10,730 nt of DNA from the IMG/VR virus record IMGVR_UViG_2703718851_000007. One strand, given 5' to 3'. Source of the stretch: a virus. Its lineage: Duplodnaviria > Heunggongvirae > Uroviricota > Caudoviricetes. This document shows positions 1 through 10,730 of this stretch, piece after piece. How positions within the stretch are numbered: position 1 is the first letter of the stretch; each line of letters starts with the position of its first letter. The notes below the pieces were generated by a model. The model did no database searches and was not told where the DNA came from. It saw only the letters and a program-made list of their open reading frames with translations. Both the position numbers and the translations under genes were made by a program.

Positions 1-249
1 TTAGTCGTCATTGTCCATTGAGTTAGCTTTAGCGGCTGCAACAGCTTTTGCATCCTGCTCGACGAATTTTCTAGCTGCTTTCCTAAGCTGAGTGATTTTT
101 TCTGGGTCAGTAGATGGGTCTACAATAACTGCACCACGCCCTACGACCTTGATGTTTTTAACACCAGATTTGTTCAAACGATCGGCCATGGCTTGTCCGC
201 CTTTGACCAAATCATTCAGCCCAAACATCTTCATGACTAGTTCTGACAT
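1..249 (-). CDS. Small hypothetical protein (82 aa), Lys/Ala-rich, family not recognised
   Basis: Complete ORF on minus strand: ATG at 249-247, TAA at 3-1. Perfect Shine-Dalgarno AGGAGG (plus-strand CCTCCT 255-260) 5 nt upstream of the ATG. Product MSELVMKMFGLNDLVKGG...KNIKVVGRGAVIVDPS...; no confident family assignment by eye. Confidence 0.55.
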   Translation of the reverse strand: MSELVMKMFGLNDLVKGGQAMADRLNKSGVKNIKVVGRGAVIVDPSTDPEKITQLRKAARKFVEQDAKAVAAAKANSMDNDD

Positions 250-254
250 AAAGA

Positions 255-260
255 CCTCCT
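255..260 (-). promoter_or_regulatory. Ribosome-binding site (AGGAGG) of the 1..249 gene
   Basis: Plus strand CCTCCT at 255-260 = AGGAGG on the minus strand, spacing 5 nt to the ATG at 249. Confidence 0.6.
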
Positions 261-544
261 TTCAGTCCCCCCAATGTATCCTTTTGAGGCATTTATTGCT
301 CCCCGCAGAACGGGGCGCGGGATTTTACCATAATCTACGTACTGGCTCCAAGATTTCCCGCGTGTTCCTAGTACTAGGACAGCTGCCTGAGTACCAAGTT
401 CACCTATAACATATATGCTTGGTTCGAATTTTTGCAAGGTAAAAAGTGCCTTATGTTTAAGTATGTATGATGTGGATATGACGAACATAACCACATCACA
501 AATAACTTTTTATCAGGTTTCAGTGGCTATTTGTTCGGGCAGCA

Positions 545-1198
545 TCAAGCCTGTTTTGTATCATTAGTATTTTTAGCGGTATGTCCGTCATATGCAGCAA
601 GGTAACTGCCATAGTGACGAAATAGCATTTCTGGTCCCTTATGGCCCATCTGGCCTGCAAGCCAGAACAGGTTCGCACCACGGCTGATATGGCTGGTGGC
701 GAATGTATGCCTGGTCTGATATGGGTTACGGTACCGGATACCTGCTTTACGTAAGGTTGGTATCCACGCTTTTTTCCTTATCGCATCGGCGCTGGCCCAC
801 GGTTTGTTTGTCTTTGGATCTTCAAAGACAGTAGCATCCTTCATGAATGTAAATGGCTTCTGATTTATCAGCGCCAACATTGCCTCTTCTGTCAGTTCAA
901 CTTTACGAGTACCGGCTTTTGTCTTTGTTCCTTTGATAACACCGACAACACTTGCGCTCTGGACATGGGCAGTTTTTCCAACAAAGTCGATATCACGCCA
1001 TCGAAGGGCACATAATTCAGAACTACGCAGGCCTGTATGTATAGCGAACCGGAACAGATTTTCCCATTGTTTGTTTCCGGCTGCTGCTAGTAATGCATCA
1101 ACTTCTGCTGGTGATAGCGGATCAACCACGTAGCTGCTTTCTGCTTCTGACTTATCACTTTGGTAGCGCGAAGCAGTTAACCGCAATGCGTCGAATGT
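545..1198 (-). pseudogene. Phage tyrosine integrase, 5'-truncated (catalytic domain only)
   Basis: Minus-strand frame is open only between an in-frame TAA (plus 1199-1201) and the stop at 545; no ATG near the 5' end (first start-like codon is TTG at 1186). Translation carries tyrosine-recombinase catalytic motifs (HTGLRSSEL, RHTFATSH, MGHKGPEMLFRHYGSY) but only about 25 residues precede the catalytic domain, whereas phage integrases are typically 330-400 aa with N-terminal arm/core-binding domains. Confidence 0.7.
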
Positions 1199-1886
1199 TT
1201 ATCAGCTTAACGTTGCGAAGCTTCAGGCAGCGGCATTTTCTCAACTGTCAGATTCTGACCCGTCAAAATCTGACGCATCAAAATCTGACCCGTCAAAATT
1301 TGATGCGTCGAAATCTGGCAAAAAAGCGGGTTTTCACCCGTCAGAATCTGGCGGGGATCCGTCAGTAAAATCAAAACATGATCCGTCAGATAAAAAAACT
1401 TCTCGTCCGGACGCTTCGCAACCGGACACGCAGACGGCTGAACAGGAGTTTTTAACTCGCCATCCTGATGCGGTTGTATTCAGCCCTAAAAAGCGCCAGT
1501 GGGGAACGCAGGATGATTTGACCTGCGCACAGTGGCTCTGGAAAAAAATCATCGCCCTGTACGAGCATGCCGCCGAATGTGACGGCGAGGTGGTTCGTCC
1601 CAAAGAACCGAACTGGACAGCCTGGGCAAACGAAATTCGCCTGATGTGTGTGCAGGATGGTCGTACTCATAAACAAATCTGCGAGATGTACAGCCGCGTC
1701 AGTCGCGATCCGTTCTGGTGCCGTAACGTGCTCAGCCCGTCGAAGCTGCGGGAAAAATGGGATGAGCTTTCCCTGCGCTTATCGCCGTCCGTCAGCACGT
1801 ACACAGAAAAACGCGAAGACCCGTACTTCAAAGCCAGTTACGACAATGTGGACTACAGCCAGATCCCGGCAGGATTCAGGGGGTGA
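1167..1886 (+). pseudogene. Lambdoid replication-initiator (O-like) gene, 3' fragment carrying internal iterons; no start codon
   Basis: Plus frame is open from 1167 (after TAG 1164-1166) to TGA 1884-1886 with no ATG or GTG; the first TTG is at 1518 (the 122-aa ORF in the track). The frame encodes a pentapeptide-repeat linker (SDPSK-SDASK-SDPSK-FDASK) across the 15-bp iterons, then a C-terminal domain (...CAQWLWKKIIALYEHAAECDGEVVRPKEPNWTAWANEIR...). Iterons inside the initiator gene followed by an A+T-rich stretch is the lambda O/ori layout. Family assignment is by architecture, not a recognised sequence match. Confidence 0.45.
1249..1323. repeat. Five tandem 15-bp direct repeats (iteron-like, putative ori)
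   Basis: Units TCAGATTCTGACCCG / TCAAAATCTGACGCA / TCAAAATCTGACCCG / TCAAAATTTGATGCG / TCGAAATCTGGCAAA at 1249, 1264, 1279, 1294, 1309. Degenerate copies follow at 1341-1355 and 1386-1400, with an A+T-rich tract at 1362-1400. Confidence 0.7.
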
Positions 1887-1888
1887 TC

Positions 1889-2377
1889 ATGAGTCTTTTG
1901 AATGACGTTCAGAAATTCATTGAAGCCCATCCGGGGTGTACTTCCGGAGACATTGCGGATGCTTTTGCAGGTTACTCACGGCAGCGCGTTCTGCAGTCAG
2001 CAAGCAAGTTACGTCAGAGTGGTCGTGTGGCTCACCGTTGTGAAGGGGATACACGCAGACATTTCCCGCGCCTGACTGAGAGAGCGCAGGAGGCGGAACC
2101 GCAACCAGTTCGTGAAACCAGACCTGTGCGCAATTTCTATGTCGGCACTAACGATCCCCGGGTGATTTTGTGCCTGACCCGCCAGGCGGAAGAACTGGAG
2201 TCCAGGGGCTTATACCGTCGTGCTGCAACGGTGTGGATGGCGGCATTCCGTGAAAGCCACTCCCAGCAAGAGCGAAACAATTTTCTTGCGCGTCGTGAGC
2301 GGTGTTTACGGAAAAGCAGCAAGCGCGCTGTATCGGGTGAAGAGTGGTATCTGTCAGGGAATTACGTGGGGGCGTAA
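1889..2377 (+). CDS. PerC-family-like transcriptional regulator (phage-encoded)
   Basis: ATG at 1889 preceded by GGGGGTGA; the track ORF begins at GTG 1883. Stop TAA 2375-2377 overlaps the next start (TAATG). C-terminal segment ...TRQAEELESRGLYRRAATVWMAAFRESHSQQERNNFLARRERCL resembles the PerC/Pch motif (KGLWRRAA...W) as recalled; the N-terminal 100 aa are unassigned. Confidence 0.45.
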   Translation: MSLLNDVQKFIEAHPGCTSGDIADAFAGYSRQRVLQSASKLRQSGRVAHRCEGDTRRHFPRLTERAQEAEPQPVRETRPVRNFYVGTNDPRVILCLTRQAEELESRGLYRRAATVWMAAFRESHSQQERNNFLARRERCLRKSSKRAVSGEEWYLSGNYVGA

Positions 2378-2703
2378 TGACGACGTTAACTCAATGCCAG
2401 CAGCAGGTGCTGGATATGCTGATTTCTTACCAGAAAGAACGTGGCTTCCCGCCAACCAATCAGGAGGTGGCTACCATGCTGGGATACCGTTCAGTGAATG
2501 CAGCGGTGGAGCATCTTCGCGCACTGGAGAAAAAAGGCGTCATCACGATAAAGCGTGGCGTGGCCCGGGGGATAAAGCTTCATACCGCGGTGAAGGACGA
2601 CGACAGCGAGGCGGTCGGGATTATCCGCTCACTGCTTGCCGGTGAGGAAAACGCCAGGCTGCGTGCAGCCCACTGGTTACATGAGAGGGGCCTGAAAGTA
2701 TGA
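2377..2703 (+). CDS. LexA-like DNA-binding-domain protein lacking the S24 peptidase domain
   Basis: From ATG 2377: MTTLTQCQQQVLDMLISYQKERGFPPTNQEVATMLGYRSVNAAVEHLRALEKKGVITIKRGVARGIKL... aligns residue-for-residue with the LexA N-terminal winged helix ([68 protein letters not shown]), including the recognition-helix residues (S.NAA.EH). A hinge-like LLAGEEN (compare LexA VAAGEP) is present, but the protein stops about 20 residues later; the Ser/Lys peptidase domain is absent. The track ORF starts at GTG 2344; ATG 2377 is preferred by homology and coupling. Confidence 0.7.
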   Translation: MTTLTQCQQQVLDMLISYQKERGFPPTNQEVATMLGYRSVNAAVEHLRALEKKGVITIKRGVARGIKLHTAVKDDDSEAVGIIRSLLAGEENARLRAAHWLHERGLKV

Positions 2704-3305
2704 AGTTGATCCTTCCTTTCCCGCCCAGCGTGAACACGTACTGGCGACACCCCAACAAAGGGGCATTTGCTGGTAAGAGCCTGATAAGCGCGGCGGGGCG
2801 AAAATTTCAGAGCGCGGCGTGCGCAGCAATAGTTGAGCAGTTACGTCGTCTGCCGAAACCAACGTCGGCACCTGCTTCAGTGGAGATCGTGTTGTTTCCT
2901 CCGGATAAACGCACCTGCGCCAGCGCACCGCTGGATCCGCTGACCCGCGCCGTGGTGATTTCCCTGTTTACCTGGCGGCGGGCGGAGCCTGATGACAATG
3001 CCGACGTCCCGATGGGATGGTGGGGGGATACCTGGCCTGCGGTACAGAATGACCGTTACGGCTCCCGACTGTGGCTGCTTCAGCGCAGCAAACTGACCAA
3101 TCAGCTGGTGCAGACGGTAAGGGGGTATATCCGCGAATGCCTGCAATGGATGATTGATGACGGCGTGGTGTCCCGTATTGATCTGGATATTCGCCGCACC
3201 GGGATTAATGAACTGGGTAACAGTATCACTCTCTGGTGTCGTGACGGACCGGTAATGATTTCTTTTGATGATCTGTGGAGTGCGATAACGCATGGCGGAC
3301 AGTGA
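2700..3305 (+). CDS. Chimeric ORF: RusA-like (Holliday-junction resolvase) N-terminal fragment fused in frame to a GPW/gp25-like baseplate wedge C-terminus
   Basis: N-terminus MKLILPFPPSVNTYWRH...VEIVLFPPDKR parallels RusA (ITLPWPPSNNRYYRH...IRIECHMPDRRRRDLDN), but the catalytic Asp cluster is missing. C-terminal part (...RYGSRLWLLQRSKL...WMIDDGVVSRIDLDI...) resembles gp25/GPW baseplate proteins and sits immediately upstream of baseplate J. Start ATG 2700 overlaps the previous stop (ATGA). Confidence 0.45.
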   Translation: MKLILPFPPSVNTYWRHPNKGAFAGKSLISAAGRKFQSAACAAIVEQLRRLPKPTSAPASVEIVLFPPDKRTCASAPLDPLTRAVVISLFTWRRAEPDDNADVPMGWWGDTWPAVQNDRYGSRLWLLQRSKLTNQLVQTVRGYIRECLQWMIDDGVVSRIDLDIRRTGINELGNSITLWCRDGPVMISFDDLWSAITHGGQ

Positions 3306-4350
3306 ATTTCAGCGCCCGACGCTGGCAGAAAATATCAGTATGCTCCGTAACGATTTATTCGCCAGGCTGGACGTCAGCGACACGCTCCGGCGCATGGATG
3401 AAGACGTGCGGGCAAAGGTGTATGCGGCGGCGCTGCATACGGTTTACGGTTACATCGATTATCTGGCAATGAACATGCTGCCTGACCTGTGCGATGAGTC
3501 CTGGCTGGCGCGACATGCTGCGATGAAACGGTGTCCGCGCAAGGGGGCCACGGCTGCCAGCGGGTATATGCGCTGGGAAGGTGTCAGCGATGGCCTGAAG
3601 GTGACCGCCGGGAGTGTTATTCAGCGCGATGACCTGGTTCAGTACACGGCAACTGCCGATGCAACCAGCTCCGGTGGTGTCCTGCGCGTGCCGATCGCCT
3701 GCTCAAGTGCAGGTGCGGTCGGTAACGCTGACGACGGTACGGCATTAATCCTGGTCACGCCGGTGAATGGTCTGCCGTCTTCCGGTGTGGCTGACACCCT
3801 TACAGGCGGATTTGATACTGAAGAGCTGGAAACGTGGCGCGCCCGCGTCATTGAGCGGTATTACTGGACGCCTCAGGGCGGGGCTGACGGGGACTATGTC
3901 GTCTGGGCTAAAGAAGTGCCCGGCATTACCCGCGCATGGACATACCGTCACTGGATGGGAACGGGAACTGTCGGTGTGATGATTGCCAGCAGTGACCTGA
4001 TTAATCCCATTCCGGAAGAATCAACGGAAACGGCAGCAAGACAACATATCGTGCCACTGGCCCCGGTGGCAGGCTCTGATTTGTATGTATTCAGGCCGGT
4101 GGCACATACGGTGGATTTTCATATCCGCGTGACGCCGGACACACCAGAAATACGAGCCGCCATCACCGCGGAGTTGCGTTCGTTTCTTCTGCGTGATGGT
4201 TATCCGCAGGGAGAACTGAAGGTATCGCGTATCAGTGAGGCGATTTCCGGTGCGAACGGGGAATACAGCCATCAGTTGCTTGCACCGGTGGACAATATCT
4301 CCATTGCGAAAAACGAACTGGCGGTACTGGGGACGATTTCATGGACGTGA
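3292..4350 (+). CDS. Baseplate J-like protein (P2 gpJ / Mu gp47 family)
   Basis: 352-aa ORF. C-terminal motifs (...[33 protein letters not shown]...[24 protein letters not shown]...) parallel P2 gpJ (...ISVTSPSPACVTISVLS...LYLYPGPESEPIRAAAVKKLEAYI...). Gene order W-J-I-fibre is canonical. Start overlaps the upstream ORF by 14 nt. Confidence 0.8.
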
Positions 4351-4925
4351 CAAACGATGATTACATCCGCCTGTTATCGGCACTGTTGCCGCCCGGTCCG
4401 GCGTGGTCAGCCAGCGATCCGGCGATTGCCGGTGCGGCACCGTCATTAACCCGTGTTCATCAGCGTGCGGATGCCCTGATGCGGGAGCTGGATCCGCGCA
4501 CCACCACTGAACTGATAAACCGCTGGGAGCGTCTGTGCGGTCTGCCGGATGAATGTATTCCGGCGGGAACGCAGACCCTTCGCCAGCGTCAGCAACGGCT
4601 GGATGCGAAGGTTAACCTGGCGGGCGGCATCAACGAGGATTTTTATCTTGCACAGCTTGCTGCCCTGGGCAGACCAGATGCCACCATCACGCGATACGAC
4701 AAAAGCACGTTCACCTGCTCATCGGCCTGTACTGACGCGGTGAATGCGCCGGAATGGCGGTATTACTGGCAGGTCAACATGCCAGCCACCACCAACGCCA
4801 CCTGGATGACATGTGGCGATCCCTGTGATTCCGCACTGCGTATCTGGGGTGACACCGTTGTCGAGTGTGTGCTTAACAAACTCTGCCCGTCGCATACCTA
4901 CATAATTTTTAAATATCCGGAGTAA
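4341..4925 (+). CDS. Phage tail protein, YmfQ/DUF2313-like (gpI position)
   Basis: 194-aa ORF whose ATG 4341 overlaps the baseplate J stop (ATGGACGTGA). It occupies the slot between baseplate J and the tail fibre. Resemblance to the e14 YmfQ-type tail protein is from recollection, not an alignment. Confidence 0.5.
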
Positions 4926-4928
4926 TCC

Positions 4929-5507
4929 ATGCATCGTATAGACACGAAAACCGCGCAGAAGGATAAGTTCGGCGCGGGTAAGAACGGTTTTACCCGTGGT
5001 AACCCCCAGACTGGCACACCAGCCACCGATCTGGATGATGACTACTTTGACATGTTGCAGGAAGAACTTTGTAGCGTTGTTGAGGCATCCGGTGCCAGTC
5101 TGGAGAAGGCGCGGCACGACCAGTTGCTTACCGCGCTTCGTGCTCTGCTGTTAAGCCGCAAGAATCCGTTTGGTGATATCAAATCGGACGGCACGGTGAA
5201 AAAGGGTATTAACTTTCGCAGCCTGACCGACAGCATAGATACGTCTTCACCAATGGGACGCTTTTTCTTCCATGTCATGGGCGCACTTGCCGAAATGGAA
5301 AGGGAGCTGATAGTCGAACGTACCAGGGCGGGATTGGCTGCGGCTCGTGAAGAAGGGCGAATAGGTGGGCGTCGATCAAAGCTAACTGATGAACAGTGGG
5401 CGCAGGCAGGAAGGTTGGTTGCAGCAGGTGAATCACGACAGCGTGTGGCATTAATTTACGATGTTGGGATATCGACGCTATATAAAAAATTTCCGGCAAC
5501 CAGGTAA
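4929..5507 (+). pseudogene. Fusion of a tail-fibre N-terminal constant region (about 92 aa) to the C-terminal half of a Pin/Gin/Hin-family DNA invertase
   Basis: ATG 4929 with GGAG RBS. Residues 93-192 ([100 protein letters not shown]) are near-identical to the Pin/Gin C-terminal half including the HTH. The invertase N-terminal catalytic domain (active-site Ser about residue 10) is absent. Residues 1-92 ([47 protein letters not shown]...) look like a phage tail-fibre N-terminus. Confidence 0.75.
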
Positions 5508-5575
5508 ATCATTGAGTTATGCGACGATGATGACTGATGGTGGCTAATGCCATTGATCTCCGTTTAAATAAAAAC

Positions 5576-5595
5576 TACTGTATATAATATCAGTA
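5576..5595. promoter_or_regulatory. LexA operator (SOS box) overlapping the putative umuDC promoter
   Basis: TACTGTATATAATATCAGTA: palindromic CTGT-N8-(T)CAG with an AT-rich spacer, 17 bp upstream of the umuD ATG. Compare the E. coli umuDC box TACTGTATATAAAAACAGTA; the right half TCAG also occurs in the uvrA box. A TATAAT hexamer (5583-5588) lies inside the box. Confidence 0.7.
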
Positions 5596-5611
5596 TTAAT
5601 TGACGGTGATT

Positions 5612-6034
5612 ATGATGCAGTTTTTCACTCCCTCCGGGTTGCGTGCAGTGCAGCCGCTTCCACTCTATGGCGATCTTGTACCCTGTGGTTTCCCAAGCCC
5701 TGCTCAGGACTACGTTGAACAGCGTATCGATCTTAACGAGCTACTGATACAACACCCCAGCGCCACGTACTTCGTTAAGGCATCTGGTGACTCGATGATT
5801 GATGCCGGGATCGGCGAAGGCGATTTACTGGTAGTGGACAGTTCACGCAAGGCAGAGCACGGCGATATCGTTATTGCTGCGGTGGACGGGGAATTTACCG
5901 TTAAGCGCCTACAGTTATGGCCAACTGTCCAGCTTAACCCTGAAAACCGCGCCTGGTCGCCTATCATCATCGGGAGCGAAGAAACGCTCGATGTTTTTGG
6001 TGTGGTGACGTTCATCGTGAAATCGACGGGTTGA
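5612..6034 (+). CDS. umuD: UmuD (SOS mutagenesis protein, S24 peptidase-like, DNA polymerase V subunit)
   Basis: Strong similarity to E. coli UmuD over the whole length: cleavage site LVPC-GFPSP, catalytic Ser (KASGDSM) and Lys (EFTVKRLQL) all present. ATG 5612 chosen (MMQFF...); the track starts at TTG 5600. Stop TGA 6032-6034 sits 2 nt before the umuC ATG. Confidence 0.9.
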
Positions 6035-6036
6035 TC

Positions 6037-7305
6037 ATGTACGCGTTGTGTGATGTGAACTCGTTCTATGCCTCCTGTGAAACTGTATTTCGCCCGGATC
6101 TCAAAGGTAGGCCGGTTGTGGTGCTTTCCAACAATGACGGTTGTGTTATTGCCCGCAGCACAGAGGCAAAGAAACTGGGTATCAAAATGGGTGAGCCGTA
6201 CTTCAGGCAGAAGGACTTTTTCCGGCGCCATGGGGTGGTGTGCTTCAGCAGCAACTATGAGCTGTATGCGGATATGTCTAACCGGGTGATGACCACGCTG
6301 GAAGAAATGTCGCCGCGCTGTGAAATTTACTCGATAGACGAGGCATTTTGTGACCTCACTGGTGTACGTAACTGTCGTGATCTGACTGATTTTGGCCGTG
6401 AAATCCGTGCTACTGTTCTGCAGCGAACGCATCTGACAGTGGGTGTTGGCATTGCCCAGACCAAGACGCTGGCCAAGCTGGCCAACCACGCGGCCAAACA
6501 ATGGCAGCGGCAGACGGGCGGGGTGGTAGACCTGTCCAGTGTCGATCGCCAGCGCAAACTGATGGCCGCGCTGCCGGTTGATGAAGTCTGGGGCATCGGT
6601 CGGCGTATTTCGAAAAAACTGGAGGCGATGGGGATCAAGACCGTACTGCAACTCGCTGATACGGACATCCGTTTTATCCGTAAACATTTTAATGTCGTGC
6701 TGGAGCGAACGGTGCGTGAGTTACGCGGAGAACCCTGCCTGGCACTGGAAGAATTCGCGCCAGTGAAACAGGAAATTATCTGTTCCCGCTCTTTTAGCGG
6801 TCGTATCACGGAGTATGAAGAGATGCGCCAGGCGATCTGCAGCTATGCCTCGCGGGCGGCAGAGAAACTGCGTGGCGAGCACCAGTATTGCCGTTTTATC
6901 TCGGCGTTTGTGAAGACCAGCCCGTTCGCACTGAACGAGCCCTATTATGGCAATAATGCCTCCGTGAAGCTTCTGACGCCTACGCAGGACAGTCGGGATA
7001 TCATCAGTGCAGCCATCCGCTGTCTGGACGCCATATGGCAAGACGGATATCGGTATCAGAAAGCCGGGGTGATGTTGGGTGATTTCTTCAGTCAGGGCGT
7101 GGCCCAGCTCAACTTGTTCGATGATAACGCGCCGCGCCCGGGCAGTGAGAAACTGATGGAAGTGCTGGATCACCTCAATGCCAAAGGCGGGAGGGGGACG
7201 CTGTATTTTGCAGGACAGGGTATCCAGCAGCAGTGGCAGATGAAACGGGAAATGCTTTCTCCACGTTACACCACCCGATTCTCTGATCTACCCGTTGTCA
7301 GGTGA
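6037..7305 (+). CDS. umuC: UmuC (Y-family DNA polymerase V catalytic subunit)
   Basis: [22 protein letters not shown]...[11 protein letters not shown]...[29 protein letters not shown]... is near-colinear with E. coli UmuC (MFALCDVNAFYASCE...), with the catalytic Asp/Glu residues conserved. ATG 6037 preferred over TTG 6031. Confidence 0.92.
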
Positions 7306-7383
7306 TTTTCCGGTGACAGATTCTTCGGAAAACGGTGGATGAGTTTATTAGAAACGATAAATCAAATGTTCTTATTTTTGATT

Positions 7384-7420
7384 ACTAAGTCTCAGTTATA
7401 CAATTCGGCTGAGACTTAGT
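7384..7420. repeat. Perfect 12-bp inverted repeat (hairpin) between convergent umuC and the KAP NTPase gene
   Basis: ACTAAGTCTCAG (7384-7395), 13-nt loop, CTGAGACTTAGT (7409-7420). Lies at the GC-content transition; not followed by a clean U-tract on either strand. Confidence 0.5.
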
Positions 7421-7428
7421 ATGCCAAT

Positions 7429-9177
7429 TTATAGGCAAGAAATTGCGTGTCTTACTGTATTGTTTAAATCATATATCGCGCCATATTTAAAACTTTCTTG
7501 CTTACCTATGAAATAAATGTCAAGTTTTTGATTGAGGTATATAAGGCGCTGCTTTTCATTTGTGGCAAACTGAGATATGTTACTAATTCTATAATTACTT
7601 CTTAAAAAAGCGTTGAATTGCTCTATATCTTTAATGCTCCATTCTTTTAAAATGCACTTGGTCAAAAATGGTGCGCCAAGTACTTCTAGCGTTTTATAGT
7701 TTCCCATGGGATCTAATTTGAGTAATAAGTTAACATCAAATAAAGCCCAACCATCAGTTTCAATAATTTCCTTAATTGTCTTTAAGTTTTTTCTCTTTTC
7801 AATATTATTATGACGGCCTGATAATATTGAAAATATAAGTTTCCCATCATCAAAGCCACTAGTCCAACTACTGATTGGATTGTTGTTATGAAATTCAAAG
7901 TAAGTAATAATGTCCTCGTCACTAAATTCGAGTGATTTAGAACTCATGAACTGCAATGTTAGTAATGATGATTTTGGAAGATATTTATGATAAGTCAAAT
8001 ATTCATAGTTCTGAACCGCCCTAAGCCATTGGTGCAAATCACATGGTATTGTTCTAGAAATTAAACCAATAATCGTGGGGAAAAATTCTTTTTCATCTGT
8101 CTCCTGTAGTTCTGGTCGAGTTGAAACTGCAATATCAATTGTACTTAAAGGTGTTGGCACATAAAAAACATCGTCCAATATATCATAAAGAGAAACATGA
8201 CCACTGTAGTAATTTTTAAGGTGAATATTAATTTTATAATTGTGTAATGTAGACAAAAGTCTCGGTTCATGTGGATTTTCATCGCTGCTGGAATTTTGGG
8301 GTGGGATATGCTGGATGCTGTCAATGATCAGTTCGTCCATGGATTTGTTATGGATAAATAACAAGATAAAATATGACAAAATTGAGCTTAGTATGGTTTT
8401 AGAGGCGATTTTCCACTCTAGTTCAGGGTGGTTTTCTGCGTGTAAATATAATGGAAGTGCAGTATTTAAACACCTCATTAAAATTCTTATGTTAACTATG
8501 TTATGGTATGATATTATTTCTTCGAAAATCATTTTGTCTTCAGTGGGGAAGTACTGTAGTTTTTCTTCAATTATTCTCATATCTAATATGTCGCGAGGGT
8601 TTGGGTTGTAATGAAGTGAATCAGAAATAATTTTTTCTTTATGTTCTAATGACAGGTGGGATTCGGCAGATGTATTAGATATAACAATAAAATCCAAACT
8701 AGAGATTTTTGAGGTTGAATATAACGAATGACAATAAGTTAGTATTTCATTGGCCAGTGAGGGAGTGCTTAATCGCTCAATGTCATCTAATATAAATATG
8801 CCACTGAGTTTGGAGAGTATGTTCTCTCTTACACTTGAACCAATGGAACTGAACACACCATTAAGCACATTGGCACTAGCGGGAGAACCACTGCTTACAC
8901 TACCCAAACCAGAAATAGTATCTAACCCAGACTTAAGAGTGTCTATATCTTGAAGATAGTAGCAGTCAATAATCTTTGCTTTGAAATCTGCAAGAGACTT
9001 AACGCCTAGTAATGAAATATAATAAAACACATTAAGATCATAAAAACGAGGAAATACATTTTTAATAAAAAAAGTTTTACCTGTTCCCCATTTTCCATCA
9101 ATAAAAATAAGTCCATCTCTTTCGGATTGTAGAAGATGAACTATTTTTACAATCAAATTGCTATTAGAGTTTTCCAT
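7429..9177 (-). CDS. KAP-family P-loop NTPase (582 aa), AT-rich, horizontally acquired
   Basis: Walker A FIDGKWGTGKTFF at residues about 25-37. Walker B with the KAP-type Asp-Asp...Arg signature GIFILDDIERL about 90 residues later. An internal hydrophobic segment (TILSSILSYFILLFIH) is consistent with the membrane insertions described for KAP NTPases. Codon usage is dominated by AAT/ATT/TTT/AAA; GC is roughly 30% by eye versus about 50% for the flanking umuC. Confidence 0.65.
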   Translation of the reverse strand: MENSNSNLIVKIVHLLQSERDGLIFIDGKWGTGKTFFIKNVFPRFYDLNVFYYISLLGVKSLADFKAKIIDCYYLQDIDTLKSGLDTISGLGSVSSGSPASANVLNGVFSSIGSSVRENILSKLSGIFILDDIERLSTPSLANEILTYCHSLYSTSKISSLDFIVISNTSAESHLSLEHKEKIISDSLHYNPNPRDILDMRIIEEKLQYFPTEDKMIFEEIISYHNIVNIRILMRCLNTALPLYLHAENHPELEWKIASKTILSSILSYFILLFIHNKSMDELIIDSIQHIPPQNSSSDENPHEPRLLSTLHNYKINIHLKNYYSGHVSLYDILDDVFYVPTPLSTIDIAVSTRPELQETDEKEFFPTIIGLISRTIPCDLHQWLRAVQNYEYLTYHKYLPKSSLLTLQFMSSKSLEFSDEDIITYFEFHNNNPISSWTSGFDDGKLIFSILSGRHNNIEKRKNLKTIKEIIETDGWALFDVNLLLKLDPMGNYKTLEVLGAPFLTKCILKEWSIKDIEQFNAFLRSNYRISNISQFATNEKQRLIYLNQKLDIYFIGKQESFKYGAIYDLNNTVRHAISCL

Positions 9178-9254
9178 TATAATTGTTATCCTAATTTAAA
9201 GAGGTGTAAATAAAGCATGAAATAGTATAATGCTAATTTGAGGTAAAAACATTA

Positions 9255-9890
9255 TTATTCAATTGAAACAATAAGATATTCACCTTGATTTTTCGCATTA
9301 CCCATCGCTCGCGTAACTGCATGCCAGATAAACTTGTCAGCTTGCACGGCACCGTAGTCGGTAATCGCTTCTGCTTCCTTGCCTCGGCGTCTTGGCGCAT
9401 CCCATTCCCGGGCTGCCTCCGGTGACAATACAAGTGGCTGTCGGTCGTGTATATCAACCAAGCCTTCATCGGCCGCAGACGTCACTATTAAAAAACCTTC
9501 GGCCTCGTCACTACGTTCGAAGGGGCGCTGCCGATTGCCGCCATGAATATTGGCTACCCATCAGTTCGGTGAATGAAGTAGGGTTGTTTTTTTGCTATCT
9601 TCGGTCTTGTCGAGTAGGGCACCGAAGTTACCTTCAACGCCCCCTCTAAGAACCGTGCGTGAGAGTTTCCAGCTCACACGGCTCAAGCCTTATCAAACAC
9701 CACTGTGAAATGATGCGGCAGGTGCAGTCAGACGCGTGGTCCGGGATCGGATATAATCTGTCCAATCCGTGTCATATGGATTAAGTGCAGATGCGACGAG
9801 TCTGTGACGGACAATTTTGACGCTCTGAGCGTGAACCAGCCTCAGTATTGTAACTTTCCCCGTATCAGTGTCCCGATAAAGACCTGACAC
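9255..9890 (-). pseudogene. SRAP/YedK-like (DUF159, abasic-site processing protein) pseudogene, 5'-truncated with nonsense and frameshift lesions
   Basis: C-terminal ORF (9255-9485) reads ...AADEGLVDIHDRQPLVLSPEAAREW...GKEAEAI...FIWHAVTRAMGNAKNQGEYL, matching the YedK C-terminus (AADQGLVDIHDRRPLVLSPEAAREW...SWHPVSRAVGNVKNQGAEL). Upstream, a different frame gives KKQPYFIHRTDG-stop-PIFMAAIGS (YedK KKQPFFIYRADGQPIFMAAIGS: a Q codon is replaced by TAG), then a frameshift. Further upstream fragments (HLHL, GKVTIL) sit in two other frames. The N-terminal MCGR catalytic-Cys region is not present. Confidence 0.65.
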
Positions 9891-9896
9891 CCCATT

Positions 9897-10730
9897 TTAC
9901 TGCTGCCACCAAGCATATAGATCTAGACCTTTGGTAATTACACCTAAGAAAATCCCTAAAACTATTAATCCAGTCACTAATGGGTGTTCTTTGAGCCTCA
10001 TCGTTAACCAATATGGATGCCAGCTTCTTGGCCAAAACCATTTATTGTTAGTTTTGAGAGTACGATCATGAATCCGCTCAGCAATATTACAGAGTATGTC
10101 GACCTTTCGTAATGTAGACATTTCTAGCTCTCTATACTTACCTTTGACATATGCCTCGGCTTCCTCAGCGCCGGCTAAGACATCTTTATCAGCGATACCA
10201 TTTTTTTCAACAAGAGCTAACATTCTACCTGCACGGCCACTTTTGGCGGTATGCCCAATATAGCTTCGTCCATATATAGAAACGGCAGCTCTCGCTAAAT
10301 CGAGTTTTCTGTCATCAGTAAGTATAAAGGGCTCGCCACCTAGGACTGAAAATCTATGCTGTAAGGCCTGAAATCCGTAATTGTTATCTCGCATGTTCCA
10401 ATGCAGAAATGTGCATTGTGCGTATCTTTTCAGGAATGTAAAGTAGTTATCTAATAGATGATGCTCAAGGATATCGAGATTTTTTTCATCTGAAACATCA
10501 AGACCTAATAATTCTGCGGATCTATTAAGAGCCCAATGATCTGTTTGCCCACTGCCTAAATTTCTGACAGCAATAGAGGTGATCCTTGTGGATTTACCGC
10601 CCACAGCATCATAAAAAGATTCACATGAATAATGGACAACGTAGCATTGATGCGCATTTGCAAAACATTTTTCGATAAAACCAATGTACTCGCTGCGATC
10701 TCTAATCTGTTGTTTGATGGAAGATGACAT
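9897..10730 (-). CDS. Hypothetical protein (277 aa) with a C-terminal transmembrane helix; function unknown
   Basis: ATG is the last 3 nt of the window (10730-10728), so the true start cannot be confirmed; stop TAA at 9899-9897. C-terminus ...EHPLVTGLIVLGIFLGVITKGLDLYAWWQQ contains a roughly 19-residue hydrophobic helix. GC is lower than the host-like segments (about 40% by eye). No recognisable catalytic motif by eye. Confidence 0.5.
   Translation of the reverse strand: MSSSIKQQIRDRSEYIGFIEKCFANAHQCYVVHYSCESFYDAVGGKSTRITSIAVRNLGSGQTDHWALNRSAELLGLDVSDEKNLDILEHHLLDNYFTFLKRYAQCTFLHWNMRDNNYGFQALQHRFSVLGGEPFILTDDRKLDLARAAVSIYGRSYIGHTAKSGRAGRMLALVEKNGIADKDVLAGAEEAEAYVKGKYRELEMSTLRKVDILCNIAERIHDRTLKTNNKWFWPRSWHPYWLTMRLKEHPLVTGLIVLGIFLGVITKGLDLYAWWQQ

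What the first reader, a model, noticed from the sequence alone, without database searches (positions are those of the whole stretch)
1160..1205. Head-to-head junction of a 5'-truncated integrase and a 5'-truncated replication gene: scar of a deletion that removed the immunity region
The integrase frame (minus) opens at 1198 and the replication frame (plus) opens at 1167, so both genes lack 5' ends and point away from each other. In lambdoid genomes int is leftward and O rightward, with xis, the repressor and early genes between them. A single deletion from inside int to inside O would produce exactly this arrangement, leaving a prophage that can neither excise nor maintain immunity.
Basis: inference. 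Interest (0 to 1): 0.45.

Follow-up and report, generated by a model that had tools for sequence, protein, structure and literature searches.

The report
Deletion scar in a decayed prophage
This is the joint left by a roughly 5-kb deletion that removed the front halves of a phage integrase gene and a phage replication gene, plus the excision and immunity genes between them, in a dead E. coli prophage; it is an ordinary case of prophage decay.

Summary
The window is the interior of an 11.8-kb remnant of an SfV/e14-like lambdoid prophage inserted at ssrA in an E. coli lineage. Compared with an intact prophage at the same site (E. coli CP55_Sichuan, about 39 kb), it consists of four collinear blocks joined by three deletions.

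The junction in question (J1) lies at window 1178-1179, a 2-bp "TA" overlap.
- To its left is the 3' part of a 391-aa tyrosine integrase. Residues 182-391 remain, which is the catalytic domain only.
- To its right is the 3' part of a 313-aa lambda-O-like replication initiator. Residues 79-313 remain, and the winged-helix DNA-binding domain is lost.
- The missing 5,120 bp carried int codons 1-180, xis, the early genes, the S24 CI-type repressor, cro, ymfL, DUF4222 and O codons 1-77.

The same junction is exact in 10 loci from other assemblies, always together with two further deletion joints. It is absent from 5,426 complete E. coli genomes. No other immunity region exists in the element. This is routine prophage decay and of low interest.

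The parts
1..249 (-). 82-aa gene of unknown function that sits beyond the 3' end of int, in the left arm of the prophage
   Evidence: ORF. It matches PHROG 35771 (unknown function, 1.1e-45). The same gene lies next to int in the intact prophages L002 and L004.
545..1179 (-). 3' fragment of a tyrosine integrase gene: residues 182-391 of 391, catalytic domain only, with no start codon, arm-binding domain or core-binding domain
   Evidence: 100% DNA identity over window 1-1179 to E. coli HS13-1 and nine other listed genomes; 16 genomes cover at least 80% of the query, and homology stops at 1179. Protein alignment. Pfam PF00589 only in the fragment, against PF12167 + PF13102 + PF00589 in the full-length protein.
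1178..1179 (.). Deletion junction J1: the 2-bp 'TA' shared by both parental sequences
   Evidence: Three-way projection of the left and right parental sequences onto the window. The left parent matches through 1179 and the right parent matches from 1178. No IS element or longer repeat is present.
1178..1886 (+). 3' fragment of a lambda-O-like replication initiator gene: residues 79-313 of 313, with the N-terminal winged-helix HTH lost
   Evidence: 99.1% DNA identity to L001 from 1178 onward. Protein alignment. PHROG 391 profile positions 78-298 of 298. The full-length protein has Pfam HTH_36 at residues 23-70. Homologues in isolated phages are annotated 'DNA replication protein O'.
1247..1394 (.). 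Iteron array, the presumed phage origin: 15-bp-period dyad repeats GTCAAAATCTGAC inside the O-like gene, retained intact 68 bp from the joint
   Evidence: the repeat finder families D1-D3 and inverted pairs I3, I5 and I6. Assigning it as ori rests on analogy with lambda, where ori lies inside O (established knowledge).
1889..2377 (+). PerC/YfdN-family gene, intact
   Evidence: Pfam PF06069; PHROG 1324. It occupies the same position in L001, L004 and L010.
2377..2703 (+). 108-aa protein with a LexA DNA-binding domain only. It is a nin-region gene, not the immunity repressor.
   Evidence: Pfam PF01726. It occupies the same position, downstream of O, in intact phages that also carry a separate cI.
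2700..3305 (+). In-frame fusion ORF across the second deletion joint J2 (TAA at 2906-2908): rusA 5' part joined to a Mu gp46-like baseplate gene
   Evidence: Blocks B and C; junction projection; Pfam GP46 at residues 81-183; 21,488 bp missing relative to L004.
3292..4925 (+). Baseplate J and Mu gp48/YmfQ-like genes, intact leftovers of the tail module
   Evidence: Pfam PF04865 and PF10076. 97% DNA identity to phage SfV.
4929..5507 (+). In-frame fusion ORF across the third deletion joint J3 (AAA at 5200-5202): tail-fibre N-terminus joined to the C-terminal half of a Pin/Hin-type invertase
   Evidence: Blocks C and D; junction projection; Pfam Resolvase profile positions 91-144 plus HTH_7.
5612..10730 (.). 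Intact cargo at the ssrA-proximal end: UmuD-like (5612-6034 +), UmuC-like (6037-7305 +), KAP-type P-loop NTPase (7429-9177 -), SRAP pseudogene (about 9255-9485 -) and a 277-aa protein of unknown function (9897-10730 -)
   Evidence: 99.95% identity to L004 39380-44910. NCBIfam NF007621 and NF002955. Pfam KAP_NTPase. Annotations.

Best explanation
The site is the joint of an internal deletion in an SfV/e14-like lambdoid prophage integrated at ssrA of E. coli. One breakpoint lay in codon 181 of the leftward integrase gene and the other in codon 78 of the rightward lambda-O-like replication initiator gene. The ends were joined by illegitimate recombination at a 2-bp TA overlap.

About 5.1 kb was lost. 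It carried the int arm-binding and core-binding domains, xis, the early-left genes, the CI-type S24 repressor, cro, PR/PL, ymfL, DUF4222 and the DNA-binding domain of O.

Inferred consequences:
- Both fragments are promoterless pseudogenes without start codons.
- The element cannot excise, because it lacks a functional Int and has no Xis.
- It cannot initiate replication, although its iteron origin is intact.
- It has no immunity switch.

Two more deletions removed the lysis, head and most tail genes (rusA to gp46, 21.5 kb) and the invertible tail-fibre segment (tail fibre to invertase, about 1.4 kb). What remains is an 11.8-kb immobile remnant. It keeps its cargo (UmuDC-like polymerase, KAP NTPase) and is inherited vertically.
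For: - Collinear four-block mapping of the window onto the intact ssrA prophage of CP55_Sichuan, with identical ends (blocks A and D at 99.5% and 99.95%).
- Homology to int-bearing genomes stops at 1179, and homology to O-bearing prophages starts at 1178.
- The fragments align to residues 182-391 of 391 and 79-313 of 313 in full-length proteins.
- The domain content is lost as predicted.
- The deleted interval in L004 holds xis (PHROG 2917), an S24+HTH repressor and P22_Cro.
- An isolated phage has the same gene order.
- The junction is exact in 10 loci fetched from other assemblies, next to ssrA and smpB.
- att repeats bound an 11.8-kb element with no other int, xis or cI.
- All three joints have 2-3 bp overlaps. 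Their sum of 8 bp has P of about 0.006-0.018 under random joining.
Against: - No sequenced genome is the exact ancestor. Block B is 97.5% identical to the ssrA prophage of CP55 but 99.1% identical to a prophage at thrW in another strain. The deleted length (5.1 kb) and content are therefore estimates from mosaic relatives.
- A single event cannot be told apart from nested successive deletions, and no intermediate forms were found.
- Loss of excision, replication and immunity is inferred from gene content and was not measured.
- For J1 alone, the 2-bp overlap is within chance (P = 0.16).
Confidence: 0.9

Rival explanations
1. The joint is the net product of two or more successive, nested deletions or rearrangements, not one event. 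For example, the immunity region may have been lost first and the deletion later extended into int and O.
For: The same element has two further independent deletion joints, so deletion recurred here. Other E. coli strains carry different remnants of the same prophage; SZQ1, for example, joins yfdR' to the tail fibre.
Against: Only one joint is visible between int' and O'. No intermediate genomes were found among 5,426 complete E. coli genomes or among the contigs that carry J2 or J3. One event is the more parsimonious reading.
Confidence: 0.15
2. The joint arose by illegitimate recombination between two different co-resident prophages: the int end from the ssrA prophage and the O block from another prophage, for example one at thrW. 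It would then not be a deletion within one prophage.
For: Block B (1178-2908) is closer to a thrW prophage (99.1%, L001) than to the ssrA prophage of CP55 (97.5%), while blocks A and D are 99.5-100% identical to ssrA prophages.
Against: Blocks A to D keep the order and orientation of a single prophage, and both chromosomal flanks are the normal ssrA-side neighbours. An exchange between ssrA and thrW would rearrange megabases of chromosome. Modular mosaicism among lambdoid phages explains the identity differences; HS13-1, for instance, has the same int with a different O module.
Confidence: 0.04
3. The two short genes are natural and functional: a catalytic-domain-only recombinase and an N-terminally short replication protein. 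Alternatively, the joint is an assembly chimera.
For: Gene callers do call a 194-aa integrase-domain ORF and a 122-aa ORF here.
Against: The O frame has no start codon for 117 codons. Homologues in intact prophages and in isolated phages are 391 and 313 aa, with N-terminal DNA-binding domains. DNA homology to each parent ends abruptly at 1178-1179. The joint is identical in 10 loci fetched from other assemblies, which excludes a chimera.
Confidence: 0.01

Closest known systems
Cryptic (defective) prophages of E. coli K-12, especially e14 and CPS-53/KpLE1, whose O-family replication genes are recorded as pseudogenes (that annotation is from my own knowledge, not tested here)
   Same: Same phage family. 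The E. coli RefSeq annotation uses the K-12 gene names yfdN, yfdR, yfdT, ymfL, ymfK, ymfT and ymfQ for homologues of the window's genes and of its intact relatives. These are remnants made by internal deletions that keep tail-fibre or invertase pieces and cargo genes. Cryptic prophages as a class are described in PMC3105296.
   Different: A different attachment site (ssrA rather than icd or argW), different cargo (UmuDC-like, KAP NTPase) and different breakpoints. Here int itself is truncated and fused head-to-head with O'.
Shigella flexneri phages SfV, SfI, SfII and SfIV: lambdoid early region with a Mu-like contractile tail
   Same: The tail and baseplate block 2902-5202 is 96.5-97.1% identical in DNA to these phages. 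[quoted passage not shown]
   Different: Those are complete, inducible phages of 37-41 kb integrated at thrW with O-antigen modification genes. The window is an 11.8-kb remnant at ssrA with none of the serotype-conversion genes.
Bacteriophage lambda int-xis ... cI-cro ... O (with ori inside O)
   Same: Divergent int and O with the excision and immunity genes between them, and an iteron array inside the replication initiator gene.
   Different: No detectable DNA homology to lambda was tested or claimed. The O-like protein belongs to PHROG 391 with an HTH_36-type N-terminus, and no lambda-P-like gene follows it; a PerC/YfdN-family gene does instead.
Intact ssrA prophage of E. coli CP55_Sichuan (NZ_CP053731.1, 4.110-4.150 Mb)
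   Same: Same insertion site, same integrase (99.5% DNA identity over block A, window 1-1179), same right-end cargo (99.95%) and the same gene order.
   Different: It retains the 28 kb that the window lacks. Its replication and baseplate modules are only 97.5% and 96.7% identical, so it is a cousin and not the parent.

Membership tests
Tyrosine recombinase / phage integrase (lambda Int type) | C-terminal catalytic domain (Pfam PF00589) | tested here: met
   Fragment residues 28-196 match PF00589 profile positions 3-165 of 172, E = 3.2e-16.
Tyrosine recombinase / phage integrase (lambda Int type) | N-terminal arm-binding and core-binding domains, and a start codon (a complete gene) | tested here: not met
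   Full-length relatives have PF12167 (residues 10-77) and PF13102 (residues 94-178). The window retains only residues 182-391. It is a gene fragment, not a functional family member.
Lambda-O-like replication initiator (PHROG 391) | Sequence match over the family profile | tested here: met
   The fragment matches profile positions 78-298 of 298, E = 2.1e-95. The full-length L004 protein matches positions 1-298, E = 1.2e-135.
Lambda-O-like replication initiator (PHROG 391) | N-terminal winged-helix DNA-binding domain | tested here: not met
   HTH_36 lies at residues 23-70 of full-length proteins. Residues 1-78 are absent from the window.
Lambda-O-like replication initiator (PHROG 391) | Origin iterons inside the coding sequence | tested here: met
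   At least five 15-bp-period dyad repeats at 1247-1322, with further copies out to 1394. Binding by the protein was not tested.
Lambdoid prophage (int / xis / cI / cro / O order) | Divergent int and O separated by the excision and immunity genes in intact relatives | tested here: met
   L004, L002 and phage PhiR29_2. Domains were checked.
Lambdoid prophage (int / xis / cI / cro / O order) | An immunity region (repressor and cro) present in this element | tested here: not met
   None lies between the att repeats of L005. The 108-aa LexA-DBD gene is a nin-region gene that is also present in phages with their own cI.
Deletion by microhomology-mediated illegitimate recombination | A short overlap at the joint, with no IS element, no long repeat and no att-like site | tested here: inconclusive
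   2 bp (TA) at J1, P = 0.16 alone. The three joints sum to 8 bp, P = 0.006-0.018. The mechanism itself cannot be observed.

The most novel reading that the evidence does not exclude
The remnant may not be mere debris. It keeps an intact iteron origin next to a truncated O that has only the C-terminal (partner-binding) part. It could therefore act as a decoy that titrates the initiator or host replication factors of superinfecting phages of the same replication specificity. That would be a domesticated exclusion function, and it would explain why the O'-PerC-LexA-like block survived three deletions.
Probability: 0.03. Interest if true: 0.45.

Novelty: new member of a known kind. Interest (0 to 1): 0.1.

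Why it matters
It matters little beyond annotation. The result shows that the two ORFs here should be annotated as pseudogene fragments of int and an O-like gene. It also shows that the island at ssrA in this E. coli lineage is an immobilised prophage remnant. The three exact junction sequences (J1 to J3) are clean lineage markers. The element is a tidy worked example of how a 39-kb lambdoid prophage shrinks to an 11.8-kb cargo island, keeping a UmuDC-like polymerase and a KAP NTPase, through a few short-overlap deletions.

Tried and rejected
- **Junction searches outside E. coli complete genomes.** An exact 30-mer spanning J1 found nothing in GTDB species-representative genomes or in JGI metagenome contigs. 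The joint was recovered only through protein look-ups in the large assembly collection.
- **E. coli complete genomes.** None of the 5,426 carries the J1 arrangement.
- **Intermediate forms.** I looked for genomes with J2 or J3 but not J1, using the J3 fusion protein. Every contig long enough has all three joints, and the shorter contigs simply end before J1. The order of the deletions remains unknown.
- **Pfam on the O-like fragment.** This gave nothing. PHROGs and the full-length homologue were needed.
- **Promoter and terminator scan around the joint.** No enrichment: 1 promoter-like site against 2.0 expected. It says nothing about expression.
- **The 108-aa LexA-DBD protein or the UmuD-like S24 protein as a relocated immunity repressor.** Rejected, because both occupy the same positions in intact phages that have their own cI.
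- **Assembly chimera and naturally short genes.** Rejected.

Full report
**Observation**

- On the minus strand, a frame is open from 1198 to the stop at 545.
- On the plus strand, a frame is open from 1167 to 1886, but its first possible start codon is a TTG at 1518.
- The minus-strand product matches only the catalytic domain of tyrosine integrases (Pfam PF00589, E = 3e-16).
- The plus-strand product has no Pfam match. It matches PHROG 391, 'replication initiation O-like', at profile positions 78-298 of 298 (E = 2e-95).

**Where the DNA really breaks**

Megablast against 5,426 complete E. coli genomes splits the region cleanly.
- Window 1-1179 is 100% identical to a stretch in 10 of the listed genomes (16 genomes cover at least 80% of the query). 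That stretch continues into a full-length 391-aa 'site-specific integrase'.
- Window 1178-2908/2911 is 98-99% identical to prophages in which it is preceded by the 5' end of a 313-aa helix-turn-helix protein.
- No complete genome holds the two parts joined.

Projecting both parental sequences onto the window places the joint precisely. The integrase parent matches through 1179 and the replication parent matches from 1178. The joint is therefore a 2-bp 'TA' overlap at 1178-1179.

**What was lost**

E. coli CP55_Sichuan carries an apparently complete prophage of about 39 kb at the same chromosomal site, next to ssrA and smpB (L004). The window is four collinear blocks of it:

| Block | Window | L004 | Identity |
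|---|---|---|---|
| A | 1-1179 | 6168-7346 | 99.5% |
| B | 1178-2908 | 12465-14195 | 97.5% |
| C | 2902-5202 | 35678-37977 | 96.7% |
| D | 5200-10730 | 39380-44910 | 99.95% |

The gap between A and B is 5,120 bp. In L004 it holds the following:
- int codons 1-180, carrying the arm-binding domain PF12167 and the SAM-like core-binding domain PF13102
- a 68-aa excisionase (PHROG 2917)
- several early genes, including yfdR
- a 208-aa HTH_3 + Peptidase_S24 repressor
- a P22_Cro-type cro
- ymfL and DUF4222
- codons 1-77 of the O-like gene, including its HTH_36 winged helix at residues 23-70

Protein alignments confirm that the window keeps integrase residues 182-391 of 391 and O-like residues 79-313 of 313. 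The isolated phage PhiR29_2 has the same order, and its depositors annotated integrase, cI, Cro and 'DNA replication protein O' (942 nt).

**The rest of the element**

The remnant is bounded in a longer contig (L005; window = L005 7302-18031, 99.8% identity). A 153-bp direct repeat that includes the 3' end of ssrA marks both ends (6252-6404 and 18085-18238), giving an 11.8-kb element. The right flank is 99.9% identical to E. coli.

Between the repeats there is no other integrase, excisionase, repressor or cro. The 108-aa LexA-DNA-binding-domain gene at 2377-2703 sits at the same place in intact phages that have their own cI, so it is not a relocated immunity gene.

There are two more deletion joints.
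- **J2**, at 2906-2908 (TAA), fuses rusA in frame to a Mu-gp46-like baseplate gene. Relative to L004, 21,488 bp are lost: late control, lysis, head and most tail genes.
- **J3**, at 5200-5202 (AAA), fuses a tail-fibre N-terminus in frame to the C-terminal half of a Pin/Hin-type invertase. About 1.4 kb is lost.

The tail block is 97% identical to Shigella phage SfV and its relatives. This places the ancestor in the SfV/e14 group of lambdoid myoviruses described in PMC3636060.

**Mechanism**

No IS element, long repeat or att-like site lies at J1. A 2-bp overlap alone is within chance (P = 0.16). The three joints together carry 8 bp of overlap, with P of about 0.006-0.018 under random blunt joining. 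This fits short-homology illegitimate recombination, which I infer and did not observe.

The consequences are also inferred.
- Int' and O' lack start codons and their native promoters (PL/PI and PR lay in the deleted DNA).
- There is no Xis.
- The iteron array at 1247-1394 survives as an orphan origin, 68 bp from the joint.
- The element should therefore be unable to excise, replicate or set up immunity.
- With the lysis and head genes gone, loss of immunity carries no cost.

This matches the general picture of cryptic prophages (PMC3105296) and the reported preferential loss of replication, packaging and release genes (PMC7744054).

**Inheritance**

All three joints are exact in ten loci fetched from other assemblies (NCBI and Logan). 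These differ from the window by 16-21 substitutions where they were compared with it (L005-L009). Contigs that lack J1 simply end before it. The scar is therefore real and is shared by a set of strains. The order of the three deletions cannot be resolved. Exact searches for J1 in GTDB representative genomes and in JGI metagenomes found nothing.

**Rival explanations**

- **Nested successive deletions** cannot be excluded, but no intermediate supports them.
- **Origin by exchange between two prophages** is suggested only by block B being closer to a thrW prophage (99.1%) than to the CP55 ssrA prophage (97.5%). The preserved order, orientation and chromosomal flanks, together with the known modular mosaicism of these phages, make it unlikely. 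HS13-1, for example, has the same int with a different O module.
- **Naturally short genes or an assembly chimera** are contradicted.

**Verdict**

The feature is a routine deletion scar in a decayed prophage. It is a new instance of a well-known kind, of low interest except as a lineage marker and an annotation fix.

Noticed in passing
window 2700-3305 (joint at 2906-2908): A second deletion joint. The 5' part of rusA (about 69 codons) is fused in frame to codon 9 of a Mu-gp46-like baseplate gene, giving a 201-aa chimeric ORF. Relative to the intact relative, 21.5 kb is missing (late control, lysis, head and tail genes). The overlap is 3 bp (TAA).
   Followed up: yes
window 4929-5507 (joint at 5200-5202): A third deletion joint. 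A tail-fibre N-terminus is fused in frame to the C-terminal half of a Pin/Hin-type serine invertase (Resolvase profile positions 91-144 plus HTH_7). The invertible tail-fibre segment and the invertase's N-terminal half, which normally carries the catalytic serine (the residue itself was not checked here), are gone. The overlap is 3 bp (AAA).
   Followed up: yes
window 1247-1394: An iteron array of 15-bp period. Each unit is a small dyad (GTCAAAATCTGAC), and the array lies inside the O-like reading frame, where it encodes a repetitive SDPSKSDASK linker. It looks like an intact but orphaned phage origin.
   Followed up: partly
window 5612-7305: An intact UmuD-like and UmuC-like gene pair (NCBIfam PRK10276 at 162 bits and PRK03609 at 871 bits). 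It is carried as prophage cargo next to the invertase and is 99.95% conserved with the intact prophage. It would be a second, phage-borne Pol V-type operon.
   Followed up: partly
window 7429-9177 (-): A 582-aa, visibly A+T-rich KAP-family P-loop NTPase. It weakly resembles the PADLOC candidate defence system PDC-S49 (E = 8e-14 over residues 24-314) and has no NCBIfam match. It may be an anti-phage cargo gene.
   Followed up: partly
window 9255-9485 (-) and 9897-10730 (-): An SOS-response-associated peptidase (SRAP) pseudogene, and an intact 277-aa protein with no family match in the PADLOC and NCBIfam scans run here. Both lie between the NTPase and ssrA.
   Followed up: no
L005 6252-6404 and 18085-18238: An unusually long (153 bp, 97% identical) direct repeat bounds the element. 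It comprises the last 35 nt of ssrA plus 119 nt downstream. The integrase lies at the end far from the intact ssrA, with two genes of unknown function (272 aa and 82 aa) between it and the distal repeat.
   Followed up: partly
L003 (E. coli SZQ1, NZ_CP173996.1 1.1437-1.1540 Mb): An independent, differently deleted remnant of the same ssrA prophage. It has a full-length int and xis, then yfdR' joined directly to a tail-fibre gene, and it keeps the invertible segment and the same cargo. Decay of this prophage has happened more than once.
   Followed up: partly

What the first reader, a model, noticed from the sequence alone, without database searches (positions are those of the whole stretch)
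1249..1400. Iteron array plus A+T-rich tract (lambdoid-type origin) retained inside a start-less replication-initiator fragment
Five head-to-tail 15-bp repeats (consensus TCAAAATCTGACNCG) plus degenerate copies are followed by an A+T-rich stretch, the organisation of ori-lambda inside gene O. The 15-bp period equals 5 codons, so the repeats also encode a pentapeptide-repeat linker. The initiator gene has lost its 5' end, so the origin is orphaned. It could still be fired in trans, or titrate the initiator of a superinfecting phage with the same iteron specificity.
Basis: seen in the sequence. Interest (0 to 1): 0.5.

Follow-up and report, generated by a model that had tools for sequence, protein, structure and literature searches.

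The report
Orphaned phage replication origin remnant
This stretch is the leftover replication origin of an SfV/e14-type temperate phage, sitting in a replication-initiator gene that has lost its DNA-binding front end; this is an ordinary kind of origin, but many independent deletions cut this gene at the same nucleotide.

Summary
Six copies of a 12-bp dyad-symmetric core (TCARAATCTGRC) lie at 1248-1352. Five are head-to-tail at 15-bp spacing, and no copy lies elsewhere in the 10.7-kb window. A GATC-containing A-rich tract follows at 1356-1398.

The host ORF (1178-1886) is the C-terminal 236 codons of a 313-codon "replication initiation O-like" gene. That gene is intact in E. coli prophages and in Shigella phages SfII and SfIV. 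The first 78 codons, which encode the winged-helix DNA-binding domain, were deleted together with about 6.5 kb up to the middle of an integrase gene.

The protein aligns collinearly with lambda O. The repeats fall where lambda's iterons lie, and the A-rich tract falls where lambda's AT-rich tract lies.

Across 77 loci from many Enterobacterales genera the repeat is conserved as DNA rather than as peptide. Ser codons are TCA 97% and TCT 88%, and Lys is AAA 100%, while synonymous sites in the neighbouring domain are saturated. In phiP27 one copy is read in a different frame.

So this is an orphaned lambdoid-type origin, a new member of a known kind. Firing in trans or titrating the initiator is plausible but untested.

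One unexpected result: at least nine independent deletions break this gene within the same 4 nt (GGG^TA^ACC).

The parts
545..1179 (-). Truncated tyrosine integrase. Only the C-terminal catalytic half remains, about 211 of 391 codons. Its N-terminal half was removed by the same deletion that removed the front of the initiator gene.
   Evidence: Pfam Phage_integrase, E 3e-16, on the 213-aa ORF. The intact 391-aa gene in E. coli TA8571 (L087:9545-10720) is identical up to window 1179.
1178..1179 (.). Deletion junction. The dinucleotide TA is shared by the integrase side (CAGTTA|CC) and the initiator side (GGGTA|ACC). About 6.5 kb is lost: the front half of int, the excision and early-left genes, the cI/cro/cII region, and codons 1-78 of the initiator.
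   Evidence: Four-way alignment A2. Gene order of the intact prophage. This junction is not found in any of 5426 complete E. coli genomes.
1178..1886 (+). Start-less 3' fragment of an O-like replication initiator gene: codons 79-313 plus the stop. It has no ATG, GTG or TTG in frame before 1518.
   Evidence: phrog_391 'replication initiation O-like', E 2e-95, matching profile positions 78-298. 99.6% identical to the intact gene L001:3768-4709 from nt 234 onward. The ORF list shows its first start codon at 1518.
1248..1319 (.). Five contiguous iterons at 15-bp spacing. The 12-bp cores are at 1248, 1263, 1278, 1293 and 1308: TCAGATTCTGAC, TCAAAATCTGAC, TCAAAATCTGAC, TCAAAATTTGAT and TCGAAATCTGGC. 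The 3-bp spacers alternate between CCG and GC[AG]. These are the presumed binding sites of the initiator's winged-helix domain.
   Evidence: Conserved at synonymous positions in 77 loci.
1320..1340 (.). A 21-bp spacer, AAAAAAGCGGGTTTTCACCCG, with an A6 tract followed by a T4 tract. It separates iteron 5 from iteron 6. Its DNA is conserved even where the reading frame differs, as in phiP27 and L077.
   Evidence: On the minus strand it scores as a terminator-like hairpin, but that hairpin is not conserved in relatives.
1341..1352 (.). Sixth iteron, TCAGAATCTGGC, within CCGTCAGAATCTGGCGG, which is a near-perfect 8+1+8 dyad.
   Evidence: The same DNA is read as LQNL/RQNL instead of SES in phiP27 (L006) and L077. 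Distant relatives carry the perfect palindrome CCTCCAGAATCTGGAGG.
1356..1398 (.). A-rich tract built from two 24-bp repeats that each start with a Dam site (GATCCGTCAGTAAAATCAAAACAT and GATCCGTCAGATAAAAAAACTTCT). This is the candidate DNA-unwinding element. The exchangeable origin module ends at about 1390.
   Evidence: Repeat family D3. 67-73% A+T and 49% A on the top strand. GATC is 5.7-fold enriched here across 77 loci. phiP27-type genes have 2.4-2.5 copies of a 24-bp GATC unit. In allele L090, homology resumes at gene nt 446, which is window 1390.
1440..1775 (+). Coding sequence for the lambda-O-like C-terminal domain (codons about 166-277), which in lambda contacts the helicase-loading protein P.
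   Evidence: BLASTP against lambda O: residues 70-277 of this protein align with residues 78-270 of lambda O, E 1e-25. tblastn hits to lambda, 434 and Stx phages.

Best explanation
Window 1248-1398 is the cis-acting replication origin of an SfV/SfII/SfIV/e14-type temperate phage, built on the plan of ori-lambda. In the intact phage, the N-terminal winged-helix domain of the 313-aa O-like initiator would bind as dimers to the dyad-symmetric 12-bp iterons. The iterons lie in the part of its own gene that encodes the flexible linker. The resulting nucleoprotein complex would open the adjacent GATC-containing A-rich repeats, and the lambda-O-like C-terminal domain would bring in the helicase.

In this window an illegitimate deletion with 2 bp of microhomology removed the DNA-binding domain and all upstream control. 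What remains is the complete cis element, which is sequence-identical to that of the active phage SfIV, plus a non-translatable C-terminal coding remnant. The origin is therefore silent on its own and can only be bound or fired by an initiator supplied in trans by a related phage or prophage.

Shown here: the anatomy, the homology, the positional correspondence with ori-lambda, the DNA-level constraint and the modular inheritance. Inferred: initiator binding, unwinding, and any activity in trans.
For: 1. Gene identity. phrog_391 'replication initiation O-like' at E 5e-135 for the intact gene and 2e-95 for the fragment. HTH_36 winged helix at residues 23-70, present only in the intact gene.

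2. Homology with lambda O. The alignment is collinear at E 1e-25. Lambda's iterons (gene nt 349-433) and AT-rich tract align with this gene's repeats (nt 303-407) and A-rich tract (nt 412-454).

3. DNA-level selection. In 77 loci from many genera, S[KE]S[DE] units use TCA 97%, AAA for every Lys, and TCT 88%. Elsewhere in the same genes these figures are 12-21% (TCA), 57-64% (AAA) and 9-11% (TCT). Four- and six-fold degenerate sites in the adjacent domain are saturated (top-codon fraction 0.48). The 3-bp spacer is free to vary.

4. Frame independence. In phiP27 and L077 the motif TTTT[CG]ACCC[GT]TCAGAATCTG is kept although it is translated in another frame.

5. Modularity. phiNP, YeP3 and phiP27 share the N-domain, iterons and A-rich tract but have unrelated C-domains. 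Allele L090 shares the C-domain but has a different N-domain with its own five 23-bp dyad iterons at the same place. The boundary is at gene nt 446.

6. Iterons are dyad symmetric, for example GTCAGATTCTGAC and, in distant relatives, CCTCCAGAATCTGGAGG.

7. The origin region 1178-1567 has no difference from SfIV, an isolated temperate phage (PMC3851460).

8. The lambda paradigm of iterons plus an AT-rich tract in the middle of gene O is described in PMC7466680.
Against: No experiment bears on this origin. No paper in the searchable library describes it, and the SfV genome paper could not be read.

The A-rich tract is only 67-73% A+T, against 78% in lambda.

These phages have no lambda-P, DnaC or DnaB homologue next to the initiator, so the helicase-loading step is unknown.

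The 15-bp centre-to-centre spacing is tighter than in lambda (about 20-24 bp).

No DnaA box or convincing promoter lies near the remnant. Transcriptional activation, which lambda needs, may therefore be missing here.
Confidence: 0.8

Rival explanations
1. The repeats are only a coding-repeat expansion that makes a flexible Ser/Lys/Asp-rich linker, with no role as DNA.
For: The period is exactly 5 codons and the peptide is a low-complexity SKSD[PA] repeat. Copy number varies from 3 to 9 among relatives, as slippage would produce.
Against: Synonymous positions are nearly invariant across genera whose other synonymous sites are saturated, and two different Ser codons are fixed at two positions of the unit. 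One copy is conserved in a different reading frame. An unrelated N-domain allele carries a different dyad repeat at the same site.
Confidence: 0.04
2. The repeats are binding sites for the initiator or another protein, but they serve autoregulation, copy control or incompatibility, while replication starts elsewhere in the phage.
For: DNA-level constraint shows a DNA function, not which one. The A-rich tract is modest. The phages lack an adjacent helicase loader. Iterons in plasmids also act in copy control (established knowledge).
Against: The positional homology with ori-lambda is exact in a collinear alignment. The repeats travel with the N-domain and with a GATC/A-rich repeat tract as one module. 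No other repeat array was seen in the 8.8 kb of the intact prophage region (L001) or the 5.9 kb of SfIV (L002) that were read, though no repeat scan was run on those two loci.
Confidence: 0.1
3. The orphan origin is kept because it is useful. As a chromosomal decoy it would bind the initiator of incoming SfV/e14-type phages, or fire in situ and abort their growth, acting as superinfection interference.
For: Plasmids carrying lambda iterons ITN3-4 together with oop block growth of phages that use the lambda replication system (PMC3349717). The remnant is identical to the SfIV origin. The same kind of remnant exists in K-12 CPS-53 (yfdO) and in other contigs. Cognate phages are common in E. coli.
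Against: It is a single chromosomal copy, whereas the lambda phenotype needs multicopy plasmids and oop transcription. The K-12 copy carries substitutions in iteron 1 and in the spacer at about the same density as the rest of the fragment, so there is no sign of purifying selection. This junction is absent from all 5426 complete E. coli genomes.
Confidence: 0.08

Closest known systems
ori-lambda inside gene O of phage lambda, with its Stx-phage variants (933W and the Stx-converting phage called P27 in PMC7466680, which have 6 iterons)
   Same: The origin lies in the middle of the initiator gene, between the DNA-binding N-domain and a C-domain that is homologous here (E 1e-25). It has an array of dyad-symmetric iterons followed by an A-rich tract at the same aligned positions. 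Iteron number varies among relatives, and the N-domain and origin are inherited together (PMC7466680).
   Different: The N-domain is an HTH_36 winged helix that scored no significant Pfam or BLASTP similarity to lambda O's N-domain. The iterons have a 12-bp core at a strict 15-bp head-to-tail spacing, with one detached sixth copy, instead of four 18-bp sites spaced 20-24 bp apart. The A-rich tract is weaker and consists of two 24-bp GATC-initiated repeats. No P-like gene follows.
Replication modules of phiP27, Citrobacter phiNP, Yersinia YeP3 and Klebsiella phage 1 LV-2017
   Same: They have the same N-domain family, the same TCARAATCTGA iterons at a 15-bp period starting about 300-360 nt into the gene, and the same GATC/A-rich repeats.
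   Different: Except in the Klebsiella phage, their C-terminal domains are unrelated to lambda O (DnaD-like 'replisome organizer' type). phiP27 is followed by DnaC-like and DnaB-like genes. Those genes are intact, whereas the window's copy is truncated.
yfdO (oweS) in cryptic prophage CPS-53 of E. coli K-12
   Same: It is the same gene fragment, starting at the same nucleotide (TAACCGCAATG...). It has the same six iterons and A-rich tract and is followed by the same PerC-like yfdN. It is 98.4% identical.
   Different: The deletion partner differs: 20 nt upstream of yfdP rather than inside an integrase gene. There are three substitutions in the origin region. K-12 annotates only a 122-aa ORF from the TTG that corresponds to window 1518.
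Iteron origins of plasmids (for example P1 oriR, pPS10, RK2)
   Same: Arrays of initiator-binding repeats lie next to an A-rich unwinding region, and the initiators have winged-helix DNA-binding domains. GATC sites in the unwinding region recall P1 oriR and oriC (established knowledge, not tested here).
   Different: Plasmid iterons lie outside the rep gene and are usually about 17-22 bp. No sequence relationship was tested or found here. The PDB search gave only weak MarR-type hits.

Membership tests
Lambdoid 'origin inside the initiator gene' (ori-lambda type) | The origin lies within the coding sequence of the phage initiator, between its DNA-binding N-domain and its C-domain | tested here: met
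   In the intact gene, HTH_36 occupies residues 23-70, the repeats are at nt 303-407, and the lambda-O-like domain covers residues about 166-277.
Lambdoid 'origin inside the initiator gene' (ori-lambda type) | Initiator homologous to lambda O | tested here: met
   BLASTP E 1e-25 over residues 70-277 against lambda O residues 78-270. tblastn E 4e-18. PHROG 'replication initiation O-like'. No significant similarity was scored between the N-terminal DNA-binding domain and lambda's.
Lambdoid 'origin inside the initiator gene' (ori-lambda type) | Several repeated, dyad-symmetric initiator-binding sites (iterons) | tested here: met
   Six sites, with 0 of 200 shuffles reaching the count, and matches on both strands. 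DNA-level conservation is shown.
Lambdoid 'origin inside the initiator gene' (ori-lambda type) | An A+T-rich unwinding tract immediately to the right of the iterons | tested here: inconclusive
   Positions 1356-1398 are 67-73% A+T. This is the richest stretch of the gene fragment but only about the 90th percentile of the window. Lambda's tract is 78%. The position matches lambda's tract in the alignment.
Lambdoid 'origin inside the initiator gene' (ori-lambda type) | N-domain and origin are inherited as one specificity module, separable from the C-domain | tested here: met
   phiNP, YeP3 and phiP27 keep the N-domain and origin with other C-domains. L090 keeps the C-domain with another N-domain and other iterons, with the boundary at nt 446.
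Lambdoid 'origin inside the initiator gene' (ori-lambda type) | The initiator binds the iterons, and replication starts there | not testable with these tools
   This needs EMSA or footprinting, an ori-plasmid assay or marker-frequency analysis. No published data were found.
Lambdoid 'origin inside the initiator gene' (ori-lambda type) | A partner helicase-loader gene (lambda P or a DnaC-like gene) downstream of the initiator | tested here: not met
   The initiator is followed by PerC-like and LexA-like genes in the window, in L001 and in SfIV. phiP27 does have DnaC-like and DnaB-like genes.
Simple coding tandem repeat (protein linker only) | Conservation explained by the peptide, with synonymous sites free to vary | tested here: not met
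   TCA 97%, AAA 100% and TCT 88% at synonymous sites, against a saturated background. One copy is conserved in another frame.

The most novel reading that the evidence does not exclude
The initiator gene of this phage family carries a nucleotide-precise break site (GGG^TA^ACC, gene nt 233-236), 69 bp to the left of the origin. At least nine independent deletions, each with a different partner, have separated the DNA-binding domain from the origin at this site. The window, K-12 yfdO and K-12 ymfN are three of them.

This pattern suggests a site-specific cut. Candidates are a restriction or homing-type nuclease, an anti-origin nuclease of a competitor, or a break tied to initiation or fork arrest at the origin. 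Random prophage decay would not give this pattern.

The orphan origins left behind could then act as initiator decoys.
Probability: 0.3. Interest if true: 0.7.

Novelty: new member of a known kind. Interest (0 to 1): 0.4.

Why it matters
It defines, from sequence alone, the origin and iteron code (TCARAATCTGA at a 15-bp period, followed by GATC/A-rich repeats) of a widespread group of enterobacterial temperate phages. The group includes the Shigella serotype-converting phages SfII, SfIV and SfV. I found no description of their origin in the literature I could search.

It also shows that E. coli chromosomes, K-12 included, carry silent but intact copies of that origin. Those copies could be fired or bound whenever a related phage is induced or infects. 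That would matter for local over-replication, for interference between prophages, and for interpreting coverage peaks in sequencing data.

The recurrent, nucleotide-precise breakpoint beside the origin is a separate lead. It suggests that prophage decay at this locus is driven by a specific DNA break and not by random deletion.

Tried and rejected
- Pfam on the window fragment alone gave nothing. Identification needed PHROGs and the intact homologue.
- The PDB sequence search gave only weak MarR-type hits at E 0.008.
- There is no DnaA box with up to 1 mismatch and only one weak IHF-like match in 1100-1500. The promoter scan was at chance level, and Rfam found nothing in the region.
- Literature: no paper in the library describes this origin or contains the iteron sequence. 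The hits were unrelated primers. The SfIV genome paper mentions only a 'replication module'. The SfV genome paper is not held, and the e14 analysis paper was cited by others but not found as a record.

For the breakpoint hot spot I considered and set aside four ideas:
1. A hairpin or cruciform. The DNA fold has z = -0.6.
2. A Pin/Hin/Gin-type pseudo-site. By eye, the half-sites do not match the AAACC-NN-GGTTT consensus I recalled from memory. This is not a tool result.
3. Reciprocal products of a single rearrangement. The partners are not neighbours.
4. Cutting at GGTNACC by a BstEII-type enzyme. All junctions fall inside the predicted 5-nt overhang, and the e14 partner has its own GGTAACC 12 nt away. 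However, the other GGTNACC sites of the prophage show no comparable cluster, and most partners lack the site. This idea is neither supported nor excluded.

I did not run structure prediction or the large protein-database searches, because the answer did not depend on them.

Full report
**The observation**

The window carries a tandem array with a 15-bp period at 1254-1317. In register, the 12-bp cores sit at 1248, 1263, 1278, 1293 and 1308, with a detached sixth copy at 1341.

The pattern TCARAATCTGRC with up to two mismatches matches ten times. These are six sites, several matching on both strands because the core is a dyad, for example GTCAGATTCTGAC. All of them lie in 1247-1352. Shuffles give three scattered matches on average, and none of 200 shuffles reaches ten.

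Downstream there are two 24-bp repeats that both begin GATCCGTCAG and continue with A-runs (1356-1398). This tract is 67-73% A+T. It is the richest part of the gene fragment but only about the 90th percentile of the window, and it is weaker than lambda's 78%.

In the open frame the 15-bp unit is five codons and reads S-K-S-D-[P/A].

**The surrounding gene**

The open frame 1178-1886 has no start codon before 1518 and gives no Pfam hit on its own. It matches PHROG 391, 'replication initiation O-like', at E 2e-95 over profile positions 78-298.

From position 1178 on it is 99.6% identical to a 313-codon gene in an E. coli prophage (L001:3768-4709). The same protein is encoded by Shigella phages SfIV and SfII, and SfIV was isolated as a temperate phage (PMC3851460).

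The intact protein has an HTH_36 winged-helix domain at residues 23-70. The window lacks codons 1-78.

To the left of the junction, on the other strand, lies the catalytic half of a tyrosine integrase. The intact copy of that integrase in E. coli TA8571 is identical up to window 1179. The gene order of that prophage shows what the deletion removed: the front of int, the early-left genes, the cI/cro/cII region and the start of the initiator, about 6.5 kb in all. The two sides share the dinucleotide TA. This particular junction occurs in none of 5426 complete E. coli genomes.

**Whether the array is an origin**

Four independent lines of evidence point to an origin.

1. *Position.* The protein aligns collinearly with lambda O (residues 70-277 against 78-270, E 1e-25). 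Lambda's annotated iterons are at gene nt 349-433, with the AT-rich tract after them. These align with this gene's repeats (nt 303-407) and A-rich tract (nt 412-454). Placing the origin (iterons plus an AT-rich tract) in the middle of gene O is the lambdoid paradigm (PMC7466680).

2. *DNA-level constraint.* I fetched 80 related loci from genomes of many Enterobacterales genera. The motif recurs at 15-bp spacing starting about 300-330 nt into the gene in most of the full-length copies, with copy number from 3 to 9; the most distant relatives keep at most one copy of this exact core.
   - In the N-domain of the same 77 genes, synonymous sites are saturated. The commonest codon accounts for 48% at four- and six-fold degenerate conserved residues.
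   - In the S[KE]S[DE] units the first Ser is TCA in 97% of cases, every Lys is AAA, and the second Ser is TCT in 88%. Elsewhere in the genes the figures are 12-21%, 57-64% and 9-11%. The fifth codon varies freely.
   - Two different Ser codons fixed at two positions of a repeat cannot be explained by codon bias or by slippage alone.

3. *Frame independence.* In phiP27 and in L077 the stretch TTTT[CG]ACCC[GT]TCAGAATCTG is kept, although a 1-nt indel makes it read LTLQNL or FTRQNL instead of FHPSES.

4. *Modularity.*
   - phiNP, YeP3 and phiP27 share the N-domain, the iterons and the A-rich repeats, but carry unrelated C-domains.
   - An E. coli allele (L090) shares the C-domain from gene nt 446 (window 1390). 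It has an unrelated N-domain and, at the same place, five 23-bp dyad repeats of its own followed by A-rich repeats.
   - So the N-domain, the iterons and the A-rich tract behave as the specificity module. This is consistent with what I recall of classic hybrid-phage work on lambda-type initiators (established knowledge, not checked here).

Two further details fit the same picture. GATC is 5.7-fold enriched in the A-rich region across the 77 loci, and many relatives encode an adenine methylase just downstream. Distant relatives carry the perfect palindrome CCTCCAGAATCTGGAGG, which suggests a dimeric binder.

**State of the remnant**

From 1178 to 1567 the window has no difference from SfIV or from the intact prophage. 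The cis element is therefore complete. The DNA-binding domain, the upstream promoter region and any start codon are gone.

Nothing else in the 10.7 kb encodes an initiator. The rest of the genome is unknown.

Cognate initiators are common. 1573 of 5426 complete E. coli genomes hold at least 80% of an 833-nt query covering the upstream flank, the wHTH coding part and the origin of the intact gene. Plasmid-borne lambda iterons together with oop block phages that use the lambda replication system (PMC3349717). Both ideas remain untested, and a single chromosomal copy without upstream transcription may do little.

**Differences from lambda**

- No significant similarity was scored between the N-domain and lambda O's N-domain.
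- The iterons are 12-bp cores packed at 15 bp, with a 30-bp super-period, and one detached copy lies after an A6/T4 spacer.
- The unwinding candidate is weaker and is built from GATC-initiated repeats.
- No P, DnaC or DnaB homologue follows the gene in this phage group. How the helicase is recruited is therefore open.

I file this as a new member of a known kind. I found no description of this origin in the searchable literature, but the SfV genome paper could not be read.

**An unexpected by-product: a deletion hot spot**

The break in the initiator gene is not unique to this window.

- K-12's CPS-53 fragment yfdO starts at the same T.
- K-12's e14 gene ymfN keeps exactly the complementary part, codons 1-78, fused in frame to a terminase fragment.
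- Searching phage-like contigs and E. coli genomes gave further junctions with other partners: the 3' end of cro, the cro-cII spacer, a tail-fibre assembly gene, a Lom/Ail-like gene (identified only by eye from a translation) and two others.

In all, nine different junctions fall within GGG^T^A^AC, the centre of the palindrome GGTAACC. Fragments that keep the right part always begin TAACC. Fragments that keep the left part end GGGT, GGGTA or GGGTAA. Where the intact partner sequence is known, the microhomology is TA (three cases), TAACCG or GGT.

In the contig sample, five of ten homology ends between gene nt 234 and 940 lie at 234-239. The other breakpoint clusters found across the 8.8-kb L001 region have one-directional breakpoints, and those I could place against the annotation lie at gene boundaries. 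This cluster lies inside a gene and is used from both sides.

I could not explain it. There is no strong hairpin. By eye there is no invertase-like site. The restriction-site idea (G^GTNACC) fits the position of all junctions, but the other such sites of the prophage do not show comparable clusters. The site lies 69 bp to the left of the first iteron and cleanly separates the DNA-binding domain from the origin. A site-specific nuclease or an origin-linked break are the readings I consider worth testing.

**Verdict**

It is an orphaned, sequence-intact lambdoid-type origin of the SfV/e14 phage group, inside a 5'-truncated O-like gene in a heavily deleted prophage. The breakpoint hot spot adds modest interest to an otherwise ordinary finding.

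Noticed in passing
window 1177-1180 (= L001:4000-4003, gene nt 233-236): Deletion hot spot. At least nine junctions with different partners all break the initiator gene inside GGG^TA^ACC. They include this window, K-12 yfdO (CPS-53), K-12 ymfN (e14), ETEC4067 and five phage-like contigs. Right-hand fragments always start TAACC, and left-hand fragments end GGGT(A)(A). The mechanism is unexplained.
   Followed up: partly
L076/L086 and L088 (E. coli K-12-type e14 and CPS-53): One K-12 genome holds both complementary halves of this gene at two different prophages. Codons 1-78, the winged helix, are fused in frame to a terminase fragment in e14 (ymfN, 455 aa). Codons 79-313, with the intact iterons, are in CPS-53 (yfdO).
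   Followed up: partly
L090:2022-2203 (E. coli K-15KW01): An alternative allele of the initiator has an unrelated N-domain. It carries five 23-bp dyad repeats (CATCGGGTCAAAGTGACCTGATG) followed by 12-bp A-rich repeats at the same place in the gene. Homology to this window's gene resumes at nt 446.
   Followed up: partly
L091:562-580 (lambda 39161-39179), compared with window 1338-1354: The palindrome to the right of lambda's AT-rich tract, CGTCAGAGAATTCTGGCG, has the same 7-nt half-sites as this family's iteron CGTCAGAATCTGGCG. The central spacing differs and it is read in a different frame. This could be a relic of shared ancestry or chance.
   Followed up: no
window 1327-1340, minus strand: The spacer between iterons 5 and 6 scores as a terminator-like hairpin on the minus strand (CGGGTGAAAACCCG followed by a T-run). 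The hairpin is not conserved in relatives, but the T-tract and the ACCC motif are.
   Followed up: no
window 1093-1368, plus strand: A chimeric 91-codon ORF starts with ATG in antisense integrase sequence, crosses the junction, and reads the iterons in the +1 frame as QNLT repeats. It is probably an accident of the deletion.
   Followed up: no
window 2344-5507: A LexA-like gene is followed directly by Mu-type baseplate genes (GP46, Baseplate_J, Gp48-like YmfQ). A resolvase/invertase ORF follows whose Pfam match covers only the C-terminal part of the catalytic domain. Homology to other E. coli prophages restarts at 2902. The element therefore has further internal deletions.
   Followed up: no
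window 5600-9177: A umuD-like (Peptidase_S24) and umuC-like (Y-family polymerase) gene pair lies at 5600-7305. A 582-aa KAP/AAA-type P-loop NTPase lies on the opposite strand at 7429-9177.
   Followed up: no
window 9609-9686, minus strand: Rfam match to the 77-position Group II catalytic intron model (RF00029; 53.6 bits against a gathering score of 40). The upstream 277-aa ORF (9897-10730, minus strand) has no Pfam hit.
   Followed up: no
L001-L005 and L087, downstream of the initiator gene: Many relatives encode an N6-adenine (Dam-like) methyltransferase just after the initiator or PerC-like gene, and GATC is 5.7-fold enriched in the origin's A-rich part. Methylation may control this origin. 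The window's element lacks the methylase.
   Followed up: partly

Follow-up and report, generated by a model that had tools for sequence, protein, structure and literature searches.

A Short LexA-like Protein from Lambdoid and SfV-like Phages: LexA-type DNA-binding Domain and Predicted C-terminal Hairpin

The window (the whole stretch of Caudoviricetes DNA analyzed here, 10,730 nucleotides, IMG/VR record IMGVR_UViG_2703718851_000007) carries a LexA-like gene that is almost certainly an intact representative of a delayed-early gene conserved among lambdoid and SfV-like phages; its product combines a winged-helix domain derived from LexA with a floppy linker and a two-helix hairpin specific to the family. 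The gene has long been annotated and is found in thousands of genomes; it represents a very common phage family and not a peculiarity of the window locus, and the novelty implied for it in a preliminary description of this DNA was overstated. The window locus itself is ordinary, being a decayed prophage without a promoter, and the functional question belongs to the family. As to function, our best guess, held tentatively, is a RecA-insensitive, LexA-type operator binder that is made early in lytic growth.

Results

Overall organization of the gene and its product

The LexA-like gene comprises a 108-codon frame, with start and stop as read from the sequence and the ORF list (Table 1). A GTG at 2344 is a possible upstream start, but all homologues begin with MTTLT at the ATG. 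The window copy carries a single private substitution, Lys-67, where all 142 other copies have a threonine.

The frame is interlocked with those on either side. The TAA of the upstream PerC-like ORF shares one base with the ATG of the LexA-like gene (TAATG), and the downstream ORF, a rusA fragment, begins at 2700 inside the stop of the LexA-like gene (ATGA). The translational coupling to both neighbors, as had been claimed for this locus, is thus matched by stop/start overlaps on both sides.

Table 1. Positions of the features discussed in the text, counted from the first letter of the window
Feature	Position	Strand	Details
Deletion 1	1178/1179		5.1 kb lost: 5′ part of int, cI, cro, pR, 5′ part of O-like gene; from alignment to intact prophage
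3′ fragment of O-like replication gene	1179..1886	+	PHROG 391 "replication initiation O-like"; 5′ end is the junction of deletion 1
PerC-family regulator gene (yfdN-like)	1883..2377	+	Pfam PerC, E 8.7e-10; PHROG 1324; equivalent is yfdN in RefSeq
LexA-like gene, 108 aa, intact	2377..2703	+	ATG at 2377, TGA at 2701-2703; RefSeq name "LexA family transcriptional regulator"; PHROG 362
Winged helix-turn-helix domain, residues 1-68	2377..2580	+	Helices 6-22, 28-35, 40-52; strands 56-58, 66-68
Recognition helix, residues 40-52	2494-2532	+	Within the winged helix-turn-helix domain
Linker, residues 69-74 (HTAVKD)	2581..2598	+	Acidic, poorly ordered; pLDDT <50 at residues 71-75 in both models
Two-helix hairpin, residues 75-108	2599..2700	+	Candidate dimerization module; helices 75-88, 93-103; holds LLAGEE (86-91)
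Chimeric ORF, rusA 5′ part (2700-2908) plus baseplate gp46	2700..3305	+	Weak RusA match, residues 3-72; GP46, residues 81-183
Deletion 2	2902-2908		7-bp overlap; about 21.5 kb lost; fuses rusA′ to gp46′; from alignment to intact prophage
Deletion 3	5200-5202		1.4 kb lost; fuses tail-fiber gene to pin′; from alignment to intact prophage
SOS (LexA) box upstream of umuD	5576-5595	+	TACTGTATATAATATCAGTA; cargo operator of the prophage
umuD	5615-6034	+	Pfam Peptidase_S24; RefSeq annotation of 99.9% identical region
umuC	6037-7305	+	RefSeq annotation of 99.9% identical region

LexA-type DNA-binding domain

Residues 1–65 of the protein align with the entire Pfam profile LexA_DNA_bind (PF01726, positions 1–65 of 65) with an E-value of 2.9e-19 and 69 bits (cut-off 23.7), and the 108-aa protein gave no Pfam match to the Peptidase_S24 domain (PF00717). 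In agreement with this, only the N-terminal part of the NCBIfam lexA model (TIGR00498) is covered, namely model positions 1–91 of 203, at 71.9 bits and therefore under the cut-off of 110.95. These matches bear out the claim that the protein has a LexA DNA-binding domain and no S24 autocleavage domain. Because the S24 protease/dimerization domain is missing, RecA-stimulated self-cleavage is not possible for the 108-aa protein.

The closest solved relative is the N-terminal domain of E. coli LexA (PDB code 1lea, E 2.9e-16), which aligns with residues 2–70 without a gap. Identity to E. coli LexA amounts to 35 of 70 residues (50%), and the predicted fold matches both 1lea and 3jso. The residues listed as contacting DNA in E. 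coli LexA are Ser-39, Asn-41, and Ala-42 as well as Glu-44 and Glu-45 (Knegtel 1995 via PMC3091678 and PMC13416735). When the protein was aligned to LexA, four of these five proved to be kept (Ser-39, Asn-41, Ala-42, and Glu-45), the sole change being Glu-44 to valine, so that the proposed retention of recognition-helix residues stands. Further LexA residues kept in the window protein are His-46, Lys-53, Gly-61, Arg-64, Gly-65, and Ile-66.

The same pattern extends beyond the window. The close family (alignment A1) retains Ser-39, Asn-41, Ala-42, and Glu-45, together with the wing residues Gly-61, Arg-64, Gly-65, and Ile-66; these contact and wing residues are mostly kept in distant relatives as well (alignment A2), with Glu-45 present in 7 of 11. 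In contrast, Arg-28 and Glu-44, which are found in 9 and 8 of 11 LexA orthologues, respectively, are never kept in the short phage family. The close group, including the window protein, has Asn-28 and Val-44, and distant members are variable at both positions. Because Arg-28 and Glu-44 are never kept, the short family may differ from LexA in specificity or affinity, as far as can be judged from the sequences.

Linker and C-terminal hairpin

Two AlphaFold runs, with mean pLDDT values of 79.6 and 87.2, agree on a three-part layout of winged-helix domain, linker, and C-terminal hairpin. No stretch varies more across the family than the linker. Both helices of the tail are confidently predicted (pLDDT about 90), and the hydrophobic positions 79, 80, 82, 83, 86, 87, 93, 97, 100, and 101 of the tail are conserved down to 37% identity. 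Ala-97 and Leu-101 are invariant, and Gly-105 is nearly so (12 of 14). The window protein also features the C-terminal pattern of the family, EAxxxIRxL...ARxRAxxxL...G (alignments A1 and A2). No sequence match to the hairpin (residues 75–108) was found in the PDB, in Pfam, or in GIL01 gp7. Because the conserved hydrophobic positions exceed the needs of a lone hairpin, we infer that the C-terminal hairpin may serve as an oligomerization interface.

The hairpin contains the segment LLAGEE, which had been described as hinge-like. In both AlphaFold models, residues 86–88 end helix 4, and residues 89–92 form the turn of the hairpin. The equivalent segments of distant relatives read LTRK, VERE, LSGG, IAEE, and MADT, and the Ala-Gly pair is hence not conserved. 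A relic of the LexA hinge or cleavage site is ruled out by the predicted helix end and turn and by the replacement of Ala-Gly in relatives; LLAGEE does not correspond to the cleavage region of LexA.

Distribution and conservation of the family

The full length of the protein is matched by PHROG 362 ("transcriptional repressor"), with residues 1–108 aligned to profile positions 1–106 of 106 (E 6.4e-59). About 50 sequenced phages (54 records, ≥80% of the length) carry a protein that is 97–99% identical and always 108 aa long. These carriers include the plaque-forming phages SfII, SfIV, SfV, mEp460, cdtI, and Ayreon, as well as many Stx2a, Stx2c, and Stx2k phages. Among 5426 complete E. coli genomes, 2223 (41%) contain the gene at a nucleotide identity of 95–99%. 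A single genome may have as many as four copies, and the annotation reads either "LexA family transcriptional regulator" or "LexA family protein." In IMG/VR, at least 570 loci have the gene. A search of other prophages for ORFs confined to the LexA N-terminal domain had been suggested; such ORFs are widespread.

All 142 full-length copies that were compared, representing 75 nucleotide alleles, are 327 nucleotides long, and only one premature stop occurs among them. The pN/pS ratio across these 142 copies is 0.09, with 61 synonymous versus 25 non-synonymous codon variants; the gene is under purifying selection. Relatives with 37–50% identity, retrieved by an exhaustive profile search, have the same length (about 105–118 aa) and show the same C-terminal pattern.

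The family is probably identical to pham 237 (pfam01726) of a survey of Stx phages, where it is merely listed (PMC8136144). Searches of the literature returned catalogue mentions such as this one and no functional study of the family, and PADLOC gave no meaningful match for the LexA-like protein. Compared with the other members of PHROG 362 (RefSeq "LexA family transcriptional regulator"), the window protein belongs to the same family, has the same neighbors, and shows no structural difference, the distinctions being the Lys-67 substitution and the location of its gene in a promoter-less remnant.

Position in the phage early operon

In complete phages, the gene is embedded in the order cI / cro - cII-like - replication gene - (PerC) - (dam) - LexA-like gene - rusA - ... 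- Q. The contigs examined for relatives at 37–50% identity show a comparable order, cI (S24 type) / cro - CP76 - replication gene - (methylases) - LexA-like gene - rusA - Rha/ANT - DUF968 - Q - holin. The gene rusA lies directly 3′ of the LexA-like gene in all 131 IMG/VR loci with enough flank, and the 5′ neighbor in these loci is dam (83), PerC (46), or another gene (2). The same arrangement is found in SfII, SfV, mEp460, mEp390, and metagenomic relatives at 43–49% identity, and wherever gene coordinates are listed, rusA starts 4 nucleotides before the end of the LexA-like gene (ATGA). Exceptions are SfIV and one Klebsiella phage, in which the LexA-like gene has no adjoining intact rusA.

The decayed prophage of the window

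Three deletions mark the window, which represents an SfV-like myovirus prophage, now decayed, at ssrA (Table 1). Its intact form is found in E. coli CP55_Sichuan, where the order is int ... cI - cro - ymfL - DUF4222 - O-like - PerC - LexA-like - RusA - KilA-N - DUF968 - Q - lysis - terminase - head - tail, followed by gp46 - J - ymfQ - tail fiber - pin - umuD - umuC - KAP NTPase - ... - ssrA. The fragment of the O-like gene left in the window contains 15-bp iterons of the origin type (1247–1322).

The preliminary description had treated the LexA-like gene as part of a retained operon, which holds only in part. The internal coupling of the PerC, LexA-like, and rusA′ genes is kept, but the native promoter pR has been deleted, and a scan for the sigma-70 consensus upstream of this block gave no convincing match. 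Because the deletion removed cI, cro, and pR, the window copy is probably poorly expressed or silent.

umuDC and SOS boxes

In two E. coli genomes, the identical stretch of DNA is annotated with umuD and umuC. The SOS-like box proposed just upstream of umuD (5576–5595) is indeed present. It has one mismatch to CTGT-N8-ACAG and scores 20.8, which is typical of E. coli SOS boxes (median 20.6), as calculated with a matrix built on 21 E. coli boxes.

The umuDC cargo has the phage invertase on one side and the ssrA attachment site on the other, and few genomes carry it. In the window, umuDC lies within 2.9 kb of the LexA-like gene, but only through deletion 2. In the intact parent prophage, the two are located at opposite ends, roughly 26 kb apart, so that the proximity of umuDC, which had been given weight before, is an accident of this ∼21.5-kb deletion.

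Strong SOS boxes are present in the carrier phages, and such boxes are common in phage early regions. The LexA-like gene accompanies 50 of 57 box-bearing, SfII-type cI loci, although these loci are near-identical relatives and the association is confounded by relatedness. The SOS boxes of carrier phages are equally well explained by host LexA. Because the loci are closely related and host LexA accounts for the boxes, the association between box and gene does not discriminate between the possible functions.

Discussion

Comparison with LexA and its N-terminal fragment

The likeness of the phage protein to E. coli LexA (1lea and 3jso) lies in the gapless DNA-binding domain and the contact and wing residues described above. 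Beyond the exchanges at positions 28 (asparagine for arginine) and 44 (valine for glutamate), the phage protein differs from LexA in lacking the S24 protease/dimerization domain and any functional cleavage site, and in possessing a helical hairpin of its own at the C terminus. The genes also differ in setting, as the phage gene is part of an early lytic operon, whereas lexA is an autoregulated host gene.

A second point of reference is the LexA(1–84) fragment, in which the DNA-binding domain is likewise detached from the dimerization and protease domain. Whereas LexA(1–84) ends in an exposed ...VAA, the C terminus of the phage protein, ...GLKV, follows a hairpin that is predicted to be structured. 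Unlike the fragment, the phage protein is genetically encoded and under purifying selection.

Comparison with gp6 of GIL01

The closest characterized analogue, and the sole characterized truncated LexA homologue of a phage, is gp6 of the Bacillus tectivirus GIL01, which activates the late promoter P3 and binds its own palindrome, GaCACAnnTGTGaC (PMC6182141). Like the window protein, gp6 is a phage-encoded LexA DNA-binding domain without a protease domain. A profile comparison aligned the two over 63 columns with 96% probability and 33% identity, and BLASTP of the window protein against gp6 returned no alignment. Each appears nearer to a different LexA, gp6 to that of Bacillus (44% identity; PMC6182141) and the window protein to the enterobacterial one (50%), and from these sequence comparisons, the 108-aa phage family and gp6 appear to be of independent origin.

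The differences between the two are considerable. gp6 consists of 66 aa and has no tail, whereas the window protein has 108 aa and a hairpin tail. At the positions equivalent to Asn-41 and Glu-45, gp6 has a lysine (Lys-38) and an arginine, whereas the residues of the window protein are LexA-like. Host, phage type, and regulatory logic differ as well, with Q antitermination operating in the phages of the window protein. Judged by its residues, the window protein is closer to a LexA-type reader than gp6, yet it is not identical to LexA.

Proposed mechanism and alternatives

LexA dimerizes through its C-terminal domain, and its 1–84 cleavage fragment still binds operators, weakly and co-operatively. 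Degradation of the LexA fragments prevents lingering repression. The protease that degrades them is ClpXP (cited in 10.1101/2020.07.14.201889). Because LexA(1–84) keeps its operator binding and ClpXP degrades LexA fragments, a non-cleavable repressor of SOS-box promoters is plausible, and the idea of a non-cleavable LexA look-alike, as put forward in the preliminary description, is reasonable. In the mechanism that we tentatively favor, the C-terminal hairpin would replace the C-terminal domain of LexA as the dimerization element, and the dimer would bind LexA-type operators with the CTG-N10-CAG half-site geometry. Its production, driven by pR, would await prophage induction or infection. Because of this timing, a non-cleavable repressor would be placed back on host and phage SOS-box promoters while the LexA of the host is broken down.

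A different reading, doubtful in our estimation but the strongest of the alternatives, is that the protein has its own operator unrelated to SOS boxes and regulates delayed-early or late phage genes, as gp6 does at P3. The precedent for a truncated phage LexA homologue that has been re-targeted, even to activate transcription, is gp6 itself (PMC6182141), and the consistent loss of Arg-28 and Glu-44 in the short family, along with the variability of position 45 in distant members, would fit such a change. The tail and the flexible linker could, moreover, set a half-site spacing unlike that of LexA. However, the close family keeps Asn-41, Ala-42, and Glu-45, unlike gp6, and Q antitermination already governs the late genes of carrier phages. 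Around the neighbors that are always co-inherited with the gene, no conserved palindrome was found besides the origin iterons; the inverted repeats near the LexA-like gene were either the iterons or weak. It is improbable that the protein, rather than being a transcription factor, binds DNA as an accessory to the Holliday-junction resolvase RusA or to recombination or replication of the phage. The position of rusA directly downstream in all 131 loci and the same order, with its ATGA overlap, in other phages and metagenomic relatives speak for such a role, and lambda NinH, which adjoins Rap, can be compared as a small DNA-binding protein of the nin region. Yet tight linkage can also arise from module inheritance in mosaic phages, SfIV and the Klebsiella phage have the gene without an adjoining intact rusA, and the strongly constrained LexA-type recognition helix suggests sequence-specific binding.

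Interference with host LexA, either by dominant-negative titration of its dimers or by acting as a decoy substrate through the "AG" of LLAGEE, we regard as very improbable. Although Ala-Gly at residues 88–89 is weakly paired with Ala-84–Gly-85 of LexA in HMM alignments, the posterior support for the alignment around it is low, the segment is helical in two models, and the Ala-Gly is not conserved in relatives. The titration of LexA dimers, which had been offered as one possible activity, is unlikely because LexA dimerizes through a C-terminal domain that is absent here, and with it the known dimer interface. That a deletion cut a full-length LexA- or CI-like repressor and left this gene as its 5′ remnant is practically out of the question. 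The window does contain three real deletion junctions, but even the nearest (1178/1179 and 2902–2908) lie outside the gene. The stop codon is native, and intact phages as well as thousands of genomes contain homologues of 104–112 aa with the same C terminus. The reading as a truncated repressor is thus refuted by the 108-aa norm of the family and by the position of the junctions, and instead of a recent truncation without conservation elsewhere, as the preliminary description had considered, we find the 108-aa form in intact phages and relatives down to 37% identity.

Implications

If the favored reading holds and the protein binds SOS boxes, a common prophage gene would provide phages with direct, RecA-independent control of the host DNA-damage regulon, including mutagenic polymerases, among them the umuDC of the same prophage lineage. 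Such control would bear on antibiotic-induced mutagenesis, on the induction of Shiga-toxin phages, and on the competition between co-resident prophages. A broader form of this proposal, which we consider rather unlikely, is that the prophages of about 40% of E. coli strains harbor a RecA-proof LexA surrogate that acts as a phage-run "SOS off-switch" during lytic growth, renewing repression at SOS-box promoters as host LexA is cleaved. Such a switch would silence the host's SOS toxins, the mutagenic polymerase, and, in rival prophages, the antirepressors or cargo under LexA control.

Remnants of an intact prophage and the LexA-like gene

E. coli CP55_Sichuan carries this prophage in intact form, and comparison with it reveals three deletion junctions in the window, located at 1178/1179, 2902-2908, and 5200-5202. 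Two chimeric ORFs are products of deletion. In the tail-fibre'::pin' chimera, positions 91-144 of the resolvase profile are still present, as is the HTH_7 domain at the C terminus (residues 147-190); the catalytic N terminus is missing. The truncated O-like replication gene of the window contains direct repeats, which are iterons of the lambdoid origin type that survive in the prophage remnant.

The LexA-like gene of the window differs from the other copies at codon 67 (window 2575-2577), which encodes Lys-67, whereas all other copies examined (142/142) encode a threonine. In E. coli LexA the corresponding residue, where the wing ends, is an arginine.

Features of the window and of phages carrying the LexA-like gene
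Feature	Location	Strand	Remarks
15-bp direct repeats GTCAAAATCTGACNC	window 1247-1322, on to about 1390		five to six copies
Chimeric ORF rusA'::gp46'	window 2700-3305		product of deletion
Chimeric ORF tail-fibre'::pin'	window 4929-5507		product of deletion
KAP-family P-loop NTPase gene	window 7429-9177	-	582 aa; adjoins umuDC
SOS-response-associated peptidase (SRAP/YedK-like) gene, fragment	window about 9255-9592	-	
Perfect SOS box inside cI	SfII (L001) 2446-2465; mEp460 (L009) 31970-31989		
Strong SOS box TACTGTAAAAATAAACAGTG	SfV (L008) 34170-34189; mEp460 (L009) 41021-41040		

Cargo next to umuDC

The KAP-family NTPase gene is cargo of the prophage, positioned between pin and ssrA, and its product matches PDC-S49, a candidate defence family (PADLOC, E 7.8e-14). 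The SRAP/YedK-like fragment is a further DNA-damage-related cargo relic next to umuDC; in identical E. coli regions, this stretch is annotated as a frameshifted pseudogene.

SOS boxes in carrier phages

The SOS box inside cI sits within the stretch that codes for the repressor's linker (SNTVYKNS codons), and its exact 20-mer is found in 79 of 80 SfII-type cI loci from IMG/VR. Its sequence, TACTGTATATAAAAACAGTA, is the same as that of the umuDC operator in E. coli. The second box lies 8 nt past the initiation codon of a gene for a DNA methyltransferase, downstream of Q, and is present at 22 of 80 loci with the LexA-like gene.

Tandem LexA N-terminal domains in other proteins

Many of the database proteins from the profile search for relatives of the LexA-like protein contain two LexA_DNA_bind matches per chain (e.g. 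P0126, P0130, P0139, P0141, and P0143). The paired stretches are tandem LexA N-terminal domains, an arrangement that provides another route to a two-headed binder devoid of the S24 domain.

What the first reader, a model, noticed from the sequence alone, without database searches (positions are those of the whole stretch)
2900..3060. In-frame RusA::baseplate-W chimera marks deletion of the entire lysis, packaging, head and tail-tube region
One ORF begins like RusA (nin-region resolvase) and ends like a gp25/GPW baseplate protein, with neither catalytic core intact at the join. This implies loss of Q, lysis, terminase, head and most tail genes between them, while the downstream baseplate J and gpI-like genes remain intact and coupled. 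Retention of intact baseplate genes in an otherwise gutted prophage may reflect domestication or simply recent decay.
Basis: partly seen in the sequence, partly recalled or inferred. Interest (0 to 1): 0.4.

Follow-up and report, generated by a model that had tools for sequence, protein, structure and literature searches.

The report
Deletion-scar fusion gene in decayed prophage
The odd gene is the scar of a 21.5-kb deletion that gutted an SfV-like prophage beside the E. coli ssrA gene, which is ordinary prophage decay, except that the break point in rusA turns out to be reused in many other, independent deletions.

Summary
ORF 2700-3305 (201 aa) is RusA residues 1-69 fused in frame to residues 10-141 of a Mu-gp46-type baseplate wedge protein. 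The crossover lies in a 3-bp microhomology, TAA, at 2906-2908.

An intact relative (E. coli CP55_Sichuan, prophage next to ssrA) shows the window is that prophage with three deletions:
- 5,120 bp, joining the integrase remnant to the replication-gene remnant.
- 21,488 bp, from rusA to gp46. It removes Q, lysis, terminase, head, sheath, tube, tape measure, hub and spike.
- 1,405 bp, creating a second in-frame chimera of tail fibre and Pin invertase.

RusA has lost all its catalytic residues. The GP46 domain is complete, so "neither core intact" is only half right. gp47 and gp48 are intact, but I found no evidence of domestication. A sister remnant at the same locus has lost them while keeping the cargo, and changes since the deletion are too few to test.

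The exact fusion occurs in at least 9 contigs and in none of 5,426 complete E. coli genomes. K-12 e14 carries an annotated precedent (ymfN).

One unexpected result: the rusA break point, a TA at the centre of TCCGGA-TA-ACCGGA, recurs with at least 13 different partners in both directions, while three control positions gave none. The gp46 break point recurs twice. The mechanism is unknown.

The parts
2700..3305 (+). Chimeric ORF (201 aa): RusA residues 1-69, then K70 at the join, then Mu-gp46-type baseplate wedge residues 11-141. It starts with rusA's own ATG, which overlaps the stop of the upstream gene (ATGA). Its stop overlaps the start of gp47.
2700..2908 (+). 5' fragment of rusA (codons 1-69). 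All catalytic residues are lost.
   Evidence: 69/69 aa identical to SfV RusA. Aligned to E. coli RusA structure 1q8r. Catalytic residues from PMC1636454. Pfam RusA is not detected in the fragment.
2906..2908 (.). Crossover microhomology TAA of the 21,488-bp deletion. Parents: rusA ...CCTCCGGATAA|CCGG and gp46 ...GAACGGTAA|ACGC.
2900..2908 (.). Surviving left arm and centre (TCCGGA-TA-A) of the rusA quasi-palindrome TCCGGA-TA-ACCGGA. This is the recurrent break-point site.
2906..3305 (+). gp46-type (Mup46 / gpW / gp25-equivalent) baseplate wedge gene, lacking its first 9 codons. The GP46 domain is complete.
   Evidence: (PDB 9ki1, baseplate protein gp46, E 1.1e-14)
3292..4350 (+). Baseplate J / Mu gp47-type gene, full length (352 aa).
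   Evidence: Pfam Baseplate_J E 3.5e-52. 347/352 aa identical to SfV orf19.
4341..4925 (+). Mu gp48 / YmfQ / gpI-type baseplate wedge gene, full length (194 aa).
   Evidence: Pfam Phage_Mu_Gp48 E 3.6e-26. 191/194 aa identical to SfV orf20.
4929..5507 (+). Second in-frame deletion chimera. Tail-fibre N-terminus (about residues 1-91) is fused to the C-terminal part of a Pin-type serine invertase. The Resolvase profile is matched only over positions 91-144 of 145, plus HTH_7, so the N-terminal part of the catalytic domain is lost. The junction is in AAA at 5200-5202 and the deletion is 1,405 bp.
545..1179 (-). Integrase remnant: the C-terminal 211 codons, with the N-terminal half deleted.
   Evidence: Pfam Phage_integrase..
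1178..1179 (.). Junction (TA) of the 5,120-bp deletion. It removed the integrase N-terminus, xis-region genes, yfdR, the cI-like and cro-like genes, ymfL, DUF4222 and the first 78 codons of the replication gene.
1179..1886 (+). Replication-initiator (O-like) remnant of 236 codons with no start codon before 1518. It contains a 15-bp iteron-like array at 1254-1317.
1883..2377 (+). PerC-family (YfdN-like) gene, intact.
2377..2703 (+). Small protein with a LexA DNA-binding domain (SfV orf42-like, 108 aa), intact. It is translationally coupled to the chimera.

Best explanation
The 201-aa ORF is the scar of a large internal deletion in a defective SfV-like prophage. This phage type has lambdoid early genes and a Mu-type contractile tail. 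The prophage lies next to ssrA in E. coli.

Shown:
- A 21,488-bp segment between rusA codon 69/70 and gp46 codon 9/10 was lost by illegitimate joining across a 3-bp TAA microhomology. The join happens to be in frame.
- Two further microhomology deletions are present: 5,120 bp across TA and 1,405 bp across AAA. Together they removed the integrase N-terminus, the immunity region, the start of the replication gene and the invertible tail-fibre segment.

Inferred:
- The element can no longer excise, replicate, lyse the cell or make particles.
- The fusion protein cannot resolve Holliday junctions, because all active-site residues are gone.
- Its intact GP46 domain and the intact gp47 and gp48 have no hub, spike, tube or sheath to assemble with in this element. 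They are passengers lying between the deletion end point and the right-end cargo (umuDC-like polymerase V genes, a KAP-type NTPase and others).

Also shown: the end points are not random. The rusA end point is a TA at the centre of the quasi-palindrome TCCGGA-TA-ACCGGA. That same TA is used in at least 13 different junctions, running both rightward and leftward, in independent prophages. The gp46 end point is reused in two other independent chimeras.

Most likely mechanism (inferred): this rusA site is prone to breakage or replication stalling. The broken end was then joined to a distant GGTA-like sequence by microhomology-mediated end joining or template switching.
For: - Domain split. Nucleotide-level parents and junction.
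- Collinear alignment to the intact CP55_Sichuan prophage gives four segments and three gaps of 5,120, 21,488 and 1,405 bp, with 2-3 bp overlaps.
- The gene order of SfV matches.
- The RusA catalytic residues map beyond residue 69.
- The fusion architecture is unique among 5.8 billion proteins.
- The same triple-deleted element occurs on at least 9 contigs. The five loci compared are 99.8% identical to the window.
- The junction is absent from 5,426 complete E. coli genomes, although both halves are common there.
- Independent deletions in the same phage family: GF31 KilA-N::J, SZQ1 yfdR::tail fibre, and K-12 e14 ymfN, annotated as 'chimeric replication protein/phage terminase'.
- Hotspot, rightward: 5 of 5 IMG/VR hits and 2 of 2 metagenome hits with a non-canonical sequence after ...CCGGATA are chimeras with different partners. 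P0009 is another.
- Hotspot, leftward: 5 further distinct X::rusA(70-) chimeras end at the same TA.
- Controls: three scans of identical design at other rusA positions found 0 chimeras. Among 114 sampled rusA genes none had a break between nt 209 and 365.
- gp46 site reuse: P0004, portal::gp46, at the e14 locus, and P0002, DNA-circulation::gp46, with alleles about 3% diverged from the window.
Against: - No expression data exist. The promoter scan found no convincing sigma-70 promoter upstream (2 sites against 4.4 expected), so it is unknown whether the fusion is made.
- The immediate ancestor is not in hand. CP55 is 96.7-97.3% identical in the two middle segments and 99.5-99.95% in the outer ones, so the deletion sizes are estimates from a relative.
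- For the hotspot, the total number of rusA genes scanned is unknown (more than 120).
- One metagenome partner (L298) looks non-enterobacterial and may be an assembly chimera.
- The predicted hairpins at both sites are no more stable than shuffled sequence (z about -1).
- The P0004 junction crosses at AA, not TA, so the gp46 site is less precise than the rusA site.
Confidence: 0.93

Rival explanations
1. Domestication. The host keeps the gp46'-gp47-gp48 wedge module, and perhaps the fusion protein, because it is useful. It might serve as spare parts for a tailocin or another resident SfV-like prophage, or the RusA N-terminal piece might give the wedge protein a new role.
For: - All three reading frames are open and tightly coupled.
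- The deletion is in frame, and so is the second chimera.
- Two other independent deletions stop at the same gp46 codon and also leave gp46(10-141)-gp47-gp48 intact.
- dN/dS against functional phages is 0.03-0.10.
Against: - The low dN/dS reflects history as a working phage before the deletion.
- Among contigs that share the deletion, the three genes carry 1 synonymous and 2 non-synonymous changes, which is compatible with neutrality.
- Strain SZQ1 kept the same locus and cargo but deleted gp46-48. K-12 e14 and GF31 have truncated J.
- No hub, spike, sheath or tube gene is in the element.
- The fusion is confined to a small lineage: at least 9 contigs and 0 of 5,426 complete genomes.
- Two in-frame joins out of two has a chance probability of 1/9.
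Confidence: 0.05
2. Site-specific enzyme. The deletion was made or started by a sequence-specific enzyme acting on the rusA quasi-palindrome, not by random illegitimate recombination. Candidates are a free-standing homing-type endonuclease of a related phage, a host defence nuclease, or a recombinase using pseudo-sites that share the central TA. A homing-type endonuclease is suggested because these phages carry an HNH/DUF968 gene about 1 kb downstream of rusA.
For: - Every one of the at least 13 junctions at this site keeps the TA, and deletions run in both directions from it.
- The TA sits at the dyad centre of TCCGGA-TA-ACCGGA.
- Three of 9 right-hand partners read TA-N-CCG, like rusA's own TA-A-CCG.
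- The natural synonymous variants found lie inside the palindrome arms: CCAGATA, CCTGATA and AACAGGA. That is what target-site immunity polymorphisms would look like.
Against: - No enzyme has been identified.
- A Pin/Gin-type invertase is excluded. The junction is not at the centre of any 26-bp gix-like site, partners are diverse genes rather than tail-fibre crossover sites, and the known family core dinucleotides are not TA (the last point is from my own knowledge).
- Imperfect microhomology (GG(A)TA against GGTA) explains partner choice without any protein recognition.
- The variants in the arms may simply be third-codon-position variation.
Confidence: 0.2
3. Artefact. The junction is a mis-assembly or chimeric contig, and the real genome has separate rusA and gp46 genes.
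For: Only 3 bp are shared at the join. One metagenome hit at the same site (L298) has a partner that looks foreign.
Against: - The identical 10.7-kb arrangement was assembled independently from at least 5 samples. These include two NCBI assemblies with contigs of 234-264 kb and three Logan read-set assemblies. They have 0 gaps and 16-21 mismatches relative to the window.
- A 3-bp repeat cannot mislead a k-mer assembler.
Confidence: 0.01

Closest known systems
E. coli K-12 cryptic prophage e14: ymfN (oweE/aaaE) and the beeE/jayE junction
   Same: e14 is also an SfV-like prophage gutted by internal deletions. It keeps ymfQ (gp48-type), tail-fibre genes, pin and right-end cargo. Its RefSeq annotation already lists ymfN as 'chimeric replication protein/phage terminase', an ORF spanning a deletion junction, and a portal fragment next to a truncated J pseudogene. 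The analysis by Mehta, Casjens and Krishnaswamy (BMC Microbiol 2004, 4:4) is cited in PMC6379469. I could not retrieve that paper here, so its content is from my own knowledge.
   Different: The locus differs (icd against ssrA), as do the integrase, the cargo (mcrA and lit against umuDC-like genes and a KAP NTPase) and the break points. In e14, J is truncated and gp46 is gone. Here gp46(10-141), gp47 and gp48 are intact.
Shigella phage SfV (NC_003444) and relatives SfI, SfII, SfIV
   Same: SfV supplies both parents in one functional genome. orf43 (RusA) matches the first part 69/69 aa and orf18 (Mu gp46 homologue) matches the second part 131/132 aa. orf19 and orf20 match the downstream genes at 98-99% aa identity.
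   Different: SfV is a complete, viable phage. In prophage order, about 20.9 kb separates the two break points. It carries dam and gtr genes that are absent here.
Intact prophage at ssrA in E. coli CP55_Sichuan (NZ_CP053731.1, about 4,111,167-4,149,909)
   Same: Same locus and same flanking cargo on both sides (99.5% and 99.95% identity). The gene order is collinear, and the window aligns to it as four blocks.
   Different: It has all the late genes. Its middle blocks are only 96.7-97.3% identical, so it is a cousin of the ancestor, not the ancestor itself.
Other deletion chimeras that share one break point: P0004 (portal::gp46, at the e14 locus), P0002 (DNA-circulation::gp46), P0009 (RusA(1-69)::gp46(84-141)), and IMG/VR loci L263-L267, L280, L282-L284 and L290
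   Same: They use the same rusA TA or the same gp46 CGGTAA|AC site, join across 2-6 bp of microhomology, and belong to the same phage family.
   Different: The partner genes differ, the deletions range from 0.76 kb to more than 20 kb, the host loci differ and the alleles are about 3% diverged. They are therefore independent events.

Membership tests
RusA Holliday-junction resolvase (Pfam PF05866) | Sequence matches the family model over the whole fold of about 120-130 aa | tested here: not met
   Pfam RusA is not detected in the fusion or in residues 1-69 alone, even at E of 10 or less. The full-length SfV parent scores 54.7 bits over residues 6-118. Only PHROG 34 sees the N-terminal piece.
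RusA Holliday-junction resolvase (Pfam PF05866) | Catalytic acidic residues and lysine (E. coli D70, D72, K76, D90/D91) | tested here: not met
   The alignment of SfV RusA to 1q8r places these at SfV D74, D76, K80 and D94/D95. The fusion keeps only residues 1-69. Residue roles are from PMC1636454.
Mu gp46-type baseplate wedge protein (Pfam GP46, PF07409) | Domain match above the curated cut-off | tested here: met
   109.5 bits against a cut-off of 28.6, covering profile positions 1-99 of 101. It also matches the solved Mu-type 'baseplate protein gp46', PDB 9ki1, at E 1.1e-14.
Mu gp46-type baseplate wedge protein (Pfam GP46, PF07409) | Native N-terminus, and a position directly after the gp45/V spike gene and before the gp47 and gp48 genes | tested here: inconclusive
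   gp47 and gp48 follow with overlapping stop and start codons. The first 9 residues are replaced by 69 RusA residues, and gp45 and all upstream tail genes are deleted.
   No GPW_gp25 hit for the fusion or for the SfV parent at E of 10 or less. The functional equivalence of Mup46, gpW, gp25 and TssE is stated in PMC6300606. I did not compare folds.
Defective (cryptic) SfV-like prophage | Collinear with a complete phage of the family, except for internal deletions that remove essential genes | tested here: met
   Four collinear blocks against the CP55 prophage, with gaps of 5,120, 21,488 and 1,405 bp. The gene content of the gaps is listed. The order matches SfV.
Domesticated contractile-tail particle (tailocin-like) | Complete set of sheath, tube, hub, spike, wedge and fibre genes plus a lysis or release function | tested here: not met
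   Within the element only wedge genes are present (gp46', gp47, gp48) and the tail fibre is truncated. Whether compatible genes lie elsewhere in the genome cannot be tested with a 10.7-kb window.
Deletion mediated by a Pin/Gin/Hin-type serine invertase | Crossover at the central dinucleotide of 26-bp gix/hix-like sites in both partners | tested here: not met
   By inspection of the junction sequences, neither parent has two gix-like half-sites around the TA. Partners are diverse genes. The consensus gix/hix sequences used for comparison are from my own knowledge.

The most novel reading that the evidence does not exclude
The rusA quasi-palindrome TCCGGA-TA-ACCGGA is a true site-specific break site in a widespread family of enterobacterial prophages. 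It would be cut by an as yet unidentified nuclease, such as a free-standing homing endonuclease of competing phages or a host defence enzyme, or it would be a strongly structure-prone fragile site. On this reading the gutting of these prophages is not random decay. It is repeatedly started at one nucleotide, and the RusA::gp46 fusion is one of its footprints.
Probability: 0.2. Interest if true: 0.6.

Novelty: new member of a known kind. Interest (0 to 1): 0.3.

Why it matters
The fusion gene itself is a textbook example of prophage decay and matters mainly for annotation. It should be labelled a deletion-junction pseudogene, not "phage tail protein". The element should be called a defective remnant whose only plausible working parts are its cargo: the umuDC-like polymerase V genes and the KAP-type NTPase.

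The recurrent break point is more useful. If one dinucleotide in rusA starts deletions in both directions in many independent lysogens, prophage inactivation in E. coli is partly directed by sequence. That gives a concrete, testable site for studying how lysogens disarm their prophages, or how phages and hosts attack each other's DNA.

Tried and rejected
- An exact-match scan of the 34-nt junction in one genome per species found nothing. The source was identified through the protein instead.
- The sigma-70 promoter scan of 1-5700 gave fewer sites than shuffled sequence, so nothing can be said about expression.
- dN/dS against SfV and CP55 is low, but it reflects history before the deletion. 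Comparison within the lineage gave only 3 changes in the wedge genes, too few to test selection.
- A scan for other chimeras at the gp46 site in IMG/VR found only a SNP variant. In 1,102 complete-genome records the gp45-gp46 boundary is intact in 1,100.
- I considered and rejected Pin/Gin-type invertase action. GGATAA and GTAAAC resemble parts of gix half-sites, but the junction is not at a site centre. My regular-expression search for an inverted copy of a gix-like motif seen in the tail-fibre gene found only one copy per locus.
- Both break points fall in loops of small predicted hairpins, but the folding energies are ordinary (z about -1). Structure alone is therefore not demonstrated as the cause.
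- I considered IS-mediated adjacent deletion, integrase secondary sites, type I CRISPR-Cas3 deletion and restriction cuts (TCCGGA, GGATCC, CCGG). None fits a precise TA junction with no element left behind. This is inference only.
- The 2004 e14 paper (PMC331406) is not held in the library. Literature searches found nothing on a rusA break-point hotspot.
Full report
**1. What is at the coordinates**

The window has an ORF at 2700-3305 on the + strand, 201 aa long. Profile searches split it cleanly.
- Residues 1-72 match PHROG 34, RusA-like Holliday-junction resolvase (E 9e-24).
- Residues 71-198 match PHROG 180, baseplate wedge subunit (E 1.4e-52).
- Pfam finds a complete GP46 domain (PF07409) over residues 81-183, profile positions 1-99 of 101, at 109.5 bits against a cut-off of 28.6.
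- Pfam's RusA model does not detect the N-terminal piece. It does detect the full-length parent.

BLAST against phage genomes shows both halves come from one phage type. Window 2344-2908 matches the LexA-like and rusA genes of mEp460, Stx2c phages and SfV at about 97%. Window 2902 onward matches the baseplate genes of SfV, SfI, SfII and SfIV at about 97%.

**2. The exact junction**

Residues 1-69 are 69/69 identical to SfV RusA (orf43). Residues 70-201 are 131/132 identical to residues 10-141 of SfV orf18, the Mu gp46 homologue.

At the DNA level the two parents and the product are:
- rusA parent: ...CCTCCGGATAA|CCGGATCC
- gp46 parent: ...GTGAACGGTAA|ACGCACC
- window: ...CCTCCGGATAAACGCACC

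rusA homology runs to 2908 and gp46 homology starts at 2906. The crossover therefore lies in TAA at 2906-2908, and the join is in frame.

The alignment of SfV RusA to the solved E. coli RusA (1q8r) puts the essential residues D70, D72, K76 and D90/D91 at SfV D74, D76, K80 and D94/D95. All lie beyond residue 69, so the resolvase part is dead (residue roles from PMC1636454).

The gp46 part has lost only MELWLTVNG. It also matches the solved 'baseplate protein gp46' (PDB 9ki1, E 1.1e-14). The literature equates Mup46, Mup47 and Mup48 with P2 gpW, gpJ and gpI and with T4 gp25, gp6 and gp7 (PMC6300606).

**3. What was lost**

E. coli CP55_Sichuan carries an intact prophage at the same place. It lies between the ypjA region and ssrA, with the same flanking genes. 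The window aligns to it in four collinear blocks:

| Window block | Identity to CP55 |
|---|---|
| 1-1179 | 99.5% |
| 1178-2908 | 97.3% |
| 2906-5202 | 96.7% |
| 5200-10730 | 99.95% |

The three gaps between the blocks are as follows.
- **Gap 1, 5,120 bp, junction TA at 1178-1179.** It removes the integrase N-terminus, small xis-region genes, yfdR, the cI-like and cro-like genes, ymfL, DUF4222 and the first 78 codons of the replication gene.
- **Gap 2, 21,488 bp.** It removes the 3' part of rusA, KilA-N, DUF968/HNH, Q, holins, endolysin, spanins, HNH, both terminase subunits, portal, protease, capsid, connectors, sheath, tube, chaperone, tape measure, DNA-circulation protein, hub and spike.
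- **Gap 3, 1,405 bp, junction AAA at 5200-5202.** It fuses the first 91 or so residues of the tail fibre in frame to the C-terminal part of a Pin-type invertase, giving ORF 4929-5507. The Resolvase profile is matched only from position 91.

The element therefore cannot excise, replicate, lyse the cell or build particles.

**4. Is it a natural protein family or an artefact?**

A search of 5.8 billion proteins found one cluster covering the full length, annotated 'bacteriophage V tail protein [Escherichia coli]'. All other strong hits are 141-aa GP46 proteins or other chimeras covering 70% or less.

The exact protein lies on at least 9 contigs from independent samples, including NCBI contigs of 234 and 264 kb. 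All loci shown have the same triple-deleted gene order and border ssrA/smpB. The five loci compared are 99.8% identical to the window, with no gaps.

None of 5,426 complete E. coli genomes has the junction, although 2,439 have one or both halves. The fusion is real, and it is confined to a small lineage.

**5. Domestication or decay?**

gp47 (352 aa) and gp48 (194 aa) are full length and overlap their neighbours' stop codons. Their dN/dS against SfV and CP55 is 0.03-0.10, but that divergence arose while they were phage genes.

Among contigs that share the deletions, the differences are these:
- The fusion has 1 synonymous change.
- gp47 has 1 non-synonymous change.
- gp48 has 1 non-synonymous change.
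- The KAP NTPase has a nonsense mutation in one contig.

This is too little to test selection.

Against domestication:
- Strain SZQ1 has a different remnant at the same locus that deleted everything from yfdR to the tail fibre, gp46-48 included, yet keeps the right-end cargo at 99.9% identity.
- GF31 and K-12 e14 have truncated J genes.
- No hub, spike, tube or sheath gene remains in the element.
- No promoter-like site stands out upstream.

The simplest reading is that the wedge genes survive because they lie between a deletion end point and the retained cargo.

**6. Precedent**

K-12 e14 is the same kind of SfV-like remnant. Its RefSeq annotation lists ymfN as 'chimeric replication protein/phage terminase' and a portal fragment next to a J pseudogene. 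Reviews describe such deletional decay of 'grounded' prophages (PMC6379469). The chimera is therefore a new member of a known kind.

**7. An unexpected result: the break points recur**

The protein search also returned other chimeras.
- **P0004** is a portal N-terminus fused to gp46 starting at the same K10. It lies in an e14-locus element.
- **P0002** is a DNA-circulation::gp46 junction in the same CGGTAA, with 6 bp of microhomology. It lies in a lambda-like hybrid prophage.
- **P0009** is RusA 1-69 fused to gp46 residue 84 onward.

Nucleotide alignments confirm that the shared end points agree to within 1-3 bp. The alleles are about 3% diverged from the window, so these are independent events.

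I then scanned IMG/VR for the 22-mer ending ...CCTCCGGATA followed by a non-canonical base at position +5.
- All 5 hits were chimeras with different partners: the C-terminal part of lambda J, the C-terminal part of an endolysin, a side tail fibre, KilA-N (a deletion of only 0.76 kb) and one unidentified sequence.
- A metagenome scan added 2 more, one of doubtful origin.
- The mirror-image scan found 5 further distinct chimeras in which different upstream sequences, three of them within the replication gene, are joined to rusA from |ACCGGATCC. Each partner ends in ...GTA or ...TTA.

Controls support the excess.
- Three scans of identical design at other conserved rusA positions gave no chimeras: 0 hits, 0 hits, and 10 hits that were all diverged rusA homologues.
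- Among 114 sampled rusA genes none was broken between nt 209 and 365.

Every junction keeps a TA. That TA is the dyad centre of TCCGGA-TA-ACCGGA, which is also a direct repeat, CCGGAT-AA-CCGGAT. Known partners carry GGTA. Three of 9 right-hand partners read TA-N-CCG, like rusA itself.

**8. Mechanism**

Shown: joining across 2-6 bp of microhomology, and recurrent use of one rusA dinucleotide in both directions.

Inferred: the rusA site is prone to breakage or fork stalling, and the end is joined to a distant GGTA-like sequence by microhomology-mediated end joining or template switching.

- In single-strand folds both break points sit in the loops of small hairpins (ATAA and GTAAA). The folding energies are not unusual (z about -1).
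- A Pin/Gin-type invertase is rejected, because the crossover is not at the centre of a 26-bp site and the partners are too diverse.
- A site-specific nuclease remains possible but untested. Candidates include a homing-type HNH enzyme of related phages, which carry an HNH/DUF968 gene about 1 kb downstream.
- The synonymous variants found inside the palindrome arms are compatible with that idea but prove nothing.
- I found no literature on this hotspot.

**9. Verdict**

- The deletion scar is correct, and so is the list of lost genes.
- "Neither core intact" is only half right.
- Domestication is unsupported.

The feature itself is ordinary. The recurrent rusA break point is the one point worth following up.

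Noticed in passing
window 2900-2908; intact site in L013 19187-19200; loci L017, L263-L267, L280, L282-L284, L288, L290, L295, L297, L298: The rusA break point is a TA at the centre of TCCGGA-TA-ACCGGA. It is reused in at least 13 different junctions, both rightward and leftward deletions, in independent prophages. Three control positions gave none. The mechanism is unknown.
   Followed up: partly
window 2904-2909; L015 about 10625-10633; L258 about 10018-10023: The gp46 break point (CGGTAA|AC, codon 9/10) is reused in two other independent chimeras: portal::gp46 at the e14 locus and DNA-circulation::gp46. It lies in a short tandem repeat, ACGGTGA-ACGGTAA-ACG.
   Followed up: partly
window 4929-5507 (junction 5200-5202): This is a second in-frame deletion chimera. 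A tail-fibre N-terminus is fused to the C-terminal part of a Pin-type serine invertase. The N-terminal part of the catalytic domain, the variable fibre parts and the fibre-assembly genes are lost (1,405 bp against CP55).
   Followed up: yes
window 545-1886 (junction 1178-1179): A third deletion of 5,120 bp joins an integrase remnant head to head with a replication-gene remnant. It removes the whole immunity and excision region. The right parent site, GGGTA|ACCGC, resembles the rusA site GGATA|ACCGG.
   Followed up: partly
window 1254-1317: There are about 4.3 copies of a 15-bp repeat (TCTGACCCGTCAAAA) inside the replication-gene remnant. This is probably the lambdoid-type origin iteron array.
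   Followed up: no
window 1805-2493: The window differs from all five sister contigs at 16 clustered SNPs (about 2.3%) in the end of rep', PerC and the start of the LexA-like gene. The rest of the 10.7 kb differs at only about 2 shared sites. This looks like a gene-conversion tract from another SfV-like prophage, which would mean the remnant still exchanges DNA.
   Followed up: partly
window 5612-7305: An intact umuD-like gene (140 aa) and umuC-like gene (422 aa; NCBIfam UmuC, 870 bits) are carried as right-end prophage cargo. They are 99.95% identical in strains whose prophage is intact, differently deleted, or triple-deleted.
   Followed up: partly
window 7429-9177 (-), 9255-9485 (-), 9897-10730 (-): Further cargo: a 582-aa P-loop NTPase (faint KAP_NTPase hit, AT-rich), a fragment of an SOS-response-associated peptidase (SRAP) pseudogene, and a 277-aa protein with no family hit. 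One sister contig (L010) has a nonsense mutation in the NTPase (Q520*).
   Followed up: no
L259 10001-10684 (protein P0006): In an otherwise intact prophage, a 281-bp deletion between 10-bp direct repeats fuses gp45 to gp46. This is another small in-frame scar in the same gene.
   Followed up: partly

Follow-up and report, generated by a model that had tools for sequence, protein, structure and literature searches.

A chimeric tail-fibre–invertase reading frame in an ssrA-adjacent prophage remnant of Escherichia coli, probably formed by a microhomology-guided deletion

How does a single open reading frame come to begin as a phage tail fibre and end as a DNA invertase, and is its product likely to do anything? 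The frame in question is the ORF at 4929–5507 (plus strand, 192 residues) of the IMG/VR record IMGVR_UViG_2703718851_000007, a stretch of 10,730 nucleotides from a virus of the Caudoviricetes that is called the window here. From the letters of the window, the original prediction had read this ORF as a join, near residue 93, between the constant N-terminal part of a tail fibre and the C-terminal half of a Pin/Gin/Hin invertase, the invertible host-range segment having been excised. The fusion itself is borne out by PHROG, Gin, StfP and PinE alignments, which resolve the ORF into residues 1–91 of an Stf/StfP tail fibre and residues 82–183 of a Pin/Gin-type invertase. The best match to residues 1–91 among the tail-fibre PHROGs matched is phrog_1396 (E = 1.6e-47), and StfP/YcfK of the K-12 e14 prophage is identical at 89 of 90 positions. 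This constant 5′ part of stf (codons 1–91) occupies 4929–5202 on the plus strand, with its native start and a GGAG ribosome-binding site, and is collinear up to 5202–5205 with the stf genes of four other loci (L001, L002, L013 and L014). The conserved N-terminal, baseplate-proximal region of Stf or Mu S-type fibres is present, and at the chimera there is neither a C-terminal receptor-binding part nor a downstream tail-fibre assembly gene: invertase follows residue 91, and then comes umuD.

The invertase portion was found to be the non-catalytic end of its family. Residues 82–183 of Gin (PDB 3UJ3) align without gaps with chimera residues 91–192 (E = 4e-46), placing the breakpoint at invertase residue 82, and the identity to residues 82–181 of K-12 PinE is 83%. 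The 3′ part of pin at 5203–5507 (plus strand; Gin 3UJ3, 1HCR and Pfam) encodes residues 83–183, comprising the end of the catalytic-domain fold, the E-helix, HTH_7 at approximately 5367–5498 and the stop codon. In Pfam, the Resolvase match is limited to model positions 91–144/145, whereas HTH_7 is matched over its full length (E = 1.5e-12), and the DNA-binding domain of Hin (1HCR) aligns to the last 43 residues (149–191), so that the predicted retention of the helix-turn-helix is confirmed. Alignment with the intact Pin proteins of two relatives (L001 and L016) showed that the stretch MLIGYVRVSTNDQ...DRLGRS, with the serine nucleophile and conserved arginines, is missing; the YVRVS motif carrying the Ser9/10 nucleophile, seen as the N-terminal MLIGYVRVSTNDQ of the L001 Pin, is absent from the chimera. 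Thus, the protein lacks the Ser nucleophile and Arg/Asp residues of the Din-family catalytic domain and has the E-helix and HTH_7 of the family, and no intact catalytic domain is present. With nucleophile and crossover sites both missing, the chimera is a remnant of, and not a member of, the Din invertase family.

An intact counterpart was found in E. coli NZ_CP062811.1 (locus L001), where a ~46-kb prophage that appears to be complete lies between ypjA and ssrA. The genes run in the order int, the immunity region, the O-like, PerC, LexA-like and RusA genes, Q, the lysis and head genes and a Mu-type tail, followed by baseplate J, ymfQ, stf, the invertible segment, pin, umuDC, a KAP NTPase gene and ssrA. 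Both flanks of the join in the window are collinear with genes that are adjacent but separated in this relative, within the same ypjA–ssrA interval: window 2906–5205 (gp46 to stf) maps to L001 4922–7221, and window 5200–9657 (the pin 3′ half, umuDC and the KAP gene) maps to L001 9001–13458. Other strains do keep the intact segment at this position, NZ_CP062811.1 among them. When window 4341–6100 was compared by megablast with 5426 complete E. coli genomes, the matches split exactly at the join. Up to 5202–5205, the ymfQ–stf region of e14-type prophages in ~1800 of the genomes matched; from 5200 onwards, a 'recombinase - umuD - umuC' stretch in three of them matched at 100%; the stf/pin join itself occurs in none of the 5426. 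In several complete genomes (H10 and H12–14), the feature under the stf match is labelled 'integrase'; these were considered as further fusions and rejected, being intact but misnamed tail-fibre genes.

Three-way alignment places the deletion junction at 5200–5202, an AAA common to both parents: the left parent diverges after 5202, and the right parent matches from 5200. The junction range of 5199–5204 lies within the interval 5170–5210 originally proposed for the join, with K91 coming from stf and K92/G93 from pin. The surrounding context is similar but imperfect, 9 of 11 positions being identical when the comparison is extended (GGtGAAAAcGG against GGgGAAAAgGG), and a microhomology of 3 bp has a chance probability of ~5%, i.e. 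it is weakly non-random. Intact stf alleles run on past the junction as ...GTGAAAACGGCTCTCGAAAACCTTGG.... Measured against L001, the window is short of 1785 bp (595 codons), in frame. The corresponding stretch of L001 contains the variable stf end, two small ORFs, a glycine-rich fibre C-terminus on the opposite strand and pin codons 1–82, and the first 244 nt of pin are gone from the window. That the variable part of the fibre, the invertible segment and residues 1–82 of the invertase have been lost thus agrees with the original prediction, as judged from the intact relative at the same locus. The further claim that tail-fibre assembly genes had been lost stands in part: the segment is absent, but the two small ORFs of L001 have no Pfam tail-fibre-assembly match, and their identification follows the analogy with e14.

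The crossover sites of the switch were located in L001 by an inverted-repeat search and, independently, by a Din-site pattern. These 26-bp pix sites are CTCTCGAAAACCTTGGTTTGGGAGAA at 7222–7247 (pixL) and its inverted partner at 8677–8702 (pixR). The left breakpoint lies 3 bp outside (upstream of) pixL, not at the central dinucleotide, and the right breakpoint lies in pin codon 82. The window was scanned with two degenerate patterns, and the gix/hix-like sites envisaged in the original prediction were not found, there being no gix-, hix- or pix-like 26-bp site at ≤3 mismatches; as a positive control, the same Din-site pattern recovered both sites in L001. No pixL half-site remains at the junction, and at the same threshold L001 has no further matches, including in the stretches flanking the two breakpoints.

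Identity to L001 was observed to be 97.1% to the left of the junction, with SNPs up to 5174 (14 of them in the 274 bp of the stf part), and 99.96% to the right (2 differences in 4458 bp, both in umuC), the 3′ half of pin having no DNA differences at all. Because the identity switches exactly at the stf/pin junction, the true parent may have been mosaic, or the join may have brought together two different elements. A direct parent, combining the stf allele of the window, an intact segment and this pin allele, was found in none of the 5426 complete E. coli genomes; the best left-arm match was 99.0%, at another locus. The size of 1785 bp and the content of the deletion are thus those suggested by a relative, and not read from the parent.

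Two further joins of the same kind mark the rest of the window, which is a ~10 kb remnant of a ~46-kb prophage. Junction 1, at window ~1178–1179, joins int to the O-like replication gene (int′/′O) at a TA microhomology, with ~6.5 kb missing, including the repressor/cro (immunity) region. The integrase gene at 545–1186 (minus strand) is truncated to the C-terminal part of a tyrosine integrase (PF00589, blastn against L018 and junction alignment), is 85.7% identical to the int of the relative, and runs into the C-terminal part of the O-like gene, phrog_391 matching the ORF at 1518–1886. A 15-bp unit repeated 4.3 times (TCTGACCCGTCAAAA) at 1254–1317 resembles origin iterons inside the O gene remnant. 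Junction 2, at window ~2906–2908, joins rusA to gp46 (rusA′/′gp46) at a TAA microhomology, with ~21.6 kb missing; compared with the NZ_CP062811.1 prophage, this deletion removed Q, the lysis and head genes and most tail genes. The join created a second chimeric ORF at 2700–3305 (plus strand), in which the RusA N-terminus (residues 1 to ~70; phrog_34) is in frame with the GP46 baseplate protein (phrog_180 baseplate wedge and PF07409), as also supported by blastn and junction alignment. Junction 3 is the stf′/′pin join at 5200–5202, with 1785 bp missing at AAA. Between junctions 2 and 3, the baseplate J/gp47 gene (3292–4350, plus strand; PF04865, E = 3.5e-52) and the ymfQ or Mu Gp48-like baseplate gene (4341–4925, plus strand; PF10076, E = 3.6e-26; YmfQ in relatives) were retained, the latter directly upstream of the chimera. 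The ORF at 2377–2703 (plus strand) encodes a protein of 108 residues that consists of the LexA DNA-binding domain only (TIGR00498 positions 1–91), without the S24 peptidase domain; this domain-only protein is conserved among the early genes of phages of this type, across thousands of E. coli genomes. In an element with LexA-regulated umuDC, it could in principle be a non-cleavable binder of SOS boxes.

How widely is the chimera distributed? The exact protein is on record at NCBI and UniRef under the name 'recombinase family protein [Escherichia coli]', and clustering at 90% identity groups no other sequence with it. Contig LOPG01000017.1 of GCA_001576135.1 is 100% identical to the window. The identical junction was found in at least 24 E. 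coli contigs from NCBI draft and SRA assemblies, always between ypjA and smpB/ssrA, and the junction string was the same in 10 of 10 independent carrier contigs compared (L003–L012). Since the junction is identical in at least 24 contigs, it goes back to a single ancestral event, and the data point to one recent event inherited within a shallow E. coli lineage. Between carriers there are no more than 21 SNPs in 10.7 kb, 16 of which fall in one patch at 1805–2493. This patch of 690 bp spans the end of the O-like gene, PerC and the start of the LexA-like gene, and suggests gene conversion from a related prophage after the deletions. The chimeric ORF itself varies by one synonymous SNP and, in one variant of the protein, by the replacement V115A. 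These two variants, one of them nonsynonymous, give no signal of selection in either direction, and no carrier has a disabling mutation in the ORF.

A second, independent Stf::Pin fusion was found by protein search. P0003 (174 residues) joins Stf residues 1–67 to a different Pin allele at approximately residue 76, and is encoded at 7026–7550 of a contig from Logan ERR5173220 (L015), in another decaying ssrA-adjacent prophage. The cargo of that prophage comprises a GIY-YIG gene, Dcm and EcoRII, and it also contains a gp46::gp48 fusion. Compared with the intact prophage of NZ_CP027219.1 (L016), 2175 bp are missing, in frame, at a 6-bp CTGCTT microhomology. The right breakpoints of both fusions lie within pin codons 76–83, ~6 codons apart, a proximity with a chance probability of roughly 10%. 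Such Stf::Pin fusions therefore recur, as would be expected because many E. coli genomes have been sequenced and because a protein search detects in-frame joins only.

The closest known system is the P-segment/PinE switch of the e14 prophage of E. coli K-12 (ymfQ-stfP-tfaP-tfaE-stfE-pinE), a member of the Gin/Cin/Hin family. The window shares with e14 the upstream order baseplate J, ymfQ, stf, and the intact relative has the same inverted-repeat core, TTGGTTTGGGAGAAG, as has been reported for the e14 P segment (PMC12529663). Unlike e14, the window is without the whole switch, i.e. both crossover sites, the segment and the catalytic half of pin; its locus is ypjA–ssrA rather than icd, and the cargo downstream of pin is umuDC and a KAP NTPase rather than mcrA. 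Compared with the Mu G segment/Gin, P1 C segment/Cin and Salmonella Hin systems, the chimera aligns end to end with Gin 82–183, including the E-helix and HTH, but is without the Ser nucleophile, the N-terminal catalytic core and the flanking 26-bp sites. The e14 protein YmfN, annotated as a chimeric replication protein/terminase, likewise arose when a deletion in a decaying prophage of the e14 type put two unrelated phage genes into one frame, although the gene pair differs. Chimeric ORFs number two in the window (rusA::gp46 and stf::pin), and the L015 prophage has two more.

The ORF at 4929–5507 is very probably a chimeric pseudogene, left behind when an e14-type prophage with a Mu-type tail, decaying at ypjA–ssrA of E. 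coli, lost DNA in one illegitimate deletion that was independent of RecA and guided by microhomology. The ancestor would have carried the usual host-range switch: the constant region of stf, pixL, an invertible segment coding for alternative fibre C-termini, pixR and pin, followed by umuDC. The deletion would have begun 3 bp upstream of pixL and ended in pin codon 82, a length of 1785 bp if the intact relative is the measure, and would have taken both crossover sites, the invertible segment, the stretch upstream of pin and the first 82 pin codons with the catalytic Ser9/Arg. Two further deletions of like kind would have cost the prophage its immunity region and its entire block of lysis, head and tail genes, and the in-frame outcome at stf/pin would be happenstance. 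We infer this mechanism from the junction: the AAA lies outside pixL and the half-site is gone, which fits an illegitimate, microhomology-guided deletion. In favour of such decay, all three junctions of the remnant have microhomologies of 2–3 bp, with no site-specific or IS signature. The claim that the segment had been excised does not hold in the sense of a site-specific event, since both pix sites are lost and the breakpoints fall outside pixL and inside pin at a 3-bp microhomology. It is true that Din invertases can use secondary sites and that the left end is close to pixL, but a site-specific Pin deletion between pixL and a quasi-site inside pin has next to no probability: had the crossover been at pixL, the left half of the site should have survived, yet nothing of its 26 bp is left, and the L001 stretches flanking the breakpoints have no site-pattern match at ≤3 mismatches. 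Such a deletion is thus ruled out by the half-site missing at the junction. The same negligible standing applies to an assembly artefact, which is ruled out because independent NCBI and SRA assemblies yield the same junction in at least 24 contigs. It could nevertheless hint at the involvement of the recombinase or its site, against the preferred explanation, that pixL lies 3 bp from the left breakpoint and that both fusions break within pin codons 76–83. Loss initiated by the recombinase would mean that Pin cut pixL and pixR in a synapse that was then aborted, the ends being resected (~15 bp on the left and ~310 bp on the right) and joined by microhomology end-joining, in which case 'excised' would be correct in a loose sense. 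Both independent deletions do take in the invertible segment from end to end and extend only modestly beyond it on either side, the left end of the 4929–5507 fusion is 3 bp from pixL, and microhomology at the joins is what alternative end-joining in E. coli would leave. Such an extent is, however, forced by detection, because both gene ends must survive; the left end of P0003 lies ~100 bp from the end of the constant region and not at a site; the remnant's two other deletions show microhomology of the same kind although no invertase site lies near them; and wild-type Din invertases are established to religate efficiently within the invertasome. Initiation by Pin is therefore considered improbable.

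The chimera is in frame and has its native ribosome-binding site, which tells against reading it as a pseudogene, and a retained function has to be considered. In such a case, the protein would be a non-catalytic DNA-binding or dominant-negative factor (E-helix and HTH), occupying pix/gix-type sites or poisoning dimers of PinE, PinQ and PinR and so locking their segments. The ORF is intact, its Pin part is without DNA differences from an active-looking relative, and the second independent in-frame fusion retains almost the same part of Pin. On its own, the DNA-binding domain of Hin binds hix half-sites, and this is the domain that aligns to residues 149–191; residual binding of the chimera to pix/gix sites would by analogy be physically possible. 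Binding to the recombinational enhancer, which the original prediction had also envisaged, was not borne out, as Fis, not the DNA-binding domain of the invertase, is the enhancer binder in the Hin and Gin systems. The Fis-dependent enhancer lies in the 5′ part of the gin/hin coding sequence, and unlike these systems the window is without the 5′ pin coding region. A phenotype that a locked switch might alter is available, inversion of the e14 P segment with its PinE switch having recently been linked to defence against T2 (PMC12529663). Against a retained function, the chimera occurs in one shallow E. coli lineage and in 0 of 5426 complete genomes with no selection signal seen, the window offers no target sites, an in-frame join has a prior chance of one in three, and the second fusion would have escaped detection had it not been in frame. 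Furthermore, the native promoters of the chimera are presumably gone because the immunity region and the whole rusA–gp46 block are deleted, and promoter and terminator signals in 1–6100 were counted at or below shuffled expectation, so that promoter-like sites are not above chance. A functional chimera is thus very improbable. Equally far-fetched is the fuller scenario that the protein is made, sits on pix-type sites or forms dead heterodimers with PinE, PinQ and PinR, locks e14-type P segments and alters the StfE2-type anti-phage phenotype, the second fusion being a sign of repeated selection. The pseudogene reading is retained. Judged by the residues it has kept, the chimera, if made, should be able neither to recombine DNA nor to form a fibre, and it is probably without function; the host-range switch is permanently destroyed.

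The original prediction thus described the sequence correctly and was largely right in reading it, but the chimera looks like ordinary prophage decay and not like a new system. The stf::pin fusion has not previously been described as such, having been deposited only as a 'recombinase family protein', although it is without the catalytic core and is half a tail fibre; it should be flagged as a chimeric remnant in annotation. It is also a clean, datable case of an e14-type prophage losing its host-range switch while keeping its cargo (umuDC and the KAP NTPase). Outside annotation the fusion is of little importance, and biological interest would come only with a demonstration that the remnant interferes with other invertases of the Pin type.

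The retained cargo begins directly after the chimera. The umuD–umuC (Pol V) operon at 5612–7305 (plus strand; NCBIfam PRK10276 and PRK03609, and L001 annotation) has the same arrangement and spacing downstream of pin as in the intact relative. A perfect LexA (SOS) box, TACTGTATATAATATCAGTA, precedes umuD at 5576–5595 (plus strand; pattern search, 0 mismatches), indicating that umuDC has its own regulation, independent of the chimeric ORF. The pin–umuDC module is rare, a 100% match being found in three of the 5426 complete E. coli genomes, and a literature search found no paper on ssrA, prophage and umuDC together. Further downstream, the ORF at 7429–9177 (minus strand) encodes a KAP-family P-loop NTPase of 582 residues, in a region (7501–9500) of 31–37% GC; the protein matches the PADLOC candidate defence family PDC-S49 (E = 8e-14). 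The NTPase gene is flanked by umuDC on one side and, on the other, by the truncated pseudogene of an SRAP (SOS-response-associated peptidase) at 9255–9485. At 9609–9686 (minus strand), the Rfam group II intron RF00029 is matched over the full 77-nt model (53.6 bits against a gathering score of 40, E = 1.7e-8). No protein recognisable as intron-encoded adjoins the match, so that it seems to be the 3′ stub of an intron, and the small ORFs beside it, like those at the left end of the window, gave no Pfam matches. In L001, an IS3 element is inserted at the position of window 9652–9657, within the group II intron match.

Follow-up and report, generated by a model that had tools for sequence, protein, structure and literature searches.

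Error-prone polymerases on mobile elements, SRAP genes beside UmuCD, and umuCD genes retained by prophages have already been reported (PMC3765255 with its reference 14; PMC6908951). Among the prophages at the sap locus of Klebsiella pneumoniae, only int and umuCD are conserved (PMC6908951). Another described system is e14 of E. coli K-12, which lies at icd, has an icd-specific integrase and carries mcrA after pinE. Here we describe a umuDC operon in a 10,730-nt stretch of viral DNA (IMG/VR record IMGVR_UViG_2703718851_000007), the whole of which is called the window below. Phage passengers of this kind are known, and the operon is no new system; a search of the literature turned up no description of this particular umuDC prophage of the E. 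coli ssrA or e14 type. The whole window very probably comes from within an e14-family prophage at ssrA that has undergone heavy deletion and has an intact umuDC cargo, most likely encoding a Pol V-like polymerase.

The umuDC operon and its control region

The two genes and the elements upstream of them are located as follows.

5553–5595, plus strand: putative umuDC control region, with TTGATC (5553–5558), a 17-nt spacer and TACTGT (5576–5581), overlapping the LexA box
5576–5595, plus strand: LexA (SOS) box TACTGTATATAATATCAGTA, 20 nt, 39 nt before the umuD ATG
5583–5588, plus strand: TATAAT within the control region
5615–6034, plus strand: umuD, predicted autoproteolytic Pol V subunit, 139 aa
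6037–7305, plus strand: umuC, predicted Y-family catalytic Pol V subunit, 422 aa

The stretch from 5615 to 7305 encodes full-length UmuD and UmuC. UmuD matches Pfam Peptidase_S24 with 101.7 bits and belongs to the NCBIfam family NF007621, whose model it matches with 162.5 bits (cut-off 110). The cleavage site Cys24–Gly25 (VPC24G25FPSP) and the dyad Ser60/Lys97 (SGDS60M, FTVK97R) have the same residue numbers in E. coli UmuD. UmuC matches the Pfam domains IMS, IMS_HHH, IMS_C and DUF4113, as well as NCBIfam NF002955 over positions 1–422 of 422 with 870.7 bits (cut-off 431); the best Pol IV model reaches 188 bits, which is under its own cut-off. UmuC also carries D6, Y11, D101 and E102, together with QLNLF at 357. 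From their roles in E. coli UmuC, we take D6, D101 and E102 to be the catalytic carboxylates, Y11 the steric gate and QLNLF the beta-clamp motif.

The umuC gene lies directly downstream of umuD in one operon; a gap of 2 nt separates its ATG at 6037 from the stop codon of umuD (6032–6034). This ATG is backed by all homologues, whereas the TTG at 6031, the sole umuC start that would give an overlap with umuD, is unsupported; in core E. coli the two genes overlap as TGATG. The original prediction had described the locus as a umuDC orthologue with overlapping genes and an SOS box of its own. The orthology is borne out, since both proteins are full length, pass their NCBIfam models and retain all catalytic and cleavage residues, whereas the overlap has to be replaced by the gap. 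As for the SOS box, TACTG-N10-CAGTA has a single exact match in the window, TACTGTATATAATATCAGTA, and allowing one mismatch yields two matches in the window against 0.24 expected. The box agrees with the LexA consensus at 16 of 20 positions, the four mismatches including position 15, and each of the remaining CTG-N10-CAG sites in the window agrees at 10 of 20 positions at most. A LexA box is likewise found at −39 in the core E. coli umuDC operon and at −35 to −40 in all six relatives compared, and the TTGATC element upstream is also kept in the core operon. A consensus promoter and terminator scan of 5300–7600 returned no sigma-70 promoter upstream of umuD; the promoter hexamers at 5553–5588 are proposed on the basis of conservation with the core operon. 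No CTG-N10-CAG box was found upstream of SRAP in five relatives or upstream of the KAP-like and 277-aa genes described below, and a reading of the whole cargo block as a single SOS-regulated cassette was dropped for this reason.

By homology with the E. coli system, LexA would bind 5576–5595, overlapping the umuDC promoter, and would be cleaved once DNA damage has activated RecA, allowing umuDC to be transcribed. UmuD would then cleave itself at Cys24–Gly25 via Ser60 and Lys97, and UmuD′2C with RecA-ATP would carry out translesion synthesis on the beta clamp via QLNLF. A lysogen would thus gain a second polymerase beside the core copy, so that a strain with the element is predicted to have two SOS-inducible mutagenic polymerases; its stress-induced mutation rates could rise, for example under fluoroquinolone exposure.

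The prophage around the operon

To the left of umuDC, the window contains the following features.

1–249, minus strand: hypothetical ORF of the prophage left arm, 82 aa
545–1186, minus strand: C-terminal fragment of an ssrA-type tyrosine integrase, 213 of about 391 aa (Pfam Phage_integrase)
1254–1317, no strand assigned: 15-nt tandem repeats, 4.3 copies (Tandem Repeats Finder), within the replication (HTH) gene remnant
1518–1886, plus strand: 3′ remnant of a replication HTH gene, from synteny with e14 and the Res13 prophage
1883–2377, plus strand: PerC/YfdN-family regulator (Pfam PerC), with the same synteny
2344–2703, plus strand: phage regulator with a LexA DNA-binding domain (Pfam LexA_DNA_bind, E = 3.7e-19), which relatives list as a LexA family regulator
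2700–3305, plus strand: RusA N-terminus joined in frame to a GP46 C-terminus (Pfam GP46 on residues 81–183)
3292–4350, plus strand: baseplate J/gp47 gene
4341–4925, plus strand: YmfQ/Gp48 tail baseplate gene
4929–5507, plus strand: tail-fibre (Stf) N-terminus joined in frame, at about 5200, to the C-terminal half of a Pin-type invertase

The ORF at 1–249 and the integrase fragment recur with 100% identity in prophages at the ssrA locus of many E. coli genomes. The N-terminus of the integrase is deleted at about 1179, where the match to other genomes stops, and the fragment is 90–95% identical to the full-length integrases of two related sequences (L002 and L005). The tandem repeats match in position the HTH-domain gene upstream of yfdN in e14, and they are possibly iterons of the phage's replication origin. 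From PerC through the LexA-like regulator, RusA, GP46, baseplate J, YmfQ and Stf to Pin, the genes are 96–99% identical to e14-type prophages; the baseplate J and YmfQ genes are 97–99% identical to annotated genes in four related sequences (L001, L003, L004 and L006). The junction of the RusA/GP46 fusion lies at about 2902, where the full-prophage matches start, and is the scar of a large internal deletion that removed lysis, terminase, head and tail genes. In the Stf/Pin fusion, the Stf matches stop at 5202–5205 and the Pin matches run over 5199–5498 at 84%; the Pin part covers only positions 91–144 of the Pfam Resolvase profile, plus HTH_7, and lacks the catalytic N-terminus.

To the right of umuDC, three further features follow.

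7429–9177, minus strand: KAP-like P-loop NTPase, 582 aa (Pfam KAP_NTPase, 28.9 bits)
9255–9592 (approximate), minus strand: SRAP (YedK-family) pseudogene, C-terminal part alone left
9897–10730, minus strand: hypothetical protein, 277 aa, last gene ahead of the attachment site and ssrA

The GC content is 31–35% at about 7300–9250, which includes the KAP-like gene, and about 41–43% in the 277-aa gene, against 52–61% in the phage part. The KAP-like gene, a candidate defence gene, matches PDC-S49 among the candidate systems of PADLOC (E = 7.8e-14). It is a secondary cargo inserted between umuC and SRAP, and E. ruysiae, the Citrobacter relatives and strain 100181 lack it at the corresponding position. 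The SRAP remnant covers only positions 148–220 of the 222 in the NCBIfam profile NF007413, its N-terminal catalytic end (Cys2) being missing. RefSeq lists SRAP in three matching genomes as frameshifted, with an internal stop and without the N-terminus, and relatives hold an intact SRAP at the corresponding position. For the 277-aa protein, no family was found in Pfam, NCBIfam or PADLOC. The KAP-like and 277-aa genes are found only in the three E. coli genomes that carry this umuDC, and this restriction, together with their very different GC content, suggests that the phage already had umuDC when this part of the right arm joined it.

Of 5,426 complete E. coli genomes, 3 (about 0.06%) carry this umuDC at 99% identity or above, and the right arm (7306–10730) is restricted to the same three. 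Each of these genomes has a second umuDC match in the same record, which is taken to be the core operon; the canonical umuDC was seen between hlyE and dsbB in another strain. The evidence thus supports the umuDC of the window as a second, accessory copy and not the core E. coli umuDC. In all three genomes, umuDC has the Pin-type invertase of an e14-family prophage on one side and ssrA on the other. Res13-Sevr-PER07-33 contains an intact 42-kb prophage including umuDC, in the order integrase, tail genes, invertase, umuDC, KAP-like gene, SRAP remnant, 277-aa gene and ssrA, flanked by a 159-nt ssrA-derived direct repeat that contains the last 35 nt of ssrA (its 3′ end). The near-identical elements of Res13 and SZQ1 have both the attachment-site repeats and the integrase. 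The window stops short of both attachment sites, its boundaries being drawn from three near-identical genomes, and ssrA lies about 170 nt past the 277-aa gene, i.e., past the right end of the window, in L001, L002 and L006.

These results bear on several further statements of the original prediction. It had proposed that umuDC may be phage-borne or phage-adjacent cargo outside its canonical context; a phage-borne copy agrees with the repeat-bounded prophage of Res13 and with the hlyE–dsbB location of the core copy elsewhere. The phage tail and invertase debris that it placed on one flank is the Stf/Pin fusion, and the AT-rich DNA with a dead SRAP gene on the other flank corresponds to the 31–35% GC region and the C-terminal SRAP fragment. 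The opposite view, that umuDC and its flanks are conserved core genome, fails on their distribution. It had also suggested that the stretch from 1200 to beyond 10730 may be one mobile element with its other attachment site beyond the window. A single element is indeed supported and that site is ssrA itself; the start, however, lies left of position 1, since the integrase fragment (545–1186) and the ORF at 1–249 belong to the element.

Origin and state of the operon

In the UmuC phylogeny that had been proposed as a check, the window groups with the Citrobacter prophage copies at 100% bootstrap, separately from the clade of DsbB-flanked Escherichia core UmuC (also 100%) and far from MucB, which together with the IncFIB plasmid copies forms outgroup clades. 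The deep nodes have less than 50% bootstrap, with phage-linked and core copies interleaved, so that only the Citrobacter-plus-window clade and the Escherichia core clade are firm, and for this reason neither a single phage UmuC clade nor a donor is claimed. The amino acid identity of UmuD is 72.7% with core E. coli UmuD and 97.1% with the copy in the Citrobacter sp. R56 prophage; the corresponding values for UmuC are 86.7% and 96.0%. At the nucleotide level, umuDC is about 75% identical to the core copy with synonymous sites saturated (dS 2.8), in line with the predicted divergence from E. coli K-12. For UmuC, identity falls to 55% with MucB of R46 and to 65% with the IncFIB plasmid UmuC, the plasmid UmuD homologues are 46–47% identical to the window UmuD, and all but 34 of the best 5,000 plasmid records fall below 80% identity. 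A plasmid (MucB-like) origin is ruled out by these identities and by the tree, in a comparison in which MucB and the IncFIB copies stood for the plasmid and ICE groups (MucAB, ImpAB, SamAB and RumAB). The dN/dS of umuC is 0.035–0.057, and about 0.05 against the Citrobacter copies at a dS of about 0.35–0.40, showing that umuDC is under purifying selection.

A synteny comparison, likewise proposed with the original prediction, finds the order of invertase, umuDC and SRAP again in prophages at other sites and in phage genomes. The arrangement of invertase, umuDC, SRAP and attachment site recurs in sister prophages at proL, icd, a trp-adjacent site and the Klebsiella sap locus; the Citrobacter prophages with this module lie at an icd fragment and beside trp, and the Klebsiella sap-locus prophages have lambda-type tails. 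In strain 100181, at tRNA-Pro, the slot holds DUF3037, a HipA-like kinase, DinI, umuDC and SRAP, and deposited phage genomes with umuDC comprise PHB10, Oslo and ST846-OXA48phi9.2. The slot after the invertase is a variable cargo site, which holds mcrA in e14 and three hypothetical genes in TA8571.

In the preferred reading, a prophage would have integrated at the 3′ end of ssrA with umuD, umuC and originally SRAP as its post-invertase cargo. Its phage functions would then have decayed, with the integrase truncated, the invertase halved and the repressor, lysis, head and most tail genes gone, whereas umuDC would have stayed intact. It is quite unlikely that umuDC and its right flank are instead a non-phage island that first occupied ssrA, beside which an e14-type prophage later integrated to form a tandem array. 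Such an island would fit the GC contents of the KAP-like and 277-aa genes, which are unlike those of the phage part and of umuDC, as well as the position of the integrase at the end far from ssrA. It would also fit E. ruysiae, where umuDC and SRAP lie beside ssrA and no phage gene can be recognised upstream, just a transposase fragment and a DUF826 ORF. However, a search of the Res13 prophage for an internal copy of the 159-nt repeat found none, so that no ssrA-derived repeat separates the invertase from umuDC. Moreover, the order of invertase, umuDC and SRAP is tied to tail genes at at least four other sites and to two tail morphotypes, the phage genomes PHB10 and Oslo carry umuDC between tail-fibre genes and integrase, and the Citrobacter sp. 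R56 prophage has nearly the same sequence between the invertase stop codon and umuD. Extremely improbable is an ancestral chromosomal umuDC beside which the prophage remnant landed: the 87% identity of UmuC to core E. coli and the equal distance of the LexA box from the start codon would agree with it, but the operon occurs in only three genomes, each with a second match taken as core, is strongly diverged from the core copy at the nucleotide level, is enclosed by ssrA-derived repeats and groups, with good support, apart from the Escherichia core genes.

A separate question is whether the operon inside this decayed prophage is an inert relic, neither expressed nor active any more. Nearly all neighbouring phage genes are truncated or fused, SRAP is a pseudogene and the scan gave no canonical promoter. 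We nevertheless regard such a relic as rather unlikely, because both ORFs are full length with every catalytic, cleavage and clamp-binding residue, the dN/dS against the Citrobacter copies is low, the regulatory region is conserved, and the protein sequence is unchanged on at least 183 contigs.

It is conceivable, though doubtful, that the attachment-proximal block (DinI)-UmuD-UmuC-SRAP is a phage-selected DNA-damage-tolerance cassette and no random passenger. In that case, temperate enterobacterial phages, which DNA damage induces, would turn to their own Pol V, with SRAP as an abasic-site shield, for copying damaged phage template or for raising the survival and mutability of the lysogen. 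This would explain why the block persists when the remaining prophage is lost, as in E. coli, E. ruysiae, Citrobacter and Klebsiella. More generally, mutagenesis genes move on temperate phages among Escherichia, Citrobacter and Klebsiella, and the practical value of the present analysis is the correct annotation of this operon as an accessory prophage copy and not the core umuDC.

Comparison with known systems

The operon resembles chromosomal E. coli umuDC in gene order, in the lengths of its products (139 and 422 aa), and in the cleavage site, the Ser/Lys dyad, D6/D101/E102, Y11 and QLNLF. It differs from the core operon in its location in a prophage at ssrA, in the 2-nt gap, which is a 1-nt overlap in the core operon, and in its separate clade. 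With MucAB (R46/pKM101) and the IncFIB plasmid umuDC it shares the two-gene architecture and the location on a mobile element, whereas the sequences are only 55% (MucB), 65% (IncFIB UmuC) and 46–47% (UmuD homologues) identical.

Among phages, the temperate Escherichia phage PHB10 and Salmonella phage vB_SosS_Oslo likewise have umuDC between the tail-fibre genes and the integrase/attachment region, and PHB10 has SRAP beside the integrase and a LexA box at −35. Their UmuC is 85% identical to that of the window; however, both phages have other backbones without an invertase and different neighbouring cargo. The Klebsiella sap prophages share the invertase, umuD, umuC and SRAP at the host-junction end, with a 91% identical UmuC, and in them too (including ST846-OXA48phi9.2) the phage backbone decays and umuCD is kept. 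They differ in the sap site, a lambda-type GpJ tail module, an intact SRAP and an extra 140-aa gene between invertase and umuD, unlike the window.

The backbone is of the type of e14 of E. coli K-12, from PerC/yfdN, the LexA-like regulator and RusA to baseplate J, YmfQ, Stf/Tfa and Pin. The backbone genes show 96–97% nucleotide identity between the two, and both elements have a cargo slot between the invertase and the attachment site. In contrast to e14, the element in the window has an ssrA-type integrase, and its cargo consists of umuDC, the KAP-like gene, the SRAP remnant and the 277-aa gene.

Distribution and attachment site of the umuDC prophage

The stretch 5508-7305 was searched against 5,426 complete E. 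coli genomes, and a match with at least 99% identity was found in only three, i.e., CP55_Sichuan, SZQ1 and Res13-Sevr-PER07-33 (Res13), each of which has two matches. The remaining umuDC matches are the canonical copy, which is flanked by hlyE and dsbB and is about 75% identical. The right arm (7306-10730) is likewise confined to these three genomes, whereas 2,163 genomes contain the integrase end (1-1179). Thus, a common prophage backbone carries rare cargo.

In each of the three, the block sits between a Pin-type invertase and ssrA, which starts about 170 nt past the window end and is the other attachment site expected beyond it. Res13 carries a complete prophage of about 42 kb in the order integrase, early genes, YmfK repressor, replication genes, PerC, methylase, LexA-like regulator, RusA, Q, lysis genes, terminase, head, contractile tail, baseplate, tail fibres, invertase, umuDC, KAP-like gene, SRAP remnant (with an IS3 beside it), 277-aa gene and ssrA. 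A 159-nt direct repeat (94% identity), composed of the final 35 nt of ssrA and a further 124 nt, lies at both ends of this whole prophage-to-ssrA stretch, and no internal copy was found in the Res13 element. The same integrase is present in TA8571, where the left repeat (40 nt) lies about 900 nt to the left of the equivalent of window base 1, so the whole window appears to be internal to the element. The phage-cargo interpretation is supported; the originally suggested mobile element running past 10730 stands, but its start has to be moved from 1200 to left of window position 1. The repeat length varies, being 159-190 nt in Res13 and SZQ1 (35 nt of ssrA and about 124 nt downstream) versus 40 nt in TA8571.

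Attachment repeats at ssrA
L001 25894-26052 and L005 10731-10888: Res13 sequences
L002 13904-14089: SZQ1 sequence
L007 8068-8107: TA8571 sequence

Gene content and decay of the window

The window was mapped from an ORF listing and family scans.

Features of the window
1-249, minus: small hypothetical ORF
545-1186, minus: tyrosine integrase, C-terminal 213 aa
1518-2377: replication gene remnant, then PerC-family gene
2344-2703: regulator with LexA DNA-binding domain
2700-3305: in-frame RusA'::'GP46 fusion
3292-4925: baseplate J and YmfQ
4929-5507: tail-fibre N-terminus fused in frame to the C-terminal half of a Pin-type invertase
5576-5595: LexA box
5615-6034: umuD
6037-7305: umuC
7429-9177, minus: KAP-like P-loop NTPase, 582 aa, in DNA of 31-35% GC
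about 9255-9592, minus: SRAP C-terminal fragment
9897-10730, minus: 277-aa ORF without known family

Only a remnant of a prophage survives in the window: deletions with junctions near 1179, 2902 and 5200 have taken away most of the phage. Both large deletions left in-frame chimeric ORFs, one joining the RusA N-terminus to the GP46 C-terminus and the other the tail-fibre N-terminus to the Pin C-terminal half. Since the junction of the latter falls in the invertible tail-fibre region, the invertase may have mediated this deletion. Within the phage replication gene remnant, a 15-nt unit, TCTGACCCGTCAAAA, is repeated in 4.3 copies (1254-1317); these repeats look like origin iterons situated within an initiator gene, lambda O being an example. 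The 277-aa ORF, the final gene ahead of ssrA, has a hydrophobic C-terminal stretch and no match in Pfam, NCBIfam or PADLOC.

The umuDC operon and its probable control

The identity of the operon is confirmed by curated NCBIfam models, which UmuC passes with 870.7 bits over its full length (cut-off 431) and UmuD with 162.5 bits (cut-off 110). All key residues are in place, i.e., Cys24-Gly25, Ser60 and Lys97 in UmuD (139 aa), and D6, Y11, D101 and E102 in UmuC (422 aa), which also has the clamp motif QLNLF at 357. One detail had to be corrected: the genes were said to overlap, as they do by 1 base in the core E. coli operon, whereas here 2 nt separate the umuD stop codon from the umuC ATG at 6037, a start backed by all homologues. 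The umuC dN/dS values, 0.035 versus the core copy and 0.053-0.057 versus Citrobacter copies, indicate purifying selection.

The SOS box attributed to the operon was also found: TACTGTATATAATATCAGTA at 5576-5595 is the sole exact TACTG-N10-CAGTA in the window (2 matches versus 0.24 expected when one mismatch is tolerated). It agrees with the consensus at 16 of 20 positions, other CTG-N10-CAG sites in the window reaching at most 10. Every relative compared has the LexA box at -35 to -40, and an upstream TTGATC element is common to the window and core operons. In all likelihood, umuDC acts here as a Pol V under LexA repression. By homology, RecA*-mediated LexA cleavage would derepress umuDC, UmuD would process itself to UmuD', and UmuD'2C-RecA-ATP would perform translesion synthesis on the clamp. 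No LexA box for SRAP was seen in relatives, and a co-regulated SOS cassette including SRAP is therefore not claimed.

Relation to other umuDC modules

A neighbour-joining analysis of 92 UmuC sequences (100 bootstrap replicates) puts the window UmuC and Citrobacter prophage copies in one clade and the DsbB-flanked Escherichia core copies in a separate one, each with 100% support; MucB, at 55% identity, and the IncFIB plasmid copies, at 65%, fall outside as outgroups. The deeper nodes do not support a single phage clade or donor. The island UmuC of E. ruysiae (L086) falls in the core clade (90% bootstrap), apart from the window's, a hint that core and island copies may have exchanged sequence. 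Two assemblies, 'Chryseobacterium sp. 18061' (L026) and 'Pseudomonas lundensis I31' (L074), carry enterobacterial-type umuC (88% and 71% identity), L074 placed among Serratia copies and L026 with DinI and SRAP neighbours as in enterobacterial copies; both are probably contaminated or mislabelled.

The backbone is e14-like, but in e14 at icd, mcrA directly follows pinE, whereas umuDC follows the invertase here; TA8571 has three hypothetical genes in this slot. In strain 100181, a sister prophage at tRNA-Pro reads pinE, DUF3037, HipA-like kinase, DinI, umuD, umuC, intact SRAP and tRNA, an arrangement degraded in LP50-1. The closest proteins (UmuC 96.0%, UmuD 97.1% identity) are from Citrobacter, in the same phage family beside an icd fragment or trp, with SRAP following. 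A Klebsiella lambda-tailed prophage at the sap locus ends with invertase, umuDC and SRAP, with one extra gene on either side of umuDC; int and umuCD were the sole conserved genes in a published comparison of Klebsiella sap prophages (PMC6908951). In the deposited phages PHB10 and Oslo, umuDC lies between tail fibres and integrase, and PHB10 and ST846-OXA48phi9.2 carry SRAP as well. Across these arrangements, the slot after the invertase is a cargo site and the umuDC module moves with phages.

In E. ruysiae (L086 7582-10491), umuDC and an intact SRAP sit right beside ssrA, and all that lies upstream is island debris, namely a transposase fragment and a DUF826 ORF. This arrangement suggests that the KAP-like and 277-aa genes are later insertions in the window's lineage, the SRAP N-terminus being lost along the way. 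The KAP-like gene, an insertion that separates umuC from the SRAP remnant in only 3 of the 5,426 genomes, has a PADLOC match to PDC-S49, a candidate defence family (E=7.8e-14), and may be an anti-phage gene in the cargo slot.

The finding is ordinary. An association between error-prone polymerases and mobile elements has been published (Permina et al. 2002, reference 14 of PMC3765255), and SRAP neighbours UmuCD and is found in temperate phages (PMC3765255). Literature searches turned up no publication that describes this E. coli ssrA/e14-type umuDC prophage itself. Of 80 species-representative loci, 30 have SRAP, DinI or an invertase within 8 kb. In Pseudomonas (L094, L098, L100, L101), SRAP is directly upstream of umuD, divergent and about 140 nt apart, whereas in enterobacterial prophages it is downstream of and convergent with umuDC; the umuDC-SRAP linkage is therefore old and its arrangement variable.

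Follow-up and report, generated by a model that had tools for sequence, protein, structure and literature searches.

The AT-rich block at positions 7306-9254 of the window, that is, of the whole stretch of 10,730 nucleotides of viral DNA analysed here, is best explained as a horizontally acquired single-gene moron cassette, inserted at the variable umuC|SRAP junction in the cargo end of an E. coli prophage. Its product would be a soluble ATPase that is encoded by the prophage and acts against phages on its own, with an NTP switch under the control of a solenoid sensor. We put the probability of this reading at roughly 0.55. The most likely role of the product is to shield the lysogen from other phages or mobile elements. 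The gene is plausible but unproven as a defence gene and does not represent a novel type of system. Directly observed were the anatomy of the block, its insertion boundaries, its variable presence, the purifying selection on the gene, its family relationships and the solitary carriage of the family on mobile elements.

The insertion and its boundaries

The block comprises 1,949 bp with one intact open reading frame of 582 codons, and its GC content is about 32% compared with about 54% in umuC. In the GC profile, values of 0.30-0.35 extended over approximately 7350-9300, while the umuC flank showed 0.51-0.58. The composition of the P-loop gene (GC 0.326, GC3 0.285) likewise deviates from that of umuC (GC 0.542, GC3 0.626) both overall and at the third codon position. 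The GC profile, the ORF scan and the comparison with sister modules agree on a single-gene AT-rich insertion convergent with umuC, as had been proposed in a sequence-only reading of this DNA, and the limits of 7306 and 9254 given there proved exact, since they match the ends of the homology with the sister modules.

The left flank is formed by umuC, encoding a Y-family polymerase (6031..7305, plus strand), together with umuD (5600-6034), upstream of which a LexA-like box is located (5578-5593). The right flank is the remnant of a SRAP (YedK-like) gene (9255..9592, minus strand), which lies upstream of the P-loop gene in the same direction and covers positions 152-213 of 214 of PF02586. Its C-terminal end and stop codon are intact, while according to the PGAP annotation it is frameshifted and its N-terminus is missing, so that its earlier description as a dead gene holds. 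The block spans exactly the distance from the umuC stop codon to the stop codon of this dead gene, and homology with the sister modules ends at the same two codons. Since the two stop codons abut in the sister prophage L002 and in about 36 IMG/VR loci, the block is a true insertion. It is carried by only 3 of 5,426 complete E. coli genomes and the junction in L002 is empty, which bears out the variable presence downstream of umuC that had been anticipated. Little or no sequence difference separates the copies of the gene in these three genomes and in two IMG/VR contigs.

In strain CP55_Sichuan, the same module ends an intact myovirus-type prophage beside ssrA. The window contains deletion-fusion ORFs in place of that prophage, in agreement with the earlier term 'gutted prophage', and a pin-type resolvase remnant is found at 4929-5507. 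Between loci, identities are 80-94% for umuC, 87-91% for SRAP and 94-95% for DinI, and 36-80% for the P-loop protein; the P-loop gene has a history independent of its flanks.

The 3' non-coding end of the insert, from the umuC stop to the stop of the P-loop gene (7306..7428, 123 nt, GC 0.34), is missing from the sister modules and varies among family members. Its RNA fold on the plus strand reaches -33.5 kcal/mol and includes one hairpin directly after umuC (7306-7332) and a second one with a perfect stem of 12 bp just downstream of the P-loop gene stop (7384-7420). Both were considered as canonical intrinsic terminators and rejected because no clear U-tract is present. At the opposite end, the 77 AT-rich nt that separate the SRAP stop codon from the start codon of the P-loop gene (9178..9254, GC 0.22) presumably hold the gene's own promoter and ribosome-binding site; sigma-70-like promoter matches upstream of the gene are weak only. 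Neither a LexA box nor a strong hairpin was found in the equivalent SRAP-to-gene gaps of other loci (72-87 nt). The gene may be silent in E. coli. Genes of 32% GC are typical H-NS targets, and very AT-rich DNA is usually silenced by H-NS in this host.

Among the close sister modules, about 36 of 47 junctions are empty and the remaining 11 hold unrelated cargos. Among the proteins encoded by cargos of this slot are an aerolysin-like secreted protein, a membrane protein with pentapeptide repeats, a DUF4440 protein and small membrane proteins. The junction of umuC and SRAP is a general hotspot for morons. The name 'defence hotspot' was rejected as unproven, as seven other classified cargos of the slot gave no PADLOC family match. 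For the same reason, and given that the neighbours are umuDC, SRAP and tail genes, the 'typical defence-island context' of the sequence-only reading was not upheld. When the junction was surveyed in complete E. coli genomes, chromosomal yedK dominated the result, and only five intact junctions were seen. The slot is cleanly bounded, and with its conserved flanks as bait many uncharacterised morons could be collected.

The 582-amino-acid protein and its family

The P-loop gene (7429..9177, minus strand, ATG start, TAA stop) encodes a KAP-like P-loop NTPase of 582 amino acids (RefSeq WP_021574712.1, annotated as 'P-loop NTPase fold protein'). At the base composition of the block, the chance of 582 stop-free codons is about 4e-20, and the second-longest open frame has 123 codons. 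The reading frame is intact in the window although the upstream SRAP gene is dead.

The N-terminal half (aa 1-250; 8428..9177, minus strand) represents an ASCE/AAA+-like ATPase core with five strands and a helical lid. It contains the Walker A motif GKWGTGKT (aa 28-35; 9073-9096, minus strand) and the Walker B motif IFILDDIERL (aa 127-136; 8770-8799, minus strand). The motif residues G28, W30, G31, G33, K34, D131, D132, E134 and R135 are invariant in 50 homologs with identities down to 17%, and the same holds for S55, K182, N229 and R231 in this half. The ATPase fold is closest to DNA-loading AAA+ proteins, with ORC, Cdc6 and TnsC outscoring STAND proteins. The C-terminal half (aa 251-582; 7432..8427, minus strand) is an all-helical, HEAT/ARM-like solenoid of about 330 amino acids in which no enzyme-like fold was found. 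In three of four pairs, its rate of evolution is 1.3-2 times that of the N-terminal half. An NCBIfam search of the protein gave nothing significant, and a sequence search of the PDB with the family profile gave no match at E values up to 1.

A single 19-residue window, aa 257-275 (8353-8409, minus strand), exceeds a Kyte-Doolittle mean of 1.6, with a value of 1.89. It contains Ser, Thr and Lys and is modelled with a pLDDT above 90 as a helix within the soluble helical domain. Thus, the internal hydrophobic segment reported earlier exists; however, it follows Walker B and does not lie between Walker A and Walker B, where no hydrophobic segment is present. The description of the protein as membrane-associated is not supported, as the NTPase domain carries no transmembrane insertion and the hydrophobic helix is modelled within the soluble domain. 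No secretion signal, membrane anchor or toxin-like domain was found in the protein, and no effector domain is recognisable at either end.

Intact ORFs of 564-620 amino acids are found across the family, which comprises 481 clusters at 50% identity (E ≤ 1e-3). With dN/dS values of 0.10-0.13 between the gene and its homologs, the family is under purifying selection. Its GC content is 0.29-0.34 in enteric and Vibrio hosts, a foreign composition in every host checked. No relatives were detected by tblastn in 50,697 deposited phage genomes. The family is a solitary cargo on mobile elements: one member follows the integrase of an ssrA island, one is placed between mor and the late genes of a Mu-like phage, and others are found in an ICE-like element, beside toxin-antitoxin genes and on plasmids. 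The L111 member, with 31% identity, is the only gene between int and psu of a P4-like satellite, and the P4 psu-int locus is a validated anti-phage hotspot (PMC9122126).

No conserved partner gene was seen, the neighbours differing over at least 13 distinct contexts examined. A two-gene system with a neighbouring 277-aa ORF was rejected because that ORF accompanies only 100%-identical copies. Within the clade of at least 36% identity, the neighbours are umuDC, SRAP and tail genes, and known defence neighbours were not seen. All examined copies of this clade are tied to the umuC 3' end, with the exception of the frameshifted L108. Independent insertion sites were considered for the copies without umuC (L100-L104 and L136) and rejected because these loci keep remnants of the umuC 3' end, as seen in L100 and L136. 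Such a tie may alternatively point to a functional connection with the SOS module.

Relationship to known defence NTPases

PDC-S49 is a PADLOC single-gene phage-defence candidate described in the preprint of Payne et al. 2024 (10.1101/2024.01.29.577857), and the genes from which the PDC candidates were drawn lie within BREX, DISARM, Type I RM and Hma loci (10.1101/2024.01.29.577857). The protein matches the PDC-S49 model PDLC05031 with E = 7.8e-14 (aa 24-314 against profile positions 27-322 of 624), and two further PDC-S49 models match as well. This direct match is weak and confined to the N-terminal half, the best members of the family reaching 1e-66. All 50 distant homologs match PDC-S49 (best 1e-66), and the relationship to a published single-gene defence candidate is supported. 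The clade member P0038 has no PADLOC match at all. The homologs P0089 and P0100 align to aa 13-580 of the protein (E = 6e-15 and 3e-13, respectively) and cover positions 27-621 of 624 of the PDC-S49 profile (E = 3e-33 and 7e-29, respectively). Since they align end-to-end with both, full-length homology to PDC-S49 follows transitively, and the protein is a diverged full-length relative of this candidate. Both are solitary genes for proteins of about 560-620 amino acids with a common invariant core (Walker A/B, K182 and N229/R231). In contrast to PDC-S49, the enterobacterial clade is located at prophage ends by umuC/SRAP and not within BREX, DISARM or RM loci. A literature search for 'PDC-S49' and for WP_021574712 gave no match.

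The Walker motifs are of the KAP type (Aravind et al. 2004), GKWGTGKT (aa 28-35) conforming to GxWGxGK[ST] and IFILDDIER (aa 127-135) to hhhhDDx[DE]R. Accordingly, the assignment to the KAP NTPases stands with respect to the motifs, but not as full membership: the Pfam model KAP_NTPase (PF07693) matches with 28.9 bits (gathering cut-off 20) over aa 10-42 only, corresponding to positions 9-41 of the 293 in the profile. Coverage extends over positions 7-196 in the best family member, whereas the control PifA spans positions 2-290 of 293 (E = 3e-43). Transmembrane helices are not strictly required for a KAP protein, as they are absent in PifA.

PifA of the F plasmid, the founding prokaryotic KAP NTPase, excludes T7 and shares with our protein the GxWGxGKT Walker A and DDx[DE]R Walker B motifs, the lack of transmembrane helices and its nature as a single protein on a mobile element. 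However, PifA has 741 amino acids, is paired with pifC and is grouped by PADLOC with QatA and PDC-S20, not with PDC-S49. The same architecture is described for EF_KAP and three metagenomic relatives, in which a KAP-type P-loop is followed by a region of about 320 amino acids without recognisable domain. KAP P-loop NTPases that act as single genes and carry such a C-terminal region of about 320 amino acids were recently shown to protect against phage by up to 6 logs in a Walker B-dependent manner (PMC12632615), and in the EF_KAP group defence needs the DD pair of Walker B (PMC12632615). The genes of that group are single and lie near a serine recombinase gene, and the window has its pin-type resolvase remnant. 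In contrast, EF_KAP has two N-terminal transmembrane helices, while here there are none and Walker A begins at residue 28; the EF_KAP hosts are Bacillota, whereas the hosts here are Enterobacteriaceae.

Tmn is likewise a single gene, often on prophages or plasmids, with an essential Walker A motif (PMC13001434). Its product begins with a P-loop ATPase and continues into variable alpha-helical ARM/HEAT-like arms, which sense a phage protein and are coupled to the ATPase (PMC13001434). Unlike our protein, which lacks transmembrane helices, Tmn has two of them within its NTPase domain and assembles into a decamer in the membrane, and PADLOC gave no Tmn match for the protein. The STAND/Avs NTPases differ in that they fuse a dedicated effector domain, which is found at neither end here; the Pfam NACHT model matches the P-loop only (E = 0.055).

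Proposed function and alternative explanations

For the anti-phage ATPase, we propose that the fast-evolving C-terminal HEAT/ARM-like solenoid would bind a phage-derived protein or nucleoprotein and that binding would control nucleotide binding and hydrolysis at the N-terminal P-loop (K34, D131/D132, E134 and R135), with N229/R231 as candidate sensor or arginine-finger residues. Binding would probably drive oligomerisation. Since there is neither an effector domain nor a partner gene, the output is probably direct and may consist in sequestration or remodelling of the target, in DNA loading like that of ORC, Cdc6 or TnsC, or in an ATP drain. The nature of this step is speculative because no effector is recognisable. 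It is rather improbable that the protein represents a distinct immunity mechanism with the ATPase as its own effector, polymerising on the DNA of the phage or on one of its replication or packaging proteins (ORC, Cdc6, TnsC or MuB-like), or that the persistent linkage to the umuC 3' end reflects a functional coupling of a phage sensor to the UmuDC/SRAP damage-tolerance module. If the protein defends against phage, the whole candidate family of PDC-S49 and its relatives would be validated and a soluble, effector-less example would be added to the KAP-type single-gene defences. It would also help to ask how an ATPase and a solenoid stop a phage without nuclease, pore or NAD-degrading chemistry. 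Independently of this, the annotation can be refined from 'P-loop NTPase fold protein' to 'KAP-like ATPase, PDC-S49-related defence candidate, prophage cargo', a modest practical gain.

A moron with a role other than phage defence, such as exclusion of plasmids or mobile elements, maintenance (addiction) of the prophage or plasmid, host fitness or lysogenic conversion, is an unlikely alternative. It would fit the non-defence-looking cargos of the umuC|SRAP slot, the members on plasmids, in the ICE-like element and beside toxin-antitoxin genes, and the lack of known defence neighbours at the loci of the closer clade (at least 36% identity). However, the family is related to a candidate embedded in BREX, DISARM, RM and Hma loci, one member is the sole gene in the P4 psu-int hotspot, the architecture agrees with that of validated KAP-type defence proteins, and neither a secretion signal nor a membrane anchor or toxin-like domain is present. 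Distinctly less probable is an accessory of the prophage SOS/translesion module (DinI, UmuD, UmuC and SRAP), e.g., an ORC/Cdc6/TnsC-like DNA-binding ATPase that loads on or senses damaged DNA and has a modulating effect on Pol V or SRAP. The order of SRAP and the P-loop gene, followed by umuC and umuD in the opposite direction, recurs at protein identities of 78, 59, 57 and 36-37%; its carriers are a plasmid and prophages of the lambda-like, P2-like and myovirus types. Copies without umuC still hold the remnant of its 3' end, the gene is co-directional with SRAP across a gap of 72-87 nt without strong terminator, the ATPase fold is nearest to DNA-loading AAA+ proteins, and SRAP-UmuDC is a recognised functional neighbourhood (PMC3765255). 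Yet no such NTPase appears among the SRAP partners given there (PMC3765255), and co-occurrence is not obligate, most close sister junctions being empty and 11 filled with unrelated cargos. L002 lacks the gene though its umuC is 93% identical to that of L007, and neither umuC nor SRAP is found near the members at 22-32% identity. The foreign composition of the gene, its divergence uncoupled from the flanks and its intactness beside a dead SRAP gene also speak against an SOS accessory. SOS regulation of the P-loop gene was rejected because LexA boxes are absent upstream of the gene and of intact SRAP genes, the only LexA-like box being the one at 5578-5593 upstream of umuD.

That the protein acts as a PifA-like, membrane-associated abortive-infection protein, which upon phage sensing perturbs the membrane and kills or arrests the cell, is very unlikely. 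The KAP-type Walker A and B signatures are common to PifA, which acts at the membrane without transmembrane helices (PMC13001434), and one hydrophobic stretch is available at aa 257-275. However, this stretch is modelled as a high-confidence helix in the helical domain and includes Ser, Thr and Lys, and EF_KAP, the sole KAP-type protein tested in this respect, is reported not to act by abortive infection (PMC12632615). Moreover, similarity to PifA is confined to the P-loop, with an hhalign probability of 93.7% over 37 columns around Walker A only and a BLASTP match around Walker B at E = 0.37, and PADLOC places PifA with QatA and PDC-S20 instead of PDC-S49. The least probable explanation, which we regard as remote, is a silenced or decaying remnant of horizontal transfer without current function in this strain. 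It would agree with the heavily deleted prophage, the adjacent SRAP pseudogene, the weak promoter matches and the usual silencing of very AT-rich DNA by H-NS. Against it, the ORF runs intact over 582 codons although by chance a stop would be expected about once in 13 codons, identical or almost identical copies occur in three complete E. coli genomes and two IMG/VR contigs, the family dN/dS is about 0.1, and the catalytic residues are invariant.

Anatomy of the insert and the umuC/SRAP junction

An open reading frame of 582 codons (minus strand, 7429-9177), which begins with ATG and is closed by TAA, encodes the P-loop protein (WP_021574712.1). With the base composition found here, stop codons should appear about once in 13 codons, the probability of 582 open codons arising by chance is ~4e-20, and the second-longest frame inside the block has 123 codons. 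The GC content falls from 0.51-0.58 in umuC (6031-7305, plus strand), the left flank, to 0.30-0.35 over ~7350-9300, and the gene itself has a GC of 0.326 and a GC3 of 0.285, compared with 0.542 and 0.626 for umuC. Every copy in enteric or Vibrio hosts lies at a GC of 0.29-0.34. To the right lies an SRAP gene (9255-9592, minus strand) that is frameshifted and truncated at its N-terminus. The limits proposed in the sequence-only reading, 7306-9254, are the true ends of the insert, since in alignments with sister modules homology stops exactly at the stop codons of umuC and SRAP. One sister prophage (L002) carries the same DinI-umuD-umuC-SRAP module with an intact SRAP gene, whose 3' end overlaps that of umuC, and lacks the P-loop gene.

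The order SRAP, P-loop gene, umuC, umuD, with the first two genes convergent on the last two, recurs at four levels of P-loop protein identity: in a lambda-like prophage (L135, 78%), in a lambda-like element of Citrobacter amalonaticus (59%), on an Enterobacter plasmid where umuC alone is annotated beside the P-loop gene (57%), and in a P2-like element of C. freundii (36-37%). Two seemingly umuC-less contexts, L100-L104 (58%) and L136 (70%), still have a small piece of the 3' end of umuC (~1744-1840 in L100, 7789-7884 in L136), convergent and immediately downstream of the P-loop homolog, and by this sequence evidence they are deletion derivatives of the same slot. All members examined at 36% identity or more trace to the umuC/SRAP junction, except the frameshifted copy L108, in which no umuC remnant was found.

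Using the SRAP protein as bait, 80 loci were retrieved from IMG/VR. About 36 of the 47 close umuC/SRAP junctions are empty, while 11 hold other AT-rich inserts of 0.5-1.6 kb with a GC of 0.32-0.44, mostly single genes (L062, L067, L072, L074, L079, L082, L085, L086, L089, L090, and L092); those at L085 and L086 look degenerate. Their products include an aerolysin-like secreted protein, a transmembrane protein with pentapeptide repeats, a DUF4440 protein, a DUF2441-like protein, and several small membrane proteins. Since none of the seven cargos that were classified has a PADLOC match, the junction is a general hotspot for morons (prophage cargo genes) in enterobacterial prophages and not a demonstrated defence hotspot, and the earlier description of a defence-island context is not supported.

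Fold and family of the P-loop protein

The two motifs read from the sequence, GKWGTGKT (aa 28-35) and IFILDDIERL (aa 127-136), were both found, as was the hydrophobic segment (aa 257-275). An AlphaFold2 model built from 33 homologs (mean pLDDT 82.7, confident) predicts that aa 1 to ~250 fold into an ASCE ATPase core of five strands plus a helical lid; a Foldseek comparison with the PDB is consistent with such a core, but TM-scores were just 0.2-0.3. In a separate model (pLDDT 87.3), aa 251-582 are all helical. Membrane insertion of the protein, which the earlier reading placed among membrane-associated NTPases, is not supported, because the hydrophobic stretch is modelled as a high-confidence helix (H259-274) inside the C-terminal helical domain, after Walker B, and no hydrophobic segment was found between Walker A and Walker B. 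In 50 homologs, with identities as low as 17%, residues G28, W30, G31, G33, K34, S55, D131, D132, E134, R135, K182, N229, and R231 are invariant. The dN/dS was 0.10-0.13 in four pairs (Nei-Gojobori), a rough estimate as dS is near saturation, and in three of the four the C-terminal half shows 1.3-2 times the non-synonymous change of the ATPase half.

The Pfam KAP_NTPase profile matches the P-loop protein with 28.9 bits (cut-off 20) over aa 10-42 only, whereas the control PifA, the KAP NTPase of the F plasmid, matches the entire model (E = 3e-43). In a profile comparison with PifA, the alignment extends over just 37 columns at Walker A. Searches of NCBIfam and PDB sequences gave no matches, and PADLOC returned one family, the candidate PDC-S49 (E = 7.8e-14, N-terminal half); PifA, in contrast, falls with QatA and PDC-S20. 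Among 1.84 billion cluster representatives, searched exhaustively with phmmer, 481 clusters matched at E ≤ 1e-3, mostly of 550-620 aa and many aligning end-to-end. Since all 50 distant members tested match PDC-S49 (best 1e-66), and the intermediates P0089 and P0100 each align full-length to the P-loop protein as well as to the PDC-S49 profile, profile evidence places the protein, divergent but related over its entire length, in the PDC-S49 superfamily; it has KAP-type Walker signatures yet lies outside canonical KAP as defined by Pfam. The PDC families are 145 candidate systems proposed from their embedding in BREX, DISARM, Type I RM or Hma loci (10.1101/2024.01.29.577857).

Possible role of the P-loop gene

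The main rival explanation is a functional link of the P-loop protein to the UmuDC/SRAP module, for which the persistent synteny is real support. However, this link is weakened by the empty sister junctions, by the foreign base composition, and by the survival of the P-loop gene beside a dead SRAP gene. The divergence of cargo and flanks is also uncoupled: between loci, umuC is 80-94%, SRAP 87-91%, and DinI 94-95% identical, compared with 36-80% for the P-loop protein, and cargo and umuC identities do not run in parallel. LexA control is likewise absent. The sole LexA-like box in the region lies upstream of umuD (5578-5593), as expected; none precedes the P-loop gene or intact SRAP genes, and the 72-87 nt that separate SRAP from the P-loop gene contain none either. 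The 77-nt region upstream of the P-loop gene has weak promoter matches. Downstream are two hairpins without U-tracts (7306-7332 and 7384-7420), the latter a cassette-specific 12-bp perfect inverted repeat (ACTAAGTCTCAG, 13-nt loop, CTGAGACTTAGT) that lies 9 nt past the stop codon and has a U-tract on neither strand.

More distant members (22-32% identity) sit in other contexts, with neither umuC nor SRAP nearby, which further weakens the link to the module. They were found as the sole gene in the int-psu interval of a P4-like satellite (L111, 31%), a locus that is a validated anti-phage hotspot (Rousset et al., PMC9122126), immediately after the integrase in an ssrA island (L011, 32%), as a lone islet amid housekeeping genes (L013, 30%), within an ICE-like element (L140, 29%), adjoining a RelE/MqsA-type toxin-antitoxin pair (L138, 25%), and in an integrative element adjoining toxin-antitoxin genes (L014, 22%). 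A further member (L112, 24%; 6944-8599) has the mor activator on one side and the terminase/portal genes on the other in a complete-looking Mu-like genome on a 42.6-kb viral contig, and the family therefore occurs on such a phage as well as on decaying prophages. No conserved partner gene was seen across the contexts examined.

The best-supported reading is that the P-loop protein is a stand-alone, mobile-element-borne ATPase for inter-phage or inter-element competition, although other, non-defence moron roles may apply. The variable C-terminal solenoid would act as the sensor and the KAP-type P-loop as the switch, and the output could be sequestration of the target, loading onto DNA, or a drain on ATP. 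Such direct action by the candidate ATPase is the most likely output step because neither an effector domain nor a partner is present. There are two precedents. Single-gene KAP P-loop NTPases with a C-terminal region of ~320 aa without assignment protect Enterococcus by up to six logs, in a Walker B-dependent manner reported as not abortive infection (PMC12632615), and the ARM/HEAT-like arms with which Tmn senses a phage protein drive its ATP turnover (PMC13001434). Since the family and architecture are already catalogued and related proteins validated, this would not greatly surprise a specialist; what is added is the precise anatomy of the insertion, a tie between this enterobacterial clade and PDC-S49, a correction of the claims on the membrane and the defence island, and the identification of the umuC/SRAP junction as a cargo hotspot.

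The surrounding prophage

The block is present in 3 of 5,426 complete E. coli genomes (99.9-100% identity). Strain CP55_Sichuan carries it at the far end of a prophage of myovirus type that is intact and adjoins ssrA, in the order tail fibre, invertase, umuD, umuC, P-loop gene, SRAP pseudogene, 277-aa ORF, ssrA. The window corresponds to this prophage after extensive deletion, in agreement with the gutted prophage inferred earlier. L001 holds the intact version of the prophage, and in the window two deletion-fusion ORFs mark points of gutting: one in 2700-3305 (plus strand) joins an N-terminus without assignment to a GP46 baseplate domain, and one in 4929-5507 (plus strand) joins a tail-fibre-like N-terminus with the C-terminal portion of a serine resolvase of the pin type plus HTH_7.

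The AT-rich 277-aa ORF (9897-10730, minus strand; GC 0.40), which in L001 separates the SRAP remnant from ssrA, encodes a C-terminal hydrophobic helix and has no Pfam or PADLOC match. It accompanies only 100%-identical copies of the P-loop gene and may be a second, unrelated cargo gene. A 119-aa prophage protein (2344-2703, plus strand), whose gene adjoins that of a PerC-like regulator (1883-2377), consists of a LexA DNA-binding domain alone (PF01726, E = 4e-19) without the S24 peptidase domain and would be predicted to be a non-cleavable LexA-like protein. Next to a truncated tyrosine integrase gene (545-1186, minus strand), a 15-nt tandem repeat (TCTGACCCGTCAAAA; 1254-1317, 4.3 copies, 81% matches) could represent putative arm-type or regulatory binding sites.

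What the first reader, a model, noticed from the sequence alone, without database searches (positions are those of the whole stretch)
9255..9890. SRAP/YedK-like gene inactivated by truncation, a Gln-to-stop change and frameshifts, sandwiched between two low-GC cargo genes
The remnant retains long stretches of clear YedK similarity but is spread over three frames with an in-frame TAG (KKQPYFIHRTDG-stop-PIFMAAIGS), and its 5' end (catalytic Cys2 region) is missing where the 277-aa gene ends. This looks like the original occupant of the site, disrupted by insertions on both sides. It also links a second DNA-damage-tolerance gene to the umuDC locus.
Basis: seen in the sequence. Interest (0 to 1): 0.4.

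Follow-up and report, generated by a model that had tools for sequence, protein, structure and literature searches.

The report
Relic of intron-invaded SRAP repair gene
The region holds the dead back half of a YedK-type (SRAP) DNA-repair gene joined to the tail of a self-splicing group II intron that had inserted into it, and the same intron family sits at exactly this codon of SRAP genes in many other bacteria.

Summary
The SRAP pseudogene is real, but it covers only 9255-9608 (minus strand), codons Lys107 to the stop. It carries an in-frame TAG (9554-9556), an extra A in an A7 run (9587-9593), a 1-nt deletion (~9522-9526) and a compensated +1/-1 pair (~9404/~9390). The same lesions occur in at least 10 independent assemblies, so they are not sequencing errors.

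The other 288 nt of the finding (9609-9896) are not SRAP. They are the 3' end of a group II intron: the last 64 codons of its reverse transcriptase/maturase, then domains V and VI (Rfam RF00029, 53.6 bits). The SRAP remnant starts at the first base after the intron's 3' splice site.

Full-length copies of this intron interrupt SRAP genes at the same point, after Glu105-Trp106 (YedK numbering). They occur on a Pantoea plasmid, in a provirus whose umuC product is 90% identical to the window's, and in about 30 genomes, mostly Acidobacteriota. Many have both exons intact.

So this is a decayed, non-functional relic of an intron-bearing SRAP gene that lay convergent with umuDC at a prophage end. 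A deletion or replacement removed exon 1 and about 87% of the intron. A 1.95-kb low-GC gene (KAP NTPase) sits between umuC and the SRAP 3' end. I found no paper describing the SRAP-specific intron lineage.

The parts
9255..9608 (-). SRAP (YedK-family) 3' exon remnant: codons equivalent to Lys107 through the stop (TAA 9255-9257). It keeps the His160 motif (DIHDRQP) and lacks Cys2, Asn75 and Glu105.
   Evidence: Pfam SRAP match; tblastn and nucleotide alignments to D9, PHB10 and L067; YedK residue numbering; PGAP pseudogene annotation.
9587..9593 (-). A7 homopolymer with one extra A (+1 frameshift) relative to intact relatives, which read AAAAAAC or AAGAAGC here.
   Evidence: Alignments; coordinates.
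9554..9556 (-). In-frame TAG replacing the CAG codon of Gln124.
9522..9526 (-). 1-nt deletion (-1 frameshift) at about codon 135. It returns the reading to the frame used at 9588-9608.
9390..9404 (-). Compensated +1/-1 indel pair that recodes EWMRQDIGG as EWDAPRRRG.
9609..9896 (-). 3'-terminal ~288 nt (about 13%) of a group II intron whose full-length relatives are 2,159-2,169 nt. The 5' break lies 0-3 nt from the TAA (9897-9899) of the 277-aa gene.
   Evidence: 96% identical to the intron stump on plasmid pSB89A_IMI-2 and 83-84% identical to full introns on K. variicola and Pantoea plasmids.
9609..9686 (-). Intron domains V and VI, ending ...CCCUACUCGAC at the 3' splice site (9609).
   Evidence: Rfam RF00029, 53.6 bits (gathering score 40), E 1.7e-8, full model 1-77. 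The 3' end is conserved in all relatives, and sequences diverge immediately after it.
9693..9887 (-). Last 64 codons plus the stop of the intron-encoded reverse transcriptase/maturase (residues 434-497 of 497).
   Evidence: tblastn with the K. variicola plasmid LtrA: 78% identity, E 1e-28. That LtrA matches TIGR04416 at 365 bits and has RVT_N, RVT_1 and GIIM domains.
7306..9254 (.). 1.95-kb low-GC (0.32) segment between the umuC stop and the SRAP stop. It carries a 582-aa KAP-type P-loop NTPase gene (7429-9177, minus strand).
   Evidence: Homology to the D9 umuC/SRAP pair stops at 7303 and resumes at 9283. Pfam KAP_NTPase. PADLOC candidate defence family PDC-S49, E 7.8e-14. GC.
9897..10730 (-). 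277-aa gene of unknown function (phrog_8766). Its stop codon directly abuts the intron stump.
   Evidence: The identical protein is indexed in 707 blocks of the assembly collection, and all 8 places shown have the same neighbouring genes.
5600..7305 (+). umuD-umuC, the partner of the ancestral convergent umuDC -> <- SRAP cargo module.

Best explanation
The locus is a non-functional relic of an SRAP (YedK-type abasic-site crosslinking) gene that had been invaded by a mobile group II intron.

Ancestral state (inferred from relatives): at the end of the prophage, umuD-umuC ran into a convergent SRAP gene. A ~2.17-kb group II intron without an endonuclease domain sat between the Trp106 and Lys107 codons, directly after the catalytic Glu105 codon. 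Splicing would restore the reading frame.

Later events (order unknown):
- A deletion or illegitimate replacement removed exon 1 and the 5' ~1.9 kb of the intron. This left the 277-aa gene abutting an intron stump (the reverse transcriptase tail plus domains V and VI).
- A 1.95-kb low-GC KAP NTPase gene came to lie between umuC and the SRAP 3' end.
- Exon 2 picked up a nonsense codon and frameshifts.

The intron belongs to a lineage that homes specifically into SRAP genes. The likely mechanism is pairing of an invariant domain I loop, CCAUUCUC, with the exon sequence GA(A/G)UGG, which encodes Glu-Trp.

Shown: the anatomy, the lesions, the shared insertion site and the intact relatives. Inferred: the order of events, the deletion mechanism and the EBS1-IBS1 pairing.
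For: The SRAP remnant and its lesions are documented. The intron stump consists of RF00029 at 9609-9686 and the reverse transcriptase C-terminus at 9696-9887, E 1e-28.

The exon begins in phase 0 at the first base after the conserved intron end CTACTCGAC.

Full-length relatives have GUGCG 5' ends, Rfam group-II-D1D4-7 at 98-105 bits, RF00029, and a TIGR04416 reverse transcriptase. They split SRAP genes at the same codon boundary on the Pantoea stewartii and K. variicola plasmids and in proviruses L067/L068. In those two proviruses the spliced product is an intact 225-aa SRAP. L067 additionally shows umuD and a complete umuC (product 90% identical to the window's) convergent with it.

Census with the domain V 42-mer: 48 genomic loci. 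Of 36 phase-0 downstream ORFs, 31 hit Pfam SRAP. Of 20 full-length copies, 18 have an upstream exon ending ..[FWY][YFI]EW. At least 10 have both exons open.

The CCAUUCUC loop is invariant in all 22 aligned introns and its stem covaries.

The 719-bp segment is identical apart from 1-3 SNPs in 9 other assemblies.
Against: - No un-deleted version of this exact SRAP allele was found. The best intact relatives are 76-80% identical in nucleotide sequence, so the ancestral state at this very locus is inferred from homologous modules, not observed.
- The order of events is unknown, and the relic could have arrived already decayed as part of a larger module.
- No target-site duplications or other junction signatures were found that would define how the KAP segment or the 277-aa gene arrived.
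- The EBS-IBS pairing rests on complementarity only. EBS2 was not resolved.
- Splicing has not been demonstrated for any copy.
Confidence: 0.88

Rival explanations
1. One reading: one SRAP gene remnant spans 9255-9890 in three reading frames, and its 5' end was cut directly by insertion of the 277-aa gene.
For: The 3' part (9255-9608) is SRAP with a stop and frameshifts. The 277-aa gene ends at 9897.
Against: There is no SRAP similarity upstream of 9608 in any frame. The stretch 9609-9896 matches group II intron domains V/VI and a reverse transcriptase C-terminus, and it is 96% identical to an intron stump on a plasmid.
Confidence: 0.03
2. The stop and frameshifts are sequencing or assembly errors, and the gene piece is really open.
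For: One lesion lies in a homopolymer (the A7 run), a typical error site.
Against: The 719-bp segment has the same lesions in 9 further independent assemblies, including three complete genomes; they differ from the window by only 1-3 SNPs, none at a lesion site. Even if the lesions were repaired, the N-terminal 106 codons, with Cys2 and Glu105, are absent.
Confidence: 0.01
3. The intron stump arose from abortive retrohoming (incomplete reverse transcription giving a 5'-truncated insertion), not from a later deletion.
For: 5'-truncated copies recur: the window, pSB89A, the Robbsia plasmid, and L010, L017, L022 and L053.
Against: Abortive insertion should leave SRAP exon 1 next to the stump. Here, and in the other truncated copies examined, no exon 1 is detected upstream and unrelated genes abut the stump. 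The census was anchored on domain V, so only fragments that keep the 3' end could be seen. The apparent 5' bias is therefore an ascertainment effect.
Confidence: 0.07
4. The remnant is retained because it still does something. For example, it might serve as a spacer or RNA element between the co-oriented 277-aa and KAP NTPase genes, or encode a truncated SRAP C-terminal peptide.
For: The segment is nearly invariant across many assemblies. It lies between two co-oriented genes, and a weak promoter-like site lies at 9210-9182.
Against: The near-identity extends to the whole module and fits recent common descent. No ORF covers the SRAP part. Cys2 and Glu105, essential for SRAP chemistry, are missing. 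Promoter and terminator scans are not above the shuffled expectation. In one strain an IS3 element sits inside domain V.
Confidence: 0.03

Closest known systems
E. coli YedK / human HMCES (SRAP domain, Pfam PF02586; PDB 6KCQ, 6NUA)
   Same: The remnant is homologous to residues 107-222 of YedK-type SRAPs. It shows 79-87% amino-acid identity to prophage SRAPs that are colinear with YedK, and it keeps the His160 motif.
   Different: It lacks the N-terminal 106 residues, including Cys2, Asn75 and Glu105, which are needed for thiazolidine crosslinking to abasic sites (PMC9436759). It also carries a stop codon and frameshifts. It is a pseudogene, not a working family member.
Bacterial mobile group II introns (Rfam RF00029 and group-II-D1D4-7 RF02012; reverse transcriptase/maturase TIGR04416), e.g. 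Ll.LtrB in a conjugative relaxase gene, and E.c.I1-I9, which home into IS and Rhs elements
   Same: Full-length relatives have a GUGCG 5' end, domains I-IV, domains V/VI with the conserved ...CUACUCGAC 3' end, and an RT-X protein encoded in domain IV. Like Ll.LtrB (my own knowledge), they sit in the sense strand of a protein gene carried by mobile elements.
   Different: The home site is a conserved catalytic motif (Glu105-Trp106) of a DNA-repair gene, and it is shared across phyla. [quoted passage not shown] In the window only the last ~13% of the intron survives.
Homing group I introns and inteins that occupy conserved active-site motifs of host genes (general principle; my own knowledge)
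   Same: The insertion falls exactly in the most constrained codons of the host gene, so the target cannot easily mutate away. The site is shared among very divergent hosts.
   Different: Recognition here would be by RNA-DNA base pairing of a retroelement, not by a homing endonuclease. This was not tested experimentally.
SOS-associated SRAP-umuDC gene neighbourhoods on prophages and plasmids (the origin of the name 'SOS response-associated peptidase', Aravind and co-workers 2013; my own knowledge)
   Same: SRAP lies adjacent to umuDC in D9, UTAK-5, PHB10, pSB89A and L067.
   Different: In the window the SRAP partner is dead and separated from umuC by an inserted KAP NTPase gene.

Membership tests
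SRAP / YedK family (PF02586) | Significant match to the SRAP profile | tested here: met
   63.6 bits against a cut-off of 27.1, E 2.4e-17, covering profile positions 114-213 of 214 only. tblastn E 2e-44.
SRAP / YedK family (PF02586) | N-terminal Cys2 nucleophile, plus Asn75 and Glu105 | tested here: not met
   Homology starts at the Lys107 codon (9608). No SRAP similarity exists upstream of it. Residue roles are from PMC9436759.
SRAP / YedK family (PF02586) | His160 motif | tested here: met
   DIHDRQP aligns to DIHDRRP, which contains His160.
SRAP / YedK family (PF02586) | Uninterrupted open reading frame (functional member) | tested here: not met
   TAG at 9554-9556, +1 at 9587-9593, -1 at ~9522-9526. 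The same lesions occur in at least 10 assemblies.
Group II intron | Domain V catalytic hairpin and domain VI with the branch-site region, ending at the 3' splice site | tested here: met
   RF00029 full-length match at 9609-9686, 53.6 bits (gathering score 40). The conserved 3' end CTACTCGAC is aligned with four relatives.
Group II intron | Intron-encoded reverse transcriptase/maturase | tested here: inconclusive
   Only the last 64 of 497 residues are present in the window (78% identity, E 1e-28). They lie outside the RT and X domains, so the fragment has no Pfam hit. The full protein in relatives matches TIGR04416 and RVT_1/GIIM.
Group II intron | 5' GUGYG end and domains I-IV | tested here: not met
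   Absent from the window, where the intron is broken at ~9896. Present in full-length relatives: GTGCGAC ends and RF02012 at 98-105 bits. The window therefore holds a fragment, not a functional intron.
SRAP-homing intron lineage (proposed here) | Insertion in the sense strand of an SRAP gene between the Trp106 and Lys107 codons (YedK numbering), phase 0 | tested here: met
   In the window, the exon starts at 9608 in phase 0 with KTEDSKK(Q)PYF. The same junction occurs in 18 of 20 full-length copies, and 31 of 36 downstream ORFs are SRAP.
SRAP-homing intron lineage (proposed here) | Target recognition by EBS1-IBS1 pairing (CCAUUC with GARUGG), and splicing that restores SRAP | not testable with these tools
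   Only complementarity, an invariant loop with a covarying stem and intact spliced ORFs are available.

The most novel reading that the evidence does not exclude
A previously undescribed lineage of endonuclease-less bacterial group II introns homes specifically into SRAP/YedK genes, at the codons of the catalytic Glu105-Trp106 motif. An invariant domain I loop, CCAUUC(UC), can pair with every synonymous spelling of Glu-Trp (GAA/GAG + UGG, through G.U wobble). That would explain its presence from Acidobacteriota to enterobacterial plasmids and prophages, often in SRAP genes whose two exons remain intact and so presumably depend on splicing for expression. The window preserves a decayed footprint of this association next to umuDC.
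Probability: 0.55. Interest if true: 0.6.

Novelty: new variant of a known kind. Interest (0 to 1): 0.45.

Why it matters
For the window itself the result is corrective. The pseudogene is already annotated and is dead. Its odd 5' boundary is explained by an unannotated group II intron stump, not by SRAP sequence in other frames.

The wider point is that bacterial group II introns are thought to avoid conserved protein-coding genes. Here a coherent lineage sits in one conserved DNA-damage-tolerance gene, at its catalytic motif, across phyla, with many host genes still intact. If this holds up, it offers three things:
- a natural system for studying splicing-dependent expression of a repair gene;
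- a worked example of how RNA-guided homing can exploit codons with little or no synonymous freedom (Glu has two, Trp has one);
- a rule for annotators, since split SRAP genes are currently called as fragments or pseudogenes.

The comparison also shows that the slot between umuC and SRAP at prophage ends exchanges cargo: a KAP NTPase here, an unrelated 319-aa ORF in L067.

Tried and rejected
- Word-index homology search with the 67-aa reverse transcriptase tail found no candidates. BLAST against plasmids gave the lead instead.
- No closer intact allele of this SRAP turned up. E. coli complete genomes and plasmids give at best 76-78% nucleotide identity. Only 3 of 5,426 E. coli genomes carry the module, all with the same architecture.
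- The search for target-site duplications or repeats flanking the KAP segment or the stump returned only short matches that look like chance.
- The promoter and terminator scan of 9100-10000 was not above the shuffled expectation.
- EBS2 and delta assignment from the domain I alignment was not resolved. Only the candidate EBS1 loop is clear.
- I considered whether the 277-aa gene and the genes upstream of the other intron stumps (331 aa in pSB89A, 281 aa in Robbsia) are homologous, which would indicate a shared truncation event. There is no similarity and no Pfam hit.
- I considered whether 5' truncation is a mechanistic bias. I rejected this as an ascertainment effect of the domain V-anchored search.
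- Six literature searches pairing 'group II intron' with SOS response-associated peptidase, yedK, DUF159, COG2135, SRAP/HMCES, or Acidobacteria homing site found no paper linking the two.

Full report
**1. Context.**
The window is the ssrA-proximal end of a prophage with Mu-like baseplate and tail genes. The same module is present in three complete E. coli genomes: SZQ1, CP55_Sichuan and Res13-Sevr-PER07-33.

The gene order is: invertase (4929-5507, +), umuD (5600-6034, +), umuC (6031-7305, +), a 582-aa KAP-type P-loop NTPase (7429-9177, -), the region under study (9255-9896, -), and a 277-aa gene (9897-10730, -). The tmRNA gene lies just outside the window.

**2. Checking the observation.**
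The SRAP similarity is real and far beyond chance. A stitched minus-strand translation hits Pfam SRAP at 63.6 bits, E 2.4e-17. tblastn with intact prophage SRAPs gives 79% identity over residues 135-219 (E 2e-44) and 87% over residues 113-135, with the quoted TAG in place of Gln124. PGAP already annotates 9255-9592 as a frameshifted, internally stopped, N-terminally incomplete SRAP pseudogene.

Nucleotide alignments against three independent intact references (E. coli D9 prophage, phage PHB10, provirus L067) give one consistent lesion map:
- an extra A in the A7 run 9587-9593;
- CAG to TAG at 9554-9556;
- a 1-nt deletion near 9522-9526;
- a compensated +1/-1 pair near 9404 and 9390, which recodes EWMRQDIGG as EWDAPRRRG.

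With the extra A removed, the exon reads KTEDSKKQPYF. This is colinear with KKEGDTKQPYF of the reference, so homology starts at 9608, the Lys107 codon. Upstream of 9608 no frame shows SRAP similarity.

**3. What the upstream 288 nt are.**
Rfam finds a complete group II intron domain V/VI (RF00029) at 9609-9686 on the minus strand: 53.6 bits against a gathering score of 40, E 1.7e-8. The 65-codon ORF just upstream (9693-9890) is the C-terminus of an intron reverse transcriptase/maturase. Residues 434-497 of the 497-aa LtrA of a Klebsiella variicola plasmid align to 9887-9696 at 78% identity, E 1e-28. That LtrA matches TIGR04416 at 365 bits and has RVT_N, RVT_1 and GIIM domains and no endonuclease domain.

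Intron homology runs to about 9894-9896, which is 0-3 nt from the TAA of the 277-aa gene. The intron's 3' end...CCCTACTCGAC, is at 9609. It is conserved in all relatives, and sequences diverge immediately after it. The SRAP exon therefore begins at the first nucleotide after a 3' splice site, in phase 0.

**4. [quoted passage not shown]
- On Pantoea stewartii plasmid pCN102, a full intron splits an SRAP gene into residues 1-105 and 106-221. The intron is 2,159 nt, with a GUGCG 5' end, Rfam group-II-D1D4-7 at 98.5 bits, and RF00029.
- On K. variicola pBM374-1, a full intron is flanked by SRAP residues 63-106 and 107-141.
- On pSB89A_IMI-2, an intron stump 96% identical to the window's is followed by SRAP residues 107-222 and then umuDC.
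- On a Robbsia andropogonis plasmid, domains V/VI are followed by an SRAP C-terminal half.
- Two IMG/VR proviruses (L067, L068) carry a 2,169-nt intron whose reverse transcriptase is 99.6% identical to the K. variicola one. It sits inside an SRAP whose spliced product is an intact 225-aa protein, MCGRF...FEW|KREGDKKQPYF.... In L067 this SRAP is convergent with umuD-umuC, whose UmuC is 90% identical to the window's. An unrelated 319-aa ORF occupies the slot where the window has the KAP NTPase.

L067 is the best available picture of what the window looked like before decay.

**5. Census.**
An exact-match scan of one genome per species with the 42-nt domain V motif returned 48 loci. Most are Acidobacteriota; there are also Halomonas, Janthinobacterium, Erwinia, Nitrospira, Rhodomicrobium and others.
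- I translated the sequence immediately after the intron end in phase 0. Of the 36 ORFs of at least 40 aa, 31 match Pfam SRAP, best E 1.3e-34. Several of the rest are visibly decayed SRAP.
- Of 20 full-length copies with resolvable 5' junctions, 18 follow an exon ending ...[FWY][YFI]-E-W.
- The two copies outside SRAP follow ...GAATGG and ...GGGTGG, which are look-alikes of the normal target.
- At least ten copies have both exons open, giving complete SRAPs of about 221-239 aa on precise splicing.

The census is anchored on domain V and on exact matches. It is therefore a lower bound, and it cannot see fragments that keep only the 5' end.

**6. The target.**
The D9 SRAP aligns colinearly, position for position over residues 1-222, with E. 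coli YedK (PDB 6KCQ). Cys2, Asn75, Glu105 and His160 form the active site, and Glu105 is the most important residue after Cys2 (PMC9436759). The intron therefore sits directly after the Glu105-Trp106 codons.

All 22 aligned full-length introns share an invariant domain I hairpin loop, CCAUUCUC, whose stem covaries (GCGGAUG/CAUCCGC, ACGGGUG/CACCCGU, ACGGAAG/CUUCCGU). CCAUUC is complementary to GAAUGG. With G.U pairs it also pairs with GAGUGG and with the ectopic GGGUGG. I infer that this loop is EBS1 and that it reads the Glu-Trp codons, whose synonymous freedom is minimal. This is an inference from complementarity. EBS2 was not resolved.

**7. The surroundings.**
An intact SRAP lies convergent with umuC, overlapping it by 8 bp, at a prophage end in E. 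coli D9. The two genes are adjacent in UTAK-5 and close together in phage PHB10.

In the window, homology to the D9 pair breaks at 7303 and resumes at 9283. The intervening 1.95 kb has a GC content of 0.32, against 0.54 for umuDC and 0.50 for the SRAP remnant. It encodes a KAP NTPase that matches the PADLOC candidate defence family PDC-S49 (E 7.8e-14) and phrog_4740. The 277-aa gene (GC 0.40) matches only phrog_8766, of unknown function. No junction repeats were found.

**8. Not an artefact.**
The 719-bp stretch 9178-9896 is identical, apart from 1-3 SNPs, in nine other assemblies from different projects, and all lesions are retained. The identical 277-aa protein is indexed in 707 blocks of the assembly collection, and all 8 places shown have the same neighbouring genes. 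In Res13-Sevr an IS3-family element has additionally inserted inside domain V, at about window position 9657.

**9. Most likely history and mechanism.**
- Shown: the anatomy, the lesions, the shared insertion site and the existence of intact intron-bearing relatives next to a closely related umuDC.
- Inferred: a umuDC -> <- SRAP cargo module at the prophage end acquired the intron by retrohoming into the EW site. While the intron was intact, splicing could restore SRAP. A deletion or illegitimate replacement then removed exon 1 and about 1.9 kb of the intron, placing the 277-aa gene against the stump. The KAP NTPase gene entered the umuC/SRAP slot. Exon 2, now without its start codon or its catalytic half, accumulated a nonsense codon and frameshifts.

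The order of these steps is unknown, as is whether they happened in this prophage or before the module was acquired. The relic has no plausible SRAP activity, because Cys2, Asn75 and Glu105 are gone.

**10. Comparison with what is known, and novelty.**
The pseudogene itself is already annotated. The intron stump is not annotated in the RefSeq records examined.

[quoted passage not shown] Six full-text searches found no paper linking group II introns with SRAP, YedK, DUF159, COG2135 or HMCES, or describing such a homing site in Acidobacteria. The specialised group II intron database could not be consulted, so prior listing of these introns cannot be excluded.

I therefore rate the locus as an ordinary relic whose explanation reveals a new variant of a known kind: a group II intron lineage specific to the catalytic motif of SRAP genes.

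Noticed in passing
window 7306-9254 (gene 7429-9177, minus strand); L067 6692-7651: The slot between convergent umuC and SRAP holds different cargo in related elements. The window has a low-GC 582-aa KAP-type NTPase matching PADLOC candidate defence family PDC-S49 (E 7.8e-14) and phrog_4740. L067 has an unrelated 319-aa ORF with no Pfam hit. In E. coli D9 the slot is empty and the two genes overlap. This looks like a cargo-exchange hotspot at the prophage end.
   Followed up: partly
window 9897-10730 (minus strand): The 277-aa protein has no Pfam, NCBIfam or PADLOC hit but matches phrog_8766 (unknown function, E 2e-54). Its C-terminus is hydrophobic (GLIVLGIFLGVI). It is co-oriented with the KAP NTPase gene. 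The identical protein is indexed in 707 blocks of the assembly collection.
   Followed up: partly
L002 about 12459-13700 (E. coli Res13-Sevr-PER07-33), equivalent to window ~9657: In one of the three complete genomes an IS3-family element has inserted inside domain V of the intron stump. This is further decay of the relic.
   Followed up: no
L020, L033, L048, L050, L054 (Acidobacteriota MAGs): Five otherwise full-length intron copies begin TCGCGAC or TTGCGAC instead of GTGCGAC. The 5' splice-site G1 is mutated, yet both SRAP exons are still open in L020, L033 and L054. They may be splicing-defective copies caught early in decay, or they may use a non-canonical 5' end.
   Followed up: no
L028 and L038: Two full-length copies lie outside SRAP genes, after ...TTTTGAATGG and ...CTACGGGTGG. 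This fits ectopic retrotransposition into look-alikes of the GARTGG target.
   Followed up: partly
Acidobacteriota MAGs CAWGND01 (L012, L036, L044), CAVUUK01 (L011, L040), CAWBDA01 (L034, L048), CAWFIV01 (L014, L052), and others: Single genomes carry two or three loci with this intron, most next to SRAP sequence. This suggests that several SRAP paralogues per genome have been colonised.
   Followed up: no
L059 (ENA metagenome contig k141_170364): The same 277-aa/stump/SRAP-pseudogene/KAP/umuCD module lies next to a phage integrase and a cI-like repressor instead of ssrA. This would be expected if the two prophage ends were joined (excised or circular form), or if the element were integrated elsewhere.
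   Followed up: no
window 1254-1317: A 15-bp unit (TCTGACCCGTCAAAA) is repeated 4.3 times in tandem beside the tyrosine-recombinase-like ORF at 545-1186. It produced a spurious sub-threshold Rfam mir-5880 hit. It could be a set of protein-binding repeats.
   Followed up: no
window 9741: The window has G on the minus strand at 9741, where nine other assemblies have A. This is the only difference in the 719-bp segment for most of them.
   Followed up: yes
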